A stretch of DNA of 42,744 bases, taken from assembly GCA_002269645.1 (NCBI GenBank), contig NIVC01001662.1, positions 1 to 42,744 of the forward strand. The letters are read 5' to 3'. Below the pieces are notes generated by a model. That model made no database searches. It saw only the letters and a program-made list of their open reading frames with translations, and had not been told where the DNA came from. Every line of letters starts with the position of its first letter. Within the stretch, counting starts at the first letter, position 1. Made by a program: the position numbers and the translations under genes. This stretch comes from Macrostomum lignano (Eukaryota). Of this stretch, positions 1-42,744 are shown one piece after another.

Positions 1-147
1 AAGCTACCCCCCCCCTCAATCGTTCTCTGTCGCGGGCTGCAGAGATGAGCAGAGAGCGGCTGGAACAGGTGGGGAGGATTAAGCTTGCCTGCAGATTAAG
101 GAGTACTCAGGATTAAATGTTTTGATTATTTTCTGCGTGGTCATAAC

Positions 148-1167
148 GGATTGCTAATCTGACTTCATTGGATTAATTAATAGAATGGATTGCTAATCTA
201 GCCTCCATTGATAAATGAATAGAATGGATTGCTAATCTAGCCTACATGGATTAATTAATAGAATGGATTGCTAATCTAGCCTACGTGGATTAATGAATAG
301 AATGGATTGCTAATCTAGCCTAATGTATTAAGAAATAGAATGGATTGCTAATCTAGCCTACATGGATTAAGGAATATAGGGATTGCTAATCTAGCCTACA
401 TGGATTAAGGAATAGAGTGGATTGCTAATCTAGCCTACATATTAAGAAATAGAATGGATTGCTAATCTAGCCTACATGGATTAAGGAATAGAGTGGATTG
501 CTAATCTAGCCTACATGGATTAAGGATAGAGTGGATTGCTAATCTAGCCTACATGGATTAAGGAATAGAATGGATTGCTAATCTAGCCTACATGGATTAA
601 GGAATAGAGTGTGTTTGCTAATCTAGCCTACATGGATTAAGGAATAGAGTGGATTGCTAATCTAGCCTACATGGATTGAGGAATATAGTGGATTGCTAAT
701 CTAGCCTACATGGATTAAGGAATAGAGTGGATTGCTAATCTAGTCTACATGGATTGAGGAATATAGTGGATTGCTAATCTAGCCTACATGGATTAAGGAA
801 TAGAGTGGATTGCTAATCTAGTCTACATGGATTGAGGAATATAGTGGATTGCTAATCTAGCCTACATGGATTAAGGAATAGAGTGGATTGCTAATCTAGC
901 CTACATGGATTAAGGAATAGAGTGGATTGCTAATCTAGCCTACACGGATTAAGGAATAGAGTGGATTGCTAATCTAGCCTACATGGATTAAGGAATAGAG
1001 TGGATTGCTAGTCTAGCCTACATGGATTAAGGAATAGAGTGGATTGCTAGTCTAGCCTACATGGATTAAGGAATAGAGTGGATTGCTAATCTAGCCTACA
1101 TGGATTAAGGAATAGAGTGGATTGCTAATCTAGCCTACATGGATTAAGGAATAGAGTGGATTGCTAA
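148..1167. repeat. 39-bp minisatellite (GAATAGAGTGGATTGCTAATCTAGCCTACATGGATTAAG), about 26 copies
   Basis: Head-to-tail units without spacers; left copies diverged, right copies near-identical. Confidence 0.95.
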
Positions 1168-1658
1168 ATATTATGATAGTGCGGAAAAAGTTAACCAGTA
1201 AAGTTAGAACTTGAAAATGCAACTCAAGTACAATTTGGTTATTTAAGCAACCTGAAACGGGCGGAAGCCTCATAAATTGTTTTTATCCTGCATTCTGCAT
1301 CAAATTTTTGCATATCTATAGTTCTAACGGCAGCAAGTAATGAATTATTAATGAGGAAGCAGCGGGCCGGTCCGTACACAGCATTGGCCGGGAATCGGAG
1401 ATGCGAGCCCTTCGCCTGCTGCAGATTCGGGGTGGCGGGGGGGGGGGGGCTTCAGCGGATTTGGGGAAATCGGCCCAGTACTGGCTGGCTCCGACGGCCT
1501 GGGAGGAAGAGAGACGGGGAGAGAAACAGTTTGAGAACGGATAGGCGATGCCGGAGAGATGCTGGGGCGGTGTGGGGATGAGGGAGGCTGAGGCCAGCAG
1601 TAGGGGAGAGCGGAGGTGGCCGGTCGCTGAGCCGAGGTTGCAGTGAGCGGAATTGAAT

Positions 1659-1828
1659 TTAATGGGGGGGGCTTCTGGCATCCTTGGGCCTCGCTTGGAG
1701 CAACGGGCAGGGAAGGGAGGTGGTGGGTGAATCGCTAAGAAATGGAAGAGACCTGGGGCGAGTCGGACACCTGGCCGATGATCTGGCCGATTCGGCAGGG
1801 CTGGCCAGGAGGGGGCGCGGATTGAGTC
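1659..1828 (-). CDS. Putative last exon of an orphan Ser/Pro-rich gene
   Basis: Acceptor ctccgcttccgtcag; phase-1 frame open to TAA at 1659-1661 (GLNPRPLL...RSPPH*). No recognisable homology. Confidence 0.25.
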
Positions 1829-1949
1829 CTGACGGAAGCGGAGTTAAGATTCTTTAAAGGGCTCTGTTTGCGAATCGGATCCCAAGCTAGCGGCTAAATA
1901 TAGGCATCGAGATCGCCAGCACAGTGGAGAGGTGAGTAAGAAAGGGGAG

Positions 1950-2442
1950 ATTAAAAGATGGGGAAAAGGAAAAGAAGAAAGGGGGAGATAGAGGAGAGGG
2001 AGAAAAAATAGAGGAGTGAGATGAGTGGGAGGAGGAAAGGAGGAGAGGAGTTAGCGGAGAGAGGATATAGGGGAGAGATATTGAGGAGGAGAGAGAGGGT
2101 AATGAAGAGAGGATGAAGAATAGGAGAGAGGGGATGAGCGAGAGGGTTGAGGGAGTGAGGTGAGGGATGAGAGATGAGAAAGAGAGAGGGGGTGAAGGGT
2201 GACAGAGAGGGGTGAGGGAGGAGAGAGGGTAAGGGAGGGGGTGAGGGATGGGGTGGAGGGAGGAGAGAGAGGGGGTGAGAGAGGGGTTGAGGGAGTGGGG
2301 TGAGGGAAGGGGTGAGGGATGAGAGAGAGGGGTGAGGGATGAGAGAGAGGGGTGAGGGATGAGAGAGAGGGGTGAGGGATGAGAGAGGGGTGAGGGATGA
2401 GAGAGGGGTGAGGGATGAGAGAGGGGTGAGGGATGAGAGAGA
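1950..2442. repeat. Purine-rich degenerate repeat (GAGAGAGGGGTGAGGGAT-like)
   Basis: Almost only G/A on + strand; 18-20 bp units at 2320-2440. Confidence 0.9.
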
Positions 2443-2508
2443 AATCATGGTATAGCAGGTGTTAAAGAAAAAATAAAGGCACGGTGACGGGAATGCGGTG
2501 AGACTTAC

Positions 2509-2582
2509 CTGAGCCTGCTGGACTCCCAATAAAGTCTGGCATTGAGCATCGCAGTGCATGGCAATCAGAGGAGCCCCTTGTG
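2509..2582 (-). CDS. Putative internal exon of orphan gene
   Basis: ctgccag acceptor and strong cag|gtaagt donor; 74 nt, phase 2 to 1, TRGSSDCHALRCSMPDFIGSPAGS. Confidence 0.35.
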
Positions 2583-3388
2583 CTGGCAGATACGAATACA
2601 AAAAGCACACAGACTTCTAGGCGTCAGTTTGGCAGTGGGAAAACACAAAAGCAAGCGTGAGTTAGGAGTCTATTTACTCAGGTGGGGGCAGCACACTGGT
2701 TTGCTGGCAAAAGTGCAAGGCTGGTCACAACAGTGTGTAGATCAGAGAGTTTTGGGGTGCTCACGTCAGGAAGAGGACGCGAATAAAAAAACAATTGGGA
2801 TAGCTCCCCGATACGATCAGTGAGACACAGAACATTCTAATAAACATAGGATTACCTTCGCCAATAGATCTCTTGCTACATATAACGGTTTGTCCCAAAA
2901 TAGCTCGTACCGAAAGAAAACATCTGTACAGTTTATCTACCGCTTTTTTCACGCGGACAAATCAAGGCCATGGACAGCAGCTTCCAGATGTTGCAAGGAC
3001 GTCTTAATCACTTTTAGGACGAGAAAGTCGCAAATTATGGTGAAAAATGCGGGGCCCCTTTAAAAGACTCTTCTTACACTGCTTCCTTTTATTCCAAAAT
3101 GAAAACATTTCACCATAATGCAAAACATTTCTTTTCTGTTGCTCTTTTTAGTCTCTTGATTTATGTTGTCCGGTTCGACTGCATTATTGTACTTTCTTAA
3201 TTAATGAGAATTCAATGAAAAGTTAGGCTGTACTACATGGAGTCCTTTTAAGGCTTACATCATAGCAAATGCTTTTAAAAGATCCTCATACTTTTTCCCT
3301 ATGATTTGCACGTTTCCCGTCCTGAGTGATTGAGAAGTCCTTGGTGGTGTCTCTGTTTAAAAGACTATTTTCAAGGACTACTATATAC

Positions 3389-3638
<250 letters not shown>

Positions 3639-3678
3639 GGGATCTTTTTAGGGATCTAGACAAGGGTGGGATTTGCAC

Positions 3679-3771
3679 CTTGGACACGAGCGGGACAGAG
3701 CGGCTGCTTGCTGCTGCGGCTGCTCCTGCCGCAGAGCTGCTGGAGATTCTTGCAGTTTCACAGCCGCACGC
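3679..3771 (-). CDS. Putative internal exon of orphan gene
   Basis: ctctctactctacag acceptor, ag|gtgcaa donor; 93 nt, phase 2-2, RAAVKLQESPAALRQEQPQQQAAALSRSCP. Confidence 0.35.
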
Positions 3772-3954
3772 CTGTAGAGTAGAGAGATTTGTTATAAATT
3801 TAGTTGGCTCTCTGGGCAAGCGAGCCCTGCTGCGGGCTGATGAAGACCTGTCGGAGACTGAGCTGCCCAAGCATGGACTTTCGGTCTGTGCGATGCTGAT
3901 ATGGTCTCCTATGTCACGCTGACAGCGAATAATAAAATTCACTGAAAATTCATC

Positions 3955-4205
3955 CTCACAATCCCCATGACTGTGAGGATCACAATCCCCATGACTGAGG
4001 ATCATAATCCCCATGACTGTGACGATCAAAATCCCCATGACTGTGAGGATAATAATCCCCATGACTGTGAGGATCACAATCCTCAGACTATGGGGATCAC
4101 AATCCCCCAATTCCCAGACTGTGGGGATCACAATCCCCAGACTGTGGGGATCACAATCCCAGGCTGTGGAGATCACAATCCCAGACTCTGGGGATCTCAA
4201 TCCCA
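3955..4205. repeat. 22-24 bp minisatellite (ATCCCCATGACTGTGAGGATCACA), about 10 copies
   Basis: Tandem units drifting to ATCCCCAGACTGTGGGGATCACA. Confidence 0.9.
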
Positions 4206-4263
4206 GCCTTAGAGCTGTCAATTACAACCTAGACCAGCCAGATCCCCTGAACCGCCGACTCAC

Positions 4264-4564
4264 TTCTGACGGTACCGCTCGGCCGGACTCGAAGAATCCT
4301 GCGGTCTCCGCGCCCTGGAGCAGCCGTGCTGCCGCACCAGCGCCACGGACTCCGTTCGGTCCTTGTCAGACAGGAAGCTGATAGTGATGAAGCCCGACCC
4401 GTCAGCGTCGCAGGCTTCGTCATCTTCAGACTCTTCTCTGGCGTTCGCTGATTGCTGGCGATGGAGGCGCGGCTGTGCGGCTCGCCGGTGGTGCCGACGA
4501 CGAGGCGGGGTGGCTGCCGCCGCTGCCGCCGACGATGGCGTCACCGGGTGCTGCAGCCCCGCCA
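4264..4564 (-). CDS. Putative coding exon of orphan gene (Ala/Arg/His-rich then acidic)
   Basis: GC-rich island in AT-rich DNA; ORF 4260-4565 ends at aa|gtgagt donor; acceptor position uncertain (ctagacag at 4565). Confidence 0.4.
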
Positions 4565-6467
4565 CTGTCTAGCTGGGCACGGGGCGGCCCACCTGCGGGC
4601 TGCGGATTGCGAAGGGAGCACCTGTGACTATTTATTGTCATAAATAAAAATGTACTTAACTGTTTTGAGTACCTAATTAATATTTAACACTGACATATTG
4701 TAATCTTCACTCAATAAAATGGAAGTCATACTAATAAAGCACACGTAGGATAAAAGACAAAATAATTATTTTTTAAAATCACAGATAAAATTACCAGTAA
4801 ATTTTAAAAAGTTTTTATTCAAAAATCTTGAGCTCAATATTTTTTTATTGCAGTGGCTTGTAAATTGTTTGAAAATATACAGAAAAAATCATATGCTTTG
4901 GTTTAATTATGCTAATATATAACTGATAATTCAATATAATTTCTACAAATAAACTCACTGTTTGTTTTTTAACTTCAATCTAGTGAACAGAAAAAATACT
5001 TATATACTTTTAAGTGCAATAATTTCTTAAATACATTGCATGGCATACATGGCAGTAGCAGCACATTCTTCAATGCATTAGTAGAGCATAACAGATCCAC
5101 ATGTCCTCAGAAATTACTGCAAAAAACAAATGGAGTTTTCTAAATAATTTCAAATTTCTTTGTAAATTAACCAAATCCAACTATGTTTGAATCTAATAAT
5201 AATATATTGCTATATTGATTGCTCAAATCTCAGTATATACTTACTAATTTAAGTTGAAGCATAATCAAAACTGATAGTAAATACAGTGTCAGAAAAAAGA
5301 TAAGATAAAATTCATTACAAAAATTATTTATTGGTATACCGATATATTTTGCTTGTTCACTACTATAGTTTTTAAGTCTCAGTAGGGTTTAATTAATATC
5401 TTAATTTTTTGCTACTTTGCCTGGTTCACTTGTTACTCATTATTCGTTGGCGCCTTTTTGGGTGAGACTTATATTCTCATTCTGTTAAAAACTCAGCAAA
5501 TATCTGCAACAATATAACTGGCCAACTTTGTTATGTTAGGTTTACTTGTAAAGTAGTAATACACTAATAATACATACCTGTGCATGCAGTCTTCAAAACA
5601 TGGACACTCACTACATCCCGAAAATACCGATCGTAAACGTAGTCAGTAGTACTTTTGATGTCAGTAGCAGTTTTTATGATAAAGGTCTAAGTATAATTAT
5701 AATGCCTGTGCCTCTGCTAACTTGTGATTCTAATAGTTTGCTTGATCAGTATCCAATCCAAAGTTTGATTGCGAAGGACATTAGTGGGACCGAGCACGAA
5801 GTAAAAATATACAATTTAAAAAAGCGATGTTAAAAATCGCGTAAACGCTATCGAGTACATTTGTTTCAGCAGTGAAACAAAATGTCTTTCCGAATGAAAC
5901 GCAAATGACGAGTCTGAACAAATAATTATCTCGACTTGAAACAAACCACAGCCGCTTATCTTTATAGGCTAGTCATATGGAAGTAGTTTTAGACAATATT
6001 ATATCGTGACCGGAAGCAAAACATAAAAATGCGTTTTGGGGACTGTAATTGAATATATATAAATATAATCATTGAAGTTCATCTTTCCGGTCAACATATG
6101 ATAAATTAATTTTACTAAAATTGCCATTGGTAGAACTTTATTTGGACGTTCGAGTCTATATATACGAGTAAATACTTTACAAAGCAGTGCTACGAATGCG
6201 TAAAATTAGCAAAAAATGGGGCGAGCAAACATAGAAAAGCTCAAATGGTGGGTGTCCTATAATTTTTAGATCAAACTTTTAATTCAGGGAGTTCTAAAAA
6301 TATCTAAAAAGTCGCCTTTAAATTCGAACGTCACCTAGCTGTTTGTTAATTGATATACTCGATCTTCCCACAGACAAAAGCAAAAATAAAGCAAACTTTC
6401 TGTTTCTAATAATAATTGAACTCACAAAGTGTAAAACTGATTAGGCTGCGCTATCTATACTTTGCAG

Positions 6468-7313
6468 AGCAAGCAGAAGCAACAGCAGAAAATGCGAAGC
6501 AGAAAGCAGACAGGCAAGCCAAGAAAAAAAGTGACGTTCATGAAAAGGCGGCAGCTACGTCATTCCAGCTGCCCGCCGGAGGACTTTGATGCTATCCTAG
6601 AGGAGGTTGTTGGTGACGCGCCAGAGAAGACCGGTGAAGTCGAAGAGGTGGCCGTGGTATCAAGTGAAACCAAGGAGGCTGAGGCAGCTAAGCCAGCAAA
6701 GGCATCCCCAACCGGTGACGGACATCGTTGGAAGTCAATAGAGGCCGGCAGTTCAAGCAGGGATGAGATTCCATCGTCATCTCCTTCGTCTCTGCCAAAG
6801 CCGCCTTCGCCGAAGCCACCATCGCAGCAGCAGCAGCCAACCGCGAAGCCAATCGCATCCGCATCCAAGCCAACAACTGAGCGAGACGCGGAGACTTCGG
6901 CCACTCTGCTAGCGATCCCGGCGGTGGCCAGAAAGCTGGGCCAGCCGCAGAGCCGCAGACAGGCCGCTGAGCAGCGGGTGCTGCTGTCGCAACGGCGGCC
7001 ACCGGTCGACTCCGTGGACAACAAGGCCGTGGTAGAGCAGATGATGCAGCGCCTCAGCGATATGCTGCGCACTCTGCACCCGCTTGGAGGAGGCGCCGCG
7101 GCGGCTGCGCCAGCCACCGATGAGGACGTCGCCGCGACTATCGCGGCCAACCCGTCGCCTAGCGCGGCCCGGCTGTTGGCGCACTGCCAGCGGGGCCAGA
7201 TCCCCGAGCGCTACCGGCAGCTGCTGCGCCAGCTGGTGTCGGGCACCCGGCAGCAGCGGGCGGGCGACCGCAGGCGCTCGGAATGGGAGAAGAAGCTGCT
7301 GTACGAGAAGTGA
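6468..7313 (+). CDS. Orphan, largely disordered protein (about 273 aa from ATG 6492) with basic N-terminus and RKKVTF motif
   Basis: Long non-repetitive GC-rich ORF starting just after a tactttgcag acceptor, flanked by AT-rich DNA; stop TGA 7311-7313. Confidence 0.7.
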   Translation, partial: SKQKQQQKMRSRKQTGKPRKKVTFMKRRQLRHSSCPPEDFDAILEEVVGDAPEKTGEVEEVAVVSSETKEAEAAKPAKASPTGDGHRWKSIEAGSSSRDEIPSSSPSSLPKPPSPKPPSQQQQPTAKPIASASKPTTERDAETSATLLAIPAVARKLGQPQSRRQAAEQRVLLSQRRPPVDSVDNKAVVEQMMQRLSDMLRTLHPLGGGAAAAAPATDEDVAATIAANPSPSAARLLAHCQRGQIPERYRQLLRQLVSGTRQQRAGDRRRSEWEKKLLYEK

Positions 7314-8065
7314 CCAGGAAATTCGAGCGTACCTCCGCTGCTAATTTGGAACCATTTGTTTTATTTCAGCCCATACGCACAACATATCTGTAATTGATTT
7401 TCTATATTTTACACTGTAATTATAAAACTTATTAAACGTCCCCCAAAAGTACCGGAGCACCACATTTGCAGGCAGTTTGAAATGCACTCTGTAATACGAT
7501 AAATACACAGTTCGAAGCTTCCTGTCCTGTCTGTGTTTAGTAGGCTGCGCATTGCGCAATAATTGCGCCCATGGGTATCGAAATTAATAATTAGGCCTGT
7601 CAACTTAGCTGCCGTTTTGTCGCTTCTTTCAAATGGAGCTAAAATTTGCTAAAGAAGAAATCGCTGTATTATCGCAGCTGTTACAACTGCTCTCAGCGAC
7701 TGACGCATGGAATTGCGGTGACCCCACTCGCTAATTGACCTATCCGGGATTGGGGACATCGATAATCCCCAGGTGTCAGCAGCATCACAGCTCCATCAAT
7801 AGCTACTCAATCTATTTACAGAAATCTCTCGTGTTTGAGTGCTGGGGACGCCTCGCCGCTTCAAGTCCGCCATTCAGGCCGCGGCTGTCGATTTTTATGT
7901 ATAATAAATTCTGCTGCAAGAAAATCTGCGACTTAACTTGATTGATTACCGATCAAGCTGGTTTTGAGGCCTGAGTGGATTCGAAATCAGCAGCTCAGCG
8001 GCTCGATTCCGTGCGCGGCTGCAATGACTTGGGGGCTTGTGTACGAAAATTGGCTTGGGGGTTGT

Positions 8066-8497
8066 TGTGTACATCCGTGTACATGCCGTGTACATCAGTG
8101 TACATGCTGTGTGCATCCGCGTACATGCTGTGTACATCCGTGTTCATGCCGGATTCATCCGTGTACATGCTGTGTACATCCGTGTTCATGCCGGATTCAT
8201 CCGTGTACATGCTGTGTACATCCGTGTGCGTGCTGTGTACATCCGTGTACATACTGTGTACATCGTGTACATACTGTGTACATTGTGTACATGCTGTGTA
8301 CATCAGTGTACATGCTGTGTACATCAGTGTACATGCTGTGTACATCAGTGTACATGCTGTGTACATCAGTGTGCGTGCTGTGTACATCCGTGTACATACT
8401 GTGTACATCGTTTACACACTGTGTGCATCGTGTACACACTGTGTACATTGTGTACATGCTGTGTACATCAGTGTACATGCTGTGTACATCAGTGTGC
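8066..8497. repeat. About 21-bp palindrome-rich minisatellite (TGTGTACATCAGTGTACATGC)
   Basis: Tandem units each holding TGTACA twice; opens ORFs in several frames. Confidence 0.95.
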
Positions 8498-8999
8498 GTG
8501 CTCAGGGGTCAGCGGAATGGGCACGCCTTGGTTTGCGGCAGCGCCCACAGCCCAGTGCAAACAAATTAGTTAGATCTGTTTTTTTCCCAGGAAGTATTTT
8601 TATCCCACCCACCATTTTGATGGATCCTGGATGTTGTTAACCAATCTGGCAGTTCAAAATGACTTCACTGGCCGCTGAAGCGAACAGGTCGGGAAATTGG
8701 AGTTCTCAGTCCAGCAGAATCACAGGAACTCGATTAATTTTGCTCAGCCGCGGAGCTCAAATTTCAAACTCTGAAATGGAAACCAAGGTTTGTTTTATTA
8801 AATTGAAAATCGAATTGGCAAACCCGAGGAAAGAAGCTAAACTGCACACTTTCCTACTACAATAGCTATCGCTACACCTGGAATCGAACCTAGGATCTCT
8901 GAAGCCTCTGAAAGCAGAAAACAATTCATCTATAAGCAGATCCACTACTTGTTAAAGTTTTCGTGAATCCAGAGCTGCAAAGACAGGCCTGAAGGCAGC

Positions 9000-9470
9000 T
9001 GACATGCTTCATCAGTTTGTGTCGCCACTCCAGACTCTGCATTTTGTTGAACTCCCCGGCCGCTGAAATTGGGAGCGCCTCTCGCTCCGCTGATTCCCGG
9101 CCAGCCGGCGAGCTGTTGCGGCGCGGCCGTCCGGCCGACAGGCAAATCCCCGCAGCCGCCGCTGGAAGACGCCAGCCGGGAAAATTGCATCCCTAATCCC
9201 CTCATTCGGTGGCCGGATTAGCCGTCGGGGGCCGGGGATCTGATTGGCCCGGCCGGGCCTCCCGGACTCCCCAGCCCGGCCCCTTCATCCAGCTATTAAC
9301 GAGAGGATAAGCGGCAACCGCTGCTGCCTGAAACTTTCCTCTAGAAGCAGACTTTGCCGCTCACTCGGTCCGAAGCGTTGTTCGCCGAGATAAATTCGCC
9401 TCGCCGGAAGACAAGAGTCTCCAGGAGCTTTGCTGCGTCAGCCGAGAGACACGACTAAGTAAGGTAACCC
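9000..9470 (+). promoter_or_regulatory. Candidate GC/CpG-rich promoter and non-coding first exon of VMAT
   Basis: CpG-dense stretch with ATTGG near 9243 and donor-like gtaagg (9459) and aag|gtaacc (9464). No transcript evidence. Confidence 0.25.
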
Positions 9471-10571
9471 GCCGGCTTTGCGTGCAAGCCGTGATGGCGC
9501 TTGGATAAAACAATTTCAAACTTTTTTTGCATTGATGAAGAGATCAATTGATGAAGAGAGAGCCACTACTTGTACATGCAGAGACAATGGGAGAAGCTGG
9601 GGATCCCAGACCCTGCAGCTGACATCCCCTTGGCATCGGGGAGAATCGAAAAATCATCAGCCTCTTCTCACCCTCCGGAAATCTGCCGTTGACATCTGAT
9701 GCCGCTGAGATGCTGGCGCTCCTCTTCAAGCATCCTCAAGCAGTCTGCTTCTAAGAGGATATTCGGGGCCCGCCCCTCTGCCGCGGGGCGAGAGGCTGAT
9801 CGTTGAAATTTGAATTTCTTCTTCATTCGGTCCAGCGATGATCTGCCAGATTCCGGGCCAGCTCCGTGGGCCAGGGGGGGAGCTGGCGGATGTTTGCAGG
9901 CCGAGCCGCGCCGGAAAAGAATTGAAAGCTGAGAATGGAAAGAAATTTCAAAAGCCGAAGGCTGGTAGGTCTGTGCCAGACTCTGAGCCCTGAGGATGGA
10001 GCGTCAGTTTCTTATTGTGCAGCAGCCGCTGCTCTCAGTGCTTGGGGGTCGCATGACTGCCTGGCGGGGCTGCAATCCGCTGGAACATGATGGATGCCTG
10101 GTCGGGAAACCGGGCGCGGAGAGCAGGCGACTTGGACCGGAAGCGGCCTGCTGAGCAGGCGGGTAGCGGCGCTCCGGGGGTCTGCAGAGATAAAAAGGCG
10201 GCCCCCAGAAGGTCTCAATACGTGCGCCGATATTTCTTGGCGTGCAGCCCAATGAAAGCCGGCGGTCATGTTCTGCGGATGTCGGCGGGGCGGAGGGGGT
10301 GCTGCCGGCAGCTCAGGCTGCAACTTTGGGGTGCAAGTGGGGGGGGGCTGAGCACAATGGCAGATCGGGGGAAAGAAGGCGGGCTCAGGTGGCCTAAAGG
10401 TAAAGAAAGGAAAGAAGAAAACTGAGCGCAGGCTGGAGAGCGCAAAAGACTGCGAGATGAGAACGAGGGGAAAATGGTCAAAAAAGCTCAAAGTTTATCT
10501 GCCAGAACAAAGTAGCGGAGTCGAGCAGGGTCTGAAGAAAACGGGCCCCAAACCCCCACAGACCCGCGACC

Positions 10572-10740
10572 ATGGGCTATCGAGAGTTCCAGGACGGCAG
10601 CGATGAGAAAAAGCTGAGCTGGCTGGGGCGGGCGCAGTACGCCTTTGACAACCTGACCGGGATGCGGAACTCCAGGAAGCTCATCCTGCTGATTGTCTTC
10701 ATAGCGCTGTTCCTGGACAACATGCTGCTGACCACAGTTG
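10572..10740 (+). CDS. VMAT: Vesicular monoamine transporter, coding exon 1 (N-terminus, TM1)
   Basis: RNSRKLILLIVFIALFLDNMLLTTV matches VMAT [25 protein letters not shown], including the TM1 Asp; donor g|gtgagt at 10741. Confidence 0.97.
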
Positions 10741-10744
10741 GTGA

Positions 10745-11296
<552 letters not shown>

Positions 11297-11799
11297 AGAT
11301 GCCTTTATCTATTTTGCTACTGCGTGCTGCAGCGAAAAGCAGACTGCAATGAATATCAGAGTAAAGTCTTAATCTAAGAGTGTTGTCCAATATGGCCCAA
11401 CAAAAAAGAACTTATAAAGAAGTCGATCGCAAAGACCCGATGCAAGCGCGCTGGACCGTGGGGCAACAGCTTCCTGCATCATTTCCTCCGGCCCGTGATT
11501 GCCCCGGGCCTGCCAGCCTCCTCCCAGGCCGGGGCGGGGGCGGCCAAGACAAGACAAGAGAAGCGAGGCAAGGAGATTTCAGAGGCGCAAAGCATTGACT
11601 AGAAATGCGTTCTTTAAATGCTCGAAAAATAGCTGTTAAAATTGGATTAAAGGTCTTAATACAAATACGAGTATCAGATATTATAAGAGCCAGAGAGATG
11701 GAGAAGGAAAGAGAGGGAGAGGAGAGCGACAAAGGATGGACCATCAATTCCATAGCACTGACTCGGTGAAGACAGCTTTTGGATATTCCTCATCAAAGC

Positions 11800-12982
11800 A
11801 GAGACAGAAGTAGAGGAGGGAGAGAGATGGGAGAAAATATAAGAAAATGGAGATAGAGATAGAGAGAGTAGAGAGAGATGGGATAAAGAGTAACAGAGAG
11901 AGAGGGACATGGAGAGAGAGAGGGGGTCAGGGAGAGAGAGGGACAGGGAGAGGGTCAGGGAGAGGGAGGGACAGGGAGAGAGAGGGACAGGGAGAGAGAG
12001 GGGTCAGGGAGAGAGAGGGACAGGGAGAGGGTCAGGGAGAGGGAGGGACAGGGAGAGAGAGGGACAGGGAGAGAGAGGGACAGAGAGAGGGCCGGGGAGA
12101 GAAAGGGACAGGGAGAGGGAGGGACAGGGAGAGGGAGGGACAGGGAGAGAGGGGACAGGGAGAGAGAGGGCCGGGGAGAGAGGGGGACAGAGAGAGGGCC
12201 GGGGAGAGAAAGGGACAGGGAGAGGGAGGGACAGGGAGAGGGAGGGACAGGGAGAGGGAGACAGGGGAGAGAGAGGGCCGGGGAGAGAGGAGGGGACAGG
12301 GGAGAGAGAGGGCCGGGGAGAGAGGGACAGGGGAGAGGGACAGGGAGAGAGAGGGCCAGGGGAGAGAGAGGAGAGAGACAGGGAGAGAGAGGGACAGGGA
12401 GAGAGAGGGTCAGGGAGAGAGAGGGACAGGGAGAGAGAGGGTCAGGGAGAGAGAGGGACAGGGAGAGAGAGGGAGAGAGAGGGTCAGGAGAGAGACAGAG
12501 AGACAGGGAGAGAGAGGAGAGAGGGGAGAGAGAGGGACAGAGAGAGAGAGAGAGGGACAGGGAGAGGGAGGGACAGGGAGAGGAGAGGGACAGGGAGAGA
12601 GGGACAGGGGAGAGAGAGGGCCGGGGAGAGAGGGGACAGGGGAGAGGGACAGGGGAGAGAGAGGGCCGGGGAGAGAGAAGGACAGGGGAGAGAGGGTCAG
12701 GGAGAGAGAGGGTCAGGGAGAGAGAGGGACAGGGAGAGAGAGGGTCAGGGAGAGAGAGGGACAGGGAGAGAGAGGGTCAGGGAGAGAGAGAGACAGGGAG
12801 AGAGAGGGTCAGGGAGAGAGAGGGACAGGGAGAGAGAGGGTCAGGGAGAGAGAGAGACAGGGAGAGAGAGGGTCAGGGAGAGAGAGAGACAGGGAGAGAG
12901 AGGGTCAGGGAGAGAGAGGGACAGGGGAGAGAGAGGGCCGGGGAGAGAGGGTCAGGGAGAGAGAGGGTCAGGGAGAGAGAGG
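11800..12982. repeat. Purine-rich 15-16 bp repeat (GGGAGAGAGAGGGACA / GGGTCA), VMAT intron 1
   Basis: G/A-dominated tandem array; source of RE/GE-rich ORFs. Confidence 0.95.
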
Positions 12983-13114
12983 AGCAAAAAAGCTGACAAG
13001 ATGGAGAAGGGGTCGAGGAAAAGAGAAGAGCGGCTATTTCGACTTTTTAAGTACATTCTGAACTTTGCGAGGTGGCGATAGGCTTATTTACCAATAAAAA
13101 CGGGCCACCCGCAG

Positions 13115-13639
13115 TGCCAATCATCCCGGACTTCCTGTGGTACATCCGGCACCGGGACTACAACTACACCGCCGAGTGCATCCAGCTGGCCAAGAACGAG
13201 ACGATCGCGGCCCGCCACTCGCACCTGTTCAACAACTCCACGGACCAGTTCGCCCAGTGGGTGGCCGAGGCGGCCAGGAAGGGCCACCAGTCTGTCGCTG
13301 GCGAGTTCGGCAGCGGCGGTGGCGGCCGCGGGCCCGGGGAAGGCGGCGGCTTTCACCGGTTTTACGGCCGCATGCCGGTGCTGCACGCGGACAGGTACTT
13401 CGTTGAGCACGTGAAGTACATTCGGCTCAACGACTCCAAGATCCACGACTGCTTCGTTGAGGCGGACAACTGGCGGCACGAGCAGCTGGTGGAGATGAAC
13501 ATCCACGTTGGGTTGATGTTCGCGGCCAAGTCTGTCATGCAGCTCATGGTGAATCCGTTTGTGGGGCCGCTCACTAACCGCATCGGCTACTCAATTCCCA
13601 TGTTCTCCGGATTCGTCATCATGTTCATCTCCACTATCA
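13115..13639 (+). CDS. VMAT: VMAT exon 2 (end of TM1, large luminal loop, TM2, TM3)
   Basis: cccgcag acceptor; VPIIPDFL...[43 protein letters not shown]; sequons NYT, NET, NNS/NST, NDS; donor a|gtgagc. Confidence 0.97.
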
Positions 13640-13720
13640 GTGAGCATGGCGGGGTCCTTGGGGTTGCAAATCGCTCAGAGTGCACAGCAGCACCGCAGCC
13701 ACCCTCGCCTCTGCTTTCAG

Positions 13721-13804
13721 TTTTCGCATTCGGCGAGTCCTATGGTGTCCTGTTCGTTGCCCGGGCCATTCAGGGCATCGGGTCCGCCTGTTCCAGCGTT
13801 TCAG
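13721..13804 (+). CDS. VMAT: VMAT exon 3 (TM4)
   Basis: ctgctttcag acceptor; [28 protein letters not shown]; donor g|gtgagg. Confidence 0.97.
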
Positions 13805-13984
13805 GTGAGGGCGTCATTTGTCTAGGAAACCCAACTATTATACCTGTAAGCCTCACTGTCGATGGTATTTGAGAAGCTTTGCCAAAATACGAGGATTTAA
13901 ATGTCCCCTAAGCCAATTGAAAGGCATCAGAATCTGCAGTTTATTATCTTACAAAAAGACTCATTGTCAAGCTAATAACAACCC

Positions 13985-14530
13985 ACCCACCTCATCCCAG
14001 CCACCCACCTCCCTCCAGCCACCCACTTCACTCCAGTCCCCTATCTCACTCCAACTACCTCTCACTCCAGCCACCCACCTCACTCCAACCACCCACCTCA
14101 CCCCAGCCCCCCCACCTCACTCCAGCCACCTACCTCACCCCAGCCCCCCACCTCACTCCAGTCCTCCATCTCACTCCAACCACCCCCTCACTCCAGCTAC
14201 CCACCTCACTCCAGTCCTCCATCTCACTCCAACCACCCCCTCACTCCAGCTACCCACCTCACTCCAGTCACTTACCTCACTACCGTCACCCATCTCACTC
14301 CAGTCATCCACCTCACTACCGTCACCCACCTCACCCAGTCCCCCATCTCACTCCACCCCACCTCACTTCAGCCCCGACACCTCACTCCAGCCCCCCACAT
14401 CACTCCAGTCCTCCATCTCACTCTCGTCACCCACCTCAATACCGTCACGCACCTCAATACCGTCACCCACCTCACTCCACCCCCACCTCATTCCAGCCCC
14501 CACCTCACTCCAGTCACCCACCCACCCCAC
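13985..14530. repeat. C-rich degenerate about 18-bp repeat (CCACCCACCTCACTCCAG), VMAT intron 3
   Basis: Recurrent CACCTCACTCC core. Confidence 0.9.
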
Positions 14531-14578
14531 TCCGCTCCGTCAGTATTAATGCTATTAATGATCTGTTGAACCCGCAAG

Positions 14579-14671
14579 GCATGGGCATGGTGGCAGCCAT
14601 CTACACGGAGGACGGGGAGCGAGGCCGCGCCCTCGGCATCGCGCTGAGCGGCTTGGCATTCGGAGTCATGG
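14579..14671 (+). CDS. VMAT: VMAT alternative exon 4A (93 nt, phase 1-1)
   Basis: cccgcaag acceptor, g|gtgcat donor; GMGMVAAIYTEDGERGRALGIALSGLAFGVM aligns without gaps to human VMAT2 G203-L233; not in the ORF track. Confidence 0.88.
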
Positions 14672-14942
14672 GTGCATTGAATGCTGGGACAGAATCCCGC
14701 CTTCCTCCAAAATCTTCTGTTTAAAGCACAAGAGTCTTACATTTTTATTTCGTTTCAGTTTCAAAGCACTTAAAGCATTTTATCTGCTGGATTGAACTTG
14801 ATTTTCAGCATTATTCTTCAATTTGCCCTTGAACCTCGATTTTAGTAGGCAACTGTCTTTTTCGTTTTTATTTATTTGCTCTGACCGTCGTTAAAAAAAC
14901 TCAAGAGGCTTTTTCCTGACACGACCATCAAACCCTCACCAG

Positions 14943-15035
14943 GACTGGGCATGCTGGCCACTCAGTACCCGGACGACAAGGAGAGGGGCCAGGCCATGAG
15001 CCTGGCTCTGGGCGGGCTCGCCATGGGAGTGCTGG
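14943..15035 (+). CDS. VMAT: VMAT alternative exon 4B (93 nt, phase 1-1)
   Basis: ccctcaccag acceptor, g|gtgaga donor; [31 protein letters not shown] aligns without gaps to the same segment. Confidence 0.93.
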
Positions 15036-15042
15036 GTGAGAT

Positions 15043-15402
<360 letters not shown>

Positions 15403-15762
15403 GCAGCGCATTTATCTGACTACTCGTGCTGACTCTAGCATATAGAGCTGCCAATTTCGCACTAACTGCAAGCGCACCCCTTGAGCGGCAGAGATTCGCT
15501 CCAAGCCCTGTCTATGCGTTTGATAATTTCCAGTAGCAAGAGCATCAATAATGTAAAGCAAATTTCGACCAATTTTCGAGGCTTAAATTCGGCTTCAATA
15601 ACATTTTCTTACTAAAAACAAGCGCTAGTCATATTTAGTTTTTCTATAGACGCCATTAGATTCGCTGTTGTGTCTCTGAGCTCTCAGAATTTGCATTGGA
15701 CTGCCGCTGCCAGCCAGCATCCCCAACCACTCAAACCTCCGCCCTCCGCCCCGCTCCGCCAG

Positions 15763-15852
15763 TCGGGCCTCCATTCGGCGGCCTGATGTACCAGTTCGTC
15801 AGCAAGGAGGCCGCCTTCCTGCTGCTGGCCGGCCTCGCTCTGCTGGACGGCG
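15763..15852 (+). CDS. VMAT: VMAT exon 5 (TM5 end, TM6)
   Basis: ccgccag acceptor; [30 protein letters not shown]; donor g|gtgagt. Confidence 0.96.
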
Positions 15853-15962
15853 GTGAGTCATGCGCAGATTGCACTACTGACTAGCCGGACTGTTAGTAGG
15901 GCGATGCAGATTTTATAGGAAGCAACTTAACCATTTCAACACCCTTTTTTGAACTTTCGTAG

Positions 15963-16239
15963 TGCTGCAACTGCTGGTGCTGAAGCCCGGAGTCCGGCGC
16001 GAGGCGCAAGAAGGCGCCCCGCTGAAAAACTTGCTGCGCGACCCCTACATCCTGCTGGCCGCCGGCAGCATCACCTTCGGCAACATGGGCATCGCCATGC
16101 TGGAGCCGTCATTGCCTATCTGGATGAAGGACACCATGCGGGCGCAGAAGTGGGAGCAGGGGGTCGCCTTCTTGCCGTGCTCCATCTCCTACCTGATCGG
16201 CACCAACCTGTTTGGCGCGCTCGCCTTCCGGATTGGCAG
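15963..16239 (+). CDS. VMAT: VMAT exon 6 (TM7, TM8)
   Basis: tttcgtag acceptor; [32 protein letters not shown]...[19 protein letters not shown]; donor ag|gtgagg. Confidence 0.97.
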
Positions 16240-16385
16240 GTGAGGGCGCGACTCTTTCTCGGGCCAATGCAATCGAGTTCGACTTGGAGCTTGTAGACGA
16301 AAACAGCGGAATGGGCAGGACTACTTGCGTCCTCGCGGCCCTAACTATGGAACCAACTGGGGTTGAAGCTGCATGAAATATGTCC

Positions 16386-16600
16386 GCACCTCACTCCGCA
16401 CAGCCACCTCACTCCGCACAGCCACCTCACTCCGCACAGCCACCTCACTCCGCACAGCCACCTCACTCCGCACAGCCACCTCACTCCGCACAGCCACCTC
16501 ACTCCGCACAGCCACCTCACTCCGCACAGCCACCCCACTCCGCACAGCCACCTCACTCCGCACAGCCACCTCACTCCGCACAGCCACCTCACTCCGCCCA
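16386..16600. repeat. 18-bp minisatellite (CACCTCACTCCGCACAGC), about 12 copies
   Basis: Near-perfect array; shares CACCTCACTCC core with 13985-14530. Confidence 0.97.
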
Positions 16601-16623
16601 GCCTGATCCAACCTCTATTTCAG

Positions 16624-16675
16624 ATGGCTGAGCGCCGGTCTCGGCATGGTCATCATGGGCGTCTGCTTAATAATT
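16624..16675 (+). CDS. VMAT: VMAT exon 7 (TM9)
   Basis: ctatttcag acceptor; RWLSAGLGMVIMGVCLII; donor gtgagt; phase 2 to 0 fits neighbours. Confidence 0.95.
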
Positions 16676-16792
16676 GTGAGTGCATTGAATTCCTTTTACG
16701 AGCGTAGGTAGCCAAAAATACGCTCGTAATGTTGTTTTTTGCGAATTTGGCCAGCATTTTGAGCATACTAATCCATTATTGTCACTGCCCAG

Positions 16793-16976
16793 ATCCCGTT
16801 CGCTAATTCCTTGGGCCACTTGGTGGTGCCAAACTTCGGCCTGGGCTTCGCCATCGGCATGGTGGACTCCTCAATGATGCCGCTCATGGGCTACCTGGTC
16901 GACCTGCGCCACGTCTCCGTCTATGGCAGCGTCTACGCGATCGCCGACATCGCCTTCTGCCTCGGCTTTGCGGTCG
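16793..16976 (+). CDS. VMAT: VMAT exon 8 (TM10, TM11)
   Basis: [44 protein letters not shown] nearly identical to VMATs, with both conserved Asp. Confidence 0.98.
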
Positions 16977-17224
16977 GTGCGTACGGAGCGGAGAGAACGG
17001 GAGGGCGCGAGAACTCTGGTGTTTGCGCAAGAGGGGTGAAGGAGCATCGGATTGGGGTGGATGCAAGGACTCCTGGACTACTAGTGGTCCTTGGGGCGGT
17101 GGTGGAGTGAGGTGATGGGTGGAGAAGTGTAGTTGATGGAGCAAGTAATTGAGGGAAAGACTCATCTGATGGTAGTTCTGTGCCGTACAAAAGCCTTGAA
17201 ACCGCGTCTTAAACGAATCACCAG

Positions 17225-17358
17225 GCCCGGCTCTGAGCGGCAGCATCGTCAAGATGATGGGGTTCCGCTGGATGATGTGGTCCATCGCCATCATCGCATT
17301 CATCTACGCCCCGCTGCACTACTTCCTCAGGGACCCGCCGGCACGCATGGAGGATCGC
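17225..17358 (+). CDS. VMAT: VMAT exon 9 (TM12)
   Basis: atcaccag acceptor; GPALSGSIVKMMGFRWMMWSIAIIAFIYAPLHYFLRDPPARMEDR; donor gtaaga. Confidence 0.96.
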
Positions 17359-17449
17359 GTAAGACAATTTTAAAACGCCTTTCATCAGCGGCACATCGTG
17401 ACAAAATTAGGGATTTACAGTAGGGATTTTCCCTCCGACATGGACTTTC

Positions 17450-18255
17450 GCTGGGGTGGTTCTCCCCAATGTACACAGCCGGCAGGGCTGGGGTGGTTCT
17501 CCCCAATGTACACAGGCAGCAGGGCTGGGGTGGGGTGGTTCTCCCCAATGTACACAGCCAGCAGGGCTGGGGTGGTTCTCCCCAAAGTACACAGCTAGCA
17601 GGGCTGGGGTGGTTCTCCCCAATGTACACAGCCAAGTACACAGGCACTGCAGGGCTGGGGTGGTTCTCCCCAATGTACACAGCCGGCAGGGCTGGGGTGG
17701 TTCTCCCCAATGTACGCAAGTACACAGCAGGGCTGGGGTGGTTCTCCCCAATGTACGCAGCCGGCAGGGCTGGGGTGGTTCTCCCCAATGTACACAGCCG
17801 GCAGGGCTGGGGTGGTTCTCCCCAATGTACACAGCCGGCAGGGCTGGGGTGGTTCTCCCCAATGTACACAGCCGGCAGGGTGGGGTGGTTCTCCCCAATG
17901 TACACAGCCGGCAGGGCTGGGGTGGTTCTCCCCAATGTACACAGCCGGCAGGGCTGGGGTGGTTCTCCCCAATGTACGCAGCCAGCAGGGCTGGGGTGGT
18001 TCTCCCCTATCTACACAGCCGGCAGGGCTGGGGTGGTTCTCCCCAATGTACACAGCCGGCAGGGCTGGGGTGGTTCTCCCCAATGTACACAGGCAGCAGG
18101 GCTGGGGTGGGGTGGTTCTCCCCAATGTACACAGCCGGCAGGGCTGGGGTGGTTCTCCCCAATGTACACAGGCAGCAGGGCTGGGGTGGTTGTCCCCAAT
18201 GTACACAGGCAGCAGGGCTGGAGTGGGGTGGTTCTCCCCTATGTACACAGCCAGC
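17450..18255. repeat. 37-bp minisatellite (GGGCTGGGGTGGTTCTCCCCAATGTACACAGCCGGCA), about 20 copies
   Basis: Fills most of the last VMAT intron and ends about 10 nt before the acceptor. Confidence 0.97.
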
Positions 18256-18267
18256 AAAAACCCGCAG

Positions 18268-18477
18268 GGCCTGGTGATGGGGGGCCAGAAGCCCGCCCAG
18301 TACCAGACGCACAACATCGACAACAAGGTGCCGCCGCCGGTGCCGCCGCCGCCGGTGCTGTCCGGCGGAAACGCTTTCTCCGCCGAGGCGGACCAGCAGT
18401 TCCCAGTGGAGTGGGAGAAATGCGAACCCGGCCCCGTGCCCGCCACTGGCAGCACTCAATTTCCGCAGTACAGGTGA
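18268..18477 (+). CDS. VMAT: VMAT terminal exon (cytoplasmic Pro-rich tail)
   Basis: cccgcag acceptor, phase 0; GLVMGGQKPAQYQ...VPPPVPPPPVL...FPQYR*; exon sum with one exon 4 is 1818 nt (605 aa + stop). Confidence 0.85.
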   Translation, partial: GLVMGGQKPAQYQTHNIDNKVPPPVPPPPVLSGGNAFSAEADQQFPVEWEKCEPGPVPATGSTQFPQYR

Positions 18478-19049
18478 TTTCACCTGGCTTGACCTGACCT
18501 GACCCGGCCTGACTCGGACTCGGACCTGCCCATCTCGATGAGCAATGCCGTAGCACGGAGACATAGATTATGATTTTAGCAGTGAGACAATATTTTAACC
18601 GACCGCACGCGATTATTATTGTACGATAAATTGCTTTACGTGAACACTTTAACGATACGTACAAGATACTACTCATGAGCAAGCCAGAGCGCCATCTTCA
18701 CTATTCAATTTTTAATCATTTCGACTACTGCGAGCAACCTCGCGCATAGCGTAGACAGTTATAGTGTGCATAGGAATTTTAATTAGTTAATTTTTGAAAG
18801 TAATTGAAGCTTTATTTAACAACTGCGAGTAATTAACTACCCACGAATAGCTCAGTACTTAAAAATGATAATATTGAACTCCAACATTATATGTTCAAAC
18901 ACTACTTATTATTTCCTTGCTGTCGTATCCGTGGCATTCAATTGAGGAGGACTGGATTGCATCTTTCTGTGTTCTTGATTTTGTTGTTTAGTTGTACACA
19001 ACTCATACGCTGCATCGCATTGTCTTCTTCGACTGGTTGATGAAAGAAT

Positions 19050-19670
19050 AACAACTTTTCCTGCACCAGTGTGCATGCAGAGGAGGCTCTGGGGTGATCA
19101 CTTTTCCTGCACCGATGTACACACAGTGGGTGGTTGGAGAGAAGAGTTTTCCTGCACCAATGTACAGAGGGTGTGGGGATGGAGAAACGAGTTCCCTGAA
19201 ACGAGTTCCCTGCATCAATGTACAGAGGGTGTGGGGATGGAGAAACGAGTTCCCTGCACCAATGTACAGAGGGTGTGGGGATGGAGAAACGAGTTCCCTG
19301 CACCAATGTACAGAGGGTGTGGTGGGGGTTGGAGAAACGAGTTTTCCTGCACCAATGTACACACAGTGGGTGGTTAAAGAGATGAGTTTTCCTGCACCAA
19401 TCTACAGAGGGTGGGGGTTGGAGAAACGAGTTTTCCTGCACCAATGTACAGAGTTTGGGGGTTGGAGAAACGAGTTCCCTGCACCAATGTACAGAGGGTG
19501 TGGTGGGGGTTGGAGAAACGAGTTTTCCTGCACCAATGTACAACGGTGTGGGGGGTTGGAGAAACGAGTTTTCCTGCACCAATGTACACGGAGTGTGGGG
19601 GGTTGGAGAAACGAGTTTTCCTGCACTAATGTACACACGGTGTGGGGCTTGGAGAGACGAGTTCTCCTGC
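19050..19670. repeat. About 42-45 bp minisatellite (GGAGAAACGAGTTTTCCTGCACCAATGTACAGAGGGTGTGG)
   Basis: About 13 tandem units between the two convergent genes. Confidence 0.95.
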
Positions 19671-21623
19671 ACCACACACAGTGGAGAGGGTTGGGGAGAC
19701 GAATTGACTGCACAAATGTAAATAGAGAACAAAAAAGATCGAAGACCGATCTCTCAAAGGCGGCAATTGCAATGGTGACAGAGTTAGAAAATACTTTGCC
19801 AAACGCGCACCCATTCGCTAATCGGTGTATGTTGCAAAATCGACACTGCATGCAGCTGCTGCAGCCAGGCATGCCGAGCAGCTTCAGTTGTACTGCATCG
19901 CAAATTATAGAAAGAAAAAATAAAAAGAGAGGCTCCCGATCAGAAGTTAGCGCTCGCAGGACATTATTCCGCAGAAAATAAAACGGAGTTGCTAGCGCAA
20001 TGCCCTCATATATTGGGGGTCAAGATTATTGCCTAATGAATAAAATTATGCGAGGTTTGAAACAACTCTCTCATACTACTGGCTTGGCAGCAGACGAGAG
20101 TAGTCGAGCAGAGTTGCAGAGGAAACAAAGGACAGCGGCTGGCTGTGCGCAGAGACAGAGAGAAGAGATGGAAAAATAGACACAAAATCTGAACCAACAG
20201 AGCGAAAAAACAGCGATTTGTGAAATTCAGACAATGGAAAAATAAATACAACAGCTGAGATGAACAGTAGAAAAGCAGAGCCGCAGGCAGGTGCGCGGAA
20301 ATCGGTAACTAGAGAGTAGCAGGCGGTACAGTAAAACAGGAATATTAAATATCTGCTATTGTAATGGAGTTATTATCGAATCGCTATGAATAATTATGAT
20401 AATTAGCGTGCAGGGACAGAAAATATTGGGGAGAGCAGGCGGCTGGGCCAAACAGTCCACTTATATAGGAGAAAGATAGTATAAAACAGATAGGAGACCG
20501 TATTTACAGGTTGCCGCTAATGTAATCATTTGTGATTACATTATTAATTTTGTAGTTGAATGGTTGCCCCGCAACAAAAGGGCAGAATGGCTAGAAGAGG
20601 AATGAAAAGCCGAAAATCCACATGTGTGCCGAGACTGCAGATGAAGACAATTCAATGCATGAAAAAAGAAGAATGATTTATCAAGAAAATAAGTAGTACA
20701 AATTCTAATGGAATTTAAGTCCAGAAAATATCTCTGTGAGGTCTAGGGGGTGGGGGGGGGCAGGGGACACCCAAAATATGCTGAATAAATTTTACAATCT
20801 TTTTGTATAAATATAAACAGATGGCGCAAGCTACTGCGAGTAGTGTAGAAGACTACCCGTTTTTTAGTAGGAGGAATAGAAAAGTTTATAATTTTTAATA
20901 ATGAAAATTCTGTCCGCAAAGCTGGACGATTGGCTCAATAAACGCCTGGCCAAACTGATTGAGATTCATAATTAATGGGGGCTGGGGGAGGAAAAGTACA
21001 TGTTGCTCGATGTACACTGGAGGACAAGGCCAGATTTTGAAGGGCACCGCTATGTACGCGGAAGCCTTTCCAATGGGTTTCTCAATGTACAGAGCCAATT
21101 CCAGCCAATTAAAATCAGCCAGGTGTTTAATTAAAATACTTCGTCCATAATTGCACGTGGAAAAATAATTATTATTACACGGATTGCGGCAGCAGCCATA
21201 AAATAAATGAGTCAGAATGATTGCCGAAGTATTAGGAAACGGTGATTAGCATCAATTGCTACTAACAGTAGATTAATTAGAGAGTAAAAAGGAGAGAGAA
21301 AAAACACAAAGACAGGAATATACGCAATATTGCAATGCGATCCAGATTTGCTATAAGTGCACAGAGAGGAAATTAACACGGGGCGGCCGCGAGAAGGCCG
21401 CGATGAAGGGAGCGGGGAAGTGGAGCTGCTGAAGGACGGCCAGAGACACCGCAGATTGCGTTAATTAATTCGTACCTAATCAGGGACTGGGGGAGCCGGT
21501 GGGGTCTACGGGCGCAACAGGCCAAAATGAGGTGAAAATCTGCTCAAGGCCCGAGGCCGAGGAGACAGCGGAGGGAGCACAGATTCATTGCTGGGGATCA
21601 GGAGAGGAGGGGGGACTGTTGGC

Positions 21624-21676
21624 TTAGCAGTGGTTCTCGCCCCGTTGCTGCATTACCAGCATCATCTTCTTGAACT
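21624..21676 (-). CDS. Calmodulin-like protein, last exon
   Basis: ctttcag acceptor, phase 1; EFKKMMLVMQQRGENHC*; equivalent to calmodulin EFVQMMTAK. Confidence 0.9.
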
Positions 21677-21849
21677 CTGAAAGCGGCAGGCAGGGTGGAG
21701 ACGGGTTGTGAAGAAGTTCTCCATCTGCTCTCCTATGACTTTCAGTCATTTCCCACCGCATTTTGTGAGCAATCGAGAGCGCTTGAGAAATTCGGTCAGC
21801 AGCAGGAATGGAAACTGCCATCTTTTTGGTTTGGAACTTTTTACCTATT

Positions 21850-22710
21850 GCTCTCCATCATCGAATCCGCTCTCTCCATCATCGAATCCGCTCTCTCCAT
21901 CATCGAATCCGCTCTCTACATCATCGAATCCGCTCTCTCCATCATCGAACCCGCTCTCTCCATCATCGAATCCGCTCTCTCCATCATCGAATCCGCTCTC
22001 TCCATCATCGAATCCGCTCTCTCCATCATCGAATCCACTCTCTCCTTCATCGAATCCACTCTCTCCTACATCGAATCCGCTCTCTCCATCATCGAATCCG
22101 CTCTCTCCATCATCGAATCCGCTCTCTCCATCATCGAATCCGCTCTCTCCATCATCGAATCCGCTCTCTCCATCATCGAATCCGCTCTCTCCATAATCTA
22201 ATCCGCTCTCTCCATCATCGAATCCGCTCCCTCCATCATCGAATCCGCTCTCTCCATCATCGAATCCACTCTCTCCTTCATCGAATCCACTCTCTCCTTC
22301 ATCGAATCCGCTCTCTCCATCATCGAATCCGCTCCCTCCATCATCGAATCCGCTCTCTCCATCATCGAATCCGCTCTCTCCATCATCGAATCCACTCTCT
22401 CCTTCATCGAATCCGCTCTCTCCATCATCGAATCCGCTCTCTCCATCATCGAATCCGCTCTCTCCTCCCTTACCCGCTCTGTCCTACCTTATCCACTCTC
22501 TCCTCACTTATCCGCTCTCTTATTCACTCTCTCCCCTTATCCGCTCTCTCCTCCCTTATCCGCTCTCTCCTCACTTATCCGCTCTCCTCCCTTATCCGCT
22601 CTTTCCTCTCTTATCCGCTCTCTCCTCACTTATCCGCTCTCCTCCCTTATCCGCTCTTTCCTCTCTTATCCGCTCTCTGCTCTTTTATGCGCTCTCTCCT
22701 CTCTTATCTC
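21850..22710. repeat. 21-bp (CCATCATCGAATCCGCTCTCT) array grading into a 19-bp (CCTCCCTTATCCGCTCTCT) array
   Basis: Two adjoining arrays share the ATCCGCTCT core; switch near 22465. Confidence 0.95.
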
Positions 22711-22741
22711 TCTTTTAACTCCACCCAAACTTCTTACTCAC

Positions 22742-22889
22742 CCTCAAAGTTGATCCGGCCATCGTTGTCAGCATCGGCCTCGTTAATCATGGACTGGACG
22801 TCCTCGTCCGAGACCTCTTCGCCTAGGAAGTGCATAGTCTTCTTGATCTCGGCAAAGTCTATGTAGTTGTCGCCGTTATGGTCGAAGGC
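22742..22889 (-). CDS. Calmodulin-like protein, EF3 and EF4 exon
   Basis: cccgcag acceptor; AFDHNGDNYIDFAEIKKTMHFLGEEVSDEDVQSMINEADADNDGRINFE; donor g|gtgagt. Missed by the ORF track. Confidence 0.95.
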
Positions 22890-22974
22890 CTGCGGGTCAT
22901 TGATTCCTTAATATTCGTAGTTCTTCATAAGTAACTATGAATGCATATTCAGGGTGAGTATGGGTCAGTGACAG

Positions 22975-23215
22975 GTGCGAGTGGGTGACAGGAGTAGGTC
23001 AGTGACAGGAGTAGGTCAGTAAAAGGAGTAGGTCAGTGACAAGAATAGGTCAGTGACAAGAGTAGGTCAGTGACAAGAGTAGGTCAGTGACAGGAGTAGG
23101 TCAGTGACAAGAGTGGGTCAGTAAAAGGAGTAGGTCAGTGACAAGAATAGGTCGGTGACAGGAGTAGGTCAGTGACATTGTACCAGCTGGCAGGAGTAGG
23201 TCAGTGACATTGTAC
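22975..23215. repeat. 17-bp minisatellite (AGTAGGTCAGTGACAGG)
   Basis: About 12 copies in the intron. Confidence 0.93.
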
Positions 23216-23237
23216 CAGCTGGAAGGTTGCGACTCAC

Positions 23238-23344
23238 CTTGAAGGCCTCCCACATGTCGGCATCCTCGGTGTGGCAGTGAGCATTCTTCCTGTAGTATTT
23301 CTTCATCATTTTGAGGAACTCGTTGAACTCGACTGTGCCATTGC
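23238..23344 (-). CDS. Calmodulin-like protein, EF2 end and central linker exon
   Basis: tgtcttag acceptor; GNGTVEFNEFLKMMKKYYRKNAHCHTEDADMWEAFK; donor aag|gtgagt. Confidence 0.95.
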
Positions 23345-23423
23345 CTAAGACAGGGGCGGAGGAGGAGCAGCTTAGCAACACACAGCAGCAAACTGAAGCC
23401 CGAGCTTTACCCCGCAAACTCAC

Positions 23424-23567
23424 CATCGCTGTCAACATCCGCAATCATCATCTTGACCTCGTTCTCCGTGACCTTTGTGCCGAGGAATTTCAGCACCTTG
23501 TGCAGCTCGCCAGCCGTGATTCGGCCGTCGTGGTCGATGTCGAAAAAGTTGAAGGCCTCCTTCAGGG
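23424..23567 (-). CDS. Calmodulin-like protein, EF1 and EF2 start exon (144 nt, phase 1-1)
   Basis: ttttcgcgcag acceptor; LKEAFNFFDIDHDGRITAGELHKVLKFLGTKVTENEVKMMIADVDSD; same size and phase as vertebrate calmodulin exon 3. Confidence 0.95.
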
Positions 23568-23664
23568 CTGCGCGAAAAGCAAAGTTGAAAGGCGGGAAGG
23601 CCCGGTTAGCAGCGCCCATTTCCATCAGCATCTGCCTCTTTCTGTTTTTTGATACGCATTCGTC

Positions 23665-24118
23665 GCTCCCTTTATCCGCTCCCTCCTCCCTTATCCGCTC
23701 CCTCCTCCCTTATCCGCTCCCTCCTCCCTTATCCGCTCCCTCCTCCCTTATCCGCTCCCTCCTCCCTTATCCGCTCTCTCCTCCCTTATCCGCTCTCTCC
23801 TCTTTTATCCGCTCTCTCCTCCCTTATCCGCTCTCTCCTCCCTTATCCGCTCTCTCCTCCCTTATCCGCTCTCTCCTCACTTATCCGCTGTCTCCTCCCT
23901 TATCCGCTCCCTCCTCCCTTATCCGCTCCCTCCTCCCTTATCCGCTCCCTCCTCCCTTATCCGCTCTCTAATCTCTTATCCGCTCTCTCCTCCCTTATCC
24001 GCTCTCGCCTCTCTAATCCGCTCTCTCCTCCCTTATCCACTCTCTTCTCTCATCCGCTCTCTCCTCCCTTATCCGCTCTCTTCTCTCTTATCCGCTCTCT
24101 CCTCCCTTATCCGCTCCA
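23665..24118. repeat. 19-bp minisatellite (CCTCCCTTATCCGCTCYCT)
   Basis: Same family and orientation as 22465-22710. Confidence 0.95.
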
Positions 24119-24784
24119 AGCAGAAATCGACAAGTTAGCCATCAGGACAGCCCTGATTAAGGGCCGGCGGGGGGGGGCGGGAGAAAAATCGAATATGATA
24201 ATCCCAGGAGAAGCCGCAGACGGATCATTAAGCGAGGCCAGCAGAGAAGAGAGACCCAGCGGAATGGGCCGTGAAAAATCGTGTCCTGCCGCCTCTTAAG
24301 GCAGCGGGCGACTTCTCTCTCTTGGCGCAAACGGATGCGGACGAGAGACATACAGAAATAGATTCGCGCGGCGAGTGGCCAAGAAATCACAAAAATATCA
24401 CCCAATGCCTCCCCAGCCTCTGGGACTCTTTTTCAAGCCGTTCCCAGCTTCCGCACCTCCATCTTCTTTACCGCTCGCCTACTCCCTCTTCACTCCCCCC
24501 TCCCTGCTCCGGCTCGATCCAAGCCGAGGACTCAAGTGCTCTCTGGGACATTTCTGGGGAAATTGATTTTGTCATCAAATTTGCCACGCCCGAGCGGCCC
24601 AGCAATCCGCCGAGGCGATCCCCCACCTCAGAGCTGCGCCGCCGAATTCGCCCTAATCGGGATGCGGTCGAAAAAACACACCTCTTCAGTCTGTCCTGGG
24701 GCGGGGCGCATCCTGGATATGGGCTGCAGGCCCAGCTATGCATTGGCCGCTGAATCTCGCTCTGTAGATCTTCTCTGCGGCTGT

Positions 24785-26385
24785 TGTGACCCCCCTGCAG
24801 CTGGTGTGCCCCCCTGAAGTTGGTGTGATCCCCCTGCAGCTAGTGTGACCCCCTGCAGCTGGTGTGACCCTCCTGCAGCTGGTGTGACTCCCCTGCAGTT
24901 GGTGTGACCCCCTGCAACTGGTGTGACCCCCTGAAGTTGGTGTGACCCCCTGCAGCTGGTGTGACCCCCCTGCAGTTGGTGTGCCCCCCCCCCTGAAGTT
25001 GGTGTGATCCCCCTGCAGCTGGTGTGACCCTCCTGCAGCTGGTGTGACCCCCCTGCAGTTGGTGTGACCCCCTGCAACTGGTGTGACCCTCCTGCAGCTA
25101 GTGTGACCCCCTGCAGCTGGTGTGACCCTCCTGCAGCTGGTGTGACCCTCCTGCAGCTGGTGTGACCCTCCTGCAGCTGGTGTGACCCTCCTGCAGCTGG
25201 TGTGACCCTCCTGCAGCTGGTGTGACTCCCCTGCAGTTGGTGTGACCCCCTGCAACTGGTGTGACCCCCTGAAGTTGGTGTGACCCCCTGCAGCTGGTGT
25301 GACCCCCCTGCAGTTGGTGTGCCCCCCCTGAAGTTGGTGTGATCCCCCTGCAGCTGGTGTGACCCTCCTGCAGCTGGTGTGACCCCCCTGCAGTTGGTGT
25401 GACCCCCTGCAACTGGTGTGACCCCCTGAAGTTGGTGTGACCCCCTGCAGCTGGCGTGACCCTCCTGCAGCTGGTGTGACCCCCCTGCAGTTGGTGTGAC
25501 CCCCTGCAACTGGTGTGACCCCCTGAAGTTGGTGTGACTCCCTGCAGCTGGTGACCCCCCTGCAGTTGGTGTGACCCCCCTGCAGTTGGTGTGACCCTCC
25601 TGCAGCTGGTGTGACCCCCCTGCAGTTGGTGTGCCCCCCCCTGAAGTTGGTGTGATCCCCCTGCAGCTAGTGTGACCCCCTGCAGCTAGTGTGACCCCCC
25701 TGCAGTTGGTGTGACCCTCCTGCAGTTGGTGTGACCCCCTGCAGTTGGTGTGACCCACTTGCAGCTGGCGTGACCCCCTGCAACTGGTGTGACCCCCTGA
25801 AGTTGGTGTGACCCCCTGCAGCTGGTGTGACCCCCCTGCAGTTGGTGTGCCCCCCTGAAGTTGGTGTGATCCCCCTGCAGCTAGTGTGACCCTCCTGCAG
25901 CTGGTGTGACTCCCCTGCAGTTGGTGTGCCCCCCTGAAGTTGGTGTGATCCCCCTGCAGCTGGTGTGACCCCCTGCAGCTGGTGTGACTCCCCTGCAGTT
26001 GGTGTGCCCCCCCTGAAGTTGGTGTGATCCCCCTGCAGCTAGTGTGACCCCCTGCAGCTGGTGTGACCCCCTGCAGCTGGTGTGACCCTCCTGCAGCTGG
26101 TGTGACCCCCCTGCAGTTGGTGTGACCCTCCTGCAGCTGGTGTGACCCCCCTGCAGTTGGTGTGCCCCCCCTGAAGTTGGTGTGATCCCCCTGCAGCTAG
26201 TGTGACCCCCTGCAGCTGGTGTGACCCTCCTGCAGCTGGTGTGACTCCCCTGCAGTTGGTGTGACCCCCTGCAGTTGGTGTGACCCACTTGCAGCTGGCG
26301 TGACCCTTCTGCAGCTGGTGTGACCCCCTGCATCTGGTGTGACCCCCCTGCAGCTGGTGTGACCCTCCCGCAGCTTGGGTGACCG
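24785..26385. repeat. 19-20 bp minisatellite (GTGTGACCCCCTGCAGCTG) with higher-order blocks
   Basis: About 80 units; variants CAGCTG, CAGTTG, CAACTG and GAAGTTG recur in ordered blocks. Confidence 0.97.
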
Positions 26386-26534
26386 CAACTTCAGCGGTTC
26401 CCTTTAACTTCAGTGACCCCATTCAGCTTTTTCGACCCCCCCCCCGTAGCTTTTGGGACCCTTCCAGCTCCGGTGCCAACCTCCAGCTTCTGCGATACTT
26501 TCCTCTACGTAGAGTCTACGGCAGGTTCTCTTAC

Positions 26535-26570
26535 CCTTGTTGAAATCTCCTTCATACCCAGCGTTTCGGG
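26535..26570 (-). CDS. Calmodulin-like gene, 36-nt exon (route B), phase 1-1
   Basis: ttttaactag acceptor and g|gtaaga donor; ARNAGYEGDFNK joins in frame to ALKEAF. Confidence 0.6.
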
Positions 26571-27707
26571 CTAGTTAAAAAAGCCAATACAAAACAAGAA
26601 CCGAGGCAGAGAAATCAAAATGCCCAAAATAACCCAAAAGCAGAACAGATAACACGAGCAGCGGCAGAAGCTGATGCAGAAGAAAGCTAAGAAAGAGAGC
26701 AGCGGAGGGAGCAAATCAAAAGTACACTTTAGGAGGGAAAGGGGAAAGAAGAGACGATGGAGAAAGGGAAGGACGGAAGCAGCGAGGAGGGAGGAGAGGA
26801 CAAGCAGGGAATCGATGCGCTGAGTTCGCCAGGGAGCAGACAGTGTTGTGTTGCTGCTGGGTTGGGAGGCGGAACCCCCTGTCTTTAGCATCAAGCCACT
26901 ACACCGGACACCCGCCCACCCCGCGGCGCTCTGCCGGGCAGGTTCCCAGCGAGGGCAAAAATAGCTCCCATCACCAAAGAACAAGAAGCAAGCAGTGCCA
27001 AGGCAGATGCGGAGTCGCTCTCGCCACTGCGGGCTCAAACTCGGGCGCAAGTGCGCTGGCACCAGCGCGGCCCGGCTGCAGGCCTCTCGCTGAACTCCTA
27101 AATCCCTTGAGCAGCTGTCTGTCTCTCTAATCCCACTCTTACCAGTCATATTCCCCGTCTCTATCCCGGCCCACTCCAGTCTGCGTCCCTCTTTTATTCT
27201 CTGCAAAGTTCTCAAACCACTTGGGAGAGCTGCGGCCAGCAAACTGGGGCAGCTAAATAGCGGCGGGCCGGAGAGCCGATTAAAGCCCGAGGGGGCCGCG
27301 GCTGCGCCAACCAAGGCGGAGGGAAAAAGAAAGAGGAGAATTTTCCCCGCAGGATATTGGTCTCTCCCCATGCCCAGCAGCCCACTCTCCGCTGCGTAGC
27401 CCCAGCAACGCGCAGCTCCTCTACTAAGAGAAAGCGGCTTAAAAAAGTCAAAATGAAAAAATTCGCCATTTAATCCAGCAGGCTCGGGGCGGGGGTGTGG
27501 TGGAATTAATTCCCTGAGCAGAAAGGTGGAACCAACTCTTCCCTTGGGGAATTGAAATGAGCTGGGAACACAAAAAGTGATGGGAGACCTGGTCTGCAGG
27601 GTGTCAAATTCCATCGAGAGGCAAAACCCCGACTGCTGTACAAATCGCCATCAAAGCCCCTTGAGTTTTTGAGAAGTTTGTTGTCAGACACTCGGAAATG
27701 AGAATTC

Positions 27708-28408
27708 AGTTAGCACAGACACTTATGGTTTATCTATGGGTTACCCCTCAGCACAGACACATGGTTTATCTATGGGTTACCCCTCAGCACAGACACTTAT
27801 GATTTATCTATGGGTTACCCCTCAGCACAGACACTTATGATTTATCTATGGGTTACCCCTCAGCACAGACACTTATGATTTATCTATGGGTTACCCCTCA
27901 GCACAGACACTTATGATTTATCTGTGGGTTACCCCTCAGCACAGACACTTATGGTTTATCTATGGGTTACCCCTCAGCACAGACACTTATGGCTTATCTA
28001 TAGGTTACCCCTCAGCACAGACACTTATGGTTTATCTACCCCTCAGCACAGACACTTATGATTTATCTACCCCTCAGCACAGACACTTATGGCTTATCTA
28101 TGGGTTACCCCTCAGCGCAGACACTTATGATTTATCTGTGGGTTACCCCTCAGCGCAGACACTTATGATTTATCTGTGGGTTACCCCTCAGCGCAGACAC
28201 TTATGATTTATCTGTGGGTTACCCCTCAGCGCAGACACTTATGATTTATCTGTGGGTTACCCCTCAGCGCAGACACTTATGATTTATCTATGGGTTACCC
28301 CTCAGCGCAGACACTTATGATTTATCTGTGGGTTACCCCTCAGCGCAGACACTTATGATTTATCTACCCCTCAGCACAGACACTTATGATTTATCTGTGG
28401 GTTACCCC
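27708..28408. repeat. 38-bp minisatellite (TGGGTTACCCCTCAGCACAGACACTTATGATTTATCTA), about 18 copies
   Basis: Some 30-bp deletion units; the array ends exactly at a splice donor on the - strand. Confidence 0.97.
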
Positions 28409-28562
28409 GATCGCTGGGTTGCCCCGAATTTCCGTTGGTCTCCGCCGATTCCGCCATGGCGCCGCTGCCGCTGCCGCCGCTTCCGGTTCGGGCTTCGCGC
28501 CTTTCAATCGGCTCTGCTTGGCCACCGGGTTCGGCCTGCTGACTGCTGCTGCTGGGCCCAGC
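28406..28562 (-). CDS. Calmodulin-like gene, N-terminal exon (route B); internal ATG at 28457
   Basis: gtgacag acceptor then AGPSSSSQQAEPGG...GSGAMAESAETNGNSGQPSDR, phase-1 donor g|gtaacc; ATG context GCGCCATGG; a second acceptor at 28589 would make 28457 the start. Confidence 0.6.
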
Positions 28563-29266
28563 CTGTCACAACTGTGCACAGCCGTTTGCTGGGGCAAAGG
28601 ATAACAAGGGGGAGCGCAGACCGAGCAGCTCCCCTCTGAATGGGATTTAACCGTCGGCAGTGGGGTTGGCGGGGATTCACTTGGCCCGTGGCCTTGGCAA
28701 CAAGAGACTGGCAACGTGCTCCACCCCCTCCCCTAAGCCCTGCCAGCCAATGCTGTCTGTTTGAGAAGGCCGGCCAACCCCCATAAACCAAGAAGGCATT
28801 GACAATTTCTAGGCAATCCAATTCATGCCCGCTAGCTGCTACTTGCAGTAGAGGCGAGGCATCGATTCTGAGCAGATTGGCAGCAGCGCCTCCGCAAACA
28901 GCCGCCCCCCTATATCAACAACTTTCTGCTCAAATAGCTGGCTTGTTCCTGCCCAGCAACCGAGTGGGCAGCCCCAGCGGAAGGGAACTTCGACCCGCAG
29001 CAGGGAGAAACACGGGAGAAAACAGGCTGAGAAATTGAGGAGTCGATCGGGGGGAGCTGGGAGTTTGATTAACAGCGGGCGGCTGAAGTGCGGCAGGGGA
29101 AAGGAGCGGGGGGCGGCGGGACCCCGGGCCGGATCAATGGCGGGATCGATGCGGCCCGGATCATTTTGGCCGAATTCAAAGGAGAGGAAGGGGGAGAAAT
29201 GGGGAAATCTCTCGCAAAACTCTCGCATATTCCCGCCAACCCCCCCCCCCCACCGACCCACTTCAC

Positions 29267-29299
29267 CGCGTGAGCACGGCGGCCGGAGTCCACTCGAGA
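29267..29299 (-). CDS. Calmodulin-like gene, candidate 33-nt exon (route B), phase 0-0
   Basis: Long pyrimidine tract ending ccgcag; SRVDSGRRAHA; donor gtgaag is weak. Confidence 0.4.
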
Positions 29300-29464
29300 C
29301 TGCGGCGCATAGAATGGAGAATGCAAAGAAAAAGCTAGGATGAGGAAAACTCTGAATTTATCCCGGGGACTAAAATATTCTGACGAGCCTTCCGGCACTC
29401 GAAAAGTTTTCTGCTTGGGGAAAGCTTTTGAGTTTGGAGTTGACGAACTCTCGGGCTTGAGGAC

Positions 29465-30430
29465 TTTAGGGATTGTGAAGATTGGGGATTGTGAAGATTG
29501 GGGATTGTGAAGATTGGGGATTGTGAAGATTGGGGATTGTGAAGTTTGGGGATTGTGAAGTTTGGGGATTGTGAAGATTGGGGATTGGGAAGATTGGGGA
29601 TTGTGAAGATTGGGGATTGGGAAGATTGGGGATTGTGAAGATTGGGGATTGTGAAGATTGGGGATTGTGAAGATTGGGGATTGTGAAGATTGGGGATTGG
29701 GAAGATTGGGGATTGTGAAAATTGGGGATTGTGAAGATTGGGGATTGTGAAGATTGGGGATTGGGAAGATTGGGGATTGTGAAGATTGGGGATTGTCAAG
29801 TTTGGGGATTGTGAAGTTTGGGGATTGGGAAGATTGGGGATTGGGAAGATTGGGGATTGTGAAGATTGGGGATTGTGAAGATTGGGGATTGTGAAGATTG
29901 GGGATTGTGAAGATTGGGGATTGTGAAGATTGGGGATTTGGAAGATTGGGGATTGTGAAGATTGGGGATTGTCAAGTTTGGGGATTGTGAAGTTTGGGGA
30001 TTGGGAAGATTGGGGATTGGGGAGATTGGGGATTGTGAAGATTGGGGATTGTGAAGATTAGGGATTGTGAAGATTGGAGATTGTCAAGTTTGGGGATTGT
30101 GAAGTTTGGGGATTGGGAAGATTGGGGATTGGGAAGATTGGGGATTGTGAAGATTGGGGATTGTGAAGATTAGGGATTGTGAAGATTGGAGATTGTCAAG
30201 TTTGGGGATTGTGAAGTTTGGGGATTGGGAAGATTGGGGATTGGGAAGATTGGGGATTGTGAAGATTGGGGATTGGGAAGATTGGGGATTGTGAAGATTG
30301 GGGATTGTGAAGATTGGGGATTGGGGAGATTGGGGATTGGGAAGATTGGGGATTGGGGAGATTGGGGATTGGGGAGATTGGGGATTGAGGAGATTGGGGA
30401 TTGGGGAGATTAGGGAGATTGGGGATTGTG
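29465..30430. repeat. 16-bp minisatellite (GGGGATTGTGAAGATT), about 60 copies
   Basis: Tandem array becoming more G-rich at the right end. Confidence 0.97.
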
Positions 30431-31032
30431 GACATAAGGGATTGGGGAGTTTGGGGATAGGAGAGATTAAAAATTATGGAGGCTGGGAAATGTAAGATTG
30501 AGCAGCCGTCTACAAGAATTCTAGTAAATTCTGGAACAACGAAGAAACTGTGACGGATGCTCAGATTTCATAATTAGTGAATGAACCGATTGGGAGAAAA
30601 GCAGAAATGCCTGGCAGAAATTTTGAATTCGCATCGCTGTGCTCCCCTTTGATTAACAGAAACCAGTTCAGCAGGTCCGGCAAGTCTCATTGAGAAGCCA
30701 AAAGTGATGAAGCCAATTGCAACCAAGGCAGGAGGATGTCAGGCGGGGATTCGGGATCGCACAGGCGGAGAGGATAAAGATGAAATGCAATTGGGAGAAT
30801 TATGGTGTACGGAATACAGGAGACCATGAGATTGAAACTAAAATCCTGCGTGGGAATGAATTTTCAGGAATAAATAGACCGGAGGTGCAGGGCGAGGGCA
30901 GAGAGCGACTTCTGACGGGAAGCCCCAGCGGGACCGCCGCGATTAACGCGCCCCAACTGCACTACTTTAGTAGCAATGCTAGCATATTGACTGATGTACA
31001 ACACATAGCGGCTAACAACATCAAATTCTCAC

Positions 31033-31069
31033 CTTTCATCTGATGCGGTGAGAAATAGTTGTCGCCGTT
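31033..31069 (-). CDS. Calmodulin-like gene, 37-nt exon (route A), phase 0-1
   Basis: ctctctgatttgcag acceptor, g|gtgaga donor; NGDNYFSPHQMK + ALKEAF gives FSPHQMKALKEAF, a gap-free match to calmodulin LTEEQIAEFKEAF. Confidence 0.72.
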
Positions 31070-31269
31070 CTGCAAATCAGAGAGCAACGGATGCATGAGC
31101 ACAAGAATTGCTGCCTTCCTAAGCAACAGAGCAGTGCGAGTACAGTTTGGTACTGAGTGTTAGAATTTCAGTATTCATTTGTACTCTATCCTATCAATAT
31201 ATTCTGTCCTATGTTATTCTATCAATTGTCTATCCTACAAATAGTCTAATGTATCCTATCAGTTGTCTC

Positions 31270-32580
31270 CTACCTTATTCTATCCAGTCCTATCAATAGT
31301 CTATCCTATCCAGTCCTATCAATAGTCTATCCTATCCAGTCCTATCAATAGTCTATCCTATCCAGTTCTATCAATAGTCTATCCTATCCAATCTCATCAA
31401 TAGTCTATCCTATCCAATCTCATCAATAGTCTATCCTATCCAATCTCATCAATAGTCTATCCTATCCAGTCCTATCAATAGTCTATCCTATCCAATCCTA
31501 TCAATAGTCTATCCTATCCAATCCTATCAATAGTCTATCTTATCTAATCCTATCAATAGTCTATCCTATCCAGTCCTATCAATAGTCTATCCTATCCAAT
31601 CTCATCAATAGCCTATCCTATCCAGTCCTATCAATAGTCTATCCTATCCAATCCTATCAATAGTCTATCCTATCCAATCCTATCAATAGTCTATCCTATC
31701 CAATCCTATCAATAGTCTATCCTATCCAATCTCATCAATAGTCTATCCTATCCAATCTCATCAATAGTCTATCCTATCCAGTCCTATCAATAGTCTATCC
31801 TATCCAGTCCTATTAATAGTCTATCCTATCTAATCCTATCAATAGTCTATCCTATCCAATCCTATCAATAGTCTATCCTATCCAGTCCTATCAATAGTCT
31901 ATCCTATCCAGTCCTATCAATAGTCTATCCTATCCAATCTCATCAATAGTCTATCCTATCCAATCCTATCAATAGTCTATCCTATCCAGTCCTATCAATA
32001 GTCTATCCTATCCAGTCCTATCAATAGTCTATCCTATCCAGTTCTATCAATAGTCTATCCTATCCAATCCTATCAATAGTCTATCCTATCCAGTCCTATC
32101 AATAGTCTATCCTATCCAATCCTATCAATAGTCTATCCTATCCAATCCTATCAATAGTCTATCCTATCCAGTCCTATCAATAGTCTATCCTATCCAATCC
32201 TATCAATAGTCTATCCTATCCAGTCCTATCAATAGTCTATCCTATCCAATCCTATCAATAGTCTATCCTATCCAGTCCTATCAATAGTCTATCCTATCCA
32301 GTCCTATCAATAGTCTATCCTATCTAATCCTATCAATAGTCTATCCTATCCAATCCTATCAATAGTCTATCCTATCCAGTCCTATTAATAGTCTATCCTA
32401 TCCAGTCCTATCAATAGTCTATCCTATCCAGTTCTATCAATAGTCTATCCTATCTAATCCTATCAATAGTCTATCCTATCCAGTCCTATCAATAGTCTAT
32501 CCTATCCAATCCTATCAATAGTCTATCCTATCCAGTCCTATCAATAGTCTATCCTATCCAGTCCTATCAATAGTCTATCA
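31270..32580. repeat. 26-bp minisatellite (CTATCCTATCCAGTCCTATCAATAGT), about 50 copies
   Basis: Built from CTATC pentamers. Confidence 0.97.
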
Positions 32581-32728
32581 CTCAGCTGCCTAATCTGAGT
32601 CAGTTCCCACAAGTCCAGATGCTGCATAAAGCACTCCCTTAATCAGCTCAGTCTCAAAGCCGATTACGGATTTGAAAACAAAAAGTCCAGCTTCCTCTGA
32701 GATCAGCATTAATACTAAGCTGACTCAC

Positions 32729-32809
32729 GGCAAACTCGGGGTGCTGCTGCCGCTGCTGCTCCTCCAGACTGGCCGCTCCACCATTTGCGGACGCAGCTGA
32801 GCCCGGCGA
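32729..32809 (-). CDS. Calmodulin-like gene, candidate upstream exon (81 nt, phase 0-0)
   Basis: Pyrimidine tract ending ccaaag, donor gtgagt; SPGSAASANGGAASLEEQQRQQHPEFA joins in frame to both routes. Confidence 0.55.
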
Positions 32810-33195
32810 CTTTGGAAGGAGGGTGGGAGGGGGAAGCGAGTGAGCGATAGGGATTAAACATGATCGAATAAGCGCAGACACGCATTGGACAGTCAGCGGG
32901 ATGAATATTTCATGTCAAATACAACCAGCCGGGGTTTCTCAGCTCACGCTCCGCTGGCGAAACACGCCGGCATTGCGGCCGTGATGGATGGCCGGGCCGT
33001 CCCCGCCCGCCCCTGATCAATCCGTTCGGACAGACGGCGGGGCGCCCCAAGCACCAGGCACCGGCCAGAGTGACAGGAGTCCAGGCTGACTCAGCGACAT
33101 GCCGGCTAGCAACCAAACTTCATGGGGGTTTCTGCCCAATTACAGGAATTATTCTGCAGAAGAAATATCTTCTATCTTACTGGGGAGTGTGGAAG

Positions 33196-33630
33196 CCAGT
33201 CACTCGCTGAGTCACTGATGCATCCCCCTGCCAGTCACTCGCTGAGCCACCGATGCATCCCCCTGCCAGTCACTCGCTGAGTCACCGATGCATCCCCCTG
33301 CCAGTCACTCACTGAGTCACTGATGCATCCCCCTGTCAGTCACTCGCTGAGTCACTGATGCATCCCCCTGCCAGTCACTCACTGAGTCACTGATGCATCC
33401 CCCTGCCAGTCACTCACTGAGTCACTGATGCATCCCCCTGCCAGTCACTCACTGAGTCACTGATGCATCCCACTGCCAGTCACTCGCTGAGTCACTGATG
33501 CATCCCCCTGCCAGTCACTCACTGAGTCACTGATGCATCCCCCTGCCAGTCACTCACTGAGTCACTGATGCATCCCCCTGCCAGTCACTCGCTGAGTCAC
33601 TGATGCATCCCCCTGCCAGTCACTCGCTGA
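33196..33630. repeat. 35-bp minisatellite (CCAGTCACTCRCTGAGTCACTGATGCATCCCCCTG), 12 copies
   Basis: Near-perfect array; 11 units contain TGAGTCA. Confidence 0.97.
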
Positions 33631-34754
33631 GGTACACACTTTAACTATTACATAGATGGAGTGAAGAAGCTGGAAAGAGACTTGAATAGGGGACAGAAAG
33701 TGCTCAAAAAGAGCTCATTAGATACGGCCATGACAATCCTAAACCAGGAGACATGCTCGAACACGTGTTGCAGCCCCGGCTTAGTCAGGATGAAGGCAAG
33801 AGCAACTCCGGATACGGGGGAAATACAATAGTTCTGAGATGCCGGCAGAATGAGTGCAGCAGCAAGGCGGAGAGGCAGACTGAAATATTGGTGGGGCTGA
33901 ACCCCCCCCCCTCGCCTCCCGCTGCACTGCCAAGTCATTAGTTGCTCAGAAGCGGGCGGGTGCAGGGGGGGGGGGCAAAAGTCAAAAAGAAGATGCCTCA
34001 TTAGTGAAAACCGAATGACAGAATCTAGAAGGCGATATTAATTGGAGACCCAGGGAGAGAGCCGCTCCCAGCAACCCCAGACACAGCACACACACAGCAC
34101 ACACACACAGCTGTCAATTACTGAGACTGAACGCGCAGATCAATACAAAACACACTGCAGCCGTCACAGCTGGGCGTCAGCAGCAGACCAAATAGCAGCA
34201 CTTATTCGCTGGGGGCTGAGGGGTTGAAAACAGGCAACAGCCAACAATCGGAGCTCAGCTTAGCTGCCGATCCAGGGGCTTGAATAACCGATTGAAATAT
34301 ACAACTATGCATTTTATCGATTTAGTCCGGGCTCAAAACCACTCAAACAGGCACCTTGCTTTGCGCCCTCCAGCCCCGTCTCCCGCTTGGCCTCCCGCAC
34401 TCCCGCGTCACTGATTCAGTTTGATTAGAAATGAGCCCGGCAATTGCGGCCAGCAGTAGGTGAAGCAGTATAAGCGGCAGCGACTGCAGCTTATTATATA
34501 TATGGCTATTTTTAAACCGCCTTGGCTCAGCGATCAGTTTGGCTTCCAGCAAAAGAAAAATAATAGGAAGGTACTGTATGCAATACCGCGTCTGCACTGC
34601 AGTGCAACCGGATTGAACCGGAAGAGCCAAGCAAGGAGAACTAGAAAGAAATCTATATAAAATCTGGAGAGCAGAAACTCCTTTTCCAACCCTGGACATT
34701 TATTGTTTTTGAGCCACTATTTCAAAAGTTCTAGCAACGCCTAACGGTATTTTG

Positions 34755-35412
34755 ATTTTCGGGTTTGTGGTATTTCCGGTTTGTGATATTTCCGGTTTGT
34801 GATATTTCGGGTTTGTGGTATTTCGGGTTTGTGATATTTCGGGTTTGTGGTATTTCGGGTTTGTGATATTTCGGGTTTGTGATATTTCGGGTTTGTGGTA
34901 TTTCGGGTTTGTGATATTTCCGGTTTGTGATATTTCGGGTTTGTGATATTTCGGGTTTGTGATATTTCGGGTTTGTGATATTTCGGGTTTGTGATATTTC
35001 GGGTTTGTGGTATTTCGGGTTTGTGATATTTCGGGTTTGTGGTATTTCGGGTTTGTGGTATTTCGGGTTTGTGATATTTCGGGTTTGTGATATTTTGGGC
35101 TTGTGATATTTCGGGTTTGTGTTATTTCGGGCTTGTGATATTTCGGGTTTGTGATATTTCGGGTTTGTGATATTTCGGGCTTGTGATATTTCGGTTTTGT
35201 GGTATTTCCGGTTTGTGGTATTTCCGGTTTGTGGTATTTCCGGTTTGTGGTATTTCGGGTTTGTGATATTTCGGGTTTGTGATATTTCGGGTTTGTGATA
35301 TTTCGGGCTTGTGATATTTCGGGTTTGTGATATTTCGGGTTTGTGATATTTCGGGCTTGTGATATTTCGGTTTTGTGGTATTTCCGGTTTGTGGTATTTC
35401 CGGTTTGTGGCA
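34755..35412. repeat. 16-bp minisatellite (GATATTTCGGGTTTGT), about 40 copies
   Basis: Tandem array; source of KYHKPEI ORFs. Confidence 0.97.
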
Positions 35413-35650
35413 TTTCCAGTTTGCAATGGATGTTGCTATTTTGATTTTTTTGAGTTATGATATTTCAGATTTGTGATTTTTTGAGTTTTTAATGGCGACC
35501 CCCAGCTGGGCTATTCTACTAAATTATTTTCTTATTGTTGAAATTGTTGATTATTAGCGTTTAGAGAGTCCAAAAAAGGCTTACTAAACAAATGTTAAAG
35601 CACTAGAACAAGAGCAGAGCATAGCAACTTTTTTCTAAGTGCTCTAAATA

Positions 35651-36629
35651 TAGGTTTTTCGTTTGATTTCATAAAATTGTCATTTGATTTCGTCCATAGA
35701 AGTTGGCAGCGCGGCCATAGAGTCTATAGCAATAAAGTGCACTGTTTTCCGATTGAATTCGTAACTTTGCCACTTCATTTCGACTTGGCGCGCGGAGTGG
35801 CTCAAACACTGCCAGAGGGGGCTGGGATATCAGTGGGTGAATATCTATGGCCAAACCTCTCATAGAAATGAAAAGCCTATATGAACGTGTCCTCTTCTTG
35901 GGCAACAGTCACCTTCCTTGTATGCCTAAAAATGGCTGCATACGCGTCCATTGGAAACGACAGAAGGCATCTTGTCATTGAAGCAATGAACAGGGGTGAG
36001 AAAGTGACGGAAATAGCGCGATGGCTCAACATCAACAAACAGACAGTGTACTCCATAGTGAAGTGTACTCCATTTCTTAACGCCGCGAAGCAGGCACACA
36101 GTTGTCTCAAGGCTTCGCTTAAACGCCAGCTAGCAACACCTGAGCTTCAACAGGAACTTAGCTATCCGCCTGATGGCATCAACCTAACGCAGTGGAGACT
36201 CATGGTGCTTTTCCGCTGCGGCTACGTTGCACTAGAGGAAATTTCCGCCGCGAAGTGCCTTGCCTGGGAACGACATGTGATGCGGTTTCTGCCCCTGTGC
36301 ATCAATGAGCAGCAGATAATGTGAAATTTGTAGCTTGTTGCAGCGAACGAGCATTAACTTTGGCGGACATAACTGATTTCACTGTTGAACTGCCTACTTC
36401 CTCATGTGACTTAAATACACAGCTTTCTGTTTTTAACAGTTCTTTCTGTACTGGACAAGTGCATTGACTTTTCTGTTGTCTTTCTACTGGGTATGACGAA
36501 ATGAAGTGGCAAAGTTATGAATTCAATCGGAAAACAGCGCACTTTATTGCCATAGACTCTATGGCCGCGCTGCCAACTTCTATGGACGAAATCAAATGGC
36601 TATTTTAAGAAATCAAACGAAAAATCCTA
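35651..36629 (+). mobile_element. Non-autonomous Tc1/mariner-type DNA transposon (979 bp)
   Basis: About 133-bp terminal inverted repeats (35651-35782 and 36497-36629, about 7 differences by eye), TA on both flanks, internal HTH ORF. Confidence 0.9.
35932..36324 (+). CDS. Truncated transposase: N-terminal helix-turn-helix, catalytic core absent (130 aa)
   Basis: DRRHLVIEAMNRGEKVTEIARWLNINKQTVYSIVK has the Tc1-type HTH pattern; no DDE/D triad region. Confidence 0.65.
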   Translation: MAAYASIGNDRRHLVIEAMNRGEKVTEIARWLNINKQTVYSIVKCTPFLNAAKQAHSCLKASLKRQLATPELQQELSYPPDGINLTQWRLMVLFRCGYVALEEISAAKCLAWERHVMRFLPLCINEQQIM

Positions 36630-37544
36630 TAGTTTTCTGGCCCACAGTAAGTGAAACAGTCCCATAAACGACATAGTCTTGAGCATAGATAATTGCATGG
36701 TTTAATTAAGTACATATAGCCCCAACGCGATGGTATCATGCACGTAGATTTAAAAGCCGCAGTCGGGAATGGTACACGACGTAACAAAACCTTCAGACAA
36801 TCGCATGTTACATAGATAGATGACAGATGATATAGATTAGACAGTCAGGGCGGTTGTACACCCCGTGTGAGCGTGTGCACGAGTGCGTGCCTGCAGCGCA
36901 CGGGGAAAGCCACGCAGACTTCAATAGAGAGGCTTGAAGAGGAGGATCGGACAGGATCCCAAGCTCAGCTTTGCTGCCCCACAGCCGCCTGCCACCGGGC
37001 TGCCTGTCAGGCCCAGCCGCTCTAATACTAATACAGCGGGAGCGGCACAAAAAACCTGAGCCCCCCCCACTCGACTCGGGAGAGTGCGGGAAGGGAAAAA
37101 CGGGAGAGCTAAGGGATGAGGAAAATAAAAGGGGGAAGGGTGGGGATAATTACACGCACGAAATGGGGCGCCGCTGAGCCGCTGCAGCAGCAGCTCAGGC
37201 CTGAGATTGCCTGCTAACCATCCCGCTAGATGCTTGATGCCATCTGCTGTGGGCAGGGCGGCGGGCACTCCACTCGGCTCTCCCTCCTTCTCCCTCCACC
37301 CTCCGCCGTGCTCCACCGGCAGCGCCAGGCCTGCATCAATGCCTACAGAATTTCTATAGGCAAAAAAGGTTCTCGAATCGCCAGAAATTTTTTTAAAATT
37401 ACATCCTTTTTTAAACTGCACAACATGTCGGCGTTGCGTGACTATAGGAGTTACAGGGGCACCGAGACTTTAATGGCAGAAAGCAGACATTTGTACCAGA
37501 GCACGGGAAACTGTAAGCATGCACACTAATACATACAGTTGTGC

Positions 37545-37885
37545 TGACACAGACAGCTGTACACCTATATGACAACTGACAGACAACTGTACGCCTGGAT
37601 GCTAACTGATACAGACAGCTGTACACCTGAATGCTAACTGACACAGACAGCTGTACACCTGAATGCTAACTGACACAGACAGCTGTACACCTGGATGCTA
37701 ACTGACACAGACAGTTGCAGTACATGTGGATGCTAACTGACACAGACAGCTGTACACCTGGATGCTAACTGACACAGACAGTTGCAGTACATCTGGATGC
37801 TAACTGACACAGACAGTTGCAGTACATCTGGATGCTAACTGACACAGACAGCTGTACATCTGGATGCTAACTGACACAGGCAGCT
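37545..37885. repeat. 32-35 bp minisatellite (GCTGTACACCTGGATGCTAACTGACACAGACA)
   Basis: About 10 tandem units. Confidence 0.93.
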
Positions 37886-37925
37886 GTACAGAACACAGGC
37901 TTAAGCACAGCAGTAACGGTCTCAC

Positions 37926-38128
37926 CTGATTACGTTGGCTTCTACTACAATTTGCCAATGATGAAGACGAAGAAGAGGCTGCACCCGCCCCGGAATTGGA
38001 GTTGACGCCCTTGGCAACGGTTGCTGGGGCTGTTTGGTTGAGCCGCGACTGCTCATGCTTGCTGGGTGTGCAGGGGGCCGGCTGCTTGTCAGAAGCTCAC
38101 ATGACTCGCCAGCCGCTGAGGGCTGAAG
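37926..38128 (-). other. Candidate exon, possibly a far 5' exon of the calmodulin-like gene
   Basis: Strong acceptor (cttcctttgcag) and cag|gtgaga donor. The phase-0 frame (SGAGAASSSSSSLANCSRSQRNQ) is open only from about 38095; start codon unresolved. Confidence 0.3.
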
Positions 38129-39239
38129 CTGCAAAGGAAGCGGAGAAAAGGCGGAACTTGCTTGAGGATTTTGGCAGGGGAGGGAGAGGCGATCCTGCAG
38201 CAAAAGTGCAGGAGAAAGCAGGCGATCAGGGGATCTGGTGCCTTTCCCCTATCTCTCTCCGCCCCGTCCCCCGTTCTCACAGTTCAGCCGCACGGCTCTT
38301 AACGGTTCCATTTTCTGTCTTCACTCCCGGCAATAACAGCAGATAAGCCGGCCTCAAATCCCGCCGCCGCCGGATCCCAAAAATCCCCACGCATCCCAAT
38401 CCGGCGCGGTTCGAACTCTCACTTTATTCTCCCCTAAGATCCTTCTAGAAGAGGCAGCAGCAGCAGCAGTTTCCCAGGATTTTCCTGGCCAACGAAATGG
38501 CGAATATTTGAGCAGCGATAATCTGCAGCATTAACGGACCGTCAGCAGTTTGAGTTTGAGTAGACTAGCAATTAAAAAAGCTACAACAGACAGACGAGCA
38601 GTGTTCGGGATACCTCAGGATAGAATGCTACTGACAGGCAGGCGGCCAGACACGGGAGAAACACCGGCCCTGATTTGATTTATTTATAAGCTGCTGAGCC
38701 GCACACTGCCTGTCATGGCTCACTTAGAGTTCGGCTACGGTGAGGAAATGGAGGGGCGGGGCACGCACAGCTCACCCCAGCAGCACTAGAGGTGCCGCGC
38801 ATTGCTCTCAGCCCAAGCCTTAGCTGATGAGCCCCAGCTCTCTGCAGGCTGCTGTCACCAAGAGGGAAAGGTGAGACGGCGGAGCAGCAGCTCGCAGCAA
38901 TTAACCTGCGCCGGCTCCCCTCTCAAAGAGTTGACATTTACACAAGCGCAACGATACGATATCTCGCCCTGCCGGGCACTACAGGTCACGCGATCGCAAC
39001 ACAAACACTCGCATGAGTGCCTGTCTGCTTGACCAGCGCCCGGCAGCCCAGCTCGATCCAGTGCGCTTGCACTAATCAGGGGGCTTTTACCAACTCGTTG
39101 CTTTTGCCTATTTATCTTTCAACGAAAAGATGCAATTATGGCGCTGACATCGTGCACACGAAGTTGAAATGTTGCCTGCAAAGCAGTTTTGAACAGATAT
39201 TTAATCCTAACCCTCACAAGCTCTAACCCTAAACCAACT

Positions 39240-39580
39240 CACAGCTCATACTGTTTCCATGGCTGCATAGGCACACAAGGACACAGCTCACACTGTTTCC
39301 ATGGTTGCATAGGCACACAAGGACACAGCTCACACTGTTTCCATGGCTGCATAGGCACACAAGGACACAGCTCACACTGTTTCCATGGTTGCATAGGCAC
39401 ACAAGGACACAGCTCACACTGTTTCCATGGCTGCATAGGCACACAAGGACACAGCTCACACTGTTTTCATGGTTGCATAGGCACACAAGGACACAGCTCA
39501 CACTGTTTCCATGGCTGCATAGGCACACAAGGACACAGCTCACACTGTTTTCATGGTTGCATAGGCACACAAGGACACAG
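39240..39580. repeat. 42-bp minisatellite, 8 copies, alternating variants
   Basis: GGACACAGCTCACACTGTTTCCATGG(C/T)TGCATAGGCACACAA. Confidence 0.97.
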
Positions 39581-41304
39581 CCAGACAAAAGCCAAACAAT
39601 CGGACATTCATGTAACTGTAGAGGAGACACACAAAGCAAAGACAGTGCAATTTGCTCACACATACATGTAGTATTTGTCAGGCAACGCGCACAGGTACAA
39701 ATCCCTAAGCAGCTGCAACCCTGTCATTTTTTGCTTAACAAAAGTCTGCCCAACTCTACTGAGAGAGCGAACAAGAAACTGAGACAGGCAAGCCCGGTGC
39801 ACTGTTGGCGCGCACGAACTGCTACCACCCCTCTCATAGTCCTGAGGCATGCCCAACTCATAAGGAAAGTGCACAGCCTTATACGGCAAACAAATGAATG
39901 AACCGTTTTTGGCTCGATTAATGAGCAGCCCGGAGCCGGGCATCCGGGATTGAGCGCAAAGGAGGGCGGAGCAGCTGATGTGTGAATAGCGGACAGTTCA
40001 GTTTGACTAAAATCTGAGCCAATAAAGGCAGCTCAGCTTACAAGGAGGCTGGTTGGGGGGGGGGGGAAATTAAGGCCGGAGGTCCAGCCTGACTGCGCAG
40101 CTGCTGGCAAAACTCATCAGAGCCTCTTTTGTCAGATTCCCAGAAACTTGAGAGCCGAATTCGAAAATTCAATATTCCACTCGAATTGTGCGGAGGATAC
40201 CGACAGCTCGGCAGCCCAGACCCCAAACTTTGCCGAGACCGTTTGAGCATTCCGAGAAACTCAGAGAGTAGAGGAATTCAGAGAAATCTGAGCGCGGGCC
40301 AGGAGACTGAAGGGGGGGCAGCCAAACTGTCCAGCAATTCAACCGTGCCAGGACTGCCCTGAGGCGCCAAAGGCTGGCTGAGTTAAGTGAGCCCGGGAGG
40401 ACTCAGTTTTGAGCTGGGCTGACAGGGAAATACAGGCAGACAGACAACAGACGGACACAGAGGAACACATACAGACAGGCGAGGTCAGATGCAGTGAGGC
40501 GGGGAAATGCGGTGAATCCCGGAGCATAGCAGCGCAATGATTAGCGATTATCATGAACTCTAATTATCCCGGAGTCGGCAAGTCAGAGTGGCGCATAAAG
40601 GCAGGCAGAGGTGCAAGTTAGACTAAGCCAGACGATCATGGCGGACCGCTCAGTGGGGTGGGGGTTGAGCAGCCGGCTTTAGCGCCGAATAAATAATTAA
40701 GCAATGTCTGAGTGAATTTTACGAAGCGAAGCAGACTGGCGGGGTTGAGGGGAGAGGTAGGGAGAGCGGAGAGTGCAGCGGACAGAGCACTGGAAGGACT
40801 TCAAAAGCAATGCAGCGGGCAGGTCAAGGCGGCCTGGAAGCGCATGCTGAGGACACGCAGCGCTGCTAGCCAGCCTGCCTGGCCAAGGAATTCGGTTGCT
40901 GGGGATTATTAACCCACTCTCTCGCACGGTCTGCCCTTTGAATCCCCGACATTCATAGTCCTCCGCAATTTCCATATAAGGCAGCTAATAAAATCTGTTT
41001 CCGCGCAATAAAAAAAACTTTTCAAAACCGCTCCGAGGATACTCGGGTAGCGGATTGCAAAAAAACTTCCGAATGAAATCGGCCGCGCCACTTCATCATG
41101 CTAATTGTTGCCATCCTGCTTCTTATAAACACTGGACGGCTCTGCGGCTATTAGCATAAGAACCAGTGGGCAGCGTGCCGTGATTTAGGGCTACAGATTA
41201 ACAATAAAATTCTATTTCGGGAAACCATTTGAATTCGAAAAAATCCTTCTTGAAGAGACTGAATAGACGCGCCAGGACCTGCTAGAAAGAAACGACTCGT
41301 AGAA

Positions 41305-41547
41305 CGGAGGGGCTCGAGAGGGGGACTCGAGAAGGGGGGACTCGAGAAGGGGGGGCTCGAGTGGGGGGGCTCGAGTGGGGGGGCAGAGTGGGGGGCCCGA
41401 GTGGGGGGGCTCGAGTGGTGGGGCTCGAGTGGGGGGGCCCGAGTGGGGGGGCCGAGTGGGGGGGCCGAGTGGGGGGCCCGAGTGGGGGGGCCCGAGTGGG
41501 GGGGCTCGAGTGGGGGGCCGAGTGGGGGGGCCCGAGTGGGGGGGGCT
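41305..41547. repeat. G-run repeat (CTCGAGTGGGGGGG / CCCGAGTGGGGGGG)
   Basis: About 15 units each with G5-G8. Confidence 0.93.
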
Positions 41548-42744
41548 CGCGCTAAAGTGCCGGGTGGGCCTCAGTGCATAAAAAGTGGCTCGGGCTTCTC
41601 GGGCGATTCCCGCCCACGAGGGCCGGCCCAAAGCACAAACCTGACGATGATAAAGTCGGGCCTCTGTGTACCTGTGTGCTCAGTGAGTAAGCTTGCTGCA
41701 TGCGGGCAGACTGTCGCCCAAAGCCCCAGCAAACTTGACTATAACTAGCCCTATTGGTGAGAAAACATGCCTAACTGTGCAACCCAGTTCACTGAGCATG
41801 CCGTCAAATTAGCCTAATCAATCATAATTGAATTTAATAAGCTCCTGCAGCGCCCTCCGATCAATGCAGTTCTGCATAGCTAATTGGCTATGCACGAGCT
41901 GACTTTGGATGCGCACCCTAAGCCAGCAGAATCTCTGGCGGGCTTTGAGAAGCAGCCGGCACAATAACAGCCAAGACAGGCAACAGATCGAAGTCTTGAG
42001 CAAGTTTGACACAGGAAAACAGCTGCCTCCCATACAAGAATTCATGCATAGGAAATCGTTAACAAATCCAGAGGACCCGACCCGGAGGGAGCGCGGCCGA
42101 AATAAGATAAGAAAAAAACGAGAGCGAGAGGAGAGAGCAGCTCGGTCTGAATACTCAAAACCAGTTCCAAGGCGCGCGCTGAGTAGGCACTAGAGACACA
42201 GAAGAGGGACAGGGAAAGGGGAGACAGACAGGGGCCTGGCACTAATGCTGGGGCAAATAGTAAAGTTAATAATAAAGTATGCAGCCAGTGGCCGATAGAG
42301 TCAGATAGCGATTGAGGCGGCCTCCAGAGCTGCCATGGAGGCGGGCAGAGCGGCGAGCAGCGTCCGGGGCAAAGCGCGGCCGATATTAACCTCGGCCGAA
42401 AACCATTTTCCTCTTTTCTCCATCCCCAGCTCATCTTTGATTCCAGGGCCGCAAAGATTTTCCCCATGCAGTTTTAGCTATCATGTGCCCGCAATGGACT
42501 GGCGGGCGGGGGGCGACTTCTGTGAGAAAGGCCAATCTCCAAAAATCCACAAGCGGCTGCGCCGTCCAGTTCTCAGCTCCGGTGTCGTAAATAAAATGGG
42601 CGGCGGGAGGCGATTGTGAAATTGAAGCGCCAGGTGACCTGAGAGGTCAAGAGAGCGCTGGAGACAGAGTGGCTTCCGATCCAATGGTATCATTATCGAT
42701 GGATTTATGAGTCAATATAGCTCGTATATGCATGACTGATCGAT

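Follow-up and report, generated by a model that had tools for sequence, protein, structure and literature searches.

Can a single flatworm gene supply two vesicular monoamine transporters that differ in the membrane core? The vesicular monoamine transporter (VMAT, SLC18A) gene of Macrostomum lignano raises this question through two neighboring 93-nt exons that encode alternative versions of one 31-residue segment, and that an initial annotation of the DNA had taken for a tandem duplication spliced in a mutually exclusive manner. Our reading of the locus, to which we give a probability of roughly 60%, is that the upstream copy (exon 4A) is a used exon that would substitute for the downstream copy (exon 4B).

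The gene lies on the plus strand of contig NIVC01001662.1 (M. lignano, GCA_002269645.1), and the entire contig, 42,744 nucleotides in length, is the window analyzed here. Counting both exon 4 alternatives, the gene has 11 exons, and all introns in our rebuilt model are GT-AG. The reading frame is open with either 4A or 4B from the ATG at 10572 to the stop codon at 18475-18477, and the product containing 4B is identical to the annotated 605-aa protein P0001 (BOX15_Mlig020917g1). The exons, together with the intron that separates the two alternatives, are as follows.

10572..10740, plus strand: exon 1, ATG to TM1, with D49/N50 corresponding to human D33/N34; same as in P0001
13115..13639, plus strand: exon 2, large lumenal loop, TM2 and TM3
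13721..13804, plus strand: exon 3, TM4, with R246 corresponding to human R189; donor common to both alternative exons
14579..14671, plus strand: exon 4A, 93 nt, phase 1-1, AAG acceptor, GTGCAT donor; peptide GMGMVAAIYTEDGERGRALGIALSGLAFGVM; in no public model
14672..14942, plus strand: intron between 4A and 4B, 271 nt, GC 0.38, unlike the other flanks
14943..15035, plus strand: exon 4B, 93 nt, phase 1-1, CAG acceptor, GTGAGA donor; 31-residue peptide; in the RNA-seq-derived annotation
15763..15852, plus strand: exon 5, VGPPFGG (second half of the TM5 antiporter motif) and TM6; acceptor common to 4A and 4B
15963..16239, plus strand: exon 6
16624..16675, plus strand: exon 7
16793..16976, plus strand: exon 8, with D455 and D482 corresponding to human D399 and D426
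17225..17358, plus strand: exon 9
18268..18477, plus strand: exon 10, C-terminal tail and stop codon

Judged by its sequence, the gene product is a bona fide VMAT, and monoamine transport is predicted. The top matches in protein searches were VMATs annotated in many phyla, at 53-69% identity with a best E value of 1e-186, and among solved structures the cryo-EM chains of human VMAT2 scored E = 1e-170 compared to 1e-99 for VAChT. The protein matches Pfam MFS_1 (E = 2.4e-46), and MFS motif C (G..GLA.GV.VGPPFGG) straddles the junction between exons 4 and 5. Residues D49, K195, R246, E368, D455, and D482, which align to human D33, K138, R189, E312, D399, and D426, are invariant in a 54-sequence alignment, as are Y474 and Y478, which align to the gate tyrosines Y418 and Y422. 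The second intron (13640-13720) is 81 nt long, in frame, and free of stop codons, and two UniProt/WormBase-type predictions (P0122 and P0123) keep it, placing 27 extra residues inside TM3/TM4. The three VMAT gene copies, g1 to g3, are about 99% identical with introns included, which fits the recent genome duplication in M. lignano; the g3 model is truncated at its N terminus (463 aa) and has two residue differences in the C-terminal tail.

Tandem arrays fill almost every long intron of the gene; they include the following.

10745-11296: (GTCT)138
11896-12982: 16-mer purine array, 69 copies
13983..14533, plus strand: C-rich 18-nt minisatellite CCACCCACCTCACTCCAG, about 30 copies, in intron 3; ends 46 nt upstream of 4A
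15039..15401, plus strand: (AGAT)n microsatellite, about 91 copies; starts 4 nt past the 4B donor
16387-16603: 18-mer CACCTCACTCCGCACAGC, 12 copies
17450-18256: 37-mer, 21 copies

Two of these, the C-rich 18-mer arrays, have a common core (CACCTCACTCC), and the acceptors of 4A and exon 7 follow 20-46 nt past the ends of the two arrays. Downstream of VMAT and convergent with it is a minus-strand gene for an EF-hand calcium-binding protein at about 23100-23710 (Pfam EF-hand_7, E = 1e-10); the paralogous contig NIVC01002640.1 has an AIF-1/EF-hand gene at the equivalent position. A plus-strand open reading frame at 35872-36321 encodes a homeodomain-like helix-turn-helix (HTH_23/HTH_28) and is probably a transposase remnant.

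On re-reading, the exon coordinates, the 93-nt lengths, the 1-1 phase, the AG/GT sites, the 271-nt spacing, and both peptides of the initial annotation all proved correct, and the strong DNA divergence it had described between the copies amounts to 61 identical positions out of 93 (66%), with 17 of 31 amino acids identical. Each exon is preceded by AG and followed by GT, and each on its own matches VMAT by tblastn with an E value of about 1e-9. The local alignment of 4A with 4B scores 32, compared to 10.8 +/- 2.0 for shuffled sequences, none of which reached 32 in 200 attempts. This likeness ends exactly at the splice sites; in the 150 nt on either side of the two exons, the copies show no similarity. 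Two further contigs, NIVC01002469.1 and NIVC01002640.1, which contain the gene copies g2 and g3, carry the same 4A/4B arrangement with identical exons, and their comparison shows 7 differences in 1350 nt, all of them intronic. An alternative acceptor for 4A at 14543 was rejected, as it brings in an in-frame TGA. Derivation of 4A from a VMAT paralogue was also rejected: no second M. lignano VMAT was present among the top matches, and nothing in the databases was closer to 4A than generic VMAT exons.

How old is this duplication, and has 4A been maintained as coding sequence? The 32 nucleotide differences between 4A and 4B fall 14/3/15 at codon positions 1, 2, and 3, with 28 of 31 second positions conserved compared to 16 or 17 of 31 at first and third positions. 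Run between the copies, a Nei-Gojobori comparison gave a dN of 0.37 and a dS of 0.79, and 6 of the 10 shared four-fold sites differ, a level near saturation. Along with the loss of all similarity in the flanks, this divergence bears out the initial proposal that the duplication is old. Third-position GC stands at 0.87 for each copy and for the coding sequence as a whole, compared to a GC content of 0.38-0.45 in the introns, yet 15 of 31 third positions differ between the copies, and 4A has acquired neither a stop codon nor an indel.

Conservation across the family was scored on 18 columns conserved at 90% or more among 79 distinct segments from 241 homologues, with M. lignano left out. Exon 4A keeps 16 of these columns, and its two departures (D213E and L233M) both have counterparts in other family members; 17 are kept by 4B, whose single departure, M204L, is shared with vertebrate VMAT1. 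Neutral drift was simulated from the inferred ancestor, and the test was that a stop-free sequence keep at least 16 of the 18 columns. With 16 substitutions on 4A this outcome had a probability of 0.02 (0.0007 jointly with the observed GC3), and with 24 substitutions it had a probability of 0.001. The claim that both copies have been under selection is thus upheld, for the past, by the codon-position pattern, GC3, the conserved residues, the neutral simulations, and the restriction of homology to the exons.

The two copies have not changed equally. Approximately 7 derived residues can be assigned to 4A and 3 to 4B, with 4 ambiguous, and at the protein level 4A evolved about twice as fast as 4B. 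Most of the changes in 4A are conservative (L to V, T to A, D to E, M/F to L, M to F, and L to M), and each copy keeps its own share of ancestral flatworm-type states: T212, R219, and S226 in 4A, compared to L207, T209, K215, M230, and L233 in 4B. The family profile score of 4A is 60 bits, below the family minimum of 89, and at L207, K215, and M221, as well as at position 230 in a 55-sequence set, 4A carries residues unseen in the family. By these measures, 4A evolved as coding sequence, faster than 4B and not neutrally, and the pattern is that of coding-type purifying selection acting on both copies in their past history. With the three genomic copies about 99% identical, there is no power to address present-day selection on 4A, and a very recent loss of 4A use may be compatible with these tests, which speak to history.

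Outside M. lignano, the segment is encoded once. Genomes of the flatworms Fasciola gigantica and Hymenolepis diminuta and of the annelid Capitella teleta each have one 93-nt exon with the same borders, between the equivalents of exons 3 and 5, and short genomic open reading frames of many animals contain the same isolated exon. Wherever the segment could be located, it occurs once in all 241 homologous proteins (79 distinct segment sequences), and a complete second copy is present in none of them. No isoforms differing in the exon 4 segment were found among VMAT cluster members of ten other species, and a metagenome scan returned seven VMAT-like loci, of which none resembled Macrostomum or contained the segment twice. 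One protein, P0033 of Popillia japonica, repeats part of the segment (…ERGNAMGGSSCSSVSGMGML…), likely through an annotation or assembly artifact. The statement in the initial annotation that SLC18 proteins have this segment once therefore agrees with 241 proteins and three other genomes. As to its suggestion to look for the two copies in related genomes, the second copy is absent from the two neodermatan flatworms and the annelid compared here. Judged by this distribution, the 93-nt exon is an ancient fixed module, and its duplication appears specific to the lineage leading to Macrostomum, where, from the divergence of the copies, it is much older than the recent M. lignano genome duplication.

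Which part of the transporter would be exchanged? Alignment to the solved VMAT2 places the exon 4 segment at human residues 203-233, a stretch that takes in the end of TM4 on the cytosolic side, the DDxERG loop, and TM5 as far as the first half of the antiporter motif, in agreement with the earlier assignment of the segment to the end of TM4, a cytosolic loop, and most of TM5. In the structure of VMAT2 with tetrabenazine, R217 together with Y418 makes up the outer cytosolic gate, M221 and Y422 form the inner gate, M204 helps fill the gate, and V232 lines the ligand pocket, with the V232L difference in TM5 contributing to the contrasting tetrabenazine response of VMAT1 and VMAT2 (PMC10959523). 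Both R217 and V232 are kept in 4A and in 4B. The two gate methionines are reciprocal: 4A has M204 and L221, while 4B has L204 and M221. Leucine at 221 occurs in none of 79 family sequences. Leucine in place of M204 (GLGM…), the state of 4B, is also found in VMAT1 of vertebrates, in a rotifer, and in some animal sequences from the environment (the GLGM… sequences came from metagenome contigs L007, L011, and L012 and from proteins P0214, P0263, and P0310), and this recurrence indicates that the M204 gate position is not strictly invariant. Further differences lie at positions 207, 215, 226, 230, and 233, and in total the two products differ at 14 of 31 residues. On this basis the 4A and 4B isoforms would differ in cytosolic gating or kinetics and not in the charges that coordinate protons and substrate.

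The transcript-based annotation speaks for 4B. With strong splice sites and an RNA-seq-based annotation behind it, 4B is transcript supported and is the major form. At least four public M. lignano models are available, all without 4A; three GenBank models and one UniProt model use 4B, and a second UniProt prediction, P0123, skips both 4A and 4B and also retains intron 2. Current M. lignano annotations thus miss exon 4A. Behind the GenBank annotation is a genome-guided RNA-seq assembly in which only isoforms reaching at least 0.75 of the major one were kept (PMC5730564), and since such a pipeline dropped minor isoforms, the fact that 4A is not annotated weighs little as evidence. Protein searches with 4A-carrying queries (full-length, 99 aa, and 230 aa) returned only the annotated 4B cluster from Macrostomum, exact look-up of five hypothetical products with 4A or with 4A plus 4B gave no match in the collection, and HMMER with the 4A peptide against 1.84 billion representatives gave no match above 71% identity, the matches being ordinary VMAT exons only. 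As the searched collections are without Macrostomum transcript fragments of either isoform, the missing 4A is uninformative rather than negative. The 4A acceptor, AAG, is the only one of the gene's ten acceptors that is not YAG, and together with the GTGCAT donor it fits a weak, regulated exon.

If 4A is spliced, would it replace 4B? Since 93 is a multiple of 3, inclusion of both exons (636 aa) and skipping of both (574 aa) would each stay in frame, and the reading frame does not enforce exclusivity. Among frame shift with nonsense-mediated decay, an intron too short to splice (271 nt here), and U2/U12 incompatibility, none provides a mechanism; all splice sites are U2-type, and all donors are GT. 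Docking/selector RNA pairing gave no signal either, with intron-intron duplexes within the range of shuffled sequences and inverted repeats at chance level, and Rfam had no match in the window. The argument for exclusivity comes from the protein: 4A keeps the residues of a slot that is single in every homologue, and this makes sense only if 4A replaces 4B. From this we infer an exclusive choice between 4A and 4B. That one gene would make two transporters with different cores, as the initial annotation proposed, is by the same reasoning a well-founded inference.

Several other explanations have to be weighed against substitution of 4B by 4A. An assembly artifact or chance resemblance as the source of the second copy is scarcely credible. 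Repeats abound in the contig, and collapsed or duplicated regions are common in M. lignano assemblies, but three independent contigs share the two-exon arrangement along with its unique spacer sequence, a finding that excludes an artifact of one contig, which the initial annotation had named as a concern. At 66% identity, the copies cannot be mis-joined alleles, and chance is opposed by the VMAT match of each exon and by an exon-exon score above all 200 shuffles. It is also improbable that 4A is a nonexclusive cassette, co-included with 4B or skipped together with it, whose products would probably be nonfunctional or regulatory and would not add a second working transporter. The in-frame 636-aa and 574-aa products, the failure to detect a mechanism of exclusivity, and the double skip in P0123 are consistent with a cassette, but P0123 is weak evidence, since it is a predicted gene in which intron 2 is retained as well. 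A 4A that served as a mere extra helix would be under no selection for the invariant residues of TM4, the loop, and TM5, yet these are kept, and a complete second segment occurs in none of the 241 homologues in which it was locatable.

We regard it as unlikely, though deserving of serious consideration, that 4A is a relic, either formerly functional or a lucky survivor, which is now unspliced and leaves 4B as the only transporter made. Its absence from every public model, its weak AAG acceptor and GTGCAT donor, its 7 derived residues compared to 3 in 4B, its lowest score against the family profile, its never-seen residues at L207, K215, and M221 (and at 230 in the 55-sequence set), and the lack of the duplication outside this lineage all point in this direction. 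The annotation pipeline, however, discarded minor isoforms, and neutral decay fits poorly with 28 of 31 conserved second positions and a GC3 of 0.87 in the midst of AT-richer intron. Nor does decay suit an exon that keeps 16 of 18 conserved residues and intact AG/GT sites, lacks stops and indels, and has homology ending at the exon borders; only a very recent silencing would fit.

Under the preferred reading, in which 4A is a used exon substituting for 4B, an ancient 93-nt exon would have been duplicated in tandem long ago on the lineage to Macrostomum, after which both copies would have been kept as coding sequence. Substitution splicing would then join exon 3 to either 4A or 4B, and either of these to exon 5, yielding two transporters of 605 residues each, with 14 of 31 residues different within one structural module. 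The 4B protein would be the major form and the 4A protein a minor or cell-type-restricted form, and the two would differ in gating or kinetics by way of the cytosolic-gate module. One may go further and propose that a flatworm with a single VMAT swaps a 31-residue gate module by mutually exclusive splicing, allowing the vesicles of its different aminergic cell types to be loaded by transporters distinct in kinetics or pharmacology, an extension we offer tentatively and would rate at somewhat less than an even chance.

Exon pairs of this kind have precedents. In NKCC2 (SLC12A1), the A, B, and F versions of exon 4 encode variants of a transmembrane helix plus the adjacent loop and confer different ion affinities. 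Like 4A and 4B, the exons of NKCC2, the 5a/5b exons of vertebrate SCN genes, and exons 13A-D of Caenorhabditis elegans mrp-1 are homologous, equal in length, and of the same phase, and they supply one transmembrane module. The M. lignano pair differs from this class in that its exclusivity and expression are putative, and in that the event apparently belongs to one flatworm lineage and is not ancient. With that difference, 4A and 4B are probably a lineage-restricted, tandem-duplicated substitution exon pair of a well-known class. Within the SLC18 family, vertebrate VMAT1 and VMAT2 (SLC18A1 and SLC18A2) resemble the two M. lignano forms as monoamine transporters differing in this segment among other sites, a way of diversifying the function of one core, and VMAT1 begins its exon 4 segment with GLGM, as 4B does. 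VMAT1 and VMAT2, however, arose by whole-gene duplication and have separate promoters, whereas M. lignano would swap a 31-residue module within one gene.

Known invertebrate VMAT isoforms differ at the C terminus. Drosophila Vmat-A and Vmat-B resemble the proposed M. lignano case in that several proteins come from one invertebrate VMAT gene, but what sets those two apart is the cytosolic trafficking domain at the C terminus and not the membrane core. In isoforms X2 and X3 of Lineus longissimus (P0012 and P0013), inserts follow the equivalent of exon 6 (…AHKIG…) and do not involve exon 4. According to the main text of a human survey, homologous exon substitution is enriched in ion channels and transporters and is convergent across phyla; SLC18 does not appear in that main text (PMC9741552). 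The main text of a C. elegans survey, which does not include cat-1 or unc-17, describes mrp-1 exons 13A-D as 156 nt long, a multiple of 3, and still mutually exclusive, a precedent for exclusive exons of this type in a transporter (PMC4165533). Our literature search found no report of homologous exon substitution in any SLC18 gene, in agreement with the initial annotation, which knew of no such case.

If M. lignano does swap the gate module between cell types by mutually exclusive splicing, no alternative membrane core would have been described before in any SLC18 transporter, and nature would have run an experiment on M204 and M221, the two methionines of the gate. Should 4A prove unused, the locus would instead illustrate how an exon copy can be preserved for a long time. 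If 4A is used, VMAT would become one more of the transporters and channels with a membrane core tuned by homologous exon substitution, and M. lignano would offer a matched pair of transporters differing only around the cytosolic gate, usable for structure-function studies of VMAT gating. Exon-level diversification in a flatworm would then parallel the duplication that gave vertebrates VMAT1 and VMAT2, and 4A would serve to mark subtypes of aminergic neurons in an animal used as a model of regeneration.

Follow-up and report, generated by a model that had tools for sequence, protein, structure and literature searches.

A putative mutually exclusive exon pair in the VMAT gene of the flatworm Macrostomum lignano

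The VMAT (SLC18A1/2-type) gene of the free-living flatworm Macrostomum lignano raises the question whether a single gene can supply two versions of a vesicular amine transporter by choosing between two neighbouring copies of one exon, of which only the second is annotated. In this study, we analysed the whole of contig NIVC01001662.1 of assembly GCA_002269645.1 (42,744 nt, hereafter the window). The exon map was built by tblastn with human VMAT2 and by placing the splice sites by hand, and every exon border is AG/GT. The gene and the surroundings of the exon pair, here called 4A and 4B, are laid out as follows.

10572-18477, plus strand: VMAT gene, from ATG to stop, 10 coding exons
10572-10740, 13115-13639 and 13721-13804, plus strand: coding exons 1, 2 and 3
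13721-13804, plus strand: exon 3, constant, upstream of the pair, TM4; ends ...ACSSVS plus the first base of Gly203
13983-14533, plus strand: minisatellite in intron 3, 18-nt unit CCACCCACCTCACTCCAG, about 30 copies, ending 45 nt before the 4A acceptor
14579-14671, plus strand: exon 4A, unannotated, 93 nt, phase 1 to 1, corresponding to residues 203-234 of human VMAT2
14672-14942, plus strand: intron between 4A and 4B, 271 nt
14943-15035, plus strand: exon 4B, annotated default, 93 nt, same phase as 4A, acceptor cag/G, donor G/gtgaga
15039-15401, plus strand: (GATA)n microsatellite of about 91 units, beginning 4 nt past the 4B donor
15763-15852, plus strand: exon 5, constant, downstream of the pair; starts V234-GPPFGG
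15763-15852, 15963-16239, 16624-16675, 16793-16976, 17225-17358 and 18268-18477, plus strand: the coding exons after 4A/4B

With 4B, the spliced product matches the deposited M. lignano protein PAA57588.1 (P0001, 605 aa) at every residue; this protein has the MFS fold, with Pfam MFS_1 on record, and its best 120 matches listed are synaptic vesicular amine transporters. Its closest solved structures are human VMAT2 (E = 5e-168), then VMAT1, and then VAChT (E about 1e-100). The amine/proton-site residues D33, K138, R189, E312, D399 and D426 (human numbering) are present and VMAT-like in the constant exons, and the gate partners encoded by constant exons (R357, M403, D411, Y418 and Y422) are conserved. 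Outside the exon pair, the predicted gene is an unambiguous VMAT. The equivalent of human VMAT2 Y433 is Phe in M. lignano (exon 8, 16793-16976), and Y433A in human VMAT2 abolishes dihydrotetrabenazine binding (PMC10959523), thus tetrabenazine sensitivity may differ whichever exon is chosen. Three near-identical copies of the complete VMAT locus are present in the assembly (this contig, NIVC01002469.1 and NIVC01002640.1), with introns about 99% identical, in agreement with a passage of PMC10468722 that describes M. lignano as a hidden polyploid. Both exons are present and identical in all three genomic copies, and an assembly artefact was rejected, the same arrangement being found in three separate contigs. 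Elsewhere in the window lie an open reading frame for a coiled-coil-like protein of 352 aa (21808-22866, plus strand), one of 147 aa, perhaps left over from a transposase, with a homeodomain-like HTH_23 domain (35881-36324, plus strand), and a weak match, below threshold, to the C-terminal end of D-glucuronyl C5-epimerase (34700-35413, minus strand).

The introns of the gene are rich in tandem repeats. A (GTCT)138 tract begins 5 nt past the exon 1 donor (10745-11296), intron 1 also holds a 16-nt GA-rich repeat (11896-12982), and most of the last intron is a 37-nt minisatellite (17450-18256). The 18-nt unit CCACCCACCTCACTCCAG next to 4A is a pyrimidine-rich run ending in CAG, resembling a 3' splice site, and a related 18-nt repeat occurs in the intron after exon 6 (16387-16603). 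The intron between 4B and exon 5, which holds the (GATA)n tract, accounts for most indels among the three gene copies, with 24-112 gapped alignment columns per pair.

Exon 4A is bordered by AG at 14577-78 (acceptor aag/G) and GT at 14672-73 (donor G/gtgcat). Its first two bases finish a Gly codon and its last base opens the next one, in keeping with phase 1, and the product reads (G)MGMVAAIYTEDGERGRALGIALSGLAFGVM. Both the coordinates of 4A and the VMAT2 numbering proposed by the sequence-only reading proved exact: the exon is open between AG and GT, and both exons align without gaps to human VMAT2 residues 204-233 (PDB 8wlj_A, native numbering), with tblastn E values of 4e-9 and 8e-9 for the two exon copies. 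The six differences that it had listed between 4A and 4B were all recovered (204 M/L, 221 L/M, 222 G/S, 226 S/G, 230 F/M and 233 M/L), and the two exons differ beyond these at 207, 209, 210, 212, 213, 215, 219 and 223, that is, at 14 of 30 residues. All 16 residues common to both exons, including D214, E216, R217, G227, L228, G231 and V232, are kept in 4A, and the TM4-TM5 loop beside the conserved D214 reads AIYTEDG in 4A versus TQYPDDK in 4B.

To these exons we applied the criteria for predicting mutually exclusive exons of Pillmann et al. / Kassiopeia (PMC3923563). 4A and 4B lie side by side on one strand of one gene, flanked by constant exons 3 and 5; each is 93 nt long; both run from phase 1 to phase 1 between AG and GT; and they are homologous, sharing 61 of 93 nt (66%) and 16 of 30 aa (53%), with a similarity far beyond chance (Smith-Waterman z = 15.4 versus shuffles). 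On all four sequence criteria 4A and 4B are a genuine tandem-duplicated pair, and 4A looks like a candidate mutually exclusive alternative exon. The predicted junction 40-mers are as follows.

Exon 3 to 4A: CGCCTGTTCCAGCGTTTCAG joined to GCATGGGCATGGTGGCAGCC
4A to exon 5: CTTGGCATTCGGAGTCATGG joined to TCGGGCCTCCATTCGGCGGC
Exon 3 to 4B: CGCCTGTTCCAGCGTTTCAG joined to GACTGGGCATGCTGGCCACT
4B to exon 5: GCTCGCCATGGGAGTGCTGG joined to TCGGGCCTCCATTCGGCGGC
4A to 4B: CTTGGCATTCGGAGTCATGG joined to GACTGGGCATGCTGGCCACT
Exon 3 to exon 5: CGCCTGTTCCAGCGTTTCAG joined to TCGGGCCTCCATTCGGCGGC

How old is the pair, and how widely is it shared? In two trematodes (Fasciola gigantica and Schistosoma curassoni), an annelid (Capitella teleta) and a mollusc (Lottia gigantea) the homologous exon, again 93 nt long, occurs once only, and since it is single-copy in these four other lophotrochozoans, the duplication probably arose on the branch leading to Macrostomum. 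No isoforms differing in this exon were found in ten multi-isoform clusters of annotated orthologues, which span brachiopod, stomatopod, chiton, beetle, cricket, bees, oysters, mussels, abalone and snails. Likewise, no close relative of 4A was present among about 320 extracted segments, the best being an ordinary VMAT segment identical at 21 of 30 positions. 4A and 4B are each nearer to the general VMAT consensus than to each other; the pattern fits an old duplication followed by independent divergence, during which 4A would have changed about twice as much as 4B. We propose that an old, self-contained VMAT exon of 93 nt, encoding the end of TM4, a short cytosolic loop and most of TM5, was duplicated in tandem to give 4A and 4B.

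Among the four public M. lignano protein models, three carry 4B and one skips both exons, and a full-length search of the public M. lignano protein models found 4A in none of them. A noisy, transcript-like M. lignano-like protein (P0128), recovered by exhaustive search of representatives, contains 4B and retained introns. Two models (P0122 and P0123) retain the 81-nt intron between exons 2 and 3 (13640-13720), which is open and in frame and adds 27 residues within a transmembrane region. Searches with a 76-aa query (matches of up to 109 aa) and with a 182-aa two-isoform profile (up to 319 aa) returned no M. lignano fragments with either 4A or 4B; the known PAA57588.1, despite long exact matches to both queries, was likewise unreturned, so that these negatives carry little weight. 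When metagenomes were scanned with peptides of exons 3-6, among them MVAAIYTE, which is specific to 4A, the matches were relatives of 39-43% identity only. The splice sites of 4A are the weakest of the gene, with the sole AAG acceptor and the sole donor without G at +5. We take 4B to be the default exon: its splice sites are strong, it lies nearest to the other VMATs, and every gene model that carries an exon of the pair contains it.

What could keep the two exons apart in the mRNA? No feature of the sequence imposes exclusion. The 271-nt intron between them is too long for steric exclusion, and both splice-site pairs are of the major type. Every inclusion pattern (4A, 4B, both or neither) stays in frame, and since double inclusion and double skipping keep the frame, nonsense-mediated decay cannot enforce exclusion. 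A search for competing RNA structure (docking/selector pairs) around the exons yielded only two inverted repeats, which is the level of chance. Mutual exclusion, if it occurs, would be enforced by trans-acting splicing regulation or by selection against mis-spliced products.

The sequence-only reading had also described 4A as VAChT-like, quoting a human VAChT string, ERSRALGVALAFISFG, that matches the chains of PDB 9kkn/8zmr exactly. We compared both exons with position profiles built from 79 distinct VMAT segments and 18 VAChT-type segments. The VMAT-versus-VAChT log-odds were +28.5 bits for 4A and +63.7 bits for 4B, against +39 (minimum 39.3) to +84 for VMAT orthologues and -47 to -72 for VAChTs, and bootstrap assignment placed 4A with VMAT in 865, with a third SLC18 group in 119 and with VAChT in 16 of 1000 replicates. 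Its mean identity was 18.6/30 to VMATs versus 12.9/30 to the 18 VAChT segments. By these profiles 4A is VMAT-type, although its score falls beyond the VMAT range in the direction of VAChT. L221 and F230 account for most of this shift, with smaller contributions from G215, E213, V207 and R219. The 4A-type residues are not common in ordinary VMATs at the two main positions: L221 is found in 0 of 79 VMAT segments but in 12 of 18 VAChT segments, F230 in 0 of 79 but in 17 of 18, so there the likeness to VAChT stands. However, it does not extend to the exon as a whole, as the log-odds and bootstraps indicate, and R219 and S226 of 4A are ordinary VMAT states, S226 being typical of flatworms. The signature of the 18 VAChT representatives, L-A-M-I-A-D ... 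E-R-[ST]-x-A-[LQ]-G-I-A-L-A-F-I-S-F-G, is matched by 4A only at L221 and F230 plus the common hexamer ALGIAL; unlike VAChT (SLC18A3), 4A is without LAMIAD, S/T218 and A226-F227-I228-S229. Position 221 varies (M, F, L, I) across flatworm and other SLC18 members, and L or I at 221 and F at 230 occur occasionally in other non-VAChT SLC18 representatives. Exon 4B for its part bears the VAChT-typical L204 (3 of 79 VMAT, 15 of 18 VAChT segments).

The structural consequences of the swap can be read against human VMAT2, whose inner cytosolic gate layer consists of M204, M221, M403 and Y422 and whose outer layer consists of D214-R357 and R217-D411, with L228 and V232 as residues of the tetrabenazine/serotonin pocket (PMC11695631, PMC10959523). 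The earlier assignment of M204, R217 and M221 to the cytosolic gate agrees with these papers. At the inner gate the two exons are reciprocal, with M204/L221 in 4A versus L204/M221 in 4B, and so is the small-residue pattern on the packing face of TM5 (G222/S226 in 4A versus S222/G226 in 4B). Identical in both exons are D214, R217, L225, L228 and V232, which include the outer gate and the ligand contacts. Within TM5 the changed positions are 219, 222, 223, 226, 230 and 233. On a helical wheel these lie at 140-240 degrees, opposite to R217, M221, L225, L228 and V232, which lie at 0-80 degrees on the reported gate/pocket face; by this wheel the six changed positions would face away from the transport path. 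Residues 222, 223, 226, 229, 230 and 233 go unmentioned in both VMAT2 structure papers (PMC11695631, PMC10959523), and a literature search turned up no open paper on VAChT structure with a mention of TM5. The sequence-only reading had placed the TM5 positions around 225-232 along the substrate and inhibitor cavity; the changed residues that it listed are confirmed, but 222, 226, 230 and 233 lie off the cavity-facing side by this wheel, and the pocket residues L228 and V232 are the same in both exons. Because the gate and pocket residues D214, R217, L228 and V232 are shared, an altered gate or altered helix packing is likelier than a new substrate, and a tuning of substrate range by the splice choice, as once suggested, becomes the least likely of the proposed effects. 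Taken with the published structures, the swap would affect gating or conformational equilibrium and not substrate class.

The best overall explanation, to which we give a probability of roughly 0.6, is that 4A and 4B are tandem duplicates and that 4A is a regulated alternative to the default 4B, most likely replacing it in some cells or conditions. The competing view is that 4A is a relic, duplicated and perhaps once used, but now never or almost never spliced in and slowly decaying, so that only the 4B isoform is made. The absence of 4A from annotated models and its weak splice sites speak for a relic, although weak splice sites are also usual in regulated alternative exons. 4A is also the most divergent VMAT-type segment of the panel, its VMAT-profile score of 67.3 bits being lower than that of any of the 79 VMAT orthologues (minimum 71.0), which also fits relaxed constraint, and it has taken 7-11 replacements versus 3-7 for 4B. 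On the other hand, no similarity was detectable between the introns flanking 4A and those flanking 4B (z about 0 for stretches of 60-270 nt on each side, and for the 20-60 nt beside the splice sites as well), and the similarity between the exons begins and ends exactly at the splice sites. If drift has scrambled the neutral parts of the duplicated unit, an unconstrained 4A should be scrambled as well, but its frame, exact length and AG/GT borders are intact and every residue conserved across the family is kept. When drift was simulated from 4B with at least 16 substitutions, an open frame together with the VMAT profile score of 4A was kept in at most 0.3% of runs. Replacements assigned by parsimony to the 4A lineage were more conservative than random under three splits (P = 0.027, 0.062 and 0.003, the last counting all 14); in the profile test, the most conservative split, with 7 replacements on the 4A lineage, was non-significant (P = 0.19). 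Second codon positions hold only 3 of 31 in-frame nucleotide differences, and dN/dS between 4A and 4B is about 0.5, a noisy and method-dependent estimate from 30 codons. Selection on 4A is unreadable from the three genome copies because their introns, too, are about 99% identical. We regard the relic as unlikely, if far from negligible, and we think it probable that 4A is, or until recently was, a used alternative exon.

Two further possibilities would accept 4A as an exon but read it differently. The exons might not be mutually exclusive, with 4A acting as a cassette alongside 4B or with both being skippable; 93 nt is a multiple of three, the intron between them is long enough to permit 4A-4B splicing, and P0123 joins exon 3 straight to exon 5. 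However, P0123 looks like an automatic prediction and not a cDNA because it retains an intron, and double inclusion would add a second loop and TM5 just as double skipping would remove TM5, either of which, judging from MFS architecture, would invert the membrane orientation of the C-terminal half of the 12-helix protein. This arrangement seems very improbable. We give equally little credit to the view that 4A is used and shifts the transporter towards VAChT (acetylcholine or other non-monoamine cations) or otherwise alters its substrate range. L221, F230 and the log-odds below the VMAT minimum point that way, but 4A is VMAT-type by profile and bootstrap and is without the VAChT motifs, position 221 is already variable in the family, and the VAChT-typical L204 sits in 4B; moreover, the TM5 pocket residues are unchanged, F230 lies about 180 degrees from the pocket face, and the amine/proton residues reside, VMAT-like, in constant exons. 

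Under the regulated-alternative explanation, one gene would yield a second VMAT isoform through 4A, and the isoforms may differ in gate stability, conformational equilibrium or helix packing, hence in turnover rate, proton coupling and perhaps sensitivity to reserpine-type inhibitors, with the bound substrate class the same. That 4A is cell-type-specific, giving two VMATs that differ in inner-gate chemistry and TM5 packing and hence in kinetics or inhibitor sensitivity, is a doubtful extension that we offer only tentatively.

Mutually exclusive exon pairs arising by tandem exon duplication have been described genome-wide (PMC9741552, PMC8373072, PMC5740500), with ion channels and other membrane proteins reportedly overrepresented and most events being ancient in a human survey. 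The text of that survey names no SLC18 genes. Pairs of this kind in membrane transport proteins include CACNA1C exons 8/8a and SLC25A3 exons 3A/3B. The M. lignano pair resembles them in consisting of adjacent homologous exons of equal length and phase that encode a transmembrane helix, so that the isoforms would differ in one homologous segment; unlike the surveyed pairs, it is predicted from sequence, and its duplication is seen only in M. lignano. Tandem-duplicated mutually exclusive exons are thus a known class, of which the VMAT pair would be a new putative case. A literature search on mutually exclusive exons in VMAT genes gave no report, the one match concerning a tick cholinergic gene locus, and a search on VMAT in Macrostomum gave nothing.

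Vertebrate VMAT1 and VMAT2 (SLC18A1/SLC18A2) are likewise two versions of a transporter that differ, among other places, in TM5, where V232 of VMAT2 versus L232 of VMAT1 contributes to tetrabenazine selectivity (PMC10959523). Unlike these, both M. lignano exons keep V232 and L228; what sets them apart is inner-gate residues 204/221, the loop and positions on the back of TM5, the rest of the protein being common to both. Diversification would come by way of one exon in M. lignano and by way of a whole gene in vertebrates. Invertebrate VMAT isoforms made by alternative splicing are found in Drosophila as well, where VMAT-A and VMAT-B are thought to be used in different cell types. There the difference lies in a cytoplasmic C-terminal tail with trafficking signals and, unlike in the M. 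lignano pair, not in a transmembrane helix or gate.

If 4A is unused, it would be an ordinary decaying exon duplicate, and the practical upshot would be only a caution for annotation. If it is used, a VMAT isoform is missing from current M. lignano annotations, and the gene would offer a natural gate-variant pair, with reciprocal Met/Leu at 204 and 221 in an otherwise identical protein, suited to testing how the inner gate and TM5 packing set transport rate and sensitivity to reserpine and tetrabenazine. The pair would then be, as far as the literature searched shows, the first described mutually exclusive exon pair in the SLC18 family. It would mean that vesicular amine transporters can diversify by exon duplication besides gene duplication, and would stand as an exon-level counterpart of the vertebrate VMAT1/VMAT2 split.
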